A DNA stretch of 64,000 nucleotides from Spirochaetota bacterium (GTDB lineage Bacteria > Spirochaetota > UBA4802 > UBA5550), in the NCBI GenBank assembly GCA_963663865.1, contig OY760686.1, forward strand, positions 2,752,001-2,816,000. Direction: 5' to 3'. The notes under the pieces are model-generated. The model saw nothing but the letters and a program-made list of their open reading frames with translations, was not told the DNA's origin and made no database searches. A program made the position numbers and the translations under genes. Below, in pieces: positions 1 to 64,000 of the stretch; positions within the stretch are counted from its first letter, which is position 1; every line of letters starts with the position of its first letter.

Positions 1-2
1 TT

Positions 3-953
3 TCTTACAAGTATCAGAGACAGTCCCGGATTTTCATTGTCAGGCCTGTATCTATGCCAGGCGTCGCCACCGGTCAGGTCAGCGAGTTCGCCGAGTCCGT
101 CAGGACATATCTGGCATCTGAATGTTCTGTACTTCTGAAGATACTTCCAGCTCTCCAGGTAGGGCATGAAGGCGGCAATATTGCCTGACATATCCCTGAC
201 GCTGAACCCGCCGGGCCAGCCGTCTCCCCGGTAACGCAGAGATGAAACCTCTGAAGGATTCGCCCCAAGAGACTTCATAAGACTTAGCGTCCCCTCGGTT
301 GAGGGAGTTCCAGCACACATGAACGACAGTACAAGCCCGAGTTTCATATCAAGGGCCGGACGTCTTTTCCGTAAGGCCTGAACCGCCGATACATCGCATG
401 GCCTCCCGATAAAAACGCATGGCCGGCTGCTCTCTTCAATAACTCTGAGAAGCTCACATACTGATGAAGTCTGGTACCGCGATCCGCTGTTTGCCGCCAG
501 CTCCTCTCTGTTTCTGCTTATTATTGTCCTGTTCAGCCATGGCCTCTCCGGATCCATGCCCACGTGAAGAACAGCCTCCATATTTTCCTTTTCGATGCAG
601 TATAGAGCCATAGCGGTAATTATTCCGCCGGATGAGGCCCGCCTCCTCAGCTCAGGGTCTGCCGCGTTCCCCTGCCATACAGAAAGCAATGGACCTGCCA
701 GCATCCCGTTAACATCCGCGTGTTTATATTTGTCGGGTACGATTCGTCCTTCCCCGCAGCTGCTCCCCGGACAGAACGACATACAGCTGTCTCCGCATTC
801 GCGGCAGATACTACGGTCAAAGACCGGCCTTATACCGATATCGTCGTAGTTTTTCAACTCAACCGCCCCGTCCGGGCAATGGAAAGCACAGGCCCCGCAC
901 CCGGTGCAAAGGCCCCAGTCAACAATATCGAATATGTGTCTCGCGCGGAACAT
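3..953 (-). CDS. Coenzyme F420 hydrogenase/dehydrogenase beta-subunit (FrhB/FdhB)-like 4Fe-4S protein, runs off the window start
   Basis: Not in the ORF track (no stop in window). Hand translation from ATG 953 (GAGG upstream) gives MFRARHIFDIVDWGLCTGCGACAFHCP...CRECGDSCMSFCPG, then ASSGGIITA, GSRY, FIGRPCDV and RCQICPDGLGELADLTGGDAW, all FrhB-family motifs. Confidence 0.85.
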   Translation of the reverse strand, partial: MFRARHIFDIVDWGLCTGCGACAFHCPDGAVELKNYDDIGIRPVFDRSICRECGDSCMSFCPGSSCGEGRIVPDKYKHADVNGMLAGPLLSVWQGNAADPELRRRASSGGIITAMALYCIEKENMEAVLHVGMDPERPWLNRTIISRNREELAANSGSRYQTSSVCELLRVIEESSRPCVFIGRPCDVSAVQALRKRRPALDMKLGLVLSFMCAGTPSTEGTLSLMKSLGANPSEVSSLRYRGDGWPGGFSVRDMSGNIAAFMPYLESWKYLQKYRTFRCQICPDGLGELADLTGGDAWHRYRPDNENPGLSLILVR

Positions 954-969
954 CCTCAACTTAACCGAT

Positions 970-2292
970 CTAATCCTGCAGTGAAGCGGTGCACTTCATG
1001 GCATTCCGCTTCATCTCAGGGATTTTTTTACGTAGTTGGACCGAAATTGCCCGTCTGTTTTTAAAACAGTCACTTATCTTCTGCAGAATCATTTCCTGTG
1101 AATCACTGCGGAGATCGGCGACGTATTCTCCCAAACCAAGCTTTTCGGTTATTCCCGCAAACTTATAGCTGTAAGCTTGTGGGACTGTAGGGATATTCGA
1201 GGAGAGACTGCCGATACAGGCATGCATTCGGGCCCCGGTGAAAAAGGACAGCCTCCCGAGAATATACTTTATCTGCGGGGCCGTGTAACCGCCCTTAAGG
1301 ATGAACATTCTGCCCTTGAAGCCCTCTTTCTCAAGCTTGTCCATAATATCCCTGTTCGCAGGCAAATCCTGATCGGTGACATGTGAGATAAAAACTACCT
1401 TTATCCGCCTGTCCAACTTGAGAAGATGCCTGACTATGGCCTCCGACAGCGATGGATAGTCAGATCCGGAGGCAACCAGTCCGCTGCCCGAGCCGCCCCG
1501 ATAGAGAAAACCGCTGACATTGACTCCTGCGAGCAGTGCCCCTTCCGCGAACCTGTCAAGCCCAGGGCTTTTAACCTTCTCAGGTTCCATCAGGAAAGCC
1601 ATATCACAGGCATCCTCGATATTGCCGGTTTCTCCAAACCGTTCTCTAATATGCTTACGGCTCATCTCCTCGCGCACGTACACCCGGTCAGCCCCCGATA
1701 TAACCCGGCGGGCCAGAAATTTCGCGCAGGTTCCGTTAAAAGGCCCAATTGTCTGCGGGAAAATAACAGTCTTCCTTTTATACGATATGCAAATAAGCTT
1801 ATCCAGACAATGCCTTAAAAAGACATGAATTCCATAAATGTCGCTGAAGCTGTCTCCCTCAGCGAGGTTTATAAGGATGTCACAGGTTGTGAGCTTATTC
1901 AAGGTTTTTCCGCTGTGCTCAACCCTTTTCTTCCTCCAGGACGGGCGCAGAAGGAATAAGGGGAGATAATAGACCGGGAGCATTCGTACGAAAAGAAACC
2001 TTTTAAAGGCGCCTGGAAGAAAAAAGAAGACACTGTGAAGCAAGCCGCAAATAATGTACTTGCTGCTCCAAACATGGTTTTCGCATATTCGCAGCCTTTT
2101 CCCCGCGATCTGAATCAGATGCTCTTCTTTGTAATCCTCGTAAGAATTCTGGTTGAACAGCTCAATATGCGCCCCGGGAAGAGCCTCGAGCACTGCAGTG
2201 ACCGCGCCGATTGTCAGGGCATTTATGCCGAGATTAGTACTCGATAATGAAGCGCCTGTCAAAAGTACCTTTCTTTGACCATTGATGGACAT
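970..2292 (-). CDS. Polysaccharide pyruvyl transferase family protein (WcaK-like)
   Basis: NLG..AL N-terminus, GDSFSDIYG, PQTIGPF, VREEMS, DMAF, GARMHACI, YSYK motifs. Confidence 0.85.
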   Translation of the reverse strand: MSINGQRKVLLTGASLSSTNLGINALTIGAVTAVLEALPGAHIELFNQNSYEDYKEEHLIQIAGKRLRICENHVWSSKYIICGLLHSVFFFLPGAFKRFLFVRMLPVYYLPLFLLRPSWRKKRVEHSGKTLNKLTTCDILINLAEGDSFSDIYGIHVFLRHCLDKLICISYKRKTVIFPQTIGPFNGTCAKFLARRVISGADRVYVREEMSRKHIRERFGETGNIEDACDMAFLMEPEKVKSPGLDRFAEGALLAGVNVSGFLYRGGSGSGLVASGSDYPSLSEAIVRHLLKLDRRIKVVFISHVTDQDLPANRDIMDKLEKEGFKGRMFILKGGYTAPQIKYILGRLSFFTGARMHACIGSLSSNIPTVPQAYSYKFAGITEKLGLGEYVADLRSDSQEMILQKISDCFKNRRAISVQLRKKIPEMKRNAMKCTASLQD

Positions 2293-2693
2293 GGAGTTAC
2301 CGTTATCTAATTATTGTGCTTAAAAGTCTTATGCTGCGCGCATGTAAAGACAGGACCTCACCGGCACCATATGCTATTATTGTCATGTGTCAAGAAAGAT
2401 ATGCTCTATTTTTTGCATGGCACCGGATATTGTCTCAATCAACTGTTAAACAACATACATATCAGGCCAGTATCATTCCTGAGAAACTGCAAAAGTCAAC
2501 TCCTTCACAACCCAATCAGAATTTTTCGAAGAGTATTATCCTTGACAATTACACTTTTATTGTTATTAATCCTAATAAACTTCCCTGACATGAGACTCCG
2601 TTTCTTTTGGTTGAATGGGCGCCTTTGTAGTTTGTCTTGATTCATGGATTTAACCTGTTTCCAGTTTTTATAATCTTGATTAAGTGAGCGACT

Positions 2694-3653
2694 ATGAGGT
2701 TAACCGCAGCACTATCCCTTGACATGGACAACCAGTGGTCTTACATGAAAACCCATGGAGATTCTGGCTGGGAGTCCTATCCCTCGTACTATGACGTCCT
2801 CGTACCATCATCTCTGGAGCTGCTGGACAGACTCGGCGTCAAAATCACCTACTTCGTAGTCGGACGCGACGCTGTCGACAGGAAAAATGCGGCCTTTCTG
2901 AAAATGATAACTGACAACGGCCACGATGTAGGCAATCATTCATTCAACCACGAGCCATGGCTTCACCTGTATTCCAAAGAAAAAATCTCTGATGAAATCT
3001 CTCAGACAGACAAAGCTATAAAAAAAGCCTCCGGACGGAAACCTTCCGGATTCAGGGGCCCCGGATTTTCATGGAGCCGCGATCTTCTCGATGTTTTAAG
3101 CGGCATGGACTACGCTTACGACGCCTCCACCCTCCCGACATGGATTGGGCCGCTTGCCAGAGCCTACTATTTCAAATCGACCTCGTTCTCCGGGGAAGAA
3201 AAGGAACAGAGAAAAAAGCTTTTCGGCGGATTTTCAGACGGATTTCGAAGGAACAAACCCTATAGATGGGACCTGGGCAGCGGGAAGAGTATTCTTGAGA
3301 TTCCTGTTACCACCATGCCGGTAATGAGAATCCCATTTCACCTGAGTTACCTTCTCTATGTGTACAGACTCTCCCCCGGGCTGATGCGCATGTATCTTAA
3401 GACGGCCTGCAACCTCTGCCGTGCTGCCGGTTTTGGGCCCAGCTTTCTGCTGCATCCATTAGACATTATCAGCGGCGATGCCGTCCCTTCGCTATCATTC
3501 TTCCCCGGCATGGATATCCGCACAGAAGAGAAGTCAGCGGTATTTCTGGATGTAATAAAGATACTGTCTGAGCACTTTGAACTGCTTCCTATGGACCTCT
3601 ATTCCGCCGGGCTATCACCGAGGAAGCTGGCAACAAAACGGCCGGGAGTTTAG
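2694..3653 (+). CDS. Polysaccharide deacetylase (NodB/CE4 family)
   Basis: Intact CE4 motifs SLDMD, ITYFVVG, HDVGNHSFNH, GFRGPG, LLHPLD. Confidence 0.88.
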   Translation: MRLTAALSLDMDNQWSYMKTHGDSGWESYPSYYDVLVPSSLELLDRLGVKITYFVVGRDAVDRKNAAFLKMITDNGHDVGNHSFNHEPWLHLYSKEKISDEISQTDKAIKKASGRKPSGFRGPGFSWSRDLLDVLSGMDYAYDASTLPTWIGPLARAYYFKSTSFSGEEKEQRKKLFGGFSDGFRRNKPYRWDLGSGKSILEIPVTTMPVMRIPFHLSYLLYVYRLSPGLMRMYLKTACNLCRAAGFGPSFLLHPLDIISGDAVPSLSFFPGMDIRTEEKSAVFLDVIKILSEHFELLPMDLYSAGLSPRKLATKRPGV

Positions 3654-3657
3654 GAAT

Positions 3658-5331
3658 ATGCCTTTGAATAAAAATATACTTACGATTCAGCTGCAGGACT
3701 ATTTTCATCACCGGCTTTACAAGAGAGTTATCGGAGAAAGCCAGTGGAGCCGCTTTGAAAGCCGTCTGGACAAGAATGTTGATGAGCTGCTGAAGCTTCT
3801 TGACTCATACGGCGTCAAGGCTACATTCTTTACTCTCGGATGGATTGCTGACAAGAACCCTGCCCTCATCAGGAAAATCGTAAAAAGGGGACACGAGATA
3901 GCGAGCGCCGGTTATTACGGGAAATGCCCCGGTGAAGTAACACCTGAACAATTCAGAGAGGACATAGACAGAGCGAAGGAATCACTCGAACGAGCCGGGT
4001 CTAACCGGATAGTCGGATACAGAAGCATTGCCTGCTCTATCAGAGAAAAGGACCTGTGGGTGCTGGACATACTGGCCCAACAGGGATATCAGTACGATTC
4101 AAGCCTGATGCCCGGACCTTCAATTACGCCTTCAGGAAAAATCAAACGCTTCGTTCATGAATACAAATTTGGGAAAACACGCATCATGGAGCTGCCTCTT
4201 TCAGTATGGCCGGTTTTAGGCTTCAGCTTTCCGATAGGCGGAGGCAATTATTTCAGGCAGTTCCCTCACAGGCTGATGTTCAGGCTTTTTAAAAGATGGA
4301 TTTCCAGGCACAAATCACCCTTCATGCTCTACCTGCATCCATGGGAGCTTGACAGCCTTCTTCCCGACATAACAGCTTTTGATACGATTTCCAGGATCAG
4401 GCAATATCGCAACCTGGGCAAAATTAAGCAGATTCTTCCTGAATATCTGAAGGAAGGCAACTTCACCAGCATAAGCGGATATCTAGGGATTAAGCCCGGC
4501 AAACCGGCTGTTCTAAGAAAAAGTACACGTACGTCGATAAAGCCTGCAAAAAAGCAAAACTCTTCCGGCTTAATCGCGGCAACAGTAGTAATACCATGCT
4601 TCAATGAAACAGCATCAATCCCCTTTCTGCAGAAATCTCTGGAAGAGCTTGAGGCAGAAGCATGCGACATCTATAGATTTAACTTCATATTCGTTGACGA
4701 CCGCAGCACTGACGACACATACAGCGTCCTTCAGAAAACCTTCAGCAATAAAACCAGGCACCGTGTTATACAGCACAGCCGTAATATGGGTGTTGCCGGC
4801 GCCATCAGAACAGGGCTTATTGAGGCAAAGACCGAGATAGTCTGCTCTATCGATGCGGACTGCTCGTACGACCCGTTAGCCCTCATCAGAATGATATCAT
4901 ACCTCGAAGAAGGCGTTGATCTCGTAACGGCATCGCCCTATCACCCGGAGGGTTCTGTTTTTGCGGTACCGGCGTGGAGGCTTTTCCTTTCAAGGTCGCT
5001 TTCAGGAATATACCATTTTCTCCTGAAGCATAAGTTCTACACCTACACGTCATGCTTCAGGGTTTACAGAAAAAGCCGTGTCATCGACTACCTCAACAGC
5101 TATGACGATTTCCGGGGAATAGTTGAGCTTATAGCAAAGCTCGACATCAACGGATTGACTCTGCGCGAATTCCCGACAACGCTGCAATCCAGGATATTCG
5201 GCTACTCTAAAATGAAAACATTCAAGACAATCATTAGGCATATCAACCTGCTCAGAATCATATCGAAATATAAAAAGAATGTCCTCAGGACAAGAGCCGA
5301 GTCACTGTTGCGCTCTGCCAATACCATGTAA
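3658..5331 (+). CDS. Fusion of a DUF3473/XrtA-type polysaccharide deacetylase domain and a GT2 (polyprenol-phosphate glycosyltransferase-like) domain
   Basis: Start moved to ATG 3658 (AGGA upstream). N-half: KATFFTLGW, PIGGGNYFR, YLHPWELD. C-half: VVIPCFNE, FVDDRSTD, IDADCSY, VTASPYHP. Confidence 0.85.
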   Translation: MPLNKNILTIQLQDYFHHRLYKRVIGESQWSRFESRLDKNVDELLKLLDSYGVKATFFTLGWIADKNPALIRKIVKRGHEIASAGYYGKCPGEVTPEQFREDIDRAKESLERAGSNRIVGYRSIACSIREKDLWVLDILAQQGYQYDSSLMPGPSITPSGKIKRFVHEYKFGKTRIMELPLSVWPVLGFSFPIGGGNYFRQFPHRLMFRLFKRWISRHKSPFMLYLHPWELDSLLPDITAFDTISRIRQYRNLGKIKQILPEYLKEGNFTSISGYLGIKPGKPAVLRKSTRTSIKPAKKQNSSGLIAATVVIPCFNETASIPFLQKSLEELEAEACDIYRFNFIFVDDRSTDDTYSVLQKTFSNKTRHRVIQHSRNMGVAGAIRTGLIEAKTEIVCSIDADCSYDPLALIRMISYLEEGVDLVTASPYHPEGSVFAVPAWRLFLSRSLSGIYHFLLKHKFYTYTSCFRVYRKSRVIDYLNSYDDFRGIVELIAKLDINGLTLREFPTTLQSRIFGYSKMKTFKTIIRHINLLRIISKYKKNVLRTRAESLLRSANTM

Positions 5332-5346
5332 ATTCGGAGAGATAGT

Positions 5347-5712
5347 GTGATTAAATACTACGTCTCACTTGGAACATCGATTCTATGCAACTGCGCGAGC
5401 CTCATTCTCCTCAAAAAGGGGCTCTCTACAATGCCCGATTTCGCAGAAAAAATCGGAAAGCTTTCATCATGGATAGAGCTTTTAACCAGCGGATATGTCA
5501 TGGCCGGAATACTGCTATTCGGTATTTCATTCATCACCTGGGTCATATCATTGACTAAAATTGACCTCAGCCTGGCATATCCTACAGTGAGCTCAACATA
5601 CATAATCGTAGCCATTGCGGGGTATTATCTTTTTAACGAACAGGTCTCAGTATGGAGATGGGCCGGCATCGGTCTAATAATGGCAGGAATAATTGTTATG
5701 TACCGGAAGTAG
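5347..5712 (+). CDS. SMR/EamA-family small membrane protein, ArnE/ArnF-like flippase subunit
   Basis: 121 aa, about 4 TM helices, DLSLAYP and LFNEQVS..RWAGIGLIMAG signature. Confidence 0.8.
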   Translation: MIKYYVSLGTSILCNCASLILLKKGLSTMPDFAEKIGKLSSWIELLTSGYVMAGILLFGISFITWVISLTKIDLSLAYPTVSSTYIIVAIAGYYLFNEQVSVWRWAGIGLIMAGIIVMYRK

Positions 5713-5829
5713 TCCCGTAAACTATATATACTGCCCTATTCAAGCAGAATATTTCCAGAAACGCCCCTGGCTCACAGTAATGCCAGGTCACGCAGCACAT
5801 CCTGACAGGAGGCCAAACCCAGCGCCGAG

Positions 5830-7647
5830 ATGAAATCCATCAAGTGCTTGAATAAATCCCTGCCCCGGCCGGGCACGGCCCTGTCTACCGCCGCTATCAT
5901 AGTATGTGCTGCGGTGTTGATCCTTTCAAGGCTGCTCAATCCCGGAGCTGATCCACCGGTCTGGGCGGCCTCTCCGTGGATTTCAGACAGCGGCTGGTGG
6001 TCTGCCTCGGCACGAAGTTCAGTCATCGCGGGAAGCTATATGCAGGGAGATTTCGGGATGCCGCTTATCATCGCTCCGCTGTACACTCTTCTCCTTGAGC
6101 TTGTTTTCCGCGCAGCGTCGGTGACACAGTCTGCTTCAAACCTTCTCTCCGGATTCGCTCAGGCCGTAACGGCTGCTGTTGCGTCATACACTGTTTTCAG
6201 GCTCTCCGGAATAAAAGCCGGGGCCGCCGCACTAATAATGCTCAGCATCTGCCCTTTGTTCGCGGCATACTCGAAGGTCTCATTTCCCGAATCGCTTCAG
6301 GTAATGTTTCTAACAATATCTATATCACTCATGATTACCGGCCGCCCTGGAAATATAAGGCTGATATTTTCGGGCATTGTTTTAACATGCGCGGTTTTAG
6401 TTAAATTAAATAGTCTGGTTTACATCCTTGTGCCTCACAGCGCCGCTGTAATCACCGCATACATTAAGGGCAGAAACAGCAGTGAATCGCAAAGGCTTTT
6501 CCCGTCGCTAAAAAATGCCGCCCTGCCCGCCGCGTCCTGCGCTCTGTCCACATGTGTTGTTCTGATCGCAATGCTCGCGACTTTTGGAGGAACACTTGCT
6601 GCGCTTCTGTCTTCAGAATCAGGTACTGCCTCGGGACTTAAGGACATGGCTATCCATGCGGGTGCTTCACTGACATCGCAGCTCCTCGTCGACAATGAGG
6701 TAATCCCCGTCATCTGGACTCCATTCAAGTTTTCGCCTCTGATTCTTCTTGGCGGGTGGATACTTCTGATCCTAAGGGCATCCGGCTCAAAGCTGGAAAA
6801 CATTTTAACATTTCATGGCACATGGTGCATAACTTTTCTGCTGATATTCTTCACGGGAGGCTATCAGAATGACTACAGACTCATAACCCTGCTGCCAGTT
6901 CTTGCTCCCTGTTCAGCCGCCCTTTTCCCCCGTCTCGTTAGCAGCTTCAAGTCAGGGCTTTCTATGGTCCCGGGGGGGGATATAGCTCTCCGGAGAAGCT
7001 ATTGCCTGTGGTGTATTATCCTGCTTCCGGCGGTTATCACTGTGAAACCAGCCGCTGTATCGTTTCTTGTTGAGCTGTCACAGACTGTCAGCATCGGATC
7101 AAATCCCGGAATAAGCGCCGGCAGTGCCGGATATATATTCTTTGCGTGTTTTTTTATAATGGTCCTTCCTCTTTCAGCAGCCAGAAAGACGCTGCACATA
7201 CTTCTTTCTTTCATTCTCACGCGCGCTGTCATTCCTTTGTCGGTTCTGCTACTTTTCTATGAACTCGGCATTACAACATATCAGACAGTAACACCGGAAT
7301 ACACTCTTAAAAAAGCCCAGAGCTTCGCTGCCCGCATATCTGAAGGCCGCAGCGCCGGCGGCAGGTTCTCGGCGACGCTTTTTCTTGAATCAACAGGCAA
7401 TGTAATTCGAAGGTCTTCACCTTCTGAATCTCCCGACAGAGAAAATTTCGCTTCATTCGTTGACATGGCTCCGGAATTCCTTGTATATCCGGACATTGTA
7501 AACCATTCCCCGTATCCACCTGCCGCGATACCTGAAGGCTATTTCAAGGCCGAATCACTTGCGGTGGGTCCGTTCGCAGAACAGGTGCCAAGATTCAACA
7601 TAGTTATATATCGAAGGAGTCCGAGCCATGACAAAAAAAAGCAATAG
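5830..7647 (+). CDS. Polytopic GT-C (ArnT/PMT-like) glycosyltransferase
   Basis: About 12 hydrophobic segments; WISDSGWW..SAR loop after TM1, APLYTLL, PESL, VLVK; soluble C-terminal domain. Confidence 0.6.
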   Translation: MKSIKCLNKSLPRPGTALSTAAIIVCAAVLILSRLLNPGADPPVWAASPWISDSGWWSASARSSVIAGSYMQGDFGMPLIIAPLYTLLLELVFRAASVTQSASNLLSGFAQAVTAAVASYTVFRLSGIKAGAAALIMLSICPLFAAYSKVSFPESLQVMFLTISISLMITGRPGNIRLIFSGIVLTCAVLVKLNSLVYILVPHSAAVITAYIKGRNSSESQRLFPSLKNAALPAASCALSTCVVLIAMLATFGGTLAALLSSESGTASGLKDMAIHAGASLTSQLLVDNEVIPVIWTPFKFSPLILLGGWILLILRASGSKLENILTFHGTWCITFLLIFFTGGYQNDYRLITLLPVLAPCSAALFPRLVSSFKSGLSMVPGGDIALRRSYCLWCIILLPAVITVKPAAVSFLVELSQTVSIGSNPGISAGSAGYIFFACFFIMVLPLSAARKTLHILLSFILTRAVIPLSVLLLFYELGITTYQTVTPEYTLKKAQSFAARISEGRSAGGRFSATLFLESTGNVIRRSSPSESPDRENFASFVDMAPEFLVYPDIVNHSPYPPAAIPEGYFKAESLAVGPFAEQVPRFNIVIYRRSPSHDKKKQ

Positions 7648-8965
7648 AAGATTAAAACTGGCTGTCGTCGGAGGCGGCATGAGCGGTATTGCTTCAGCGA
7701 TCAGACTCGCCCGCAGCGGCCGCTTCGATGTAACTTTGATAGAAAAGGATGAACAAGTCGGAGGCCTCTGCTCATCCTTTTCATGGAAAGACATAACATG
7801 GGACAAGTTTTATCACGTTATTCTTTCAGGCGATTCGTATACAATCGGACTTCTTAAAGAGCTTGGAATAGACAGCACACTGGAATACCGCAAAACCGCC
7901 TCCGGATTTTCAAGCGAAGGCAGGCTGGCTCCAATGGGTTCAGCGATTGATTTTTTGAGGTTTCCATTCCTGAACCTCTGGCAGAAGTTCAGGCTGGGAG
8001 CCGGCATTCTATACGCCGCGGGAATAAAAGACAGCCGAAGCCTGTCCGGGGTTTCAGCCGAAGACTGGCTTAAAACAGTTTTCGGGGGCTCGGTGTACAG
8101 CAAAATTTGGACGCCGCTTCTGAGAAGCAAGCTTGGCGGGGAAGCCTCTTCGATTCAGGCTTCATTTATACTTAAAACCATTCAGCGTCTTTACGGCGCC
8201 CGTGACGCTGGCGGCGGGGTGGAAAGAATGGGACAGGTATCCGGCGGGTACAGAGCTGTGATTGATGCCTCCCTCCGCCGAATGAGGGAGCTTGGAATAA
8301 AGGTCATGACCTCAACCGAGGCCGTAAAACTCGAAAAACAGAGATCTCGACGGTTTTATATCCTCCACACAAAAAAAGGCAGGAAACTAAGCTTCGACAC
8401 CGTACTTCTCGCCCTGCCCTCACCGGTTGCGGCCCGGTTAGCCCGCGGCGTTGTTAAGCCAGCCATATTTACAAGCCTGAGAGAAACTCAGTATCTCGGC
8501 GTAACGTGCGCGGTACTTATCAGCTCGCAAAGCCTGTCTCCGTACTATGTAATTAATCTGCTCGACGAAGGCCTTCCTTTTACAGGAATCATCGAAGGCA
8601 ACAATGCCTCCCCGGAGGGCGCTTTCGGCGGCAGATACATAATCTATCTGCCGCGTTACCGATCTTCAGGCGAAAAAAAACCATCGCCGCGGCAGTACAC
8701 GGATCAATGCCTTAATGCTCTTGAAAAGATGTTTCCTCATTTTGACAGAAAGTCGGTTCTACATTCGGCGGTTTTCCACGCCGAACATGTTCAGCCGATC
8801 CAGAGAGAAACTTCTCCAATGCCCTCGGGTTATTATATACATGCAGCCGATGGCCTCTACATATCAAACTCATCAATGGTACCCGATGTTGTCACCAATG
8901 TTAATGTAGCCGTTATGACGGCTGAATCCGTAAGCAGAGCAATTGAATCTGCTTATTCAGACTGA
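7628..8965 (+). CDS. FAD-dependent oxidoreductase (amine oxidase/protoporphyrinogen oxidase-like, surface-glycan associated)
   Basis: VVGGGMSGIASA Rossmann motif, EKDEQVGGL, DKFYHVI, PFTGIIE. Confidence 0.85.
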   Translation: MTKKSNRRLKLAVVGGGMSGIASAIRLARSGRFDVTLIEKDEQVGGLCSSFSWKDITWDKFYHVILSGDSYTIGLLKELGIDSTLEYRKTASGFSSEGRLAPMGSAIDFLRFPFLNLWQKFRLGAGILYAAGIKDSRSLSGVSAEDWLKTVFGGSVYSKIWTPLLRSKLGGEASSIQASFILKTIQRLYGARDAGGGVERMGQVSGGYRAVIDASLRRMRELGIKVMTSTEAVKLEKQRSRRFYILHTKKGRKLSFDTVLLALPSPVAARLARGVVKPAIFTSLRETQYLGVTCAVLISSQSLSPYYVINLLDEGLPFTGIIEGNNASPEGAFGGRYIIYLPRYRSSGEKKPSPRQYTDQCLNALEKMFPHFDRKSVLHSAVFHAEHVQPIQRETSPMPSGYYIHAADGLYISNSSMVPDVVTNVNVAVMTAESVSRAIESAYSD

Positions 8966-8974
8966 GGAGGCCGT

Positions 8975-9553
8975 ATGACTGAATTCTATGCTCATCCCAC
9001 ATCAGAAATTTCGGAAAAGGCTGTTATAAACAGCGGCGCAAAAATCTGGAACGGTGTCCAGGTCAGAGAGGAGGCATCAATTGGATTCGGCACCATTATC
9101 GGCAAGAACTCATACATAGACATGGGGGTTAATATCGGCAATAATGTTAAGATACAAAACAATGTATCTGTCTTTCATGGCGTCACAATCAACGACGGAG
9201 TCTTTATTGGCCCTCACGTTTGCTTTACCAATGATCGCGTGCCGAGAGCAATCACTCCGGATGGGCATCTGAAGGCAGCGGACGACTGGACAGTATCAGC
9301 AACAGTTGTGGACTACGGGGCCTCCATCGGGGCTAATTCGACTATTCTTCCAGGCGTGCATATCGGGACTTTCGCGATGATAGGCGCGGGAAGCGTTGTC
9401 ACTCACGACGTCCCTCCGCACGGGCTTGTCTTCGGAAATCCGGCACGAATGCACGGTATGGTCTGCAAATGCGGATCGCGTCTGGTGCCGGAAATAAACG
9501 TTCACAGATGCCCTGTATGCGGCTTTCTGCTAAATCCAATGGAGGAAAAATGA
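8975..9553 (+). CDS. wbpD: Hexapeptide N-acetyltransferase, WbpD-like
   Basis: VKIQNNVSV, GPHVCFTND..PR, GASIGANSTI, GNPAR, C-terminal CKCG...CPVC. Confidence 0.8.
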   Translation: MTEFYAHPTSEISEKAVINSGAKIWNGVQVREEASIGFGTIIGKNSYIDMGVNIGNNVKIQNNVSVFHGVTINDGVFIGPHVCFTNDRVPRAITPDGHLKAADDWTVSATVVDYGASIGANSTILPGVHIGTFAMIGAGSVVTHDVPPHGLVFGNPARMHGMVCKCGSRLVPEINVHRCPVCGFLLNPMEEK

Positions 9554-9554
9554 A

Positions 9555-10673
9555 ATGAAAGATTCAAAAATCGATTTCATCGACCTTAAATCCCAGTACG
9601 AGGCATACAGGAGCGAAATTGACTCTGAGCTTCACAGACATATGGCCTCAGCGAGTTTTATTATGGGAGAACCCGTCGCTCGAATTGAGAATGAACTTTC
9701 GGCTTATACCGGAGCTTCACACTGTATAGGCTGCAGCAGCGGAACCGATGCCATTATGCTCTGTCTCATGGCCCTTGGAATAGGACCCGGTGATGAAGTA
9801 ATCACATCACCCTTTACCTTTTTCGCGACAGCCGAAGTTCCGGCCTTCCTGGGCGCGCGGCCGGTCTTCGCCGACATCCTGCCCGGAACCCTCTGCATTG
9901 ATCCTTCAAAAATCGAAGAGCGCATTACACCTTCTACCAGGGCCATAATCCCTGTCGGGATATTCGGCCAGCCGCCGGACATGGATCCCATTCTTGAAAC
10001 AGCATCAAAGCACGGCATAGCCGTTATAGAAGATGCCGCCCAGTCCTTCGGCGCTGTTTATAAGGGGCGTAAAAGCTGCAATCTGTCCCGTTATGCCGCA
10101 ACAAGCTTTTTCCCGGCAAAACCTCTTGGCTGCTACGGCGACGGAGGCGCAGTCTTTACTGATGATGAATCAGCGATGAAAAAAATGCGCTCGCTTCTAA
10201 ATCATGGTCAGGGTGAAAGATACCGCCACAGGTACATAGGAATAAACGGCAGGCTCGACGCGCTGCAGGCCGCAGTGCTTTCTGTTAAGCTAAAACACTA
10301 TTCGGATGAGCTCAAAGCCAGGTCGCTCGCTGCATCGAGATACACTAAGGCCTTCACGCCTCCGCCGGAAATAAAAACACAGATTGTGCCTGAAGACAGA
10401 ACAAGCACATACGCTCAGTACACAATCATGACAGAGGAGCGGGAATCCCTCGCAGAGAGTCTGAGGGCCTCGGGCATTCCGACAGCCGTGCACTATCCCG
10501 TACCGGTTTATGCTCAGGAAGCGATGTCCTACCTGAAAGCCGATCCAGCGGAATATCCCGTGACTGAAGAAACATGCAAAAAGGTCATTTCGCTCCCGAT
10601 GGGCCCTTTTCTCGCTGAGGATGTCCAAAATTACATTATAGAATCAGTCCTATCATTCTTCGGAGGTGCATAA
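9555..10673 (+). CDS. wbpE: DegT/DnrJ/EryC1/StrS aminotransferase, WbpE-like
   Basis: FIDLKSQY, SSGTDA, IEDAAQSFGA, SFFPAKPLGCYGDGG (PLP lysine), NGRLDALQAA. Confidence 0.85.
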   Translation: MKDSKIDFIDLKSQYEAYRSEIDSELHRHMASASFIMGEPVARIENELSAYTGASHCIGCSSGTDAIMLCLMALGIGPGDEVITSPFTFFATAEVPAFLGARPVFADILPGTLCIDPSKIEERITPSTRAIIPVGIFGQPPDMDPILETASKHGIAVIEDAAQSFGAVYKGRKSCNLSRYAATSFFPAKPLGCYGDGGAVFTDDESAMKKMRSLLNHGQGERYRHRYIGINGRLDALQAAVLSVKLKHYSDELKARSLAASRYTKAFTPPPEIKTQIVPEDRTSTYAQYTIMTEERESLAESLRASGIPTAVHYPVPVYAQEAMSYLKADPAEYPVTEETCKKVISLPMGPFLAEDVQNYIIESVLSFFGGA

Positions 10674-11587
10674 TGAAAACCGCTTTAATCGGATTCGGCT
10701 CAATGGGCCGGAATCATTATAGAATACTTAACTCAATTGAAGGAATAGACCTTGTGGCAGTATGTGACCCGGCCATCGGCGACGATTTGCCGGAGCAGGT
10801 ATACTACGATATTGACACAATGCTGGAAAAAATACAAATTGACAGCGCGGTTGTATGCGTCCCCACAAACCTGCACAGAGATATTGCGGTAAAGCTTGCC
10901 CACAGGGGAATTAATCTTTTCATAGAAAAGCCGGTCGCTCACACAGTCGAAGAGGCGGATGAAATTATTGAGGCCATAGAAGCAGCCGGTGTAAAATCGG
11001 CTGTGGGACATATTGAGAGATTTAATCCGGTAATCGCGGCCCTCATCAAGGAGCTTGACGGAAAGAACATTCTGAGCATTGATATTCAAAGAGTGGGCCC
11101 CTTCCCTCCAAGGGTATCTGATATTGGCATTCTGGTTGATCTTTCAGTTCATGATATCGACCTTATAAGGCTCCTTACGGGTTTCTCTAAAATCACGAGC
11201 TCAAGTATTTTCGGTTCGACCAAGGTGCAGGATAATGAATCCAGCGGCCTGCCAGATAATGCGGTTTTGTCCTTCAAGCTTGAGAATGAAACGGTCGCCA
11301 GTATAATGACCAACTGGCTGACGCCCTTTAAGAAGAGAAAAATCGAGGTTGCCACGAACTGCTCATATTACGAGGCCGACCTGATGACCCAGGAGCTGAC
11401 AGAGTTCTCGTCCTACAAGCTCAACAACTCCTATGTGGTCAGGAACTGCTACGTCAGAAAGAGCGAACCTCTTATGAATGAGCTCACCGCGTTTCTAAAC
11501 TACTTCAGAACCGGAGACAGGTCTAACCTTGCAACAGTCGAAGACAGCAGATACACACTTGAGATTCTGGCAGGTAACAATCATTGA
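10673..11587 (+). CDS. Gfo/Idh/MocA oxidoreductase, WbpB/GnnA-like sugar 3-dehydrogenase
   Basis: IGFGSMGRNH, IEKP, VGHIERFNP, DLSVHDID; translationally coupled to the wbpE-like gene (TAATG). Confidence 0.85.
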   Translation: MKTALIGFGSMGRNHYRILNSIEGIDLVAVCDPAIGDDLPEQVYYDIDTMLEKIQIDSAVVCVPTNLHRDIAVKLAHRGINLFIEKPVAHTVEEADEIIEAIEAAGVKSAVGHIERFNPVIAALIKELDGKNILSIDIQRVGPFPPRVSDIGILVDLSVHDIDLIRLLTGFSKITSSSIFGSTKVQDNESSGLPDNAVLSFKLENETVASIMTNWLTPFKKRKIEVATNCSYYEADLMTQELTEFSSYKLNNSYVVRNCYVRKSEPLMNELTAFLNYFRTGDRSNLATVEDSRYTLEILAGNNH

Positions 11588-12675
11588 AGCTGAAGATGAT
11601 GACAGTTATAGGCACCAGGCCTGAGATTATCAAGATGTCGCCTCTCATACCTCTGTTTGACAGTGAGTTCAGCCATGTACTGGTACACTCCGGACAGCAT
11701 TACTCCCCTTCGATGGACTCTGTCTTTTTTGAAGAGCTGAAACTCAGAAAGCCGGACTATGTTCTTGAGAGCGGCGGCCTGCCGCCTGCCGATCAGACAG
11801 GCGCAATAATGAGGGGCGTTGAAAAAATCATACTTGCCGAAAAGCCCTCCGCAGTCACTGTGCACGGCGACACAAACACTACACTGGCTGCCGCTCTGGC
11901 AGCAGCGAAACATCGCGAACATGTCAAAGCTATAATTCACATTGAAGCCGGCGTAAGATCTTTCAACAGGACACAGCCCGAGGAATTAAACCGCGTCCTC
12001 GTAGACCAGGCAGCAGATATTCTGTTCATCCCCTACGAACATGACAGAGAGAACGCTCTTCGGGAAGGAATACCGGACAGCCGTATCTTTGTAACAAACG
12101 GTAATACTGTTCTTGAAAGCGCGATTCGCACCGCCTCAATTGCGGACAGCGCCGCTATATGCGGCAATTACTCGGTGACGCCGCGTAATTTCGCGATAGC
12201 AACGTTTCACCGCCAGGAGAGTGTCGATTCCCCGGAAATTCTGAGCGGGATATGCAGAGCAATGACGGAGATTTCAGACTTAATACCTCTGATAATTCCT
12301 CTTCACCCGAGAACCGAAAAGAGAATCTCTGAATTCGGCATAAAACTTGAGGGAAGCCGGCTAATGCCAGTTCCGCCCATCGGCTATATCGACATGACAG
12401 GGCTTCTTCAAAACGCACGCTTCTGCATGACCGATTCAGGAGGTCTCCAGGAGGAGGCGGCCGCACTCGGTACGCCGGCGCTTGTACTTAGAAATGAAAC
12501 CGAACACATAAGATACCTGAAAAGCGGCCTTCACCGGCTTACAGGAATTCAGACGGAGACTATCGTCAGAGAAGCCCGAAGACTCATAGACAAAGAGCCT
12601 GATTCACAGAGTATTGAGATTAAAAGCGGCATTTCAGATTCAATACTTGAAGCCATTGTGAATTTCCTGAAGTAA
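11584..12675 (+). CDS. wecB: Non-hydrolysing UDP-N-acetylglucosamine 2-epimerase (WecB/WbpI family)
   Basis: GTRPEIIK, HSGQHY, HGDTNT, HIEAGVRS, PEELNR, TDSGGLQEEA. Confidence 0.9.
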   Translation: MKLKMMTVIGTRPEIIKMSPLIPLFDSEFSHVLVHSGQHYSPSMDSVFFEELKLRKPDYVLESGGLPPADQTGAIMRGVEKIILAEKPSAVTVHGDTNTTLAAALAAAKHREHVKAIIHIEAGVRSFNRTQPEELNRVLVDQAADILFIPYEHDRENALREGIPDSRIFVTNGNTVLESAIRTASIADSAAICGNYSVTPRNFAIATFHRQESVDSPEILSGICRAMTEISDLIPLIIPLHPRTEKRISEFGIKLEGSRLMPVPPIGYIDMTGLLQNARFCMTDSGGLQEEAAALGTPALVLRNETEHIRYLKSGLHRLTGIQTETIVREARRLIDKEPDSQSIEIKSGISDSILEAIVNFLK

Positions 12676-12939
12676 GCAATGCATCCAGTTTATCTCCCTA
12701 TAACATCCGGCGCCTGTTGCCCGGGCAGCCCATATTTTCAGCTCTCCAATGGGCAATAGATCAACACAGGCAAACAGTAGTTTTTACTCTTTAAAACAGC
12801 TTGACATATCCGCGGAGTGTCATTTATTTTAGTGCAATTCCAACGAATTTGCGAAAAAAGCATTCTGCTTAATGAGCTTACAAAACAGTTTTTGATACGA
12901 TTTTTATACGATTATCATATTTTCAGATCAAAAGGAATA

Positions 12940-13554
12940 ATGATGAAACCCAGTCGGATTAAGCCCTGGAAAACTGACAGGGAAAAACTCTTCTACATCA
13001 AACAATGCTCTACCATTTTCAGCCGGGTTTACTGGATGCTTTCGACTGAGTTTAAGGCCGTAACATATTTCAGAGTTGAAGCTGCCGTCAGAAGAATATC
13101 AAAGAAAAACCTGATTGCCAGGATTCTGCTGAAAAACTTTCTGTTCATACCGCTATATCTTCATTTCAGACATTTTAGAATCAAACATAAAATCTTCATA
13201 GACAAGAACGCCGTGATAGGCCCAGGATTCTACATTGTCCACGCCTCGCAGATATTCATAGGCCCTGTAACAATAGGAGCCAACTGCATAATACACCACA
13301 ATGTGACGATGGGACAGGGTGTGGCAAAGCGCGAAAAAAGCGTCCCCAGGATAGGCGACAATGTATGGATAGGAACCGGCGTCATTCTCTCGGGAAACAT
13401 TGAAATTGGCAGCAATACCGTCATATCTTCAGGGAGCGTCCTGTCTAAAAGCGTCCCAGGCAACTGCCTCGTGGCAGGCAATCCGGCAAGAGTAATCCTG
13501 GCAGATTACGACAGCAGCGAGTACTGTACTTTCAGGCCCGTAGGAAAAGCCTGA
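12940..13554 (+). CDS. CysE/WcaB-like hexapeptide O-acetyltransferase
   Basis: Start at ATG 12940 (AAGGA upstream); IGPGFYIVH, IGANCIIHHNVT, PRIGDNVWIG, VAGNPAR. Confidence 0.8.
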   Translation: MMKPSRIKPWKTDREKLFYIKQCSTIFSRVYWMLSTEFKAVTYFRVEAAVRRISKKNLIARILLKNFLFIPLYLHFRHFRIKHKIFIDKNAVIGPGFYIVHASQIFIGPVTIGANCIIHHNVTMGQGVAKREKSVPRIGDNVWIGTGVILSGNIEIGSNTVISSGSVLSKSVPGNCLVAGNPARVILADYDSSEYCTFRPVGKA

Positions 13555-13585
13555 TTTGTACCCCCGGGCCTTTCCGCATTATCAG

Positions 13586-14419
13586 CTACTCGGACGCAAG
13601 CACCCTTAGCAGCTCAACAGCCAGCTCAACAGCGGCCTTCTCTGCGGGATGCCCTCCATCATGACTCTTGCCCGGGTACATAGACTCGTGTTTTTCACCG
13701 CCTTTAGAACTGACAAACACCCCTCCGGCCGGCCTTTTCGCTTCGATGAAAGCTATATCAAAAATATTTGTGCCTTGAAATTTATCCCTTATCAGTCTGT
13801 TATACCTGTTTCGCTGTATGTTGTCATAAACATCATCGTAAACCTCGCTGTAGGGTTTTCCGAGAACCTTTTTAACAATGACCTTAAGCCTCTGTACAAT
13901 CCCTGTTCTCTCCTCGGTTAGAGGTACCGTACAGTGAACAATTCTCAATTTCGGAAAGCTCTTGCTCAGGGTTTCACATGTTTTAGCATACTCCCTGAAT
14001 ACACTGTTAACGTCGGTTTTTCTGCCTATGTCGGCATAGCAGAGTTTCATCATCGCCGCGCTGTACCGACCGCCTTCTTCATCGAGGAGCTGCTTTTCAA
14101 ATGCCCTGAATTTTGATATCGGGTCGCCATTTTTTCCGACTGGGAATGACCTGATGAAAAGCCCATCACCCGACTTCCGTGGAGGAAGTTCTTTCGAAAC
14201 AGAAATACAGTCTCCATACTTTTCAATGACATTCAGTATAATTGCGCCCACCGACCTGTGAGCAAAGAGCAGCCTTACCTCTTTTAACATTTCTCCGCTC
14301 AGTCTCATGCCCTTCTCCGTTTCATTCTTCTTTTCCCCGTCTCCTGAACAGGAAGTCCCAACAGCGCAGCACAGAACAACAACGATTACAGCCGGCGATA
14401 TTCTCATAATTGCCTCCAT
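13586..14419 (-). CDS. Putative lipoprotein with SGNH/GDSL hydrolase-like fold
   Basis: Signal peptide with lipobox-like GTSC; LFAHRSVG, MKLCYAD, N..RNRYN, C-terminal DGGH. Confidence 0.55.
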   Translation of the reverse strand: MEAIMRISPAVIVVVLCCAVGTSCSGDGEKKNETEKGMRLSGEMLKEVRLLFAHRSVGAIILNVIEKYGDCISVSKELPPRKSGDGLFIRSFPVGKNGDPISKFRAFEKQLLDEEGGRYSAAMMKLCYADIGRKTDVNSVFREYAKTCETLSKSFPKLRIVHCTVPLTEERTGIVQRLKVIVKKVLGKPYSEVYDDVYDNIQRNRYNRLIRDKFQGTNIFDIAFIEAKRPAGGVFVSSKGGEKHESMYPGKSHDGGHPAEKAAVELAVELLRVLASE

Positions 14420-14425
14420 TTAGTG

Positions 14426-15883
14426 TTACCTTCCGTGACCCTTTATTACAACGCGCAATGTCCGCCAGATCAGCTGGAAGTCAAGCAGCAGCGACCAGTT
14501 GTCAATGTACTCCAGGTCCATCTCCATCCACTTATTGAATGAAATATCATTTCTCCCCGGCGCAATCTGCCAGATACATGTAAGCCCCGGCTTCATGCTC
14601 AGACGCCTCCGCTGCCACACATTGTACTGTCTGACCTCGTCGCCAAGCGGGGGCCTTGGACCTACAAGGCTCATCTCTCCCTTGATAATGTTGAACAGCT
14701 GAGGCAGCTCGTCAAGCCCGGTCTTTCTGAGCAGACGGCCTATGAACGGTATGATTCGCGGATCATTTTTGATCTTGAACGCCGGCCCGTCTGCCTCATT
14801 GCTGCCCCTGAGTTTTTCAAGCATAGCCTCGGCGTCGGGTATCATCGTACGGAACTTGTAAAGATAGAATTCACGTCCGTAAAGCCCCATTCTCTTCTGT
14901 TTGAACAGCACCGGCCCTCGCGGTGAGATCAGCTTTATGAGAAGCGATATTACTATTAGCAGCGGCATAAGAACAATGATTCCAATGAAGGAGAGCACCA
15001 TATCCAGTATGTTTTTTATTAGCAGGTCTCTGTACTTTGATGTTGTAGCGGTTATAAGCATCGTAGGGACGCCATTGAAGTCGTCAAAGTACATTCGCGC
15101 GATTCCCGGCTGGTACAGCACTGAATAAATGTGCCAGTCCGGGAAAATCCTTACCGTCACTCCGGTAAGCTCAATAAGCACCATGTAGACCTGCACGGAC
15201 TCTATCTCTTTTAAAGGCATCGCGAAGATGATTTCATCAATTACGTACATCTGCATAATGTTTTTCAAATCGTCCATAGTTCCGATTACCTTGACGCCTT
15301 CAAGCACCTCTTTGCCCACTGAGTCAGCTCTGGTGTCAAGGCATCCTATTACGGTGTATCCGGTGCCGGACGATTTAATTAGCCCGATTACCCCTTCAGC
15401 GCGCCTCCTGCTTCCTACTATAAGGATATTGTGAAAGTTCTGCTGGTTCTGCTTATAGTTTTTGAGAAGCTCGAGAAATATCCTCTTAACGGCTGTCAGA
15501 GCAATTATATTGATGGTATAGAATATGCCGAGTAGAAGGCGGCTCACTTCGTGGATTTTGAAAACAAAGAGTGCGGCTATCAGTATCATCATGGAAAAGC
15601 TGACAGACTTGATAACGTCGCGTATAACCACGGGGAAAGACTTTTCAGCGAAGCCCGTGTAGACATTATTAATATGAAAGACCAGAGACCAGATGAGTAC
15701 TATCATCAACAGGACAACATAGTAGTTAGGACCGACTGCGAGATCGCTCATATTCATAAACGGCAGCACTACATTCCTGGAGTAGTAGCTGGCAACAAAG
15801 CTTAAGCAGGTCAGGAAAATATCTGACAGAAAATGAGACCTTTCAATAAACTTCTCTTTCTTTCTGATATCTTCGATCATCAA
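14426..15883 (-). CDS. Undecaprenyl-phosphate sugar-1-phosphate transferase (WcaJ/WbaP family initiating transferase)
   Basis: N-terminal TMs, CoA-binding-like domain, YKFRTM, DPR, LDELPQLFN, MSLVGPRP, KPGLTCIWQ. Confidence 0.92.
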   Translation of the reverse strand: MMIEDIRKKEKFIERSHFLSDIFLTCLSFVASYYSRNVVLPFMNMSDLAVGPNYYVVLLMIVLIWSLVFHINNVYTGFAEKSFPVVIRDVIKSVSFSMMILIAALFVFKIHEVSRLLLGIFYTINIIALTAVKRIFLELLKNYKQNQQNFHNILIVGSRRRAEGVIGLIKSSGTGYTVIGCLDTRADSVGKEVLEGVKVIGTMDDLKNIMQMYVIDEIIFAMPLKEIESVQVYMVLIELTGVTVRIFPDWHIYSVLYQPGIARMYFDDFNGVPTMLITATTSKYRDLLIKNILDMVLSFIGIIVLMPLLIVISLLIKLISPRGPVLFKQKRMGLYGREFYLYKFRTMIPDAEAMLEKLRGSNEADGPAFKIKNDPRIIPFIGRLLRKTGLDELPQLFNIIKGEMSLVGPRPPLGDEVRQYNVWQRRRLSMKPGLTCIWQIAPGRNDISFNKWMEMDLEYIDNWSLLLDFQLIWRTLRVVIKGHGR

Positions 15884-15980
15884 ATACTCCGCAAAGAATT
15901 ATAAGGCGCTGGCCGTCCAGAATTATGTATTAAAGAACCTCAAAGCGCAAGTCAAGAGCAATTTGCCGTTTTCAGTTTCG

Positions 15981-17147
15981 TTATGAGAGCAATCCCCTTA
16001 TCATATCCTTCACTTTTTCGCAGACATACTCAAGCTGTTCGCTGGTCAATCCGGCATACAGAGGGAGCGAGATGTTCCTTCTGAATACCCATTCGCAGCC
16101 CGGAAAGTTCTCAGGCTCATTATCTCCGCCAGCGTACGCCGAAAACCTGTACAGAGGAATAAAGTGAACACTGGTTTTAATGCCCTCTTCTCCGAGCAGT
16201 CTGACTGCTTCGTCAAGTTCAATATTCAGCAGATCGAAATCAAGCCTCAGAGGATACAGATGGTGCGCAGACATACGGTCAGCTCCAATAATGTATGGTA
16301 TAATGCCCTCCAAATCGGAAAGCTCTCTCCCATAAACCGAAGCAATCCTTTCCCGTTCTGCCAGCATTGTGCCGGCTTTCTTCAGCTGTTCAATCCCGAT
16401 AGATGAAGCGATGTCGGTGGTATTATACTTGTATCCGGTCTCCGAAACATCATAGCGCCAGGACCCATCGTTTGAATAACGCTTCCAGGCATCCGCGGTG
16501 ATTCCGTGAAGCCTCAAGCGCTTCATCCTCTCAAGCCAGTCCTGCCTTGCCGTAACGACCATACCGCCCTCTCCAGTCGTTATCGTCTTGGTGGCATAGA
16601 AGCTGAAGCAGACAGCGTCGCCATGTCTGCCGACCGGCAGTCCCCTGTACGACGCAGGGAAGGCGTGAGCGGCGTCCTCTATCACGAACAGGCCGTTTCT
16701 GCGCGCTATACTCATTATTTCATCCATATCGCAGGGCTGGCCGGAGTAGTGAACAGGTATGATCACCTTAGTCCGGTCAGTTATCTTCTTCTCAATATCC
16801 GCAGGATCGACAAGATGAGTTTCCGGATTTACGTCCGCCAGTACCGGAACAGCGCCGCAGTATTTTACTACTTCAGCCGTCGATACAAAAGTGAGCGCAG
16901 GAAGAATCACCTCATCACCCGGACCGACACCCGCGCAGATCAGCGCCAGGTGCAGTGCGGCTGTACAGGAATTGACCGCTACAGAGCCTAATCCTCCCCC
17001 CAAATAAGAAGAGAATGCCCTCTCAAACTCAAATGTCCGCTCGCCCATGGTAAGCCAGCCGTTTTTCATGCAGGCCGTTACCGCTTCTATTTCGTCTTCG
17101 CCAATATAAGGCCTGTGAAAAGGTATTGTCATTTTATTGGAATTCAT
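15981..17147 (-). CDS. DegT/DnrJ family sugar aminotransferase (ArnB/SpsC-like)
   Basis: GWLTMG, VNSCTAALHLAL, IEDAAHA, SFYATKTITTGEGG, GYKYN. Confidence 0.9.
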   Translation of the reverse strand: MNSNKMTIPFHRPYIGEDEIEAVTACMKNGWLTMGERTFEFERAFSSYLGGGLGSVAVNSCTAALHLALICAGVGPGDEVILPALTFVSTAEVVKYCGAVPVLADVNPETHLVDPADIEKKITDRTKVIIPVHYSGQPCDMDEIMSIARRNGLFVIEDAAHAFPASYRGLPVGRHGDAVCFSFYATKTITTGEGGMVVTARQDWLERMKRLRLHGITADAWKRYSNDGSWRYDVSETGYKYNTTDIASSIGIEQLKKAGTMLAERERIASVYGRELSDLEGIIPYIIGADRMSAHHLYPLRLDFDLLNIELDEAVRLLGEEGIKTSVHFIPLYRFSAYAGGDNEPENFPGCEWVFRRNISLPLYAGLTSEQLEYVCEKVKDMIRGLLS

Positions 17148-17162
17148 AGTGTATCGCGGCGT

Positions 17163-18941
17163 TCAGCCCCCCTTGTATTCATCGTCCTTCCAGGTCCCTT
17201 TCAGGACAGTCCCATCAATATATCTCTTGTAGACACCGTTTCCGTGCCTGAGTCCGTCGCGCCATTTGCCTTCGTAAACATCATGATTTGAATAGAACAT
17301 GCGCCCGTCGCCCTGCATGTTATCCTTGACCCACTGTCCCCTGTAGATATTGCCGTTTGAAAATTGGTACTCACCCCGGCCGTGCATCAGGTCATCCTTC
17401 CATTCTCCGTCGTAGCGGTTGCCGGCCCATCTTGACTTCGGCCCGTGGACATACACGCCTCGGCCGCTTCTTCGGCCATTGTCCCACTCCCCGGTATAGA
17501 TATCGCTGTTCGCATAGACCATCTTCCCGTTTCCGTGAGGCTTCCCATTTCTCCAGGCTCCCTCGTAATAGTCACCGTTTTCGAATTTGAAGGCATGTAC
17601 ACCTTCCGAGTACGTAGGCCTGATTATTTTACTGTTATCGCCTCCCGACATAACACCTGCGGACCACCTTCCCTTTATCTCTTCGCCATTCGCGTATTTA
17701 TAGACGCCCTCGCCGTGCATCTCTCCGTTAACCCAGCTTCCATTGTAAACATCGCCATTGGCAAATCTCATGGTACCCCGTCCGTGCATATTGTCTGCCG
17801 ACCATTCCCCCGTATAGCGGTTCCCATTGGAATAGGAGTAAGAGCCGTTGCCGTGCATCTTGTCTTCTCTCCACTCCCCTGTATATGCATTGCCGGCCCA
17901 CCGGGACCCTTCAAGGTATTCCAGTCTGCCCTTGCCGTTTCTTTTGCCGTCCTCCCACTCTCCGTTGTATACAGATTTATCGGAGTATGTCATTGTTCCA
18001 TTACCTCCCGGCTTACCGTTCTTCCACTCTCCGCTGTAGGTATTGCCGTTATCAAAGATAAAGGTGTGGATACCGCTCTCCCATTTCCCCGCGTCGTCGG
18101 GAACAACCTCGGAAAGCCTTACTCCATACTTCCAGATCCCTTTAATTGCCGAGCCATTGCTCATCGCAAGAACGCCTTCGCCATGCTCCATATCGTTTTC
18201 CCATATTCCGCGAAAAACATCACCGGAGGCATATCGCATTTCTCCCGGGCCGTTCATCATGCCGTTTTCCCACCGGCCGGTATACACATTTCCGTTTTTG
18301 AACTTATATGTACCGGAACCTTCCATAAGGTCTCTGTTCCATTCGCCCTCGTATCTTTCTCCGTTAGCGAACTCCATGACTCCCGTCCCGTTCTTAACAC
18401 CGTTTCTCCACTCCCCGGAATAGCGGTTGCCGTTTGAATAGAAGTATTCGCCCCGACCGTGCATTTTATCGTTCTTCCAACCGCCGGAATAGCGGTTGCC
18501 GGCCCAGCGGCTCTTCTCTCCCAGCACATACTCACCGGCAGTTTTCCATCCGCCTGACCACTGGCCCTTGTAGATCGAACCGTCATAGTAGGTCATTTCG
18601 CCATAACCGTCCATGAAGTCATTTTTCCAGCGCCCTTTATAAACTGTGCCGTCTGCGAAATAATATGTCCCGTACCCGTCGCGTTTATCCTCTTTCCATT
18701 CACCGGCGTATTTGTTTCCCGCCCATTGAGAATCGTAACCCAGGACGAAGACCCCGTAACCATGCCGCATATCGTCCTTCCAGTCACCGATATACTTATT
18801 GCCGTTGTGATAGAGATAGTAGCCCCGCCCGTGTCTGAGCCCTTTGTTGTATTCTCCAACATATCTGCCGGAACAGGAACACAGCACTGCCGTAAGAAAC
18901 AAAGCGCAGAGAAAAATTGCTCTGTATGCGTGGCTCTTCAT
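17163..18941 (-). CDS. MORN-repeat lipoprotein
   Basis: Lipobox-like LCSC after a signal peptide; about 20 YxGxWxxxxxxGxG repeats. Confidence 0.9.
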   Translation of the reverse strand: MKSHAYRAIFLCALFLTAVLCSCSGRYVGEYNKGLRHGRGYYLYHNGNKYIGDWKDDMRHGYGVFVLGYDSQWAGNKYAGEWKEDKRDGYGTYYFADGTVYKGRWKNDFMDGYGEMTYYDGSIYKGQWSGGWKTAGEYVLGEKSRWAGNRYSGGWKNDKMHGRGEYFYSNGNRYSGEWRNGVKNGTGVMEFANGERYEGEWNRDLMEGSGTYKFKNGNVYTGRWENGMMNGPGEMRYASGDVFRGIWENDMEHGEGVLAMSNGSAIKGIWKYGVRLSEVVPDDAGKWESGIHTFIFDNGNTYSGEWKNGKPGGNGTMTYSDKSVYNGEWEDGKRNGKGRLEYLEGSRWAGNAYTGEWREDKMHGNGSYSYSNGNRYTGEWSADNMHGRGTMRFANGDVYNGSWVNGEMHGEGVYKYANGEEIKGRWSAGVMSGGDNSKIIRPTYSEGVHAFKFENGDYYEGAWRNGKPHGNGKMVYANSDIYTGEWDNGRRSGRGVYVHGPKSRWAGNRYDGEWKDDLMHGRGEYQFSNGNIYRGQWVKDNMQGDGRMFYSNHDVYEGKWRDGLRHGNGVYKRYIDGTVLKGTWKDDEYKGG

Positions 18942-18967
18942 TCTGAATCCCTGCCCGGAAACGGGGC

Positions 18968-20011
18968 TTAATTTTTGTAGTAGCTGATATACCAGTTTAC
19001 AAATTTTTCAACACCGTCTTCAATTCTCGTTGAAGGCCGATAGCCGAAATCCCTCTCAAGCGGGGAAACATCCGCGTAGGTAGCGTAAACATCACCGGGC
19101 TGCATCGGCATAAGGTTCACTTCCGCCTTACGCCCCATGGCTTTTTCTATGGCCGAAACAAAGTCAAGAAGCTTAACCGGCGAATTGTTGCCTATATTGT
19201 AGATCCGGTACGGAGCTGAGTGATCCTGAGAAGTCTTCCCGTCATTCGAGGCCTCTGATCCCGGCGGGCTGTCGATTACCCTTACTACCCCTTCAATGAT
19301 GTCATCAATATAGGTAAAGTCCCGCTTCATATCTCCGTAGTTATAGAGGTCAATTTTACGCCCTTCTGCAATAGCTTTGACAAAAAGAAAGCAGGCCATA
19401 TCAGGGCGTCCCCATGGGCCATACACGGTAAAGAATCTCAGACCCGTAGCCGGTACCGCGTAAAGATGGCTGTAGGTATGGGCCATTAGCTCGTTGGCCT
19501 TTTTAGTTGCGGCGTATAGACTCGCCGGTCTGTCAACGCAGTCCTCAACGGAAAAAGGAATTTTACTGTTGAGTCCGTACACAGAGGAGCTGCTGGCATA
19601 AACCAGATGCCCGGTTCCGTAATGTCTGCAGCATTCAAGAACATTCATGAATCCGATGATATTGGCGTCGATATAGGCATGAGGGTTTTGCAGGGAATAC
19701 CTGACTCCAGCCTGCGCGGCCAGATTGCATACCGCGTCAAAAGAGTGCTGCCGGAACAGCGACTCCATGGCCTCGCGGTCCTCAAGGTTGACTTTCATGA
19801 AGGAATAAGCGCTGTATTTTGAGGATGATACCGGCACACCGTATTCAAACGGACCCTCTATTCCAGCCTCTGTCAGTCTCGCGTGTTTTAGTAACACGTC
19901 GTAGTAGTCATTAATGCTGTCAACACCTACGACTTCATCCCCCCTTTCAAGAAGCCTTCGCGCAAGATAATATCCGATAAAACCGGCCGTCCCGGTAACA
20001 AGAATTTTCAT
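18968..20011 (-). CDS. UDP-glucuronate 4-epimerase (NAD-dependent epimerase)
   Basis: GTAGFIG, NLAAQAGVRYS, YASSSSVYG, YAATKKANE, RFFTVYGPWGRPDMA. Confidence 0.92.
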   Translation of the reverse strand: MKILVTGTAGFIGYYLARRLLERGDEVVGVDSINDYYDVLLKHARLTEAGIEGPFEYGVPVSSSKYSAYSFMKVNLEDREAMESLFRQHSFDAVCNLAAQAGVRYSLQNPHAYIDANIIGFMNVLECCRHYGTGHLVYASSSSVYGLNSKIPFSVEDCVDRPASLYAATKKANELMAHTYSHLYAVPATGLRFFTVYGPWGRPDMACFLFVKAIAEGRKIDLYNYGDMKRDFTYIDDIIEGVVRVIDSPPGSEASNDGKTSQDHSAPYRIYNIGNNSPVKLLDFVSAIEKAMGRKAEVNLMPMQPGDVYATYADVSPLERDFGYRPSTRIEDGVEKFVNWYISYYKN

Positions 20012-21339
20012 TTAACAGCAACACCTATCTGATAGTATTCAAAGCCGAGTTCTTCAAGACGGGATGTGTTAAACTGGTTCCTTCCGTCAAAAATAACCGG
20101 TTCTTTCATTCTCTTTTTAATTTCATCAAAGTCCGGACTTCTGAACTCCTTCCACTCTGTGATCAGAAGCATGGCATCGCAGTCGTTGACAGCGGTGTAC
20201 TTGCTGTCAAAGTACTCAAGGTTCTCAAGGCCCTTAAGATAGCATCGCCTGGCCTGCTCCACAGCCTTGGGATCGTGGGCTCTGATTTTGGCTCCTCTGG
20301 CAACAAGCTCTCTTATTATGTAGATGCTTGGAGCCTCTCTCATATCGTCTGTTCCGGGCTTGAAAGCCAGCCCCCACACCGCAAAGGTTTTACCCGCCAG
20401 GTTTTCACCGAAACGCCTGACGACCTTTTCAACAAGCACAAGCTTCTGGCGGGCGTTTACCTCTTCAACTGATTTGATAAGCGCCGGCGTATAACCTGTG
20501 TCAGCCGCGGCCTTGATGAGGGCCTGAACGTCCTTCGGAAAACAACTGCCTCCGTAGCCGCATCCGGGGTATATAAAGCTGTATCCAATCCTGCTGTCAC
20601 TGCCTATTCCAGCGCGCACCATGTTCACATCGGCGCCCAGCCTCTCGCAGATATTTGCTATCTCGTTCATAAAGCTAATTTTTGTAGCGAGCATTGCATT
20701 AGCTGTGTATTTCGTCATTTCGGCGCTTCTGACATCCATTGCGACAAACCTCGAATGGTTAACCGTAAACGGGGCATAGAGCTCCTTCATAATATCAAGC
20801 GCCCTCTCATTGTCCGAACCGATTATTACACGATCAGGCTTCATGCAGTCAGCCACCGCGGCTCCCTCTTTTAGGAACTCCGGATTGCTGACAACATCGA
20901 ACTTCAGTTCCGACTTCCTGATATCCAGCTCATCCTGCACTGTTTTTCTAACGAGATCGGCAGTCCCCACCGGAACCGTGGATTTATCCACAATAATCAT
21001 ATCATGAACCATAAATCTTCCGATAGACTTTGCCACCTCAAGCACATATTTCAGATCCGCGCTTCCATCCTCACCCATGGGAGTACCTACGGCAATAAAA
21101 GCTATTGAGGTTTTCTGAAGCGCCTCTGATATATCTGTCGTGAAATTGAGAGTTCCCTTCCGGGTGTTTTCCAGAACCATGTCCTCAAGCCCAGGTTCGT
21201 AAATGGGGATTACGCCTTTTTTCAGGCCTTCAATCTTTCCGGTGTCAGTGTCGACGCAAAAAACGGTGTTTCCCATCTCCGCGAAGCATGTCCCCGAGAC
21301 CAGCCCCACATAACCCGTGCCAACTATTGTGAGTTTCAT
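20008..21339 (-). CDS. ugd: UDP-glucose 6-dehydrogenase
   Basis: GTGYVGL, KSTVPVGT, SNPEFLKEG, GYGGSCFPKD, GLAFKPGTDDMREAP. Confidence 0.93.
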   Translation of the reverse strand: MKLTIVGTGYVGLVSGTCFAEMGNTVFCVDTDTGKIEGLKKGVIPIYEPGLEDMVLENTRKGTLNFTTDISEALQKTSIAFIAVGTPMGEDGSADLKYVLEVAKSIGRFMVHDMIIVDKSTVPVGTADLVRKTVQDELDIRKSELKFDVVSNPEFLKEGAAVADCMKPDRVIIGSDNERALDIMKELYAPFTVNHSRFVAMDVRSAEMTKYTANAMLATKISFMNEIANICERLGADVNMVRAGIGSDSRIGYSFIYPGCGYGGSCFPKDVQALIKAAADTGYTPALIKSVEEVNARQKLVLVEKVVRRFGENLAGKTFAVWGLAFKPGTDDMREAPSIYIIRELVARGAKIRAHDPKAVEQARRCYLKGLENLEYFDSKYTAVNDCDAMLLITEWKEFRSPDFDEIKKRMKEPVIFDGRNQFNTSRLEELGFEYYQIGVAVK

Positions 21340-21515
21340 GTTATATCTCCAATTTTCGTTTATTCAGTTAATTATATCCGGGAAATCCGCTTCTCATCCG
21401 CGCCCGGGTGAGAATATTCGGTTTGCCGATTTTGCCGGAAAATCCGTCAGCATCACGAATATTATACTCATATTTTGATAGGGAGGATTTGTAAACGATA
21501 TTTTCATGAGGGCCG

Positions 21516-23108
21516 TTAAGGGTGAAAGCAGTCCTGTTCAACGGCAAACTTGTATAAGCAGGCCTTTTTATCCAGTTTCCCGCTGCCTGTTTTGGGAAGC
21601 GTGGCGGCGATATAAATCACTGCAGGCATGGAATATGCCGGCAGCATCGGAGAAAGCGCCCTTTTCAGCTGTTCGCTGCCGGTTTCGGCCTCGACTGGAG
21701 AAGCAAACAGCAGAATTCTCTTACCCATAAGCTCGTCATTAACCGCGGCGGCTGCCGCCTCTACGACGAGCCCGGTTGCGTAAGCAGCGGCTTCAACGTC
21801 CTTCAGATTTACACGGTGGCCCCCGCATTTTATAAGGTCATCTGAACGGCCGGTTACGTATAAGAAGCCGTCTCCATCCTCATAACCGATATCGCCCGTA
21901 AAGTACCAGCCGCCCTTCAGGACTGACGCGGTAAGCTCCGGGTCATTCCAGTACCCCTTCATAATATTGGCACCCCTCGCGGCAAGCATGCCCTGTTTCC
22001 CTGCCGGACATTCCCGGCCGTCATCGCCGACTACTTTCACTTCAACCCCGTCAATCGGAATGCCTATCGACTCAATTTTTTCATTAAAATAACGCGGGGG
22101 CATAACTGTCAGCCTGGCTGAAGCCTCTGTAGCTCCGTACATTATGTATATATCCGTATGTTCAGGAAGTGCCTCTCTCAGGGCTTTTTTAACGTTCACC
22201 GGCATGTGTCCGCCGGCCTGAGAGCAGTATCGAAGACCGGGAAGCCTGTCCCTGTATGACCGCAGCGGAGACCTGTTGAGAAGATATGCATAAGTGGAAG
22301 GCACCCCCGAAAAGGCGGTAACTCCCTCCTCGGCCATTTCCTTAAGAACCGCTGCGGGATAGGCGAATGAGTTGTTTATTACGATTCTCGCTCCAGCGGC
22401 GATGTGGGTGTTTAGAAGCGATTTGCCCATAGCGTAGTAAAACGGAAGAACAACCATCTGCACATCATCCGGGGTAATATTGAGAGCAGATATTATTGAG
22501 CGGGTATTAGCCGACACCGCCTCATGTGTCAGCATAACTCCCCTGGGGCCTCCGGTAGAACCCGACGTGTAAAGAAAAGAGCACACAGAATCGGGCTCGC
22601 AGTCTTTCATCGGGTTCGCTGCCGGCATAGAACTTTCAAGCTCTCTGTATTTTATCACATCAGCGCCCTCAATATGGAGGGCTTCATCATCAGTAACGAC
22701 AGTGTTTATTCCTGACTCAGGCAAGAGCAGCTGAGGCAGCATCGCCGAAAAGGAAGCCGAAGTAAAGAGCACACGGGCCTGCAGGTCGGTTATAACAGCG
22801 CTGAGCCTTTCCGGAGGCTCTCCGGCATTCAGCGCGACCGCGATACAGCCCGCCTTCATAATCCCGTAGTATACCGCCATGTACCGGAAGCTGTTGTGGA
22901 GAAGGAAGGCCGCCCGCGAACCGGGTTCATAACCGTTCCTGATATGAAACCACGCATAGCTGTTTGCGAGTTCATTAAGCTCTCTATACGATATCCTTTG
23001 ACCGCCGCACACAGCCGCCGTCTTTTCCGGACAGGCTTCAGCGCTTTTTTCAAGGAAGCCGTGAACTCTCTCACCAGCGTTATTATGCATTGTAACCCCT
23101 TCAGGCAT
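21516..23108 (-). CDS. Class I adenylate-forming enzyme (acyl-CoA/AMP ligase)
   Basis: YTSGSTGGPRGV, MYGATEA, TGD, GRSDDLIKCGGHRV, LPKTGSGKLD. Confidence 0.9.
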   Translation of the reverse strand: MPEGVTMHNNAGERVHGFLEKSAEACPEKTAAVCGGQRISYRELNELANSYAWFHIRNGYEPGSRAAFLLHNSFRYMAVYYGIMKAGCIAVALNAGEPPERLSAVITDLQARVLFTSASFSAMLPQLLLPESGINTVVTDDEALHIEGADVIKYRELESSMPAANPMKDCEPDSVCSFLYTSGSTGGPRGVMLTHEAVSANTRSIISALNITPDDVQMVVLPFYYAMGKSLLNTHIAAGARIVINNSFAYPAAVLKEMAEEGVTAFSGVPSTYAYLLNRSPLRSYRDRLPGLRYCSQAGGHMPVNVKKALREALPEHTDIYIMYGATEASARLTVMPPRYFNEKIESIGIPIDGVEVKVVGDDGRECPAGKQGMLAARGANIMKGYWNDPELTASVLKGGWYFTGDIGYEDGDGFLYVTGRSDDLIKCGGHRVNLKDVEAAAYATGLVVEAAAAAVNDELMGKRILLFASPVEAETGSEQLKRALSPMLPAYSMPAVIYIAATLPKTGSGKLDKKACLYKFAVEQDCFHP

Positions 23109-23165
23109 TTTTCAGGAATATTGAGCACCCAATAAATGCGGTCAAGATAAAAAGCCGGTGCACAA

Positions 23166-23852
23166 TCACTTGGTTTCCTTAAAGAGAAATTTTACCGGAT
23201 GTTTTTTCAGTTCGACTGAAATCTCATCGAGCGTGGCAGAGGTCTTCCTGAGCGTCTGAAGGGTTTCGATTATATCCTTCTGAGAACCGTCAAGGATTGT
23301 GTTGATACTTGTAATCCCCCCCACAAGTCCGTCCGTAATAGCTCTGATATTGGTTCTGCTTTCACCCAAAATTGAGTGAGCTTCCGAAGCAGTAAGGTTC
23401 AGCCTGACCAGAAGCTGCTCAAGGTGGACAAGGATGGCAGTCAGCCCGGCATATTCAATCCCCTCAATCACATCGCCGTTAAGAAGAGGGGCTGACCTGA
23501 TGTCAGGATTGCTAATCTCAATTGCCGGGTCACCTAGAACATTCTGGTTCTGAATAACGGCTGTGCAGTCTTCGTACAGTTCAATATCTCTGCTAATCCG
23601 CATGGTCGCGAGGAAGTGAAGCACAGGCTTGTAGACAGGCTTTGCTTCAACGACGCGGCCTATCTGATAACCCTTTATCATAACCGGGGTGCCTTTCTTG
23701 ACCGAAGAAAGGCTGTCGACTTTCAAATAGACATCTATCGTAGAAGTGAAAAGTGAATAACCCAGCTTCAGCATGACAATCATTACGATTGCCACGACAG
23801 GAATGAGAACAAAGAGTCCCACCCGGAGTTCATTTTTTTCTATTTTCCTCAT
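23166..23852 (-). CDS. mlaD: MlaD/MCE family protein
   Basis: ELRVGLFV TM, GTPVMIKGYQIGRV, QNVLGD, coiled-coil tail ending HPVKFLF. Confidence 0.85.
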   Translation of the reverse strand: MRKIEKNELRVGLFVLIPVVAIVMIVMLKLGYSLFTSTIDVYLKVDSLSSVKKGTPVMIKGYQIGRVVEAKPVYKPVLHFLATMRISRDIELYEDCTAVIQNQNVLGDPAIEISNPDIRSAPLLNGDVIEGIEYAGLTAILVHLEQLLVRLNLTASEAHSILGESRTNIRAITDGLVGGITSINTILDGSQKDIIETLQTLRKTSATLDEISVELKKHPVKFLFKETK

Positions 23853-23901
23853 ATTGTATTCCAGTAAATCAGCTCATTCTTATCGTTTCGATATGTGTGG
23901 T

Positions 23902-24669
23902 TCAAAGTATCACCATGGGGCCCTTTGCCGACCTTTCCCGGTACTGTTTAATGTACAAATTGTCAGATCCCAGAAATTCGTCCCTGTTACCCTCAAAAAC
24001 CACCCTGCCGGCAAAAAACATAACAAATCTATCTGAAATTTCAAGAAACTTTTCAGGCCTGAATGTAACAAAGATCATTGACTTGCTGCTGTCAGCCGCC
24101 CTCTCGGAAAGTTTTTCTCTGAATGAATGGACATTCAGCGGCGACTGCCCCTCAAGAATGTGCTGAAGGAAAAGGACATCGGGATCAAGCGCTATCGCCC
24201 TCGCGTAAGCCGTCCTCAGAGATTCCGAAGGGGATAAGTCAATAGGCCGGTTTTTCTTGCAGTAGTCAAGATTCATCTCGTCAATCAGGTGATTAACCCT
24301 GCTCTTGATCTCCGGAGCCATGAGGTTGGAGTGATACTGAAGAGGCAGTCCGATATTCGCTTCCACGCTCATGTTGCTGATAAGGCCGTATCCCTGGTGG
24401 ACGTAGCCTATCCTGCTCCTGTAGTTATACGTCTCAAGATAGTCAAAGTCCCTGATGCTTCGGCCCATAAAGAAAATATCACCAGTTATATCCTTCTCAA
24501 ATCCCATCAGAGAGACAAGAATCGATCCAATTCCGGAATTCTCAGTTCCAAAAAAAACAATTCGCTCTCCCCTCTTTAACGAAAAGCTCAGGTTCTTGAC
24601 GGCCTTGTTACCGTCTACTTTAATTGTAAGGTCCTCAGCCCTGATCAGTTCTTCATTTGCCACGCTCAT
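23902..24669 (-). CDS. MlaF-like ABC ATP-binding protein with degenerate motifs
   Basis: ABC fold (IGYVHQ Q-loop, LISNMSVEANIGLPL, ARAIALDP) between mlaE and mlaD, but Walker A/B and signature are altered. Confidence 0.75.
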   Translation of the reverse strand: MSVANEELIRAEDLTIKVDGNKAVKNLSFSLKRGERIVFFGTENSGIGSILVSLMGFEKDITGDIFFMGRSIRDFDYLETYNYRSRIGYVHQGYGLISNMSVEANIGLPLQYHSNLMAPEIKSRVNHLIDEMNLDYCKKNRPIDLSPSESLRTAYARAIALDPDVLFLQHILEGQSPLNVHSFREKLSERAADSSKSMIFVTFRPEKFLEISDRFVMFFAGRVVFEGNRDEFLGSDNLYIKQYRERSAKGPMVIL

Positions 24670-24678
24670 TCTCCGTTC

Positions 24679-25485
24679 TCAGACATAAAACAACAGCGAA
24701 ACCGCCATATTTATAACTACGATCACGGCAAATGTCTTTATTACAGCGCTCGACACAAAGATCGGCACCTCGAATTTGGATTTAGGCTTGAATCCGTAGT
24801 AACAGCAAATCAGCGGTATAAGAATGCCGTATATCACACTCTTAAGCAAAGTCGCTATGAGATCTTTCAGGCTGAAAGAGTCAAGCAGCGCCTGAAAAAA
24901 AACATCAATCGGCATGTAGACCGATATCTTTGATATAAGAAAACCGCCCGCGAATGCAACAAGGTCAAAAAGCACAATAAGTGAAAAGATTGAGATTATA
25001 CTGGCCGCTATTCTCGGGAAGACTATGTAGAGCTTGGTGTCAATGCCCATTATCTCAAGTGAAAGTATCTCGCCGCTCTGCTTCTGTGTCGCCAGCTCGG
25101 CCGTGATGGCTGAACCGGAGCGTCCGACAACGATAAGAGCGGTTACAAGCGGCCCCAGCTCGCGCGCAATGATTATAACCATCATATTGCCGAGAAAGCC
25201 CTCAATGCCGAACTTGGGGAGCGATGTCATAGACTGAATAATTACTGTCGCGCCTGCAAGCAGCGCTATGAAAAAAACAAAAGGAAGCGCGTCTATCCCG
25301 GTAAACCTGGTCTGATTGAGAATGGTGCCGTAAACAGACCTGAACTTCAGATACCTGAAGGACCTGAAGGAAACAACAATGGACTTTAGATAGTCCCTGA
25401 AGTCCCTTACCCCCCTGTACGTCATGATGACCTTTCTGCCTGCGTACGCCGCCGTCCGAGTTAGTCCCATCACAAAATCCGCCAA
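24679..25485 (-). CDS. mlaE: MlaE family ABC permease
   Basis: RELGPLVTALIVVGRSGSAITAEL, PRI; TTG start. Confidence 0.88.
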   Translation of the reverse strand: MADFVMGLTRTAAYAGRKVIMTYRGVRDFRDYLKSIVVSFRSFRYLKFRSVYGTILNQTRFTGIDALPFVFFIALLAGATVIIQSMTSLPKFGIEGFLGNMMVIIIARELGPLVTALIVVGRSGSAITAELATQKQSGEILSLEIMGIDTKLYIVFPRIAASIISIFSLIVLFDLVAFAGGFLISKISVYMPIDVFFQALLDSFSLKDLIATLLKSVIYGILIPLICCYYGFKPKSKFEVPIFVSSAVIKTFAVIVVINMAVSLLFYV

Positions 25486-25647
25486 AGATTAATATTGGGA
25501 TACTCTATCGCGGCATCCGCTATCAGTAAAGAAATAAAACCCGGGGTTCAAATCAAAAATGTATTGATGAAAAAAACGCCTCCGGAGTAACCTCCGGACA
25601 GGTTTTAACAGAAAGCCTGAAATCTCATTCACAGACCGGGACTTTTA

Positions 25648-27093
25648 ATGAACTTCAACGATAGAATCAGGATTTTTACAGCCGTATCCGCAATCTGCCT
25701 TCTTTTGACAGTAGCCCTTCACATCAACAGAGCGCCTATACATCGGGGAGCAGAAAGCTTGATTTCCTCTGTTTTCGAGCTATACGAAACGGCCCGTTAC
25801 GGCAAACCGGACCGGCCTGCCGGGCCGCCACTCTACGAAAGCCCTTACCGCGGCATACCCGCCGCTTTCATGCGCGCAGGCAGCCTGCTGCTGTATCAGG
25901 TTGCGGAAGGGACAACACTTGACGAGGCTGTCACTAAGTGTATTGACTATACAGTCTACCCGGACAGAGGCACTCTGAGACGGGAGATTATAAAGGCAAA
26001 CGGGCTTTCATCAAAAACTCCGCTGCCGAAAGTCCTCATAATACCCGGAGCTTGGTCCCCTCTTGAGATTGCCATCTCAAACAGCGAACCGGCCCCCATA
26101 CAGGAAGTAAGAGCGATCTACCTGACAGGGCCGGCTACCGGCAGAAGCGCGCTTCTGAACAGGCTGAAGGCCCTCAAATCAATAGGGGTCAATGGAATAT
26201 GCTTTGACGTCAAGGATATTCCCGGAATCATTTCGTACAGGACTGAGATCCCGGAATCATTGAAATACGGAACATCCCCGCGCCGGACTTCAATCGACAA
26301 CCCCGGACTTCTTCTGCGGCGATGCGCTGAAGCAGGCATTTACACCATAGCAAGGATCGCCGTCTTTCACGATCACCTTCTCGCCAAACAGCAGCCCTCA
26401 TTTGCGATCAGGTCAAAACGCACCGGAGGAGTCTGGAACAAAGGAAGAAGGGAAATATGGTGCGACCCTACAAACAAATCGGTTCAGGACTACAACATAG
26501 CCCTCGCCGTGGAAATGGCAAAAATGGGAGCCGATGAGATACAGTTCGACTACATACGCTTCCCGACAACTGGAGATCTGAAGGACGCCTCCTACGCCTA
26601 TGACTTCGGCAAAATGAGCAATGAAAACGCGATAGCGCACTTTCTGAAACGTGCATCAGCTGAAATCAAAAAGCATAACACAAGGCTGTCCATTGACATT
26701 TATGGAGTCGTGGCCTGGGGCAAAGAGGTCGACATACGCGTTACGGGCCAGCAAATCGCTCTGCTCTCTCCGCACTGCGACTACATCTCTCCGATGCTCT
26801 ATCCGTCCCATTTCAATGATGGTTTCGACGGCTATGGGAACCCGGGTGATCATCCGTACCGCTTTATGAAAGAGGGAGTCGCGAGGGTCCTTGCAAGGGC
26901 CGGCAAGGGCAATGCCGCAATAAGGCCGTGGCTTCAGGCCTTCGGCTGGAGGGTCACTAACTATAACGCTGACTACATTCTGGAACAGATAAAGGCCGTT
27001 TACGATTCTGGCGGAACAGGCTTTCTCTTCTGGAACGCCTCAAGCAGCTATGATACGGTCTACCGGGCAATGATGCAGAGGTATAAACGGTGA
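25648..27093 (+). CDS. Putative glycoside hydrolase (DUF4015-like TIM barrel) with N-terminal anchor and LysM-like segment
   Basis: VRAIYLT, FDVKD, IARIAVFHD, DEIQFDYIRFP, SPMLYPSH, RPWLQAF, FLFWNA. Confidence 0.78.
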   Translation: MNFNDRIRIFTAVSAICLLLTVALHINRAPIHRGAESLISSVFELYETARYGKPDRPAGPPLYESPYRGIPAAFMRAGSLLLYQVAEGTTLDEAVTKCIDYTVYPDRGTLRREIIKANGLSSKTPLPKVLIIPGAWSPLEIAISNSEPAPIQEVRAIYLTGPATGRSALLNRLKALKSIGVNGICFDVKDIPGIISYRTEIPESLKYGTSPRRTSIDNPGLLLRRCAEAGIYTIARIAVFHDHLLAKQQPSFAIRSKRTGGVWNKGRREIWCDPTNKSVQDYNIALAVEMAKMGADEIQFDYIRFPTTGDLKDASYAYDFGKMSNENAIAHFLKRASAEIKKHNTRLSIDIYGVVAWGKEVDIRVTGQQIALLSPHCDYISPMLYPSHFNDGFDGYGNPGDHPYRFMKEGVARVLARAGKGNAAIRPWLQAFGWRVTNYNADYILEQIKAVYDSGGTGFLFWNASSSYDTVYRAMMQRYKR

Positions 27094-27146
27094 TTTTTTT
27101 TTGGGGGGGGGGATAATAACCTTCCCCGCCCCGGCGCGTTACAAAC

Positions 27147-28679
27147 CTAACGGAACAGATTTTGCAGAAAAGGAAGCATCGATATATCGTTCAGAATAAC
27201 AGCAACTCCCAGCACGATCAGAATTAAAACCCCCGCAGTCTGAATCCGTTCCATAATCTCTTTTTTTAGGGGCTTCCCGCGAATGGCCTCAATCGTATAA
27301 AAGACAATATGGCTTCCGTCAACAGCTGGAATAGGGAGAAGGTTCATCACCATAAGGATAATAGAAATCTTGGCCATCAGAAGAATGAAAGCTGACAATC
27401 CCTTATAGTAAGCAACATCTCCGGCAATCTTCGCGATCCTTATCGGCCCCGAGACATTCTCTCTGACGCTCATCCCGCCAGAGAACATCATGCCAAGGCC
27501 TTTAAGGTTCATGACAATGAAGTCATAAGGCTCAACGACCGCCCTTGCCAGACCGGAGAGTGCTCCGTACTGAACCTCAACCATATCGGGCGCGAGAGCC
27601 GGGTATATTCCGGCGAAACCCCGGTCTTCAACCGACATTGGCCCCTTGAGTTCAGCATCTCTGATTTTGAGCTTCACCTCTTTGCCGGTGTTCTTTTCAG
27701 CCTCTTCCATAAGGCTGTCAAAGGAATACACAGTCTTCCCGTCAAGGGTCACATCCATTTCCTTGACTGCCTGCTTAAGCAGTCCTGAATATGCTACCGT
27801 TTCTCCGCCAATGATTAAAGACCTGTCCTTCCTCGGCGTAAGCTCAATGTCAACTTTCTCGTCTTCCCTCATAACGGCAACCTTAACAGTTTTGCCGGCC
27901 ATACCCTTTAAATACGAGGTAAAATCGTCCGGAGAACTAACCTTTTTCCCGTCCACCTCAAGAATATGGTCCATGTATGCAAGGCCGGCTTTTTCAGCCG
28001 GCTCGCCCGGCACGAGACCGCCGACAACAGTCCTGGAACCATACGGAAGCACGCCTATTACATAACGCCCTGAATCCGGAGACTTATCCGGAACGACAGA
28101 AAAGCTCAGAGTATTTCCGTCCCTGCTCACCTCTATTTCAAGGGCTTCTCCGCTGCTGAAAACAACGCCTGCCTGAATATCATCAAAGCCGGTTACCGTC
28201 TTCCCGTTGATTGCCGTAATTGTATCCCCGTCACGCATCCCGGCCTTATAGGCGCTTGAGATATATGAACCTGTTGTTATCTGCTCAGGTATTGATATTC
28301 GGTTGGTTTCCTTGGTATATCCTGTCAGATTCATTATGTAGAAGAGGATAATGCCAAAAAAAAGATTAAAAAGAGGGCCCATCAGAACAGTCACAATTCG
28401 TCTCCAGGGGGCTGCTGAAAGAAACTCAAAGCCCTTGCCTTCCCTCTTTTCCGAGGGATCCTCACCGTAAAACTGGCAATATCCACCGAAGGGAATAAGG
28501 GTAACCTGGTAGGTTGTATCGCCGATTTTCTTCTTTAGAATTCCCCGTCCATATCCCATTGAAAAAACCCTGGCCTTTATTCCGACCATTTTCCCGCCGA
28601 GAAGATGTCCCAGCTCATGAATAAATATGCAGAGTCCGAGTAAAATTACCGCCGAAGCGATATAAGTGATTATCATCAT
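27147..28679 (-). CDS. rseP: RIP metalloprotease RseP with PDZ domains
   Basis: HELGH, IPFGGY, GPLFN, NLLPIPAVDG; follows dxr. Confidence 0.93.
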   Translation of the reverse strand: MMIITYIASAVILLGLCIFIHELGHLLGGKMVGIKARVFSMGYGRGILKKKIGDTTYQVTLIPFGGYCQFYGEDPSEKREGKGFEFLSAAPWRRIVTVLMGPLFNLFFGIILFYIMNLTGYTKETNRISIPEQITTGSYISSAYKAGMRDGDTITAINGKTVTGFDDIQAGVVFSSGEALEIEVSRDGNTLSFSVVPDKSPDSGRYVIGVLPYGSRTVVGGLVPGEPAEKAGLAYMDHILEVDGKKVSSPDDFTSYLKGMAGKTVKVAVMREDEKVDIELTPRKDRSLIIGGETVAYSGLLKQAVKEMDVTLDGKTVYSFDSLMEEAEKNTGKEVKLKIRDAELKGPMSVEDRGFAGIYPALAPDMVEVQYGALSGLARAVVEPYDFIVMNLKGLGMMFSGGMSVRENVSGPIRIAKIAGDVAYYKGLSAFILLMAKISIILMVMNLLPIPAVDGSHIVFYTIEAIRGKPLKKEIMERIQTAGVLILIVLGVAVILNDISMLPFLQNLFR

Positions 28680-29845
28680 AAAGAGTAACTCCTGATATTT
28701 TCTGCGGAAATCCGCCTTGTTTTATAGTCTACATCAAAGATATCTTCCAGCGATGGATTCTGTATGCTCATGTGGCTTTTCATCGCGTTTTCAATCACGC
28801 GTGTAATATCTGTAAAAGCAATATTCCCATCGAGAAAGGCTTCTACTGCCGCTTCATTAGCCGCATTAAGAACCGCAGGCATGGTCCCTCCCTGAATACC
28901 TGCCTCGTAGCAAAGCTCAAGCGCCGGGTACCTCTCCCTGTCGAACTCTCTGAAATTGAGTGAGCCTATATCTTCGAGTCTCAAACGCCCGAATTTGTTT
29001 CTAACTTTTTCGGGATATTTAAGCGCGGAAAGAATCGGGAGAGCCATGTCAGCAACTCCCATGTGAGCGAAGAGCGAACCGTCGACAGTCTCGACCAGCG
29101 AGTGAATCACGCTCTCAGGATGAATAAGGACTGAGATATCAGAATATGGAACATCAAACAGATAGTGAGCCTCAATGACCTCAAGGCCCTTATTGACAAG
29201 CGTGGCGGAATCGATGGTTATCTTTCTGCCCATGTCCCATGTTGGATGCGCAAGCGCCATCTCCGGTGTGACTTCAGAAAGGCTGCTTAGAGGGCAGTCG
29301 CGGAGACCTCCGCCTGATGCCGTGAGAATAATTCTTTCAAGAGAACCTTCCGGGACATTGCCGAGAAGCGAAAGGACAGCGCTGTGTTCGCTGTCGACAG
29401 GTATAAGCTCAGCTGCGCATTCAGCAGCTGTCTGCATCACTATGCCGCCGGCCATGACCAGCGTTTCCTTGTTGGCAAGAGCCACCCTGCGGCTGTTCCT
29501 GAGTGCGGAGAGCGACGGCCTGAGTCCAGCCGCGCCAACTACAGCCGAAACGCACACATCCACCGCCCTTGAAGCAAGCTCTTCCATTGCCCCGCTTCCG
29601 GCCAGAAACTCTACAGCGGGGAATTCCCTTCTGATAGAAGCGAACTCATCAGATACAGCAGCCTTTTCAGACTCGACGGCAGCGGCCGCCGGCGAGAACA
29701 CAGCGATCTGATCCCTCAAGAGCGCAAGGCTCCCGGAGCATCCGATTCCGTAAACTTCAAACTCTCCGCCCAGGGACTCGATTACCCTCAGAGTAGAACA
29801 GCCGATTGAACCGGTTGAGCCGAGTATTGATACAGATTTTCCCAT
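28676..29845 (-). CDS. dxr: 1-deoxy-D-xylulose-5-phosphate reductoisomerase
   Basis: LGSTGSIG, LANKE, PVDSEHSA, HPTWDMGRKITIDSAT, NKGLEVIEA. Confidence 0.97.
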   Translation of the reverse strand: MGKSVSILGSTGSIGCSTLRVIESLGGEFEVYGIGCSGSLALLRDQIAVFSPAAAAVESEKAAVSDEFASIRREFPAVEFLAGSGAMEELASRAVDVCVSAVVGAAGLRPSLSALRNSRRVALANKETLVMAGGIVMQTAAECAAELIPVDSEHSAVLSLLGNVPEGSLERIILTASGGGLRDCPLSSLSEVTPEMALAHPTWDMGRKITIDSATLVNKGLEVIEAHYLFDVPYSDISVLIHPESVIHSLVETVDGSLFAHMGVADMALPILSALKYPEKVRNKFGRLRLEDIGSLNFREFDRERYPALELCYEAGIQGGTMPAVLNAANEAAVEAFLDGNIAFTDITRVIENAMKSHMSIQNPSLEDIFDVDYKTRRISAENIRSYSL

Positions 29846-29886
29846 TCTTTATCTCTACTGCCGCCTGAAATCAGCAGACAGCCCGA

Positions 29887-30753
29887 TTAAAATCCCCTCA
29901 AAACCAAATAGTAATAGAAAAAAGGCATTGTAAAAATGAGCGCGTCGAACACGTCCCACATTCCTCCGTGTCCGGGTATGATTGAACCAGAGTCCTTTAT
30001 GGAGCTGTCCCGCTTAACGGCTGACTCAGCCAGATCGCCAATGCTCGCAAGTACGCTGATAATTATACCCGCCGCAGCGGCCTCGGTCATGCTGAAAAGG
30101 TATCTGCCGAAAAAGCTCTGTGCCGCCTGCCCGCATATTATCATGGAAAGCATGCTGAAAAGCAGGCCAAAGAAATATCCTTCCCATGATTTCTTGGGCG
30201 ATACCGCAAAATTGGTCTTATGTCTTCCGAAAAATTTCCCCCCAAAATAGGCAGCAGAATCGTTTATCATGACAGTAATATTCAATATCATTATGTAGAA
30301 AAGTCCATTCTTCAAAGACTTCATCAGTATTACGTGCGAAAAAAACATAACGATAAAAACGACTCCGAAAACAGTAACAGCGAGAGAATAAATACCCCCG
30401 CTGATAGGACGCCTGAAAAGCTGAAGGGCAAACACAATGACAATCAGAGCGGCAAATATACCCATGAGGGCTCTTACCTCAAATGCCGGAAGAAATGTCA
30501 ACGCACCGCCGAAGGCGTAATAGTACATAAGAAGATTAACTGCCGTACCGGCGGCAAGTCCAACCGCTATGAACGGCCTTCCAGCCGTATCTTCTTTTAT
30601 CGATATCTGATAAAACTCGTAAAGGCAGGCGAGCGATATTACAAGAGAAACAAGCAGCAACGGCAGTCCATAAAAGCTGTCAGTTATTATCGCGAAAAAG
30701 TAAACAGGCAGAGCCACTGCCGCGCTGAGAATTCTTTTAACCGTTTCGTTCAT
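29887..30753 (-). CDS. cdsA: Phosphatidate cytidylyltransferase
   Basis: SPKKSWEG, GDLAESAVKR...KDSGSIIPGHGG..D. Confidence 0.95.
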   Translation of the reverse strand: MNETVKRILSAAVALPVYFFAIITDSFYGLPLLLVSLVISLACLYEFYQISIKEDTAGRPFIAVGLAAGTAVNLLMYYYAFGGALTFLPAFEVRALMGIFAALIVIVFALQLFRRPISGGIYSLAVTVFGVVFIVMFFSHVILMKSLKNGLFYIMILNITVMINDSAAYFGGKFFGRHKTNFAVSPKKSWEGYFFGLLFSMLSMIICGQAAQSFFGRYLFSMTEAAAAGIIISVLASIGDLAESAVKRDSSIKDSGSIIPGHGGMWDVFDALIFTMPFFYYYLVLRGF

Positions 30754-31463
30754 ATTCCTCCAAATCGTCTGTTTCTTCTTCTGAATTCATCGACCGCCTC
30801 ACGCAGGTGTCCCGGACCGAAATCAGGCCAGAGCACATCGGTAAAAACCATTTCACTGTAGGCAATCTGCCAGAGAAGAAAGTTACTGATACGAAACTCA
30901 CCGCTTGTGCGTATGAGAAGATCAACCGGGGGCATCCCGGCTGTGAAGAGGTGCTTCTCGAGCTTGGCCTCCGTAAGACGGCCAGTGCCTCCTGAAGCGA
31001 TCCAGCGGTTAACCGCCTCGACAATTTCCTGCCGCCCGCCGTAGTTTATACAGAAGTTTATTGTGATATTTCGATTTTTTTTTGTCAGTTCTACTGTTTC
31101 GTTTAAAACACGCCTTGTTCCCGCCGACAGGCGGCTGTTAAAACCGGAGTGAACAACCCTGACACCCTTCTCCATGAGAACAGCCCGTTTGTTCAGAAAA
31201 AACTCGTCCATAAGCTTCCAGAGTGAAACGAGCTCAAGCCTCGGCCTCGTCCAGTTTTCTGTCGAGAAAGCATACAGCGAAAGTACTGAAATCTTCATTT
31301 CCAGAGCAGCATCAAGAAGGCTTTCAATGACCTCGGCGCCGCGCCTGTGCCCTTCGCTTCTCGGCTGTGAATGCTGTTTTGCCCACCTCCCATTGCCGTC
31401 CATAATTATGGCGCAATGGGCCGGGCCGATGCCGGAAGAGCTTTTCTTTTTTTTCTGGTTCAT
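30750..31463 (-). CDS. uppS: Undecaprenyl diphosphate synthase
   Basis: IIMDGNGRWA, YAFSTENW, NYGGR, RTSGEFRISNFLLWQ. Confidence 0.97.
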   Translation of the reverse strand: MNQKKKKSSSGIGPAHCAIIMDGNGRWAKQHSQPRSEGHRRGAEVIESLLDAALEMKISVLSLYAFSTENWTRPRLELVSLWKLMDEFFLNKRAVLMEKGVRVVHSGFNSRLSAGTRRVLNETVELTKKNRNITINFCINYGGRQEIVEAVNRWIASGGTGRLTEAKLEKHLFTAGMPPVDLLIRTSGEFRISNFLLWQIAYSEMVFTDVLWPDFGPGHLREAVDEFRRRNRRFGGI

Positions 31464-31490
31464 TATCAGCGCGTCTCCGGGAGTTCAGCC

Positions 31491-32048
31491 TCAGTTGCTG
31501 AGAATTTCCTTCTCCTTATTGTCGCTGTAGGTCTGAACATTTTCAATATACTTATCAGTAACCTTCTGAATTCTCGCCTGACTGTCTCTTGAATCGTCCT
31601 CGGATATCTCTTTGTCTTTCTCAAGCGACTTGACCATTTCGTTACCGTCACGCCTGATATTTCTGATGGCGACCCTGCACTCTTCAGCTTTTGTCTTCGC
31701 AAGTTTTACATACTCTTTACGCCTCTCCTCAGTCAGCTCTGGAATCTGTATCCTTATCAGGTTGCCGTCATTTGCCGGATTAACCGAAAGATCAGACTTG
31801 AGAATGGCCTTTTCAATCTCGCCAAGATTTGTCTTGTCCCATGGCTGAATCACCACCATTCTGGGTTCGGGAATTGATATTGTAGCCACCTGATTGAGAG
31901 GCATCTGGGCCCCGTAAACGTTTACAAAAAGGCCCTCAAACATGGCCGGATTTGCCCGGCCCGTTCTTATTGACGCGAAATCCCTCTGAAGAGCAAGAAT
32001 GCTCTTATTCATTCTGTCTTCAACGTCCCTGATTATATCATCTACCAT
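31491..32048 (-). CDS. frr: Ribosome recycling factor
   Basis: Start at ATG 32048; IRTGRANP, PELTEERRKE, RVAIRNIRRD. Confidence 0.97.
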   Translation of the reverse strand: MVDDIIRDVEDRMNKSILALQRDFASIRTGRANPAMFEGLFVNVYGAQMPLNQVATISIPEPRMVVIQPWDKTNLGEIEKAILKSDLSVNPANDGNLIRIQIPELTEERRKEYVKLAKTKAEECRVAIRNIRRDGNEMVKSLEKDKEISEDDSRDSQARIQKVTDKYIENVQTYSDNKEKEILSN

Positions 32049-32061
32049 ACAGTCCCCCGTA

Positions 32062-32793
32062 TCAGGAAATAATAGTTCCTGTTTTTTCACCTCTGGCCGC
32101 CCTCACCAGAGCCCCCTTTTCAAACAGGTTAAATACCATTATGGGCAATGAGTTCTCCATGCACAGAGACACGCAGGTGAGGTCAAGCACTCTAAGCTTT
32201 TCCTCAATGATTCTCTGGTAGGAAATTTTTTCGATCTTTTGCGCGGATGGGTCTTTCTCCGGATCACCGGTGTAAACACCGTCTACCCTCGTGGCCTTCA
32301 GCATGATATCCGCACCGAGCTCAACAGCCCTCAATCCCGCCGCGGTATCGGTCGTAAAAAAAGGGTGTCCCGTTCCGCCGGCAGCGATAACGACAGAGCC
32401 CTGTTCAAGCCTGCTTAAAGCCGTTCCGATTGCGTAAGGCTCGGCAAATGCTTTCATTTCCACCGAGGTCATTACTGCCGCCGGGCAGCCCTTCTTCTCG
32501 AGTGAGTCAGCCAGCGCGAGAGAATTCATTACAGTAGCCAGCATTCCCATATGATCGCCGGTCACCCTTGATATTCCAAGATTTTCGCCCGAGGCTCCCC
32601 TGAAAAAGTTGCCCGCTCCGACAACGACCGCAAGCTGCACACCGGCCTCGCGAACTTCAGCTATCTCTGAACACATTACTTCGAGGATCTGAGGATCAAG
32701 GCCTCTGCCGCGTTCTCCGGCAAGGGCCTCTCCGCTCAATTTGAGAAGTATCCGCCTGTAGCGGGGCGGATTCCCGTTTCTATCAGCACACAT
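32062..32793 (-). CDS. pyrH: UMP kinase
   Basis: LLKLSGEAL, GAGNFFRG, GMLATVMN, PFFTTDT. Confidence 0.97.
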   Translation of the reverse strand: MCADRNGNPPRYRRILLKLSGEALAGERGRGLDPQILEVMCSEIAEVREAGVQLAVVVGAGNFFRGASGENLGISRVTGDHMGMLATVMNSLALADSLEKKGCPAAVMTSVEMKAFAEPYAIGTALSRLEQGSVVIAAGGTGHPFFTTDTAAGLRAVELGADIMLKATRVDGVYTGDPEKDPSAQKIEKISYQRIIEEKLRVLDLTCVSLCMENSLPIMVFNLFEKGALVRAARGEKTGTIIS

Positions 32794-32796
32794 ATA

Positions 32797-33390
32797 TTAT
32801 CCGATCTGATATCTTGTAAAACGACCGACCTCGATAGGCTCACCGTACACGGCAACCTTCGACTTGATAAGATCCTTTATGACGACACTGCTGTCCTTGA
32901 TATACTCCTGCTCAAGAAGGCAAACCTCAGAGTAGTACTTGGCGATTTTGCCATCGATGATCTTTTCCAGAACATTTTCAGGCTTGCCCGAATCCTTCAT
33001 CTGCTCACGGGCAATATCTCTTTCCTTCTCTACTACTTCAGCAGGCACATCATCAACACTGACATACTGCGGAGAAGAAGCGGCTATCTGCATGCACAGT
33101 TCCTTTGCGAGAGTCTGAAAATCGTCATTTCTTGCGACAAAATCAGTCTCGCACTTGAGCTCGATTAGAACTCCAACCTTGTTGTTACTGTGAATATATG
33201 ACGCCACGATACCTTCTGTTGCCTGTCGTGTCATTTTTTTATCGGCGGAAGCAAGTCCCTTTTTACGAAGAAACTCAACCGCTTTGTCCATATCTCCATC
33301 CATCTCGGCAAGGGCCTTCTTGCAGTCAAGCATTCCCGCCTGCGTTTTTTCTCTGAGTTGCTTAATCATTTCACTTGTTATCTCTGCCAC
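32797..33390 (-). CDS. tsf: Elongation factor Ts (short form)
   Basis: LREKTQAGMLDCKKAL, CETDFVARN. Confidence 0.97.
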   Translation of the reverse strand: MAEITSEMIKQLREKTQAGMLDCKKALAEMDGDMDKAVEFLRKKGLASADKKMTRQATEGIVASYIHSNNKVGVLIELKCETDFVARNDDFQTLAKELCMQIAASSPQYVSVDDVPAEVVEKERDIAREQMKDSGKPENVLEKIIDGKIAKYYSEVCLLEQEYIKDSSVVIKDLIKSKVAVYGEPIEVGRFTRYQIG

Positions 33391-33473
33391 TGACTTTCTC
33401 CTTATCGTAATTTATAAAGAACCCCGGTAAAACCATGGCTGATTCAACCGGGTTGAACGAAAGCGCTAAGCTG

Positions 33474-34280
33474 TTACCAGCTTTTCGCCTTTTCGTTGTC
33501 TTCGTAATCATCGGATTCGCCGGATTTGGCTGAAGATGCTTCTTCTGCTTCATCAGCAGATACTTCACCTTCCTCATCAACCTGCTGGTCAGACTGACCT
33601 CCAGATTGGCCTTCAATTACGGCGTTTGCCATAACTTCAAGGAAAAGAGCGATCGCTCTGATGGCATCATCATTTCCGGGAATAGGATAATCTATTTCAT
33701 CCGGATTACAGTTAGTGTCTACTACAGCGAAAATTGGAATACCGAGCCTGCGCGCCTCCGCGACCGCAATTGTCTCTCTCTTCGGATCGATAATAAACAT
33801 GGCGTCAGGAAGTTTTTTCATATCCTTGATGCCGGCAAGTATCTTGTCCTTTTTCTCAAGCTCTCTCTCAAGATCAAGAATTTCTTTTTTTGTTTCCGCG
33901 TCCCACTTGCCTGTTTCTTTCATCTTTTCAAGCTCTTTTAGCCTGTCAATAGAATAGCTGACAGTCTTAAAGTTTGTGAGCAATCCGCCAAGCCACCTCT
34001 CTGCGATGTAGAACATTCCGCATTTCTGGGCATGCTCAATTATCGCGCTCTGGGCCTGTTTCTTGGTTCCCACAAAAAGGACTTTACCGCCTTTAGCTGC
34101 CAGGTCAAGCATAGCGGCATGTGCAATCTTTACCCTCTGCATTGTCTTCTGCAGGTCTATGATGTGAATCCCGTTTCTCGCTGTGAAGATAAACTGACCC
34201 ATTTTAGGATTCCATCTTCTGGTCTGGTGTCCGAAATGTACTCCGGACTCAAGTAAGGCTTTCATTGATACTACTGCCAA
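33474..34280 (-). CDS. rpsB: 30S ribosomal protein S2
   Basis: [36 protein letters not shown]; TTG start. Confidence 0.98.
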
Positions 34281-34504
34281 TTAGGTTACCCCCTGTAAAA
34301 ATATAATTGTATTCTACCTCCCGCCGCGGGACATCAGCAAAAATCGAGCGGCGGGTCTTTAAATGCCACGGCCTGAAGCCGTACGGCAACGGTATTCAAA
34401 AAAGGAAATTGCCCATCTCAAGGAATGAAGGCAACCGGCCTCTGCCGATTTATATCCGGAATCTGCCCTCAACAGCAGAATCGGAGAATAACCGCGGGTG
34501 CGGC
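34281..34504 (-). promoter_or_regulatory. Structured rpsB 5' leader (probable S2 autoregulatory RNA)
   Basis: GC-rich non-coding gap with several stems, e.g. CCCGCCGC 34320-34327 / GCGGCGGG 34348-34355 followed by AGG on the minus strand; position upstream of rpsB-tsf. Confidence 0.5.
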
Positions 34505-34741
34505 CTAAACCCTTCTAAACAGGATAAATCCGAGAATCATCCCGACAATAGCTGAAAGGTTTATCTTAAGACTAAAAGAAACAACTTCAAGGCTGAAGCC
34601 GAGGGGCCCGGTCAGGCTCTTTGTCAGCAGCGAAAACTGCGGAACCGCCCTCGCAATCAAGGTTCCCAGTGCAGAACCCAGTACTGCTCCCACAATGAGA
34701 AACAGAATCAGAAAGCTAATATTGGACCTCTCAAAGTACAT
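34505..34741 (-). CDS. Small membrane protein (DUF4321-like)
   Basis: 78 aa, LIVGAVLGS, FSLKINLSAIVG pattern. Confidence 0.7.
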   Translation of the reverse strand: MYFERSNISFLILFLIVGAVLGSALGTLIARAVPQFSLLTKSLTGPLGFSLEVVSFSLKINLSAIVGMILGFILFRRV

Positions 34742-34849
34742 AATTCCATTTGGAGCTAATGCCCCGGTTTGTCAAGTTTTTTAGGATAATCAACTGTAAA
34801 GATTGCAGGCCAATTATACTACGCTTTACGACAACTTCGATAAAAACAC

Positions 34850-34878
34850 TTGAGTTTAACATGAAATATGTATATAAT
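34850..34878 (+). promoter_or_regulatory. Sigma-70 promoter of the MCP-SRAP genes
   Basis: TTGAGT-17 nt-TATAAT. Confidence 0.6.
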
Positions 34879-34964
34879 TTGAGGTTGAACTCATTACCAG
34901 CAGCAGAGTTACACATTCAGAAAACCGTCCGCATCAGTCATGCGGAGAAAATTGAGGAGGATAT

Positions 34965-36665
34965 ATGTTCTCATTCGTCAGAAAAAAATTAGGGAGAAGG
35001 ATAATGCTTGCCGGTATTCTTCTCACATCCCTGTCAATATCTCTCGCGACCTTCATCGCTATGCACGAATTCGTCGCATCGGCTGAAAAAAAGGCCTATA
35101 CTGATCTCGAAAATAAGTTACAGGTAAAAAAGTATATTTTAAGCCTCAAGGGGGGCTTCAACATAAACGAGGGCAAACTATACGCGGGGGACTACCTTAT
35201 AAATGACAACCATGAGATTGTTGACAGACTGGCCCAGATATTCGGCGGCATTACCACCGTTTTTCAAAAAAACATCAGGGTTTCCACGAGCCTGAAAAAC
35301 AGCGACGGCACACGCCCCATCGGGACGGAAATAGATCCTGATGTTTATTCCAGCCTTTTCACCGAAAAGAATGACGTTTTTATCGGAGAGGCGGATGTAG
35401 TAGGAATACCCTCCTACACCCGGTACGAGTCAATTAAAGACAATAATGGAACCACAATTGGAGCCGTTTCATACGCGGTTGCCATCTCAGACTATGTTCA
35501 GCCCATTTACAGCATGCTCAACAGAATAATCATAATCTCTCTGATTATAGTAGTGATATCAGGGCTCCTTGCAGTCATGTTCGGGCGTAGAGTCGCGGCT
35601 TCTCTGGATCTTGTCTCAAAGTTCTCTCAGGACCTGGCAAAAGGGAACCTGTCCGCAAAAGTAAGCATCAACCGTCAGGATGAACTTGGCCGTATGGCAT
35701 CTGACCTGAACAAGATGAAGAACATTCTCAGTGAAACCGTGGCGGAGATATCCGATATATCGCACTCGCTCTCGACAAGCTCAGAGGAGCTTGCAGCCGC
35801 GTCAGACAGCTTTTCCTCTTCAGCCCAGTCCGGAGCAGCCAGCTCTGAGGAGATAACATCAACCATAGAGGAGCTGACCGCAGGAATGGAAAGCATTGCC
35901 GGGAATACTGAGAACCAGAAGAGACTCATAGACAGCCTCATGGGCCGTCTGGAGGTTTTCTCCGAAAACGCGCTTGAAACACAGAGAATGATCAACGAAA
36001 CCAAGCAGCTTGCATCACGGATCAACAGCGAGGCCGATGCTGGCGAAAAAAGGCTTAATGTAATGAGCAACACGATGAACCGCATCGGCTCCGCATCTTC
36101 CGAAATGCTGGACATCACCACTATAATAAACGACATATCAGATCAGATAAATCTGCTCTCACTTAACGCCGCCATTGAGGCCGCGAGGGCCGGAGACTTC
36201 GGCAGAGGCTTCGCTGTTGTCGCGGACGAGATTTCCAAACTCGCCGACCAGACCTCAAGCAGCATCAAAAACATTGACAGCCTCATCAAGCGGACAAACG
36301 CGGAGATAAAGGAAGGCCTCGTTCAGGTCACTGAGACCGTCCGCTCAATAAGCAACATCGTCGACGGCGTCGAAAACATCAACTCAATGATGGACAGGCA
36401 GATAGACGTGGTTTCAAAGCTGGACACGTCCAGACGCGAGGTGGAGGAAGATGCGGTCCAGGTTGTTGAAAGGGCGCAGCTCATTAAAGACGCCACACAT
36501 GAGCAGGAGCTCGCCGCAAACGAGATAGTCTCGACCGTCGGAAACATTGCCGAGCTGAATCAGTCCATAGCCTCCGGCGCCGAAGAGCTTTCAGCCAGTT
36601 CTCATACTATTGCCAGAACAGCGGAGACACTCAGAACCCGCCTTGATTTTTTCAGGAATGAGTAA
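34965..36665 (+). CDS. Methyl-accepting chemotaxis protein (Cache sensor, HAMP, MA domain)
   Basis: Two TMs, RVSTS..GTRPIGT Cache motif, [36 protein letters not shown]. Confidence 0.95.
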
Positions 36666-36673
36666 GCCTGCTC

Positions 36674-37351
36674 ATGTGCGGCAGGTTCGCCCAGACTATT
36701 CCGTTAAAAGTTATTGCACAGAGGTTTTCCGCCGATGAAGTCCTGTGCTCAGAGTCTCCCTCATTCAACATTGCCCCGGGCAGACTTGTTTATGTCCTCA
36801 AACAGGGCATTAAAAGGCAGGTGGTCAATATGAGGTGGGGGATATCAACCCGCACAGCGAGCTCACCCTCTCCGGTGAACCTCATCAATTCAAGAGCGGA
36901 AACCGTAACCTCGAGACCTTACTATAGGAAGCTTCTCCTGACATCGAGATGCATTATCCCTGCCGATGGATTTTATGAGTGGACAAAGACCATCGCAGGG
37001 AAACAACCCGTGTTTGTAAAATCACTCGACGGTCAACCTCTGGCGATGGCCGGTATATACAGCAGCTCAGAGTCTGATGAAAGCGGCTCCGAATACTCGT
37101 TCTCCATCATAACCGCAGAGGCACCGGACTGGTTCAGGGAAATACACAACCGAATCCCGATAACAATCAGCCTGATATCCGCCGAAAAATGGCTGTCACC
37201 CGACAGTGGAGGCAACAGCGTCATAGATATGGTGACTGTTCCTGCAGAAAAGAACCTTGAATACTTCGCAGTTTCAAGCCTGGTTAACTCCGCTGCAAAC
37301 GACGGCGAAGAACTTACACTCCCGGCAAATGTAAATAAACTCTTCAAATAA
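36674..37351 (+). CDS. SOS response-associated peptidase (SRAP/YedK/HMCES family)
   Basis: N-terminal MCGRF, FNIAP, MRWG, INSRAET, RCIIPADGFYEW, IHNRIP. Confidence 0.92.
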   Translation: MCGRFAQTIPLKVIAQRFSADEVLCSESPSFNIAPGRLVYVLKQGIKRQVVNMRWGISTRTASSPSPVNLINSRAETVTSRPYYRKLLLTSRCIIPADGFYEWTKTIAGKQPVFVKSLDGQPLAMAGIYSSSESDESGSEYSFSIITAEAPDWFREIHNRIPITISLISAEKWLSPDSGGNSVIDMVTVPAEKNLEYFAVSSLVNSAANDGEELTLPANVNKLFK

Positions 37352-37353
37352 CT

Positions 37354-38370
37354 TCATTCTATTTCAGTAAGGTTGTATTCAATTTTTTTAACTTTGCCGT
37401 TCCCGTAATCGCATACAAATACCTCTCCCTCTTTCCCGGCAGCCACTCCTCTCGGCCTGTTAAACTCAGCGCTTTCAGCATCCCCTTCCGAGTCCCCTGA
37501 TTTTCCGTTTCCTGCAATTGTTATTACATTGCCCGAAGGTGTTATTACCTGAACACGATTGTTATTCTCATCTGTAACAAACAGTGCACCATTTTTATCA
37601 ACCGAGATTCCGTGAGGAGCGTCAAAAAGTGCTTCTTCGGCAGCTCCCGTCAAAGTACCCCCCGTTGAATCAGGTGTCAGCTCTTCTACCAGGACAGTCC
37701 CTTCGTCGCTGTTTTCAGGAACTGTTACCTTAATAACATTATTGCTGTTTTCTCCAATATCTGTCGCATACACAGATATTGAACCATCCTGATCTTCGGT
37801 GAGCGCTATTCCATGCGGCGACTCAACATCACTGTATCCTTCAAGCAGACTTTCCGGAACACCCGCCGCACCAGTCATAGGGTTTATTGGAACCCTGTAG
37901 ATGTCGCCGCTGCCCTGGTCTGAAACATACAGGTTGCCGCTGCTGTCAACCGCTACACCAGTTGGATTTACTATATCAGCGCCATCAAGCAGAACCTGCA
38001 GGCCATTTTCTTCGTTGTAAACATAAACGGCCCCTGTTGATTCACCCTGAGTCTCTCCGTCTTCCATACCTGTGTCCGCTATATATATAGTCGTAATATC
38101 TTCATTTTCTACAACGGCTATACCGTCGGGATTGATCCCTTCATCAAGCTCTATCACAGCAGGCTCAGAATCCTCAAGGGCCGGATAAACAATAACTTCA
38201 CCCTGATTTACGTCGGTCACATAAATGTCTCCATTTCCGGCTATTGCTACTCCGTCAGGATACCCTCCAGGGGCGGCATAGGTTTGCACCGTAGCTTTAT
38301 AATCAGAATCTTCAGAATCAGAACAGGCCGTAATAAAAACAGCAGCGGCAAAAATAATTATAAGTTTCAT
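37354..38370 (-). CDS. NHL-repeat beta-propeller lipoprotein, very acidic
   Basis: ITAC lipobox; repeated P.G(I/V)A...G.(I/L)Y(V/I).D units, FDAPHGI, FNRPRGV. Confidence 0.85.
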   Translation of the reverse strand: MKLIIIFAAAVFITACSDSEDSDYKATVQTYAAPGGYPDGVAIAGNGDIYVTDVNQGEVIVYPALEDSEPAVIELDEGINPDGIAVVENEDITTIYIADTGMEDGETQGESTGAVYVYNEENGLQVLLDGADIVNPTGVAVDSSGNLYVSDQGSGDIYRVPINPMTGAAGVPESLLEGYSDVESPHGIALTEDQDGSISVYATDIGENSNNVIKVTVPENSDEGTVLVEELTPDSTGGTLTGAAEEALFDAPHGISVDKNGALFVTDENNNRVQVITPSGNVITIAGNGKSGDSEGDAESAEFNRPRGVAAGKEGEVFVCDYGNGKVKKIEYNLTEIE

Positions 38371-38416
38371 CTATTTCCCTCCGGAGTTATGAAATCAGCT
38401 ATTTCACTATTTTAAT

Positions 38417-38445
38417 ATATTATAAATTTCCAGTGAACTTGTCAA
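38417..38445 (-). promoter_or_regulatory. Sigma-70 promoter of the NHL gene
   Basis: TTGACA-17 nt-TAATAT on the minus strand. Confidence 0.5.
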
Positions 38446-38554
38446 CCTCGGCTTAAAAAATATGCTTGTTAAAATAGAGCACATTGTGTAATGACATATC
38501 TTGTCCTGACGCACCTCACAGCTTTTCGATAATGCTCACCGGAGTAATGGAATA

Positions 38555-39757
38555 ATGGATACCAGACACAATATTCTCCTGTTCGGTCCGTCAGACTGGT
38601 GGACAATGAATCCGAGCAGCGGAACGCACGCGGCTGAAAAACTGAGCAGACACGGCAGAGTACTTTACATAAATCCTGTCAGCACTGACCTGAAGGGGAC
38701 GTTAAAAACGAGCGGTTTATCGACGGGCCTGCTTCGAAAAATTTTTAGAAAGCTTAAAAGCTTTCTAAAAGCGGTTAGAAAGGTCAAAAAGGACCTCTAC
38801 GTTTTCAGCCCGATATTCATTCCGGCCCAGGGCAACCGCTTAGTAGACACAATAAACAATATCCTCATATTTATTCAAATATGGGCTGTAATGTCAGCAT
38901 TGAGAATCAACAGAAGGATAATCTGGCTTGAGAACAACCGCGCCGCTGATTTTGTAAAATACTTCAGATCGAAACTCATTGTTTACCAGGTATCGGATCT
39001 GTATATTGACGACAGCTTTGTGACAAACAGAAATTCTCTCATAAGAAGAGACAGCCTCGCAACAAAGAAAAGCGATATCATAATTTGCGTCTCAAAAGAA
39101 CTCTACGAATGGAAAATCAAGTCAAACCCCAGGACCTATTACATCCCTCACGGGGTTGATTTTGACCTTTTCCAGCAAGCCCTTGCCTCCGGTGAAAGGC
39201 CGGCTTTCCTTCCTGAGACCGGCAAGCCGGTGGCAGGTTACTATGGGACGCTGACTGATTCAAATGACATTGAAACCCTGCAAATTTGTGCCGAGAAGCT
39301 TACTGACTGTATCTTTGTGTTAGCAGGCACCATAACCGTCGGAGACTACAGCGGCCTTAAAAATCTTCCCAATGTAATTTTTCCCGGGCGCATAGAATAT
39401 GCCGAGATTCCAAAGCTTTGCGCTTCATTTGATGTGTGCCTTCTGCCCTGGAAAATGTGCTCATGGATTGAGCATTGCAATCCGCTCAAGCTTTTCGAAT
39501 ACATGGCCTGCGGGAAACCCGTCGTGTCTGTCCCCATCAAGGAGGTAGTTGCAAACTACTCAGACATTGTCAGCATTGCGGGCAACAGCGCCGAATTCTG
39601 CAGGGCCATTTCGCGGGAGCTTAAGCATGATACCGAGAAAAGGCGCATGAAGCGGATTAAAATAGCGGAGCAGAATTCCTGGGAAAATCACATTCAGCAA
39701 ATTCTTTCCCTCATTGACAGAGCTCTAAAGGAAAAGTCTGAAAGGAGGCCTCGATGA
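38555..39757 (+). CDS. GT-B glycosyltransferase (TuaH/GumK-like)
   Basis: VLYINP, IPHGVD, GYYGTL, FDVCLLP, NPLKLFEYMACGKPVVS. Confidence 0.88.
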   Translation: MDTRHNILLFGPSDWWTMNPSSGTHAAEKLSRHGRVLYINPVSTDLKGTLKTSGLSTGLLRKIFRKLKSFLKAVRKVKKDLYVFSPIFIPAQGNRLVDTINNILIFIQIWAVMSALRINRRIIWLENNRAADFVKYFRSKLIVYQVSDLYIDDSFVTNRNSLIRRDSLATKKSDIIICVSKELYEWKIKSNPRTYYIPHGVDFDLFQQALASGERPAFLPETGKPVAGYYGTLTDSNDIETLQICAEKLTDCIFVLAGTITVGDYSGLKNLPNVIFPGRIEYAEIPKLCASFDVCLLPWKMCSWIEHCNPLKLFEYMACGKPVVSVPIKEVVANYSDIVSIAGNSAEFCRAISRELKHDTEKRRMKRIKIAEQNSWENHIQQILSLIDRALKEKSERRPR

Positions 39758-40845
39758 GTACTGTTAAAATAGCTCTCGTCGGCGATATTATGTGCGGCGA
39801 CGAGTTCTGGAACAGGGGCTTCGGAGTCAGATCGCAGATTGACAGATACGGCTATGACTACCTTGACCCTGAGATTGTACGGCTTCTGCAATCGCATGAC
39901 GCGGTTATCGGCAACGTTGAAACGGTACTCAGCAGCAAAGGCGAAAAAACCGGAAGCATGCGTTCAATGTACATGAGAGGACGTCCTTCCTCTGTAGAAC
40001 TTCTCAGAAAGTGGGGCCTAACAGCCGCAAATGTCGCAACCAATCACATTCTGGAACATGGCATTGAGGCTGCGCGGGACACAGCAGCAAATCTAAAAAA
40101 AGCCGGTATAGCCGTCAGCGGATCAGGACATGAAGACAGCTTCATCTCCGGTATTGAACCTGTCTTCACAAAGGCCGGCACTCTTGAAATAGCGCTTATA
40201 GGCGCCTGCCTCAGAAAGGAAAAATACGCTTTCAACGGCGGAGGAACCGTGGAAGAACTGCTCTCAAAAGTGAGAGAAGCCGCGGCCCCCGGACGTATCG
40301 TTGTTGTCTCCCTGCACTGGGGCAACGAGTACATAGACAGGCCGGCACTCTGGCAGAAAAAGCTTTCATCCCGCATCATTGAAGCTGGAGCGCACATCAT
40401 AGCGGGACACCACCCTCATGTCGTGCAGGGAGTGCACTATGACGGGAAGGCCCTTACAGCCTACAGTCTGGGGAACTTTATCTTCGGAGGAACATTTTCC
40501 GACACATCATGGTCAATGGTTCTAAGCGTAGAATTCAGCCGGGACGGCATTTCGGGTTACGAGATATATCCGATTATCAACGACGCCGAAAACCGGCCTG
40601 CCTCGGCCCCCGGGAACGAACGAGTCAGGCTGCATGAGGAAATCAAAAGGAGAAACCGCCTTACAGAACGCCCAGAGAACGAATGGGAAACAGAGAGCTC
40701 GTACAGCCGCAGCGTTGAGCTTCTGGACAGGGAATCGCGGAAAGATCTCTGGAGAGCGCTTTTGAAAAATCTGCTCCGAATAAACCCGCTTTTCTGGCCT
40801 CAAATATTCTGGCGGCCCTTTAAAAGAAGACTCGGCAGATGGTAA
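39754..40845 (+). CDS. CapA/PgsA family metallophosphoesterase-fold protein
   Basis: VGDIM, GNVE, ATNHILEHG, SLHWGNEY, GHHPHVVQ, YSLGNFIF. Confidence 0.9.
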   Translation: MSTVKIALVGDIMCGDEFWNRGFGVRSQIDRYGYDYLDPEIVRLLQSHDAVIGNVETVLSSKGEKTGSMRSMYMRGRPSSVELLRKWGLTAANVATNHILEHGIEAARDTAANLKKAGIAVSGSGHEDSFISGIEPVFTKAGTLEIALIGACLRKEKYAFNGGGTVEELLSKVREAAAPGRIVVVSLHWGNEYIDRPALWQKKLSSRIIEAGAHIIAGHHPHVVQGVHYDGKALTAYSLGNFIFGGTFSDTSWSMVLSVEFSRDGISGYEIYPIINDAENRPASAPGNERVRLHEEIKRRNRLTERPENEWETESSYSRSVELLDRESRKDLWRALLKNLLRINPLFWPQIFWRPFKRRLGRW

Positions 40846-40870
40846 ACAAAATAAGGGAGTAAAGATCATT

Positions 40871-41731
40871 ATGAAATTATCTATATTTAAAAAAATTAAC
40901 GCCTTCCTGCCTTTCAGGGCAGCGCTCTACCTGGATTTCGGTCGCAGCTATCATAGAATTCTCAACCTGAAGAATCCGAAATTTTTCGGTGAAAAGATCC
41001 ACTGGATTAAGCTGCATGGAAATCTTGAACGCTTTGCTCCCTACGTTGACAAGTACGAGGTCAGAAACTTTATCACGGAAACTATTGGAGCTCATTATCT
41101 CCCGCAACTTTATGCTGTTTTCAATAAACCCGAAGAGATTGAACTGAGCAAACTCCCGTCAAGTTTTGTTCTGAAGTTAAACAACGGAACGGGAGGCAAC
41201 CTCATATGCCGGGACAAATCAAAGGTAAATATTGATAAAACTAAAAAATTTTTCAATCAACTCATGAAGGATAAAATTTACAGATACACAAAGGAAAATC
41301 AATACAAACCCGTCAAACCGAAAATAATCTGCGAGGAATACCTTGAGGACGAGACAGGAGAACTTAGAGACTACAAGATACACTGTTTTTCCGGAAACCC
41401 CGAGATGATTGAGGTACAGACCGGACGTTTTTCAGACCACTATGAAAACTACTTCAACACCGACTGGATAGACTACGGAATATACGGGAAAAAGGTCAGG
41501 CTCGGAAACGGCCTTCCCAGGCCGGCTGAACTTGAGGAAATGCTCGAAACAGCCCGGAAACTCTCGAAAAGCTTCCCCTATGTACGCGTAGACCTGTACC
41601 GGGCCAACGGAAGGGTCTACTTCGGTGAGCTTACTTTCACGCCAGCTAACGGAACGGATCCGTGGTTCCCCGTAGAAAAGGACCTGGAGCTTGCCTCAAA
41701 GATAGATCATCTCAGATATCTTCAACTCTGA
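40871..41731 (+). CDS. TupA-like ATP-grasp amidoligase
   Basis: LNLKNPKFFGEKI.W.K, DKYEVR, FVLK.NNG.G, DYKIHCF, VRVDLY, FGELTFTP. Confidence 0.9.
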   Translation: MKLSIFKKINAFLPFRAALYLDFGRSYHRILNLKNPKFFGEKIHWIKLHGNLERFAPYVDKYEVRNFITETIGAHYLPQLYAVFNKPEEIELSKLPSSFVLKLNNGTGGNLICRDKSKVNIDKTKKFFNQLMKDKIYRYTKENQYKPVKPKIICEEYLEDETGELRDYKIHCFSGNPEMIEVQTGRFSDHYENYFNTDWIDYGIYGKKVRLGNGLPRPAELEEMLETARKLSKSFPYVRVDLYRANGRVYFGELTFTPANGTDPWFPVEKDLELASKIDHLRYLQL

Positions 41732-41766
41732 AAAAACAGGCGAGATTCAAATTAACTAAACATTTG

Positions 41767-41795
41767 TTGACTTGTTTTACCCCCTGTATTATTTT
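41767..41795 (+). promoter_or_regulatory. Sigma-70 promoter of umuDC
   Basis: TTGACT-17 nt-TATTTT, ending 6 nt before ATG 41802. Confidence 0.5.
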
Positions 41796-41801
41796 GCCTT
41801 C

Positions 41802-42248
41802 ATGATATGGCCACGCAAAAAAGCTGATTTAACACCGATACCGGCAGAAGCGCGCGTTACGGCGCGCGTGAGCCTGTTCTCCTCACGGATAAAGGCGGGG
41901 TTTCCCTCGCCCGCCGAGGACTACATTGAGAAGAGCCTGGACTTCAACGAATACCTCATTGAGCACCCCTCAGCCACCTTCTGTCTGAGAGTTTCGGGCA
42001 GCTCCATGACCGGAGCAGGCATACACGATGGAGACATTCTCGTCGTTGACAGGGCGCTGCGCCCGAGAGACAATCAGGTAATAATAGCTCTGCTTAACGG
42101 CGAGCTGACCGTGAAACGCCTCGTTAGAAGCAATGGCCGGGTGTTTCTATCCCCGGAAAATCCCGACTACAGCCCCATTGAGGTTCCGCCGGAGTCGGAC
42201 TTCGAAGTATGGGGAGTAGTGACCAATGTTATTCACCGGCTGATATGA
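41802..42248 (+). CDS. umuD: DNA polymerase V subunit UmuD (S24 peptidase)
   Basis: [10 protein letters not shown] cleavage site, RVSGSSM (Ser), LTVKRL (Lys), VWGVV. Confidence 0.93.
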
Positions 42249-42249
42249 C

Positions 42250-43512
42250 ATGGCGGAAGTATTCGCGCTGGTTGACTGCAACAACTTTTACGTCTCATGT
42301 GAGAGGGTCTTCAATCCATCCCTTAACGGTAAGCCAGTAGTTGTTCTCAGCAACAACGACGGCTGTGTGGTATCACGCTCCCAGGAGGCAAAATCCCTCG
42401 GCATTAAGACCGGAACTCCGATTCATGAATGTGAGAGGGAAATTCTTCGGCGCGGAGGCTCTGCCCTCTCATCAAACTATGCCCTTTACGGAGACATGTC
42501 CCGCCGTGTCATGCAGACGCTGGCCATGTTCTCACCTGAAATTGAAGTCTACTCAATTGATGAATCGTTTCTTTCGCTGACCGGAAGCCCGGAAGAACTA
42601 AACTCGCTTTGCCGGCTCATGCAGCACACCGTCTACCAGCATACAGGAATTCCGGTTTCCGTCGGCAACGGCAGCACCAAAACGCTTGCCAAGGCTGCAA
42701 ACCGCATCGCTAAAAAACCCGGAGGCTCGGGCCTTTTCAACATCGGCAGCGGAGATCAAATGCGGGAAGCCCTCAGCACGCTTCCCGTCGAAGATGTCTG
42801 GGGGATAGGCTGGCAGTATTCCAGGTTCCTGCGGCTTGCCGGCATCAACACCGCTCTTGACCTGAGCAGAGCCGATGACAGCTGGGTCAGAAAGCACCTG
42901 ACAATAACCGGGCTCAGGCTGGTTAACGAACTAAGGGGAATCCCGTGTATGGCGCTGGAGGAATATCCTCCGTCCAAAAAAGAGGCATGCAGTTCCCGCT
43001 CCTTTTCGAGGCCGGTCGAAAGCCTTCAGGAGATGAAAGAAGCCGTGTCGTCGTACGCGTCTTCTGCCGCGGGACGGATTCGGTCTCAGGGGTCCGCCGC
43101 CTCTTCGATTACTGTTTATATATGCACCAACCGCTTCAGGGACGAGCCTCAGTACGCCCGCTCGTCAACGGCGGTACTTCCATCTCCCACCGACTACACC
43201 CCGGCAATCGTAGGAAACGCCCTGACGCAGCTCGTATCCATATATCGCTGCGGCTACAGGTATAAAAAAGCCGGGGTCATCCTTTCAGGGCTTGTCCCTA
43301 AAGATTCCTGCCAGCTCAATCTCTTCTCCGAACCCGGTACCCCGGAACAAAGGGATACGCTTTCGAAGGTAATGGACTCAATAAATTCACGCTACGGGAA
43401 GAACTCCGTGCAGCTGGCGTCTGACGGACTATCAGGAAGCTGGCACATGAAGAGGGCCAGGCTGAGCCCGTGCTACACTACAAGATGGGAGGAACTCCTG
43501 ACAGTCAAATGA
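42250..43512 (+). CDS. umuC: Y-family DNA polymerase V subunit UmuC
   Basis: [47 protein letters not shown]. Confidence 0.95.
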
Positions 43513-43516
43513 GAGG

Positions 43517-43548
43517 AAGCGGGAATGCCCCAAGGGCACTCCCGCTTT
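43517..43548. terminator. Intrinsic terminator between the convergent umuC and GH3 genes
   Basis: AAGCGGGAATGCCC-CAA-GGGCACTCCCGCTTT hairpin. Confidence 0.7.
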
Positions 43549-43585
43549 GAATAATTCAACCCGTCAAGTCATTGAGGGAGTTACA

Positions 43586-45778
43586 TCACTTTGAAGCTTT
43601 TACAGTCAGACCATATCCAAATGGGAATACCGTGGAATCATCATCAGGAAGATCTTCATAACCATTGAATATGGCCCAATCATTATCCGGGAGACCTGTA
43701 GGAAGTTTTCCGGTAATATCCGCTCTGCCGAAGATTGCGTTGAAAGCAGTAACATCCGGAATTCCTCCAAAATCGACTATCATCGCGTCACAGAGAAGAT
43801 AAAGTTCAATGACTACGCTTGTTGTAATGGAAGCCTGAAGAACAATTTTAGCTGTACTGTCAGCCGATGAAGCTATCGCATCACGAGCATACTGCAGAAC
43901 AGCATAAGTTGTATCATAATTGTTGCATCGCCCATTCTCAAAATAGTCCACATAATAGTCATTTCCATCGTGCACATATTCCCTGTAACATGCTCCGCTT
44001 CTCTGCGCAGCACTTGAAGCAAAAGGCCAGCTTGGAGCGCCTATTCTCATGTACACGATGTCAGCTGCGGCAATTTTCTCAGCCTCACTAGCGTAAGATG
44101 CGTCATTGTTGATAACAGTACCGTAGTCCGAGGCGCTGGTTAATGTTTCAGGGACTACTGAAGGAGTAAATACACCCGTGTCCGAATCCACTTCACCAGC
44201 AAGAACATAGATTTTCTGCCCTGCCGCTACCGGAAGAAGATCATCTGCGTTTTTCAGACAGGTAACAGATTTGGCCAGGGCCTCCTCTCCAGTGGTCCAG
44301 TATTCAGCTTTAGCAAAAGCTGCAGTTGCAACTTCAGGGTCAGTATACGGGTTTTCAAAAAGTCCCAGTTTGAACATTACTTCAAGGGTCCTTCCCATGG
44401 CTTTATCAATATCTTCCATGGTGATCAGGCCTGAATTATAACCATCGGTGACCCAGGTATAATCACTGACTCCTCCAAAAACATTCATACCAGCCTTCAT
44501 GGATTTTGCAACTCTCTCAGGAGAAGTAAGGGCTTCAACACCATGACACGGAGACATGAAACCTCCCAGGCCTAAAGTCGAACTGTCAGCATAAATCATC
44601 CAGTCGGAGATAAACCACGTGTAATCATATCCGTAGTGTTCTTTCCACATCGTCGTAAGAAAATCGGCATTATACCCGCCTCCGACCTGCTCAATTGTTC
44701 TTCCATCAATCACACCGTCGGCGCCGCTCCAGTCACCCTGACGTGCAATCGGATAATAAGGCATACAGGACAGCGCACCTGCCTCAAAGCCTGAGATAAA
44801 TGGCGCGAGATGATAATCAAAATTATCTCCCGGATAAACAATCCATTTACCCGACGGATTGTGTCCGTCAAATCCTCCCTCCTGGGGTCCATCGCCTGGG
44901 AAGTGTTTCAGATTACATACAATCGCATTAGGGCCAAGTTTTGCACCGTCAGGTTGAAACCCTTTAACTATCGACTGAACCAGCTGCGAAGTCAACTCTG
45001 ATGAGCTTCCAAATGTAGAGGTATTCCTTCCCCACCTCGGTTCTGTAGTGAGGTCTATCTGAGGACCAAGGTAGACTCTAATACCAACAGAACGCCATGC
45101 GTCACGCGAAGCCTGGGCCCATTTGTACACAAGTTCAGGATCCTGAGTGGCTGCAATAGTGAGCTGACCCGGCCATTTTGAGAAACCGTTCTGAGAAGGA
45201 GTACCCTCTCCAGCGGTTCCCGAAATACTGAATGCCGGATCCTGGAGCCACAGCCATGGAATTCCAAGTTCCTTTGACTCAACGTATGCCTGGCACTTGT
45301 TATTGAGATCAGCTCTGTTTGCCGGTGTGAAACCGTTATTTGCAATTTTAATTCTAACATTTGTATCGGCGACGCTGTTTATTGAAGGAACGAACTCATC
45401 GACAGTCGCGAATGACCCGAAACTCATGTGAGGAGCGCAGAAAAGGCCGGCCTTCTGATCTAAAGACATCCTTCCGACAAGATCAGCTGCCCTTTCCTCG
45501 GGTGACAGGCGCCAGTCCTCATAAGTATCAAGCACACCATTTCTGTTTGAATCCTTGAACTGGTAGCCGTCAGCTTCAACAACCGTTGTCCCGGTTACAT
45601 CCCACGTTACAGTCGAACTTGCAGAAACGAATGCAGAGGCAACACCAATGACCGGCTGCTCCAGCTTGCCGTCTTCATTACAGTAAGTACTGACACAGTC
45701 ATCACCGCTGCTGTCATCGCCGCACGCGCTAAACAGGCCAATGGCTGCAAGCAGGATCAAATAAAGAGTTTTTTTCAT
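43586..45778 (-). CDS. GH3 beta-glucosidase-family lipoprotein
   Basis: FSAC lipobox, FKDSNRNG.LD.YEDWRL, TEPRWGR, KHFPG, MPYY, ISDW nucleophile. Confidence 0.9.
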   Translation of the reverse strand: MKKTLYLILLAAIGLFSACGDDSSGDDCVSTYCNEDGKLEQPVIGVASAFVSASSTVTWDVTGTTVVEADGYQFKDSNRNGVLDTYEDWRLSPEERAADLVGRMSLDQKAGLFCAPHMSFGSFATVDEFVPSINSVADTNVRIKIANNGFTPANRADLNNKCQAYVESKELGIPWLWLQDPAFSISGTAGEGTPSQNGFSKWPGQLTIAATQDPELVYKWAQASRDAWRSVGIRVYLGPQIDLTTEPRWGRNTSTFGSSSELTSQLVQSIVKGFQPDGAKLGPNAIVCNLKHFPGDGPQEGGFDGHNPSGKWIVYPGDNFDYHLAPFISGFEAGALSCMPYYPIARQGDWSGADGVIDGRTIEQVGGGYNADFLTTMWKEHYGYDYTWFISDWMIYADSSTLGLGGFMSPCHGVEALTSPERVAKSMKAGMNVFGGVSDYTWVTDGYNSGLITMEDIDKAMGRTLEVMFKLGLFENPYTDPEVATAAFAKAEYWTTGEEALAKSVTCLKNADDLLPVAAGQKIYVLAGEVDSDTGVFTPSVVPETLTSASDYGTVINNDASYASEAEKIAAADIVYMRIGAPSWPFASSAAQRSGACYREYVHDGNDYYVDYFENGRCNNYDTTYAVLQYARDAIASSADSTAKIVLQASITTSVVIELYLLCDAMIVDFGGIPDVTAFNAIFGRADITGKLPTGLPDNDWAIFNGYEDLPDDDSTVFPFGYGLTVKASK

Positions 45779-46082
45779 AAAAGACTCCCCTCCTAATAAT
45801 TATATTTGTATAAATGATATATAAACTCAAATGAGTTTATAGCAAAGACCAATTCCCTCTCTCAGAGAGGACAACCTCCTAAATGATTAAACTAAACTGT
45901 ATTATTTTTACTCTGAATTGAGCAGGCAGGCAACCGCGTGAGCGATGAAGCACGTTTTAAGCATGATGTATTTCTGTTATCAGAAAAATACATGGCGCAA
46001 AATCACATTCAGCTCATAATTCTTGACTAAATTTGGTGTTCATTGGACTTTTTCTGTTATACACGCCGTTATGGAGAACTAT

Positions 46083-47261
46083 ATGGGCAAATTCCGGACT
46101 TTAATTAGGGCATTTTCGTTGATTACAATAATCCTGTTTATTTCAGATACGGGATGTAAAAAAGATGAAAGTTCTGATATTACCATTACAACCATCCCCG
46201 GACGCCTCAACCAGAGCGCATATAAGGTTCTGTATATAAACCCCCGTTTTGCCAGAAAATGCCCAAACCCTGTTTTTTTTCACGACAAGTTGATGGCTTA
46301 CCCCTTAATTGCCGCGCGAGATATTGGGATATCTGTAATCAGACTGGAAATCACTTTCGATCCGAAGGAAAAAATAGCCCCGTCCGGGTTGTCTCAGGCG
46401 ATCAAAAAATATAGCCCTGACGGGGTTGTCATGACCGGCACGCTCAGTTCAATACCTGCTTTTTCTGAGATTATTAGAAATGAGATTCTAAACAAAAATA
46501 TTCCGCTGGTCTGTTTCCACAGTCCGCTTCGAGGTTTTGGGAAACCCGGAGAACAGTACAGCTCATACATTGCCGATATACTTCCCGATGATGTACAGGC
46601 CGGTTATCTCCTCGCTAAAACGCTGATAAAAAAAGCTCTCCGAAATGGAATCAAGCATCCAACTCTGGTGGCTCTTCCGGGAGGAATGCACTACCCTTTT
46701 TCTCAACTGCGCCTGAATGGTTTGAATAAAGCATTAGATGAGTTCCCGGGAGTCAAACTTCACCAGACAATCTCAGTTGACAAGTATGACACTGAACTCG
46801 CAAAGACCAAAACCCGCATGTTTCTGAGAGACCGTTACCCAGACACAAATATTATCTGGTGCGGAAGCGATTCAATTGCCGCGGGAGTAATGGATGCCTG
46901 TAAGGAATTACATAAAAACGAAAAATGCAGCATTATCGCTGGAGGCATCGACTGGTCTGATTATGCTCTCAGGGAAGTCGGATCAAATTCCAACGCTGTT
47001 TCAGTCGGAGGGCACTTCCTGGATGGAGCGTGGGCGATGGTTCTGATTTATGATTATCTGAACGGCATCAATATGACCGATACGAAAACATTCTACACAA
47101 AGATGGAGGTTGTCGAAAGAAAGGACCATCACATGATAAACTCACTTCTAAAGAGCCGCTCAAATGATATTCTAAATTTCAGACAATTTTCAAAAGCCCA
47201 TAATAAATCGCTTGATAAATACAATTTCTCTGTGCAAAAAATACTTGGAATAAAGCAATAA
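46083..47261 (+). CDS. Type I periplasmic (sugar-binding-like) solute-binding protein, possible lipoprotein
   Basis: Start at ATG 46083 (GGAG upstream); PDDVQAGYLLA, RLNGL, IWCGSDSIAAG, GGIDW, SVGGHF. Confidence 0.75.
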   Translation: MGKFRTLIRAFSLITIILFISDTGCKKDESSDITITTIPGRLNQSAYKVLYINPRFARKCPNPVFFHDKLMAYPLIAARDIGISVIRLEITFDPKEKIAPSGLSQAIKKYSPDGVVMTGTLSSIPAFSEIIRNEILNKNIPLVCFHSPLRGFGKPGEQYSSYIADILPDDVQAGYLLAKTLIKKALRNGIKHPTLVALPGGMHYPFSQLRLNGLNKALDEFPGVKLHQTISVDKYDTELAKTKTRMFLRDRYPDTNIIWCGSDSIAAGVMDACKELHKNEKCSIIAGGIDWSDYALREVGSNSNAVSVGGHFLDGAWAMVLIYDYLNGINMTDTKTFYTKMEVVERKDHHMINSLLKSRSNDILNFRQFSKAHNKSLDKYNFSVQKILGIKQ

Positions 47262-47349
47262 ATGAATTGATTGTTCAAAATAAATATCCTACAATTTGAC
47301 ATGTTTACAAGTTTCATCCAAAAAAAGCTTACCTGAGATGGTAAATCCA

Positions 47350-48573
47350 ATGAAAAGCAAGTACATCAGATTATCGTTACTGGTTTCATTATCTCTTGTG
47401 CTGTTGTTCACGACGATTCACATTGCATCAAACATTTTATATGATAAATTCATTCTAATAAACAAGGCCGCGAGAATAAGCGCAAGTATTCTTGAATCCC
47501 ATTCAGGCAACCCGCTGCATTCCAATAGCCTCTTCTTTTACGACACAACAGATTCATTCTTCGACAACAATGAAATCAGCAGATTGGAGGTTTTTGACAG
47601 TTCATATAATCTTATTTTTAAAAGAATATCAACATCTAACGAGGCATATACTTCAGAGAGCCCAATATATACAGGATATTCCAAAGGACTGATGGTGCTC
47701 AGTATTCCAGACACAACTGTCATTGAACACGGCAAGTCGATTGGAGAAAGCATGGCAAGGGAGATATCCCAACTGTTATGGAATTATGACACCCAGCTGA
47801 TTGAAAACTGCTGCATTCGCTTCCTTGCCGATTTATCTATATCCCGAATAAGTATCTCAGACACGCGCCATAAGAAGATTTTCGAAAAAACCAACCGCAT
47901 CTACACACCAACAGAGGTCATTCACACTATTCATGAACCAATATCCATGGGCGGCCGAATAATTGGCCACCTTAGAATTGACTTCAACAACTATCGCCAA
48001 CGCAAGGCCGAGTTTCTTCTCGCCGTCTTTGGGCTGCTCTTTACGATTTCAGTTACTTTTACTTTTATCTACTATTTTAAAAAACTCAGACCATCTCTTG
48101 CAGAGGAGAAGATGGCAAGACTCTCAGAGTCACTTTCTCAGACAACGCAGGATAAGCTCAAGTCAGCAATAGACTATATCAACAGCAACTTTACAAGAAG
48201 CATCTCGCGGGAAGGTCTTGCCGCCCATATTGGACTCAGCCCTGACAATCTGGGACGGTATTTCAAAAGATTCACCGGCGAAAAAATTGCCGACTACATT
48301 AACAGGCTAAGAGTACAGCACGTTTATTCCGCACTTCGCGACTCCGAAGAAAGTATTATAAACCTGGCCATGGAAGCCGGCTTTGATAACATAAGCACCT
48401 TCAACAAGGCCTTCCGCAGGGTTTTCAACACCACCCCGACGGTGATACGCTGCAAAAACGGCAGCAGTAAACCCGCGACACAAGCCGCCGGTTTTAACAA
48501 CCCGCCCACGAAAGGGCCGGAACACCGAGGCGGAACAGATATCGGGAGAGCCGGGCTTACTTCATCTTCATGA
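47350..48573 (+). CDS. Membrane-anchored AraC-family regulator with extracytoplasmic sensor region
   Basis: TM-periplasmic region-TM, then AIDYIN...ISREGLA...FKRFTG...INRLR...LAMEAGFDNISTFNKAF...TP AraC HTH. Confidence 0.85.
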   Translation: MKSKYIRLSLLVSLSLVLLFTTIHIASNILYDKFILINKAARISASILESHSGNPLHSNSLFFYDTTDSFFDNNEISRLEVFDSSYNLIFKRISTSNEAYTSESPIYTGYSKGLMVLSIPDTTVIEHGKSIGESMAREISQLLWNYDTQLIENCCIRFLADLSISRISISDTRHKKIFEKTNRIYTPTEVIHTIHEPISMGGRIIGHLRIDFNNYRQRKAEFLLAVFGLLFTISVTFTFIYYFKKLRPSLAEEKMARLSESLSQTTQDKLKSAIDYINSNFTRSISREGLAAHIGLSPDNLGRYFKRFTGEKIADYINRLRVQHVYSALRDSEESIINLAMEAGFDNISTFNKAFRRVFNTTPTVIRCKNGSSKPATQAAGFNNPPTKGPEHRGGTDIGRAGLTSSS

Positions 48574-49171
48574 GCATGTCTATTATCCCGGCACCCCCGG
48601 CCGGTGCGCTGCTCTGCTTGAGCTTAATCGAAATAAGAGTCCGGTCATGGGGCTTCTTCGGCTTTGTATCTGAATAAAAGTATGAGTAGACATGATAGCT
48701 CCGGCCGTTTGCTTCAAAGAGCAAACTATCCAAACCCGGTACGCGTCCCGTAATGTATCTGGTTCCATCCAGCAGCGATATTTCAAGCCTCGCAGGGTAA
48801 TAGGCCTTTTTGTTTCTACTCCCCTCCGCCCAGCCGGAAAATCTTATCTCTGAAAGATTTTTGGGGGTGATATTGACCGGCCGTCCATCCGGAGTGTGCT
48901 GCCCCGGCACGTCAATCCCCCTGGCCGGGATACGGACAACTCCCTGTACAACCGCTCCTCCGGCAAACCCTGCCACGGCCGGTACTGAAAGCCAGTCGGC
49001 ATGCTCAGTCTTTGCTTCTTTTCCAGTTTTACTTTCAGAGGGAATCTCGGGCACAGCCGGACCTTTAACCATGCTGGAAAAGGCATCATCCCCCCCCCCC
49101 ATAAGAGGAGAACCGATGCCGATAAAAGCAGCGGCTGGAATCAGAAATATTTTTCTCATGAATTTTTTCAT
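48557..49171 (-). CDS. Secreted hypothetical protein containing a G11 tract
   Basis: Signal-peptide-like MKKFMRKIFLIPAAAFIGIG; 17-bp convergent overlap with the AraC gene. Confidence 0.55.
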   Translation of the reverse strand: MKKFMRKIFLIPAAAFIGIGSPLMGGGDDAFSSMVKGPAVPEIPSESKTGKEAKTEHADWLSVPAVAGFAGGAVVQGVVRIPARGIDVPGQHTPDGRPVNITPKNLSEIRFSGWAEGSRNKKAYYPARLEISLLDGTRYITGRVPGLDSLLFEANGRSYHVYSYFYSDTKPKKPHDRTLISIKLKQSSAPAGGAGIIDMLMKMK

Positions 49172-49330
49172 CGCAATGTTTCCCTTTTCTCTGTACAGGC
49201 TCCACAAATATTTTTTTTGGTCTATCAAAAAAAGGGTTCTTCCGATAATAGTAAGCGGACGGACTGCTTATTGAGACATTTTACTCAGCAGCCCGTTCAT
49301 GAAATTCTTAATTCTTGCAGAGGATACGCC

Positions 49331-50185
49331 ATGAAAACTGTATCAGTTCCAGCTGAAGCCGTTAATATCTACAACAGAGCACTTGAGATGTCCAACAAAG
49401 GCGACTTCGCTACCGCGCTGACCGAATACAAGAGAGCCTGCGAGCTCCATCCTCAGTTCATTGAGGCCTTTAACAACATAGGCGAAATCCACGCCAGCAT
49501 GGGCAATAGTGACCTCGCATTGAAGGCATACAACGATGCCCTTAAAATCGGAAAAAACTACAGGGTACTGCTCAATATCGGCGTGGAGTGCTTCAATTCC
49601 GGAAACCACAATGACGCGCTTGGCTACTTCCTTGACTCGGTCACTCTCAGGCCGGATTTCCTTGAATCAAACTACTACGCCGGTCTTGTCTATCATGCCC
49701 GCAAGGAATACGACGATGCTGTAAAGTATTTTGAAAACGTTCTCGAAATTGACGCCCAGCATTACAGAGCCAACTACCTAATGGCTCACATTTGCTACGA
49801 TACAGGTGAGTACAAAAAAGCTATCGCTCACCTTGACAGGATCAGCCCGCTTGCCGAAGACAGAGCGTTCATCGACAAGTTCTACGGCTTCTGCCACTAC
49901 TACCTGGGCGACTACAAGAAAGCGGTAAAGTTTCTTTCTGAAGCCCTCTCTAATCAGCCCGGATACTCGGAGTTCAAATCCTATCTCGAGGGCCTTACAT
50001 ACGAGAACAGAATGAAAGAGATTGGAGATATCGACAAAGCTATCAAGGACCTTGAAAAGTCGCTTAAGAAGGAAGACGAAACACTGAGCAAAGTCTCCAG
50101 ACTCAGCATGCTCTACATCTTCAAGGGAGAAAACAGGAAGGCTGAAAAGCTGCTTACAGGCTACAGAGACAAAATAGCTTCGTAA
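49331..50185 (+). CDS. Tetratricopeptide repeat protein
   Basis: Start at ATG 49331 (GAGGA upstream); several A...Y..A....P...EA..N.G TPR units. Confidence 0.85.
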   Translation: MKTVSVPAEAVNIYNRALEMSNKGDFATALTEYKRACELHPQFIEAFNNIGEIHASMGNSDLALKAYNDALKIGKNYRVLLNIGVECFNSGNHNDALGYFLDSVTLRPDFLESNYYAGLVYHARKEYDDAVKYFENVLEIDAQHYRANYLMAHICYDTGEYKKAIAHLDRISPLAEDRAFIDKFYGFCHYYLGDYKKAVKFLSEALSNQPGYSEFKSYLEGLTYENRMKEIGDIDKAIKDLEKSLKKEDETLSKVSRLSMLYIFKGENRKAEKLLTGYRDKIAS

Positions 50186-50189
50186 CTAA

Positions 50190-50642
50190 TCACAGAGAAG
50201 AGGGGCTTATTTTCCAGTAGGCCCCTTCCTTAACGAACTCAATATCCGCGCCGTTTTTAGTCCTCACAACTGCCGAGCTTTCCGAACGTTTTATTGATTC
50301 AATACCTGAAAATACAGATTTCCCAAAGCCGCTGTTTTTCATTGACGCCAGATAGTGAACAGCAAGCCCGTCCACGTCGAGTTTTCTCATCTCATTAGAG
50401 CTCATTCCAAACCTCTGTGCTGCGGCATCAAGCTGTGACGGCTTCATATCGCTGAACGCGGCACACATCGATTGAAGGCTTCTCTTCCCTTCCGAAGTGA
50501 GCAGCTTTTTGAACAGGCCGCTGTCCCCTTCTTCGATGGAGACGCGCAGGTCCTCGAAAGCAGCGCGGGGAGAAAGGGCTCCGGAACAAGAAACCAGCTG
50601 TGAAACAACTATTATCGCGGCGGCTATTTTCAAAACACGCAT
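50190..50642 (-). CDS. Hypothetical lipoprotein (NTF2-like/DUF4878-like)
   Basis: LVSC lipobox; C-terminal FVKEGAYWKI. Confidence 0.6.
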   Translation of the reverse strand: MRVLKIAAAIIVVSQLVSCSGALSPRAAFEDLRVSIEEGDSGLFKKLLTSEGKRSLQSMCAAFSDMKPSQLDAAAQRFGMSSNEMRKLDVDGLAVHYLASMKNSGFGKSVFSGIESIKRSESSAVVRTKNGADIEFVKEGAYWKISPSSL

Positions 50643-51499
50643 TGTATATTTTCTCCTTCAAAGCTGACTATCATATTATCTATAAGCCTGGTGCTTCCGA
50701 AATAGACAGCGAGCGCGATGACTGTTTTCCCGTCGAAGCTGTCTACCGGAGCAAGGGTTTCGTAATCGACCGCACTGATATATTCTATTGATTCCGGATG
50801 GGACATCCCGATAATGTTTTCCATTTCAGCCCTGACCTCCTGCCAGCTTCTTTTGCCAGCTTTGAGCATTGCCTCAGCCTTTTTTAGCGAACTGTAAAGC
50901 GACAGAGCGGCCTTTCTCTGAGAGAAGTCGAGATGCTTGTTTCGGGAACTCATGGCGAGGCCCTCCTCTTCTCTGACTATCGGGGCAATATTTATTTCGA
51001 CGGGGAAGTTCAAGTCAAGCGTCATCTTCCTTATAGACAGGGCCTGCTGAATATCCTTTTGACCGAAAACGGCAATATCCGGCTTTACTATGTTAAAAAG
51101 CTTGGCAACTACTGTGAACACTCCCCTGAAATGGCCGGGCCGGTGTGCTCCACAGAGGTAATCCGTAAGTCCAGTCATGTCAACCGTCGTTCTACCGTCG
51201 CTGTACATCTCTTCTTCCGACGGGGCAAAAACCATATCGACACCGGACTCTTCGGCCAGCTGAAGGTCCCTCTCCCTTTCCCTGGGATATGACTTCAGGT
51301 CGTCGGGATTGTCAAACTGAATAGGGTTAACAAAGATGCTCATCACGGTAAAATCGGCATTAGCCCTGCTCCTCTCTACAAGACTCAGGTGCCCGCTGTG
51401 CAGATAACCCATGGTCGGAACGAAACCAATCCTCTTCCCATCAAGCCTGAGCCTTTCTAAAGCTCTTCTAACCTCGCTGACTGTTTCAAGAACAAGCAT
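50630..51499 (-). CDS. panC: Pantoate-beta-alanine ligase
   Basis: GFVPTMGYLHSGH, SIFVNP.QF, RPGHFRGV, FGQKD.QQ, AMSSRN, RLIDN. Confidence 0.97.
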   Translation of the reverse strand: MLVLETVSEVRRALERLRLDGKRIGFVPTMGYLHSGHLSLVERSRANADFTVMSIFVNPIQFDNPDDLKSYPRERERDLQLAEESGVDMVFAPSEEEMYSDGRTTVDMTGLTDYLCGAHRPGHFRGVFTVVAKLFNIVKPDIAVFGQKDIQQALSIRKMTLDLNFPVEINIAPIVREEEGLAMSSRNKHLDFSQRKAALSLYSSLKKAEAMLKAGKRSWQEVRAEMENIIGMSHPESIEYISAVDYETLAPVDSFDGKTVIALAVYFGSTRLIDNMIVSFEGENIQCVF

Positions 51500-51519
51500 T
51501 TTTCACCCCGCTGGTTTTG

Positions 51520-52383
51520 TTATTCCGGCTTCTTTGCCGCAATAATCATCATATCTCCGGCGCGGAACCTCTTTGCCGCAAAATCGGCCGCCTTTCTCAG
51601 AACCGTCCCCGGCCTGAAAAACCCGCTTCCATAGGTCCGTGCACTGTGTAATACAAAGCTCTGTCTTACAACCATATCCCTGAGCCCTCTGAACGAAAAA
51701 AAGTTCAAATGCTCGGGGAAGTTATAGTATCTCCATCGGCTTCCCTTCATGAGCATGAAGGGCGATCCGGCTCGGCATGTTGACAGATACAGAAAGCCTC
51801 CCGGCCTGAGCTGGTGGTATGCTCTCGCGAGGAAATCCTCAGGATTGTGAAGATGCTCAATGACCGCCCACATTGTTATCAGATCAAAAGACTTCCCAAA
51901 ATCGGTCCGAAGATAATCACCGCAGACAACATTCAGCCCCCGGCCCCGGGCCGCGGCTGAACATTCCCGTGAAACATCGATCCCGCAGGAATCCCAGCCC
52001 CTTTCGCTCAAGTATTCTACAGAGTAACCGGCAGCGCAGCCGATATCAAGGCAGGCTTTCGAGTCCGTTTCAGCCTCGTAGCTGAAAAAGCCGAGATCAT
52101 TCAGGTTCATCTGAAGCACCCTGATTATTTCCAGCCTTATCCGCTCCGAGAAATAATCGTCGTAACCTCTGTCATCGCGTCTGGTGAAATATTCAGCCCC
52201 GTAGTACTGACTCATGTTCCCGGGAATGGGCCTTGGCGACACGTACCTGTGCCCGCAACGCCCGCACTTCACAAGCGAAAACATCTCTCCTCCGCGTGAA
52301 GGCTTTTCAAAAAGCCGGACAGATTCATCTGAGCCGCAAACGCAGCAGGAGGCTTGCTCAAGTATTTCAGCTCTATCTTCCAA
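51520..52383 (-). CDS. Class I SAM-dependent methyltransferase with N-terminal Zn-ribbon
   Basis: CCVC...CGRC, LDIGCAAG, FDLITMWAVIEHL. Confidence 0.85.
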   Translation of the reverse strand: MEDRAEILEQASCCVCGSDESVRLFEKPSRGGEMFSLVKCGRCGHRYVSPRPIPGNMSQYYGAEYFTRRDDRGYDDYFSERIRLEIIRVLQMNLNDLGFFSYEAETDSKACLDIGCAAGYSVEYLSERGWDSCGIDVSRECSAAARGRGLNVVCGDYLRTDFGKSFDLITMWAVIEHLHNPEDFLARAYHQLRPGGFLYLSTCRAGSPFMLMKGSRWRYYNFPEHLNFFSFRGLRDMVVRQSFVLHSARTYGSGFFRPGTVLRKAADFAAKRFRAGDMMIIAAKKPE

Positions 52384-55300
52384 TCGAATACCTTATGCTG
52401 TCATCGCCGATAATACGGCTCAGCTCTCTCACAAGCTGCTCCGAAGGCGCAATGTTAAATGTGTTGTGGGCCTTTACGATTTTCTCTTTTTTGTCAGACT
52501 CATATATATGAAAGTACACCGGACAATCGCCTCTGTGCTGCGTAAATGTTTCCTTAATGCCTCCGAGCAGCTCCTCGTCAAGGCCGAAGGGATCGAGCTT
52601 GATGTGAATGGCTGAGATAGCATCGCGGCGCGCCTCCCTTAAAAACCTTACAGAGCTGACCATCAGTTTGCCGGGTTTGTCTCCCTCAGTTTCAACCTTG
52701 CCTGTAACAAGCAGGGGCTCAGTCGACATGAGTATCTCCTCAAACTTGGCAAGGGTACGGGCAAAGACGAGAATACCGATCGTGCCCCCCAGGTCTTCGA
52801 GTGTACCGACTGCGTAGCGGTTGCCGTTCTTCTGCGACCTTTTTACCGTAAAGCCATGAACTACGCCGGCTATTGAGACCTCCTGTTCATGGTGATCCCC
52901 GTTCAAATCCGAAATCGAGACAGATGAGTAGGCCTTTATTTCGCTCTGATAGCGCGCCAGCGGATGTCCCGAAACATAGAGGCCGAGCACCTCTTTTTCG
53001 TTATTCAGCCTTTCTGTGTCACACCACTCCTCCATGGGAGCAAGATCAAGGCAAGCAATTCCGTTTTCATTAGAGGGGGCCTCAAAAAGCGACCCCTGTC
53101 CGGAAGCGATATCCTCCTGAAGACGCCTTGCCATTTCAACAAGCGTTTCCACTGAACAGCAGAGCTGCGCCCTGTTTGGATGAATCTCATCAAAAGCCCC
53201 GGCGCGGGCAAGCGATTCCAGAACGCCTCTGTTTACGACAGAGCGGTCAACCCTCTCCAGAAAGTCGCGAAGCCCCGAGAAATCTCCATCGCCCCTGGCT
53301 TCAATTATCTTCTCAATTGCCTTCTCGCCCATTCCCTTGATGGCGCTCAAACCAAAGCGTATCCTCTTCCCCTCAATAGTGAAGTCATAGAGACTCCTGT
53401 TAATAGAAGGCGGCATAACATCGATACCCTCCTGCCTGGCATCGTTAATCAGGATGGAGACATCGTCAGGCGAAGTCGACATAAGCGAAGTCATATATTC
53501 TATGGGATAATGGGCCTTCAGATAAGCTGTCTGATATGTTACAAGCGCGTAAGCCGCGGAATGCGACTTGTTGAAACCGTATTCACCGAACTGCCTGATC
53601 TGTGAGTAAAGCTCTCTGGCAAACTTCTCGTCAATATTGTTCTTCCGGGCGCCCTCGAGAAACTTCTGTTCAAGGGCGTCAATTATATCAACCTTCTTCT
53701 TTCCCATTGCCTTCCGCAGCTTATCCGCTTCAGGCATGGTGAAACCGGCTATTACCCTTGAAATGAGCATGACCTGCTCCTGGTAAATAATAACTCCAAG
53801 AGTATCCTTGAGAATGGGCTCAAGCAGAGGATGGTCATACTTAACAAGCCTGGAATTTCTCTTCCTCTTAACAAAGTCATCTGCCATTCCGGAGCCCAGA
53901 GGGCCCGGCCTGTACAGGGCGACAACAGCCACTATATCCTCAAAGACTGTAGGCCTGACACGCCTGAGCAGATTCTGCATTCCGGAGCTCTCAAGCTGGA
54001 AAACACCGACTGTGTCAGCCTTCTGGAGCAGGGCGAAGGTCTTGCGGTCATCGAGCGGAATGTTCTCAATATCGACAGCCTTTCCGGTGTTCTGTGAAAT
54101 CAGCTTCAGGCACCTGTCAATGATAGTAAGGTTCTTTAGTCCGAGAAAGTCCATCTTGACAAGCCCCGCCTGTTCGATGGAAACCTTCTCGTACTGCGAT
54201 GAAATGCTGCCCTCACGCGGGTCACGGTAAAGAGGGACATAGTCCGTTAACGGCCCTTTGGAGATAACGACACCGGCAGCATGTTTCCCCGCTGACCTGG
54301 CAAGGCCTTCGAGGCGTAAAGATATGTCTATAAGCTCTTTCTCTTCGCCTCCGGCTTCGTACAGCTTCTTCAGATCAGGATTATCGCTTAACGATTTATC
54401 CAGAGTCTTTTCATCGACCATTTTACTTATCTCGTTGGCTCTTGAGAAGGGAATGTCGAGGGCTCTGGCTACGTCCTTGACTACGGCCTTTGCCTTCATA
54501 CGGTTAAAGGTGATAATCTGGCCGACTTTTTCGTGCCCGTATTTATTGCGGACATAGTCAATAACCTCTTCCCGTCTGTCCGCGCAGAAGTCAAGATCCA
54601 TATCGGGCATTTCATTACGGTCCGGATTAAGAAACCTTTCAAACAGAAGGTCGTACTTCAGCGGGTCAAGAGCGGTAATTCCGAGACAGTAAGCGACAAT
54701 CGACCCGGCTGCTGACCCCCTGCCAGGCCCGACAGGAACAGCCATCTTTCTGGCCTGATTGATAAAGTCCCAGACAATAAGGAAATAGCTTGAAAAGTTC
54801 ATTTTCTTTATAACGGAAAGCTCGAATTCAATTCTGGTTGAAACGGCATCGGGCAAAGGCTTGCCGTATCTCTTTTCGGCGCCCTCCGCTACAAGCGCGT
54901 CAAGGAAGCTGTCAAGGCTGTACCCATCAGGTACTTCAAAATCAGGGAGAATAGGGTTTCCAAGATCGAGCTCAAGATTAACCATCTCCGCTATTTTCAG
55001 TGTGTTTGTAAGGGATTCCGGAACCTCTGAAAAAATACGGTGCATCTCCTGCGGGGACTTGAGATAAAAATCGTCGGAGGAAAAACGCATCCGGTTTTCA
55101 TCTTTCATGGTTTTCCCGGTCTGGATACAGAGAAGCACCTCATGGGCATAGGCATCTTCACGGTTGACATAGTGAGCGTCATTAGTTGCCACAAGTGGTA
55201 TTCCCATGTCGGCTGACATTCTAACGAGTTCCCTGTTTACAATCTTCTGCTCCGGAATCCCGTGGTCCTGAAGTTCGAGATAAAAGGAATCACTGCCAAA

Positions 55301-55801
55301 CATCTCTAAAAATCTTCCGGCAAGCTCTCTGGCCTCATCGACAGCGCCTTTTATAATATATCTGGGAATCTGCCCGGCGATACATGCCGAACTGCAGATA
55401 AGCCCCTCAGAGTGCTTTTCAAGAACCTCCATGTCTATTCTCGGCTTGTAGTAAAAGCCCTCGGTGTAACCAATGGAGGAGAGTTTTAGAAGATTTCTAT
55501 ATCCCTCTATGTTTTTAGCGATCAGAACCAGGTGATAGGCGTTTTCCTCTGAGGAATCCCGAACATGCTCCCTGCTGAAGCGTGACCCCGGCGCCACATA
55601 CACCTCTGATCCGATCAGGGGCTTTATTCCTGCTCTCCGCGCCTTCTGATAGAACTCTATAGCGCCGAACATATTTCCGTGATCTGTCATCGCGATCGCG
55701 GGCATATCCTGCTCAACCGCTTTTTCAATCATCCTGTCCACGGTTATCGCGCCGTCAAGAATTGAATATTCGGTATGGTTGTGAAGATGTACAAATTTCA
55801 T
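52373..55801 (-). CDS. dnaE: DNA polymerase III alpha subunit
   Basis: HLHNHTEYSILDG PHP domain, GPGRGSAAGS, MPDMDLDF, HAAGVVI, YGFNKSH; 1142 aa, no intein evident. Confidence 0.98.
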   Translation of the reverse strand: MKFVHLHNHTEYSILDGAITVDRMIEKAVEQDMPAIAMTDHGNMFGAIEFYQKARRAGIKPLIGSEVYVAPGSRFSREHVRDSSEENAYHLVLIAKNIEGYRNLLKLSSIGYTEGFYYKPRIDMEVLEKHSEGLICSSACIAGQIPRYIIKGAVDEARELAGRFLEMFGSDSFYLELQDHGIPEQKIVNRELVRMSADMGIPLVATNDAHYVNREDAYAHEVLLCIQTGKTMKDENRMRFSSDDFYLKSPQEMHRIFSEVPESLTNTLKIAEMVNLELDLGNPILPDFEVPDGYSLDSFLDALVAEGAEKRYGKPLPDAVSTRIEFELSVIKKMNFSSYFLIVWDFINQARKMAVPVGPGRGSAAGSIVAYCLGITALDPLKYDLLFERFLNPDRNEMPDMDLDFCADRREEVIDYVRNKYGHEKVGQIITFNRMKAKAVVKDVARALDIPFSRANEISKMVDEKTLDKSLSDNPDLKKLYEAGGEEKELIDISLRLEGLARSAGKHAAGVVISKGPLTDYVPLYRDPREGSISSQYEKVSIEQAGLVKMDFLGLKNLTIIDRCLKLISQNTGKAVDIENIPLDDRKTFALLQKADTVGVFQLESSGMQNLLRRVRPTVFEDIVAVVALYRPGPLGSGMADDFVKRKRNSRLVKYDHPLLEPILKDTLGVIIYQEQVMLISRVIAGFTMPEADKLRKAMGKKKVDIIDALEQKFLEGARKNNIDEKFARELYSQIRQFGEYGFNKSHSAAYALVTYQTAYLKAHYPIEYMTSLMSTSPDDVSILINDARQEGIDVMPPSINRSLYDFTIEGKRIRFGLSAIKGMGEKAIEKIIEARGDGDFSGLRDFLERVDRSVVNRGVLESLARAGAFDEIHPNRAQLCCSVETLVEMARRLQEDIASGQGSLFEAPSNENGIACLDLAPMEEWCDTERLNNEKEVLGLYVSGHPLARYQSEIKAYSSVSISDLNGDHHEQEVSIAGVVHGFTVKRSQKNGNRYAVGTLEDLGGTIGILVFARTLAKFEEILMSTEPLLVTGKVETEGDKPGKLMVSSVRFLREARRDAISAIHIKLDPFGLDEELLGGIKETFTQHRGDCPVYFHIYESDKKEKIVKAHNTFNIAPSEQLVRELSRIIGDDSIRYSIGR

Positions 55802-55965
55802 TATATATACACTATTATCTTTTCCAGGAAGTTTAAACTGTCAATTTTGTAATGAGTAACACGCGGTACCTCTGCATCTAATCTCCAGAGGTGACATAAT
55901 TTCAAGTATTAATTCCACATCGTCACAAAAACAGCGTCAGGTTTCTCGATATATAAAAATTTTAC

Positions 55966-55992
55966 TCAAGATTTCATCCACGGGTCCGATAT
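55966..55992 (+). promoter_or_regulatory. Sigma-28 (FliA)-type promoter
   Basis: TCAA-15 nt-TCCGATAT versus consensus TAAA-N15-GCCGATAA. Confidence 0.6.
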
Positions 55993-55998
55993 TATAAG

Positions 55999-56056
55999 TA
56001 TCATTTTACACATTAACTTCCTTGCCCCGGGCATTATTGCTGTGGGGCTTTTTTTT
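55999..56056 (+). ncRNA. Candidate ~57-nt small RNA
   Basis: Lies between the sigma-28-like promoter and a GCCCC...GGGGC-T8 terminator; no plausible ORF on this strand; 5' arm contains CAUUAACUUCCUU. Confidence 0.5.
56024..56056 (+). terminator. Rho-independent terminator
   Basis: GCCCCGGGCA-TTAT-TGCTGTGGGGC followed by T8. Confidence 0.75.
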
Positions 56057-56097
56057 GCCCTTGCCATGGAACGCCGGCCATGCTTATCATCTTTTAA

Positions 56098-56126
56098 TTG
56101 ACTATTTGAGGGTACAACCGGATAAT
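56098..56126 (+). promoter_or_regulatory. Sigma-70 promoter of the Trm112-like gene
   Basis: TTGACT-17 nt-GATAAT. Confidence 0.55.
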
Positions 56127-56168
56127 ACCTTCTCGTTGGAAGCTAACAATACTTCACAGGAGAACCTG

Positions 56169-56336
56169 ATGATTGACACAAAACTCCTCGATATTCTCGC
56201 CTGCCCCGCCTGCAGAGGTGACGTGGAATATGACATGAAAAATGAAAAGATTGTCTGCCTCGAATGCGGCAGGAAGTATCCTGTAAAAGACGGAATCCCC
56301 GTGATGCTCATTGATGAATGCGAACAGCCTGAATAA
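56169..56336 (+). CDS. Trm112/YcaR family protein
   Basis: Start at ATG 56169 (AGGAG upstream); LLDILACPAC...C.EC.RKYPVKDGIPVML.DE. Confidence 0.9.
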   Translation: MIDTKLLDILACPACRGDVEYDMKNEKIVCLECGRKYPVKDGIPVMLIDECEQPE

Positions 56337-56483
56337 TATTTTTTACTGCAGAAGCAGGAGCTGTTTTAATTCTCATTGACAAAATACCGGCATGAATGGA
56401 AAAATTAACTTTTGACGACGGCGGTTCCTGTGTTCCAATATCGCCACATAATCAAGAAAATCAAATAAAACAGAAGGTCAGAT

Positions 56484-57614
56484 ATGTTTGATTCCAAATC
56501 ACCTGTAGTCAAAATTGTAGGCTATACCATAATCGGTTTTTTCCTCCTTATCATCATAATTTCATTCGGAATGCCGGACTTTATGTCAAAGCTCGGAATG
56601 GACCGCTCAGTCGTCGCGAAAGTCAACGGCAAAGAGATTCAGGCGGTCGATTTCCTGAGGTACAGAGACATGAACTACGGAAGGCTCAAGGATTCATCAC
56701 TTGACGCGATGGTTCTGTCCAACTACATTAGCACAATGCTCATCTACGAAAAAGCGGTAGATTGCGGATTTCTTCCGACAGACAGCTATATTCTCGATCA
56801 GATCGTTCAGACACCTGCCTTCAAAGACCCGGATACAGGCAAATACAGCGCCGAGTTGATGGACAGGGTCCTCAAGCAGAACAGATATACCTTTGACAGC
56901 TATTACAGACTGGTGCAGGAAGATATAACCAAAAGACACTTCATGGATAATGTCGCGCTTGGAGCCGCTGTTTCATCTAACGAGATAAAATCAGAGCATA
57001 AAGCCGTAAATACATCAATCGTAATAGCTTACTCACTTGCATCGGTTGACGACCTGAAAAAAAGATACGCCGGTGAGCTCAACGTCTCAGAGGCTGAAGT
57101 CGACGAATTCATGGTTCAAAACAAAGATTCTGTCAAGGACCCGGCTACGGACAGGGCGAGAATAAAGGACGGACTTGTCCACCAGAAGCTGCAGGGCGTC
57201 CAGAACAGGCTGAAAAAAGAGCTTGAAGCGCTTTCGCTGAACAACGGGTCATTTGCAAGAGCTGCCGCGGTCATGGGCGGCAAAATCGGCAGTTCAAAGC
57301 CCTTCGCGGTCGGAGAGAGAATACAGCCGCTCGAAAAGGGAGCAAAGCCCATTGCAGCCCTCGGCTCTTCGCAAATCTTCACCGAATCGGTTATGAGCCT
57401 TCCTCAGGGCGCAGTTTCAAGGCCCATTACTACACCTGATGGAATATATGTCTTTACTGTCACAAAACGCACAACAAAAGCTGAATCGATGACGGATAAA
57501 GATATTGAATCACTGAGAAGGAAGCTAAGCTTTGACAACTACACAGCTTCAATCGAAGGAATACGCAAGAAACTGCACGACGAAGCAAAGATACTGAACA
57601 ACCTGAAAAAATAA
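56484..57614 (+). CDS. SurA N-terminal domain / PpiD-like membrane-anchored chaperone
   Basis: N-terminal TM, VAKVNGKEI, PAFKDP..G.Y, GAVSRPI.T..G. Confidence 0.75.
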   Translation: MFDSKSPVVKIVGYTIIGFFLLIIIISFGMPDFMSKLGMDRSVVAKVNGKEIQAVDFLRYRDMNYGRLKDSSLDAMVLSNYISTMLIYEKAVDCGFLPTDSYILDQIVQTPAFKDPDTGKYSAELMDRVLKQNRYTFDSYYRLVQEDITKRHFMDNVALGAAVSSNEIKSEHKAVNTSIVIAYSLASVDDLKKRYAGELNVSEAEVDEFMVQNKDSVKDPATDRARIKDGLVHQKLQGVQNRLKKELEALSLNNGSFARAAAVMGGKIGSSKPFAVGERIQPLEKGAKPIAALGSSQIFTESVMSLPQGAVSRPITTPDGIYVFTVTKRTTKAESMTDKDIESLRRKLSFDNYTASIEGIRKKLHDEAKILNNLKK

Positions 57615-57640
57615 AACAACACCTGTTATACGAACTACTC

Positions 57641-57666
57641 AAGCCCCCGTTTTTAAGCGGGGGCTT
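57641..57666 (+). terminator. Intrinsic terminator hairpin after the ppiD-like gene
   Basis: AAGCCCCCG...CGGGGGCTT inverted repeat. Confidence 0.65.
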
Positions 57667-57951
57667 CGTATTTAAATATTCTGAAGAAAAAGCGAATTGA
57701 GCGCTGTTTGTTCTACATTAAAGATTCAGCTCTACGAAGCGATCGCTGCCCAATACCTGCCAAAAAGGCTTCACAAAGTCTAAATTCCTCTGGCAATTTA
57801 TTCAGATGAGTATATTTTCAATTTTTTAAAGCAAATACTGAAAACTAATTGATAATATTGAGCTTAAAGTATAGTCTGTAATCACATTTGGAGTCAGGAA
57901 CCGAGATTCATGCGTCCCTGCTCCTCAGAAACAATCAGGAGCGGCGCCCTT

Positions 57952-58416
57952 ATGAATATCAACGCTGAATATGTTAATCCATTTCTTGAAGCTGCAAGTG
58001 CCGTTTTCAAATCCATTCTTAATGTAGACCTGAGGAGAGGGAAGCTCGTTATCAAAGAAAGCCCGGTTCCTGCCATGGATATTGCAATTATCATCGGTAT
58101 AACAGGCGGAGTAACAGGCGAGGTCGTCTACAGCATGGAATTTAACACAATTAAAAAGATTGCCGACATACTCGCTCCGGGGCTTTCCGAAGAACAGATA
58201 AAGCATGAATATAAAGACATAGTCGGTGAGCTTGCCAATATGATAACAGGAAACGCAATGAACCTGTTCGCCTCAACCGGCAAGCAGATAGACATAACAA
58301 CCCCGACCGTAATAGAGGGTAAAAGCTTTACCATCACCATGATAAAACAGACGACGCTCGGCATTAACCTCTACAGTCCGATGGGTCAGCTTGAACTGAA
58401 CATTGCCTTGAAATAA
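57952..58416 (+). CDS. cheX: Chemotaxis phosphatase CheX
   Basis: Start at ATG 57952; YVNPFLEA, IIGITG, VGELANMITGNA, ITTPTVIEG. Confidence 0.93.
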   Translation: MNINAEYVNPFLEAASAVFKSILNVDLRRGKLVIKESPVPAMDIAIIIGITGGVTGEVVYSMEFNTIKKIADILAPGLSEEQIKHEYKDIVGELANMITGNAMNLFASTGKQIDITTPTVIEGKSFTITMIKQTTLGINLYSPMGQLELNIALK

Positions 58417-58450
58417 AATTATCCGTTTGAGTAAGTAAATCAACCCGATG

Positions 58451-58478
58451 AGGCCGCCTGAACAGAGCGGCCTTTTTT
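58451..58478 (+). terminator. Intrinsic terminator after cheX
   Basis: AGGCCGC...GCGGCCTTTTTT. Confidence 0.7.
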
Positions 58479-59112
58479 ATGCCTTCGTAGTGGCCGTAAA
58501 GTCATCTGGATTAAGTCTGAAATCTCCGAATACGGCCGGGGCCTCCGCCTGCATGATCTCAAGCATTTTGTAACAGACCCTGCGAATCTCCCACTGCGCC
58601 GCTTTCTCGAGCCTCAGGCTGAATATAGTTCGGAGTTCCCTGAAATTCGCGGTAAGAACAATCTCGCTTTCAAGAGCGTTTGGAAGAACAAAGCGCGCGT
58701 CCTCTTTGAGCGCTCCTGCCTCCCTCAGTTCCCGATATACAGAAGCGGTCCTCTCCAAGTGAGCCCTGAATATCTCGACGGCTTTCTGATTTTTCTCAAT
58801 GCCCGGCGGCAGAATATAGTTAAAATCAGACTCGTCCACATATCGCTGGGACTGCTGCGAAAAGCTTGCAAGCCTGTGCCTTACAATCTGATGAGTGAAC
58901 GCCCTCGAAGCTCCTGAGATACGGAATGTGGCAGACGCATGTTCAATGATACTGAGATGTCCCCTCCTTACAGCAGCCTGAATAAAGTTATCCGAACTTG
59001 ATTCGGTGATCCTTTCAAGCGAGAGGTAGCAGGTTCTACCCGCCTCTTCTATGACCTTTTCACAGTCCGGTGTAACAGCGATCAGACTGACCGCCGGTTC
59101 CTTGATCTCCAT
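58477..59112 (-). CDS. thyX: FAD-dependent thymidylate synthase
   Basis: GHLSIIEH, SRAFTHQIVRHRLASFSQQSQRY, ARFVLP, AQWEIR. Confidence 0.96.
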   Translation of the reverse strand: MEIKEPAVSLIAVTPDCEKVIEEAGRTCYLSLERITESSSDNFIQAAVRRGHLSIIEHASATFRISGASRAFTHQIVRHRLASFSQQSQRYVDESDFNYILPPGIEKNQKAVEIFRAHLERTASVYRELREAGALKEDARFVLPNALESEIVLTANFRELRTIFSLRLEKAAQWEIRRVCYKMLEIMQAEAPAVFGDFRLNPDDFTATTKA

Positions 59113-59168
59113 GTATTATTCCTGTAAAAAATATGTGCTTAATTATAAGCCTGGATTTTTGTGCATTG

Positions 59169-59768
59169 TCAAATCTTCATGCCCGAAAACCCGAGAAAAG
59201 CGAGGGAAAGAAGCCCGGCGCTTATAAAGGTAATCGGAAGTCCCCTGAGGTTTTCAGGGATATCTGCTATCTCAAGCCTTTCCCTTATGCCAGCCATGAG
59301 AAGAAGCGCCAGCGTAAAGCCAACTCCCGCGCCTATCCCCTGGACAATAGACTTGATGAGTCCGGCGCCGTCATTTACAAAGCCGGAATTTATATTGAGC
59401 AGTGTGACCCCGAGCACGGCGCAGTTGGTGGTAATCAGCGGCAGAAATATCCCGAGAGCCTGGTATAACGACGGAGAAAACTTCTCGATCACCATTTCGA
59501 CAAACTGGACCAGAGAAGCTATAACGAGTATAAATGCTACCGTTCTCAGGTATACAAGGTCATGAGGCAGCAGAATGAACTTATAGATAATGAAAGTAAA
59601 AAACGAAGCTATAGTCATAACAAAGATTACTGCCATCCCCATACCAAGGGCAGAGTCAATCTTCTTCGATACTCCAAGGAAGGGGCAAAGCCCCAGCATT
59701 TGCGATAAAACATAGTTGTTGATAAAAATTGTCGATATCAGAATTCCGAACAGGACCTTCAGTTCCAT
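59169..59768 (-). CDS. rnfA: Rnf complex subunit A
   Basis: NNYVL...[32 protein letters not shown]. Confidence 0.95.
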
Positions 59769-59770
59769 TG

Positions 59771-60367
59771 TTATCTCCCCTTCTTCCTGCTGTTAAGAAC
59801 GTTCATGCCCCAGAGCATAAATCCAATCGTTATAAACGCCCCCGGCGCTATTGACATTGCAGATGACGGCTCCATCCCCGGAACCATTACAAGCCCCAGA
59901 ACCTTGTTGGCGCCCAGAGATTCACGGAAAAAGGCCAGGACACAGAGCGTAAGGCCGAATCCTATACCCATGCCGAGGCCGTCGAGGAGCGATGCGAGTG
60001 GGCCGTTTTTGGAAGCAAACTCCTCCGCCCTGCCCAGAATTATACAGTTTACTACAATCAGCGATATGAAAATCCCCAGTGCGCGGTAAACAGCCGGCTG
60101 GTACGCATTCAGCATCAGCTCAACAATGGTCACGAAAGACGCGATAACCGTAATATAGACAGGAATCCTTATCTGAGGAGAAATATACTTCTTAATAATT
60201 GACACGAGCACATTAGAACAAATTAACACAAATGTCGTTCCGAGAGTCATCCAGGCGGCGTTTGAAACGCTCGTAGAAACCGCCAGCGCGGGACACAGAC
60301 CGATACCAAGCACAAGGATGGGATTTTTCGCCCAGAGCCCCTTAACGAATATCTGCCAGTACTTCAT
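59771..60367 (-). CDS. rnfE: Rnf complex subunit E
   Basis: NPIL...[31 protein letters not shown]. Confidence 0.95.
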
Positions 60368-61104
60368 TTCTCCTCCAGAGGCGCGTTCTTTTCTTGAGGG
60401 GGGGATAAAGCCTTTTTCAGCCCGGCAGCCTGCCTCTCAATGGAGTCTACTACAGCCTTCGAGGTTATCGTCGCGCCGGTAATGACTGAGATTGAATTCT
60501 TCGACAACAGCTCTTCCCTCATTTCAGTGCTCCAGTCGCCTCTCTTGACAAGCCCGATTTTGCTCTCGAGGCTCAGTCCGGCGAACTGCTCCTGGAACCA
60601 GGGAGTTTTGCTCTCCACACCGACCTTCTGGTTACCAGTAATGGCTCCCATGAGCGTTCTTCCGCTCTTGACTTCGACCGACCTGGCGCCAAGCCCCGGA
60701 GTTTCAGTCTGCCTCATTATCACTATTCCAAGCACGGTGAAATTCTCATCCACTCCGGCAAGGGTTTCAATATTACCGCTGTAACCCGGGATTGAACACA
60801 GAAAGGCGTATCCGGGGCTTTCCCTGCCGTCAATGCTTTTCACGCCGGACCAGTAACGCATTTCCCCGCCCGAGGACCCGGCTGTTTTTGACTCAATGCT
60901 CCCGTAACCGGGAAGGACCATAGATACTGATTCATTTAGTTTTTGCTCTGCTCTTTTAGCGATTACTACAGAGGCATTTTTGTACACATGGGAAAGCAGA
61001 AAAGCCGCGATGAGAGCGACCATTCCGAGCATTAGAGTCGGCTTGAGAATTATGCTCTCTTTGTTCTTTGCCTCTGAATTTTCTGTATTGAGTTTATCTG
61101 TCAT
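60364..61104 (-). CDS. rnfG: Rnf complex subunit G (FMN-binding)
   Basis: Start at ATG 61104; GYSGNI, ETPGLG, ITGATITS flavinylation motif. Confidence 0.9.
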   Translation of the reverse strand: MTDKLNTENSEAKNKESIILKPTLMLGMVALIAAFLLSHVYKNASVVIAKRAEQKLNESVSMVLPGYGSIESKTAGSSGGEMRYWSGVKSIDGRESPGYAFLCSIPGYSGNIETLAGVDENFTVLGIVIMRQTETPGLGARSVEVKSGRTLMGAITGNQKVGVESKTPWFQEQFAGLSLESKIGLVKRGDWSTEMREELLSKNSISVITGATITSKAVVDSIERQAAGLKKALSPPQEKNAPLEEK

Positions 61105-62173
61105 TGGCCGCACCCTTTGACTTTTTTTTGCCGGTTCCAAAAACGGCTGGCCTGAGGTATCTGTCTATGAGGGGCACAAAGGCATTCATAAGAAGAATGG
61201 AGTATGACACTCCCTCAGGATATCCACCCCATATTCTAATGACAAAGGTTATAACACCGCAACCCGCGCCGAAGATAAGCATGCCGCGCGGTGTGACTGG
61301 CGATGTGACCATATCAGTCGCCATGAAGAACGCGCCCAGAAAAAGGCCGCCTGAAAGCAGATGGAAGGCTACAGCATGGGATACAGGAACCGAACCTTCT
61401 GCCATGTAATACGCACAGGCCAGAAGCGCGACTGTCCCGATGTAGGCCGCGGGGATGTGCCAGGTAATAACGCGCCTGAAAAGCAGAAAAAGTCCGCCCA
61501 GAAGAAGAAGCAGAGCCGAGGTCTCGCCGATGCACCCGCCGATATTCCCCTGTCCAAGCGATTTTATGATGTCTCCGGAAAACAGGAAGCCCTTAACCGC
61601 TTCCGGAGTCACGCCGGCATCAGCGGCAAAACGAGGCAGCTCTTTGAGTGCCTGCAGAGGCGTCGCAGATGTTATTACATCAAACGCCTGGCGTGGAATC
61701 TCCGCTGTCGGGGCGGCGGCCTGGGACATAACATTGGTGCCGCTGAAAACGCTCCATCCTGATGTCATGTGCAGAGGCCACGATGCCATCAGAAAAGCCC
61801 TGGCCGCAAGCGCCGGATTGAAAATATTGAATCCGAGTCCTCCAAAGAGCTGCTTGACAATAATCACTGCGAAGGCCGATCCGATAGCCACCATCCAGAG
61901 CGGGGCTGAAGGCGGCACATTCATTGCAAGCAGGAGGCCTGTCAGGGCCGCTGATCCGTCATGCACAGTAATGTTTTTTTTAAGAAGCGCCCTGACAGCA
62001 AGCTCCGAAAGCACGGCTGAAAGGACAGCTGTCAAATATATAAAGAGTGCGCCGGTGCCAATCAAATAGACCGAGTAAACCGCCTGAGGAACCAGAGCGG
62101 CGACCACTGTCCACATTATCAGAGGGATTGATTCTTTCGATTTTATGTGAGGAGCATTTGAGAGAACAAGCAT
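61094..62173 (-). CDS. rnfD: Rnf complex subunit D
   Basis: APH, DGSA.LTGLLL, KQLFGGLG.NIFNPA, TSATP, GCIGETS, FFMATD.VTSP. Confidence 0.96.
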   Translation of the reverse strand: MLVLSNAPHIKSKESIPLIMWTVVAALVPQAVYSVYLIGTGALFIYLTAVLSAVLSELAVRALLKKNITVHDGSAALTGLLLAMNVPPSAPLWMVAIGSAFAVIIVKQLFGGLGFNIFNPALAARAFLMASWPLHMTSGWSVFSGTNVMSQAAAPTAEIPRQAFDVITSATPLQALKELPRFAADAGVTPEAVKGFLFSGDIIKSLGQGNIGGCIGETSALLLLLGGLFLLFRRVITWHIPAAYIGTVALLACAYYMAEGSVPVSHAVAFHLLSGGLFLGAFFMATDMVTSPVTPRGMLIFGAGCGVITFVIRIWGGYPEGVSYSILLMNAFVPLIDRYLRPAVFGTGKKKSKGAANDR

Positions 62174-62212
62174 GGATTATTCAATTCCTCCAGTATTGTG
62201 CGGCAGGGCGGT

Positions 62213-63526
62213 TTACATTCCTTTCTGCCTTTTTATCTCGGCCTGGGCCATCTTGATAAAGTGGCTTACCGGCCTTTTCGACGGACACACATACGAACAG
62301 CTTCCGCAGGCTATGCAGTCATTCGGTGAAAGTCCGGCGGCAATATCGTATCGCGATGCCTCAGCGGCGTTGGCTATTTCGCACGGCAGAAGCCCCGACG
62401 GACACGCCGAAACGCACTTGCCGCATCTGAGACAGGGCCCGTAAGCCCGATTATCCGTTTCGCGCGTAGACATAAAGAGAATCCCGGAAGTACCCTTCAC
62501 CACCGGGATGTCCATGGTATTTATCGCCGTTCCGCACATCGGACCGCCGAAAATGACCCTGGAAGGTTCAGATGTTAAACCGCCGCATTCACTGATTATA
62601 TCGGAAACCCGAGTGCCAATTCTAACCTTGTAGTTACCGGGCTTCGCGATGCAGCCGCCGGAAACGGTAATGTATCGTGATGTCAGCGGACGTGAATAGA
62701 ATACCGCATCCCTGGCCGCAAAGGCTGTACCGACATTGAATACTGCCGCCCCTACATCCATGGGAAGTCCTTTTGACGGGACCTCACGCCCAAGCAGGGA
62801 ACGTATAAGCTGCTTCTCTGCCCCCTGCGGATACCTGGTTTTAAGCGACCTCACGGTTACTCCGGAAAATCCGGCTGAAGCCCTTTTCAGGGCCTGAATC
62901 GCCTCAGGCTTGTTGTCCTCAACACCGATTACAGCGTTGCTGACCTTGAGCGCTTTCTTAAGTACAGCTATCCCCTCAAGTATCTCCCGAGGATAAGTCC
63001 TCATGAGCATGTCGTCAACCGTAAGATACGGTTCACACTCAGACCCGTTTATCACCAGTGTGTTGATTTTTCTTTCCGCGGGAGGCATCAGCTTGACGTG
63101 GGCCGGAAACGCGGCGCCGCCGAGTCCGACAATGCCGGCCTCTTTGATGAGATCGACTATCTCCGGGATGGATATTGACTTCAGATCCCGCAGGGGAGCA
63201 TTCCCCGATGAGCTCTGAAATGAGCCGCCTGCCTCGATAACGACTGTACGCGATTTGCCGTAAATGCCCGGATAAATGCCGATATCGACAACCTTGCCCG
63301 GCACGGAAGCGTGAATGTTGGAGCTTATAAATCCCTTACCCGCTCCCACGATCTGGCCTTCCTCGACAAAGTCGCCTACAGACACAGCGGGTTCGGCCAC
63401 CGCGCCGATATGCTGCTGCATTGATATATAGGCCGTGCCTGGAACAGCAAGGTTGTTGAACGCCGCACCGCTGGTTGCCCGCTTATTTTCGGGAGGGTGT
63501 ATCCCCCCCCTGACACCGCCAAACAT
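62213..63526 (-). CDS. rnfC: Rnf complex subunit C
   Basis: GGIHPPENK, QHIG, HASVPG, GIVGLGGAAFP, ECEPYLT.D, two CxxCxxCxxxCP clusters. Confidence 0.96.
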   Translation of the reverse strand: MFGGVRGGIHPPENKRATSGAAFNNLAVPGTAYISMQQHIGAVAEPAVSVGDFVEEGQIVGAGKGFISSNIHASVPGKVVDIGIYPGIYGKSRTVVIEAGGSFQSSSGNAPLRDLKSISIPEIVDLIKEAGIVGLGGAAFPAHVKLMPPAERKINTLVINGSECEPYLTVDDMLMRTYPREILEGIAVLKKALKVSNAVIGVEDNKPEAIQALKRASAGFSGVTVRSLKTRYPQGAEKQLIRSLLGREVPSKGLPMDVGAAVFNVGTAFAARDAVFYSRPLTSRYITVSGGCIAKPGNYKVRIGTRVSDIISECGGLTSEPSRVIFGGPMCGTAINTMDIPVVKGTSGILFMSTRETDNRAYGPCLRCGKCVSACPSGLLPCEIANAAEASRYDIAAGLSPNDCIACGSCSYVCPSKRPVSHFIKMAQAEIKRQKGM

Positions 63527-63529
63527 GGA

Positions 63530-63811
63530 TTAGTTGTCTCTTGTGGAATAAATCTCGTCTTTTATCGGGAGCTCTTTTCTCAGGTTTTTTATATAAGGGA
63601 AAAGTTCACCGCAGGAGACATAGTATTCGCAGTCGTCCATTATCCTTCTCGCGACAGTGAAATATTTATAAAGTTTCTCCTCACCGGACCTCTTCACCCA
63701 CTTTTTTTTCAGGCATTTTACACGAAGAACATACCTGTCGGGCTCAGATTCGTACTGCCTGATAACAATGCAATGCTGGCAGTTTGAGCAGAAAATTTTT
63801 TCTTTAGACAT
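63530..63811 (-). CDS. Small basic Cys-rich hypothetical protein (CxxCxxC)
   Basis: AAGGAG SD and ATG 63811; FCSNCQHC...KC...DDC..YVSC; stop is 3 nt before the rnfC start. Confidence 0.75.
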   Translation of the reverse strand: MSKEKIFCSNCQHCIVIRQYESEPDRYVLRVKCLKKKWVKRSGEEKLYKYFTVARRIMDDCEYYVSCGELFPYIKNLRKELPIKDEIYSTRDN

Positions 63812-64000
63812 ATTTGTCTCCTTAATCAACTTAGTGAAAATATATATTTTTTTGAAGAAATCCGCCGAAAGGCCCCTGAAAATCAGGGCATAATTGAGTC
63901 ACTGAATTCTCCATTGAGTCGCAGGGCGGCGAACAGTCAAGAATTTTTTCTTATTAATGAAAACGGGGTATGTGACAGAATCAAGCAGTCTGAAGAGGCC

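Follow-up and report, generated by a model that had tools for sequence, protein, structure and literature searches.

In spirochetes the flagellar filament is a heteropolymer made from several FlaB proteins, and how the ratio among these proteins is set is poorly understood. In Escherichia coli, the small RNAs (sRNAs) that depend on sigma-28 go by the names of FliX, MotR, UhpU, and FlgO, and in Campylobacter jejuni the sRNA CJnc170 (FlmR) antagonises CJnc230. According to published accounts, the E. coli sRNAs act by base pairing to adjust flagellar synthesis in a feedback loop (PMC10578931), and CJnc170 is a free-standing sRNA that depends on FliA, belongs to the late flagellar class, and shortens flagella when overexpressed (PMC11187230); CjNC1 and CjNC4 of C. 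jejuni are listed beside it as a comparison (PMC4626219). Vibrio cholerae possesses FlaX, an sRNA of the flagellar regulon which pairs with several sites on a single flagellin mRNA, flaB, prevents 30S binding, and alters the flagellin composition of the filament (PMC11879080). Flagellin leaders are also under the control of CsrA/FliW, as with B. subtilis hag, C. jejuni flaA, and B. burgdorferi flaB (PMC9481697). What then of the spirochetes? The layers described in the literature that we searched for this group are sigma-70 vs. sigma-28 promoters and CsrA, with no sigma-28-dependent sRNA among them. A preliminary description of the locus considered here had proposed an sRNA of a type not known to it from spirochete-like organisms.

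This locus lies in a 64,000-nucleotide stretch of DNA (the window) from an order of uncultured Spirochaetota known from metagenome-assembled genomes alone. It is a free-standing gene which, judging from its sequence and that of its relatives, probably encodes a trans-acting sRNA of about 57 nt, timed by sigma-28 and repressing flaB-x, one of the flagellin genes (Table 1).

The predicted sRNA unit and its promoter

The preliminary description had read here a TCAA-N15-TCCGATAT promoter, a short unit, and a GC hairpin followed by T8, with a separate sigma-70-like promoter further downstream. Direct reading confirmed every one of these elements. The predicted sRNA unit begins about 7 nt past TCCGATAT and, by sequence, would form an independent transcription unit, equipped with its own promoter and with an intrinsic terminator that ends in a U tract. 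The terminator was overlooked by a simple terminator scan because its stem has a bulge. The 61-nt stretch 55998-56058 folds with -16.8 kcal/mol, as against -10.1 ± 2.3 for 200 shuffles (z = -2.96; 1/200 shuffles equally stable). GGA is absent from the 59-nt type A sequence, where its complement UCC is present, and because it has no GGA motif this sRNA is not a CsrA sponge of the CsrB/RsmZ type.

Table 1. Coordinates of the sRNA locus, its neighbours, and the predicted target; positions are those of the window unless a contig is given.
Feature	Position	Strand	Remarks
sRNA candidate gene with promoter	55966-56056	+	between dnaE and Trm112p-like gene
DnaE gene	52376-55801	-	flanking
-35 element TCAA	55966-55969	+	sigma-28-type; aligned T[AC]AA in 8/8 distinct type A sequences
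-10 element TCCGATAT	55985-55992	+	sigma-28-type; 15 nt beyond -35
Predicted sRNA, ~57-59 nt	55998-56056	+	5′ end inferred from -10; 3′ end = U8 tract
Seed 1 AUCAUUUUACAC	56000-56011	+	invariant; complementary to GUGUAAAAUGAU across flaB-x start codon
Linker AUUAA	56012-56016	+	variable; length and sequence differ among orthologues
Seed 2 CUUCCUUGCC	56017-56026	+	complementary to GGCAAGGAAG, GGA-loop hairpin of flaB-x leader
Intrinsic terminator	56024-56056	+	hairpin GCCCCGGGCAUUAUUGCUGUGGGGC 56024-56048, then T8/U8 56049-56056
Sigma-70-like promoter TTGACT-17-GATAAT	56098-56126	+	10/12 matches; serves Trm112p-like gene, outside sRNA
Trm112p-like gene, 55 aa	56169-56333	+	flanking
flaB-x	ATG at G000:C1:2604326	-	one of five flaB flagellin genes

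Two other explanations of the unit bear on its immediate surroundings. It shares its strand with the Trm112p-like gene and stands 113 nt upstream of the start codon of that gene, a position suited to a 5′ leader or attenuator. That it acts as one is nonetheless very improbable: the sigma-70-like promoter separates the gene from the terminator, the fold shows no evident anti-terminator alternative, and the family is found elsewhere in most genomes (the type B units described below), with the sequences downstream of type A units differing as well. As for a small peptide encoded on the minus strand from AAGGAAG-N-AUG, an alternative that the preliminary description had itself raised, there is indeed a Shine-Dalgarno-like AAGGAAG before an ATG at 56012, from which a frame of 15 codons runs, and a 33-aa ORF runs through 55966..56067 in another frame. 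Yet the plus- and minus-strand frames of the unit are short and not conserved: the linker containing the 56012 ATG is variable, the frame from the ATG of the conserved 12-mer comprises 12 codons here and 3 in G024, G015, and G018, and beyond this ATG the promoter boxes alone are conserved. The peptide, not being conserved, is given almost no credence.

As to the promoter, T[AC]AA-N15/16-nnCGATA[ATC] is found in 8/8 distinct type A sequences, and the type A orthologue of G024 displays an exact TAAA-N15-GCCGATAA. Among the 31 order-wide matches to CGAWA-N6-10-seed, 30 have a -35-like T[ACT]AA, and the loose form T[ACT]AA-N15/16-nnCGAnnn fits 72 of 75 type B loci. The boxes of T. denticola PflaB2 read TTAA and CCGATAA (PMC9481697). 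Within the genome, the sole copy of flgM carries TAAA-N15-TCCGATAA 29 nt upstream of its ATG; it was the useful one of the six candidates kept by a genome filter for gene-upstream sigma-28 promoters that proved too strict, and its identity was settled by a whole-genome FlgM search (the 30-aa N-terminal fragment of FlgM was without a Pfam match). A promoter-like motif is by itself not beyond chance, because the 3.16-Mb genome contains 177 instances of a loosely defined form, T[AC]AA-N14-16-nnCGATA[AT]; it is conservation that raises it above chance. The preliminary description had made its case depend on the conservation of the promoter in relatives and on the presence of fliA: boxes and spacing are kept across genera and families, and fliA scores 287 bits against a cut-off of 189.6 bits. 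Of 14 sequencing runs listed, 13 contain part of the stretch, and no RNA run was among these. From the sequence evidence we infer that the sRNA is made, and made under sigma-28. A second sigma-28-like motif followed by a hairpin (G000:C1:162927, minus strand) was not taken as an sRNA, since this hairpin begins at too short a distance from the motif and comes after a stop codon, and is thus probably a gene terminator.

Distribution and conservation of the predicted RNA

The family comes in several forms. Type A, the short form seen at 55998-56056, is present in about 11 genomes; the window unit scores 68.5 bits with model R1. Type B, a form of about 97 nt, gives exactly one match to model R2 in each of 79 of the 122 genomes of the order. 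The two never co-occur, no type A genome having a type B match, and model R2 yielded 0 matches in 134 sampled Spirochaetota genomes outside the order. When type A was compared with Rfam 15, the best matches were Esr41 (18.7 bits, threshold 102) and suhB (17.5 bits, threshold 41), and type B found no match near threshold. By sequence comparison it makes up a new family among sRNAs of a familiar kind, restricted to a single order of uncultured Spirochaetota; it counts about 93 genomes and is absent from Rfam.

The most constant part of the RNA is the 12-mer AUCAUUUUACAC (seed 1), which is invariant in set A1 and stands downstream of a CGAWA -10 box in 31 of the 122 genomes of the order, with 0 control matches. 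It is unpaired in the type A fold, and for type B 56 of 75 minimum-energy folds leave it unpaired. The linker that follows measures 3-10 nt among orthologues, reaching about 30 nt in G008 and G010. Seed 2 is partly engaged in structure: its last 3 nt lie inside the terminator stem in type A, and in type B its CUUCC is part of hairpin 1. The preliminary description had named CAUUAACUUCCUU as the seed. Its anti-RBS idea and part of this stretch stand, but the AUUAA portion belongs to the linker, and the conserved pairing elements are AUCAUUUUACAC and CUUCCUUGCC; the AAUG start codon that it implied is not conserved, because the AUUAA linker varies.

In the alignment of type A, the terminator stem GCCCC/GGGGC is kept and the loops vary; in type B, compensatory changes occur in 3 of the 8 terminator pairs. 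The folding of type B was assessed by per-sequence folds instead of RNAalifold, which recovered the terminator alone because hairpin 1 is too poorly aligned. These features bear on the idea that there is no functional RNA at all, but a DNA-level element (a promoter or operator remnant with an orphan terminator) whose complementarity to flaB stems from shared ancestry, for example as an inverted copy of a fragment of the flaB leader. The reverse complement of the unit does resemble the flaB leader with its middle deleted. Against this, the units of types A and B occupy at least two different genomic contexts and still hold to the same layout, in the order promoter, seed at the predicted +1, and terminator; compensatory pairs are found in the terminator stems; there is a single copy per genome over 79 + 11 + 3 genomes; and a decaying remnant would not hold the 12-mer unchanged across six families. 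We regard such an element as very improbable.

The flaB-x leader as predicted target

Targets were sought by a seed-based genome scan together with a duplex scan of start regions. In the latter, carried out on genome G000 with crude start-site calls and with duplex energy without accessibility, the sRNA-flaB-x leader duplex (-28.3 kcal/mol) ranks 1 of 6154 candidate start regions, for which the mean is -11.8 and the sd 3.0, with the runner-up at -24.8 kcal/mol. The flagellar RBS target foreseen in the preliminary description has its counterpart in a flagellin start region, the best predicted candidate genome-wide. Complementarity extends over two sites of the same leader: AUCAUUUUACAC matches, as an exact complement, the GUGUAAAAUGAU that spans the flaB-x start codon, and CUUCCUUGCC complements a GGA-loop hairpin, UGGC-AAGGAA-GCCA, about 25 nt upstream. 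Cofolding of the sRNA with the flaB-x leader brings a net -14.2 kcal/mol, vs. -1.9 to -7.6 for the other four flaB leaders and -4.4 ± 2.4 kcal/mol for 200 shuffled leaders. No sigma-28 promoter was seen at flaB-x. A second exact 15-mer site is found in G000 at the start of a CHASE2-domain gene; this gene was rejected as a second target, as G000 is the sole carrier among 41 genomes and the site is not conserved in relatives. In most of the 41 genomes the 15-mer occurs at one site only, that of flaB.

The leader motif AAGGAGTGTAnnATGAT, with GGCAAGGAAGCC upstream of it, is present in 98 of the 122 genomes, and in many genomes model R1 also gives weak matches antisense to flaB start regions. Conservation of the flaB-x leader exceeds that of the sRNA in both breadth and strictness: 18 of the 29 genomes in which no sRNA was found carry it, and in 8 of these (G012, G019, and others) it is unchanged. 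Because it is kept in such genomes, the leader must be under some constraint besides the sRNA, plausibly CsrA or the ribosome. Conversely, flaB-x was not found in four genomes with the CGAWA-seed pattern (G010, G067, G077, and G078), and a looser flaB-x pattern, applied to these four and to G100, gave a result too noisy to call.

This wider conservation favours another reading of the same RNA, in which the sRNA is real but no repressor: sitting on the GGA hairpin, it would displace CsrA from flaB-x and so relieve or rewire the FliW-CsrA checkpoint, or it would stabilise the mRNA, or else the abundant flaB-x leader would act as a sponge for an sRNA with its main targets elsewhere. The complementarity of seed 2 to the GGA-loop hairpin points the same way, as do the position of csrA, which adjoins flgL, the CsrA sites reported near T. 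denticola flaB Shine-Dalgarno sequences (PMC9481697), and the CHASE2 site. However, whatever the form of the sRNA, the start codon falls within the pairing of seed 1, which in types B and C takes in GGAG of the Shine-Dalgarno sequence as well; initiation should therefore be blocked whatever CsrA does. The reading is further contradicted by the restriction of the CHASE2 site to G000, by the single flaB site of most genomes, and by the first rank of flaB-x. A non-repressive role is in our view unlikely, and repression of flaB-x remains the preferred reading.

Seed and target co-vary in part. The seed variant AUCAUGUACAC, in which UU has become G, is found in four genomes, G030, G057 (family f7), G108, and G100 (family f1). 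All three of those with a known flaB have ACAAUG in flaB (A to C), a form that, among the 61 remaining type B genomes whose flaB is known, just 2 share. Matched seed/flaB pairs reach -17.2 and -15.0 kcal/mol, vs. -13.5 and -11.9 kcal/mol for swapped ones, although the UU-to-G variant, which combines a substitution with the loss of 1 nt, is not a clean swap and gains only 1.5 kcal/mol. Other differences are uncompensated. With a canonical seed, flaB reads AACAUG or AAUAUG in genus g12 (5 genomes) and in G009, and ACAAUG in G081; in G002 it reads ACCAUG. With a canonical flaB, the seed has U to A in G031, G079, and G080; the seed of G036 has one U fewer. Overall, UU-to-G tracks A-to-C in two lineages, and uncompensated differences occur in at least six. 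The seed variant ATCATGTACACTC, sought in G058, G059, G060, and G005, was found in G100 alone. In 10 variant-flaB genomes the pattern ATCATNNTACAC...YTTYCYT mostly hit the antisense strand of flaB, and model R2 was needed for the true loci.

Proposed mechanism and comparison with known systems

The core of the preliminary description, a stand-alone sigma-28 sRNA with an anti-RBS seed and a flagellar target, finds support in the comparative evidence, and it is very likely that a conserved sigma-28 sRNA silences one flagellin gene by pairing at its ribosome-binding site. FliA (sigma-28) RNA polymerase would transcribe the sRNA gene, and the intrinsic terminator would end the transcript. The single-stranded 5′ end, AUCAUUUUACAC, would then pair with the flaB-x start-codon region and CUUCCUUGCC with the upstream GGA-loop hairpin, which looks like a CsrA site, so that the leader is clamped at both sites and 30S subunits are kept from binding. 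Once sigma-28 is active, flaB-x translation would likely fall, and the proportions of the five FlaB paralogues would change accordingly. Both hfq and csrA are present in the genome; we infer from sequence that pairing occurs in vivo, that its effect is repressive, and that Hfq and CsrA take part.

A bolder version of this repression is possible, and is put forward tentatively as the less probable one. The sRNA would be an order-wide, sigma-28-timed clamp on a CsrA-type GGA hairpin and on the Shine-Dalgarno sequence and start codon, overriding the FliW-CsrA checkpoint. Release of FliA after completion of the hook-basal body would then bring an override for flaB-x alone, the gene not driven by sigma-28, and the FlaB composition of the periplasmic filament would be switched. 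The sRNA and its target would co-evolve, the seed change UU-to-G having followed flaB A-to-C twice; type A would descend, relocated and minimised, from the longer type B gene, whose hairpin 1 carries on its 3′ strand a GGA motif that imitates the flaB hairpin and might itself be bound by CsrA.

The predicted sRNA would add a third, RNA-based layer to the sigma-70/sigma-28 promoters and CsrA. With a concrete target, two pairing sites, and natural seed and target variants, it is directly testable with reporter fusions. By analogy, its closest match in mechanism appears to be FlaX. FlaX is processed from the flaA 3′ UTR (PMC11879080), whereas the spirochete sRNA gene is free-standing and has its own sigma-28-type promoter. 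FlaX also comes from an unrelated phylum, and no sequence relationship emerged from the Rfam comparison; the spirochete sRNA, set apart by its gene context as well, does not belong to the FlaX family. The multi-site pairing of an sRNA on one flagellin mRNA, known from Vibrio, may have arisen independently in a distant phylum.

The mRNAs targeted by the sigma-28-dependent sRNAs of E. coli, which are those of ribosomal proteins, fliC, and flagellar regulators, differ from flaB-x. These sRNAs are moreover UTR-derived (PMC10578931), in contrast to the free-standing spirochete sRNA, and there is no homology between them. The mechanism of CJnc170 differs, the abstract on it does not report pairing with a flagellin start region (PMC11187230), and here again there is no homology. 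The flaB-x leader itself is like the CsrA-controlled flagellin mRNAs, with its GGA-loop hairpin, its GGA-containing Shine-Dalgarno sequence, and csrA next to flgL in the genome. In the CsrA/FliW systems, however, it is the protein that occupies the sites, whereas here an RNA is also predicted on both.

The predicted sRNA locus and its putative promoter

A conserved unit made of promoter, seed and terminator, encoding a predicted small RNA (sRNA), lies beside dnaE, and at two sites this RNA is complementary, in antiparallel orientation, to the leader of a single flagellin gene, flaB-x. This leader ranks first in the source genome (G000; contig C1), and seed and target are partly co-evolving. 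The preliminary description had proposed here a stand-alone transcript of about 55-60 nt behind a sigma-28-like promoter. Direct reading confirmed each element, TCAA-N15-TCCGATAT, the short unit and the GC hairpin followed by T8, as well as the sigma-70-like promoter belonging to the downstream gene. Folding of the 61-nt stretch gives -16.8 kcal/mol, whereas 200 shuffles average -10.1 +/- 2.3 (z = -2.96); its first 26 nt stay essentially unpaired.

Coordinates of the sRNA locus, its neighbors and related loci (bare coordinates refer to the window; L numbers are extracted loci)
Feature	Position	Strand	Remarks
DnaE	52376-55801	minus	Pfam
-35 element TCAA	55966-55969	plus	direct reading
-10 element TCCGATAT	55985-55992	plus	15 nt after TCAA
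Predicted sRNA unit	~55998 to 56056	plus	direct reading
Terminator hairpin GCCCCGGGCAUUAUUGCUGUGGGGC	56024-56048	plus	then U8 at 56049-56056
Sigma-70-like promoter TTGACT-17-GATAAT	56098-56126		between sRNA terminator and next gene
Trm112p-like protein, 55 aa	56169-56333	plus	Pfam
SurA-like protein	56484-57611		Pfam
flaB-x leader	L034:1917-1985 = G000:C1:2604326-2604394	minus	
flgM promoter TAAA-N15-TCCGATAA	L228 ~1767-1793 = G000:C1:1247127-1247153	minus	29 nt before ATG

In a loose version the promoter-like motif has 177 occurrences across the 3.16 Mb of the genome, and taken alone it is not significant. A sigma-28 reading would fail without FliA, for which the genome carries a gene (TIGR02479, 287 bits; cut-off 189.6). 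The flgM gene, single in a whole-genome search, has a near-consensus sigma-28 promoter whose -10 box TCCGATAA is almost identical to that of the sRNA. The sigma-28 promoter mapped for Treponema denticola flaB2 is given as TTAA / CCGATAA (PMC9481697). Outside the window, on the minus strand, TAAA-N14-TCCGATAT at G000:C1:162927 is followed ~13 nt later by a strong hairpin and T6; as a second sigma-28 sRNA this candidate was rejected, because the hairpin comes directly after a stop codon and is probably an ordinary gene terminator.

The same spacer also carries a 22-nt element, GACATAATTTCAAGTATTAATT (window 55893-55914), with unconserved flanks. It is single-copy in the source genome, and the genomes of at least 12 relatives have it at 92-100% identity. 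In G000, G018, and G019 it stands upstream of dnaE, but in G015 and G024 it is separated from the sRNA by 420-820 nt. Its minus strand contains TTGAAA, and it may serve dnaE as a promoter or operator.

The flaB-x leader as predicted target

The complement of the 5′ 12-mer of the sRNA is GUGUAAAAUGAU, which contains AUG. A seed-based genome scan and then a check of the five flagellin genes found the target in just one, flaB-x, whose 283-aa product has Flagellin_N and Flagellin_C domains. In its leader, ...CAAAGGAGUGUAAAAUGAUAAUUAAUCAC..., the 12-mer match includes the start codon, and ~25 nt upstream GGCAAGGAAGCC is the exact complement of the second conserved element of the sRNA, CUUCCUUGCC. 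Folded alone, the leader consists of a 5′ hairpin, a small hairpin UGGC-AAGGAA-GCCA whose loop exposes GGA, an open stretch rich in A, and then the Shine-Dalgarno sequence (SD) and AUG.

The idea that the seed is directed against the ribosome-binding site of a flagellar gene is supported by predicted energies. The sRNA duplex with this leader (-28.3 kcal/mol) ranks 1/6154 among crude candidate start regions of the source genome, the one genome covered by the ranking (mean -11.8, sd 3.0, next best -24.8 kcal/mol). Cofolding of the whole sRNA yields a net -14.2 kcal/mol, compared with -1.9 to -7.6 for the other four flaB leaders and -4.4 +/- 2.4 (minimum -12.3) for 200 shuffled leaders.

No sigma-28-type motif occurs within 330 nt upstream of flaB-x. 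The relatives' flaB-x genes keep CTGGTAT(T/C)AA ~45 nt before the GGA hairpin, which weakly resembles the extended -10 box of a sigma-70 promoter.

Three further sites touch on the target sequence. The leader of a paralogous flaB (Flagellin_N match from G000:C1:143922; leader at L033 ~1440-1500) has CCUGGUAUUAA and ACAAAGGAGUGU in common with flaB-x and carries GUGUUUUAUCAUGAU at the position of the target, so that this flaB would escape the sRNA. Outside the window, the source genome has the 15-mer GGAGTGTAAAATGAT in a second exact copy (C1:513561-513575), at which the gene for a CHASE2-domain protein (872 aa) starts; relatives do not share this second site, which may be coincidental or an additional target peculiar to this lineage. 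Finally, a 188-aa ORF lacking a Pfam match (G000:C1:2584727, minus strand, outside the window) begins AAGGGAAGGUGUAAAAUGA, which matches the seed complement over 11 nt and follows a AAGGGAAGG run resembling the SD and GGA elements of flaB-x.

Conservation of the predicted RNA and of its predicted target

The 368-nt intergenic region was compared by BLAST with 40 relatives (G numbers denote genomes, f families and g genera of one uncultured order). Five further genera of G000's family (G024, G020, G013, G018, G015) share 76-85% identity over exactly the part from -10 box to terminator (window 55986-56061), and the rest of the spacer is unconserved except for the unrelated 22-nt element at 55893-55914. 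A pattern for the RNA part only retrieved 6 records among 185,579 species genomes, all Spirochaetota MAGs. Together, BLAST and pattern search gave eight distinct sequences of this short form (type A), and promoter boxes, 12-mer, and terminator are kept in all eight. The promoter reads T[AC]AA, 15 nt (16 in one), nnCGATA[ATC], with the textbook TAAA-N15-GCCGATAA in G024; the -10 box is followed at 7-8 nt by the 12-mer ATCATTTTACAC, which is invariant; next come a linker variable in length and sequence and then (A)CTTYCYTGCCC, a GC stem with a variable loop, and T7-9. With a covariance model (R1) restricted to the RNA part, further copies came to light in G010 (39 bits) and G008 (38 bits), as did a variant copy in G014 (31 bits).

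The -10 box plus seed, CGAWA-N6-10-ATCATTTTACAC, was found in 31/122 genomes of the order and its reversed control in 0/122. One match, in G109, fell in GC-rich, coding-looking sequence with no terminator and was counted as false; the genuine G109 locus was recovered later. The remaining 30 sort into three layouts: type A, type B, and a third form present in three genomes of one genus of f6 (G067, G069, G071). Type B (~95-100 nt) comprises the seed AUCAUUUUACACUC, a hairpin with 5′ strand GGUCUUCC, the U/A-rich UUUUGCAACAAA, and the terminator CGGGAUA...UAUCCCG with a U tract. A model (R2) and alignment built from 17 type B sequences, with matches taken at E <= 0.01, gave exactly one match per genome in 79/122 genomes of the order (f1 47/63, f2 12/13, f4 2/2, f5 6/7, f6 4/13, f7 8/11, f3 0/12). 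None was in a type A genome, so types A and B replace each other. The family thus totals ~93/122 genomes (79 type B, 11 type A, 3 third form). In an even phylum sample R2 matched 7/151 genomes, all seven from this order, and 0/134 Spirochaetota genomes outside it. A second collection-wide pattern scan returned 16 records, all Spirochaetota MAGs, and Rfam 15 holds no family for type A or type B.

Among the 75 type B loci extracted from the 79 matches, 72 have T[ACT]AA-N15/16-nnCGAnnn upstream. A subgroup (g3, g5, g10, g12, g13, g22, g23) has ~16-19 nt, not 6-7, between -10 box and seed, so the predicted RNA would carry a 5′ extension there. Three of the eight terminator pairs show compensatory changes in the 75-sequence alignment (e.g., C-G in 60, U-A in 15). 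The seed is unpaired in 56/75 minimum-energy folds, and GUCUU is in a helix in 58/75. Types B and C have a longer seed, running on to ...ACACUC(C), so that the predicted pairing takes in the SD GGAG too. The 3′ strand of type B hairpin 1 is AAGGAAG(G)AC or GGAAAGAC (e.g., L171:1501-1595, L159:1501-1600); this strand repeats the flaB hairpin sequence, GGA included, and pairs with CUUCC within the same sRNA, perhaps as a binding site for CsrA or as a means of self-masking.

The target is conserved as well. GTGTAAAATGAT... (<=2 mismatches) is found on one flaB per genome in 36/41 close relatives, AAGGAGTGTAnnATGAT in 98/122 genomes of the order, and the exact 15-mer GGAGTGTAAAATGAT has a single site, flaB, in most genomes. 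Many weak R1 matches are the antisense strand of flaB start regions. The layout common across the order is a 5′ hairpin, the GGA-loop hairpin GGC-AAGGAA-GCC with GGCAAGGAAGCC, an A-rich spacer (18-25 nt from GGCAAGGAAGCC), and ACAAAGGAGUGUAAAAUG, so arranged that the leader looks like a CsrA-type two-site leader. It is kept even in genomes with no detected sRNA (e.g., G012, G019), and the sRNA therefore cannot be its sole constraint; csrA adjoins flgL in the source genome, and CsrA is the obvious candidate for the other.

Type B seeds (75 loci) and the two bases before AUG in flaB GUGUAnnAUG
Seed	Loci	flaB bases
Canonical UCAUUUUACAC	56	AA 39, AC 5, AG 1, AU 1, CA 1, CC 1, not found 8
UCAUGUACAC	4	CA 3, not found 1
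One U fewer	5	AA 4, CA 1
UCAUUUAACAC	3	AA 3
Other	7	AA 5, not found 2

The UCAUGUACAC seed, which puts G opposite the C of flaB ...GUACAAUG, is confined to two separate lineages (G030 and G057 in f7; G108 and G100 in f1). Short-duplex energies agree with this correspondence: the canonical seed gives -17.2 with canonical and -13.5 kcal/mol with variant flaB, the variant seed -15.0 with variant and -11.9 kcal/mol with canonical flaB. Pairing is retained by G-U wobble for flaB AAGAUG in G094 and for a C-to-U change in the second pairing element of type A G013; in type A G018 this element is weakened and the flaB hairpin is changed too. Uncompensated changes comprise flaB AACAUG or AAUAUG (genus g12 and G009), ACCAUG (G002), and ACAAUG (G081), and a seed U-to-A change (G031, G079, G080). 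We judge the co-variation to be real but partial; the related genomes compared are not independent.

Proposed mechanism and known systems

In the mechanism proposed here, FliA would transcribe the sRNA late in flagellar assembly. The 5′ end of the RNA would then pair across the flaB-x start codon, and across the SD too in longer forms, while its CUUCCUU(GCC) would invade the GGA hairpin. With the intervening ~25 nt looped out, 30S binding would be blocked and FlaB-x synthesis would drop. Such a circuit would lower an early, non-sigma-28 flagellin as late genes switch on and so change the proportions of FlaB proteins in the filament. The source genome has hfq, and the predicted order of elements (a 5′ seed, a U/A-rich stretch, and a terminator with a U tail) would suit an sRNA of the Hfq type.

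For spirochetes, literature searches and passages on T. denticola, Leptospira interrogans, and from a Borrelia burgdorferi interactome preprint yielded neither a sigma-28-dependent nor a flaB-pairing sRNA. Elsewhere, sigma-28-dependent sRNAs are described in E. coli (PMC10578931) and one in Campylobacter jejuni (PMC11187230). The closest known system in mechanism is Vibrio cholerae FlaX, described as pairing at several flaB mRNA sites, blocking 30S binding, and changing flagellar composition (PMC11879080). FlaX is processed out of the flaA 3′ UTR and acts together with ProQ. On this comparison, the predicted spirochete sRNA is a new, unrelated family of a known functional kind.
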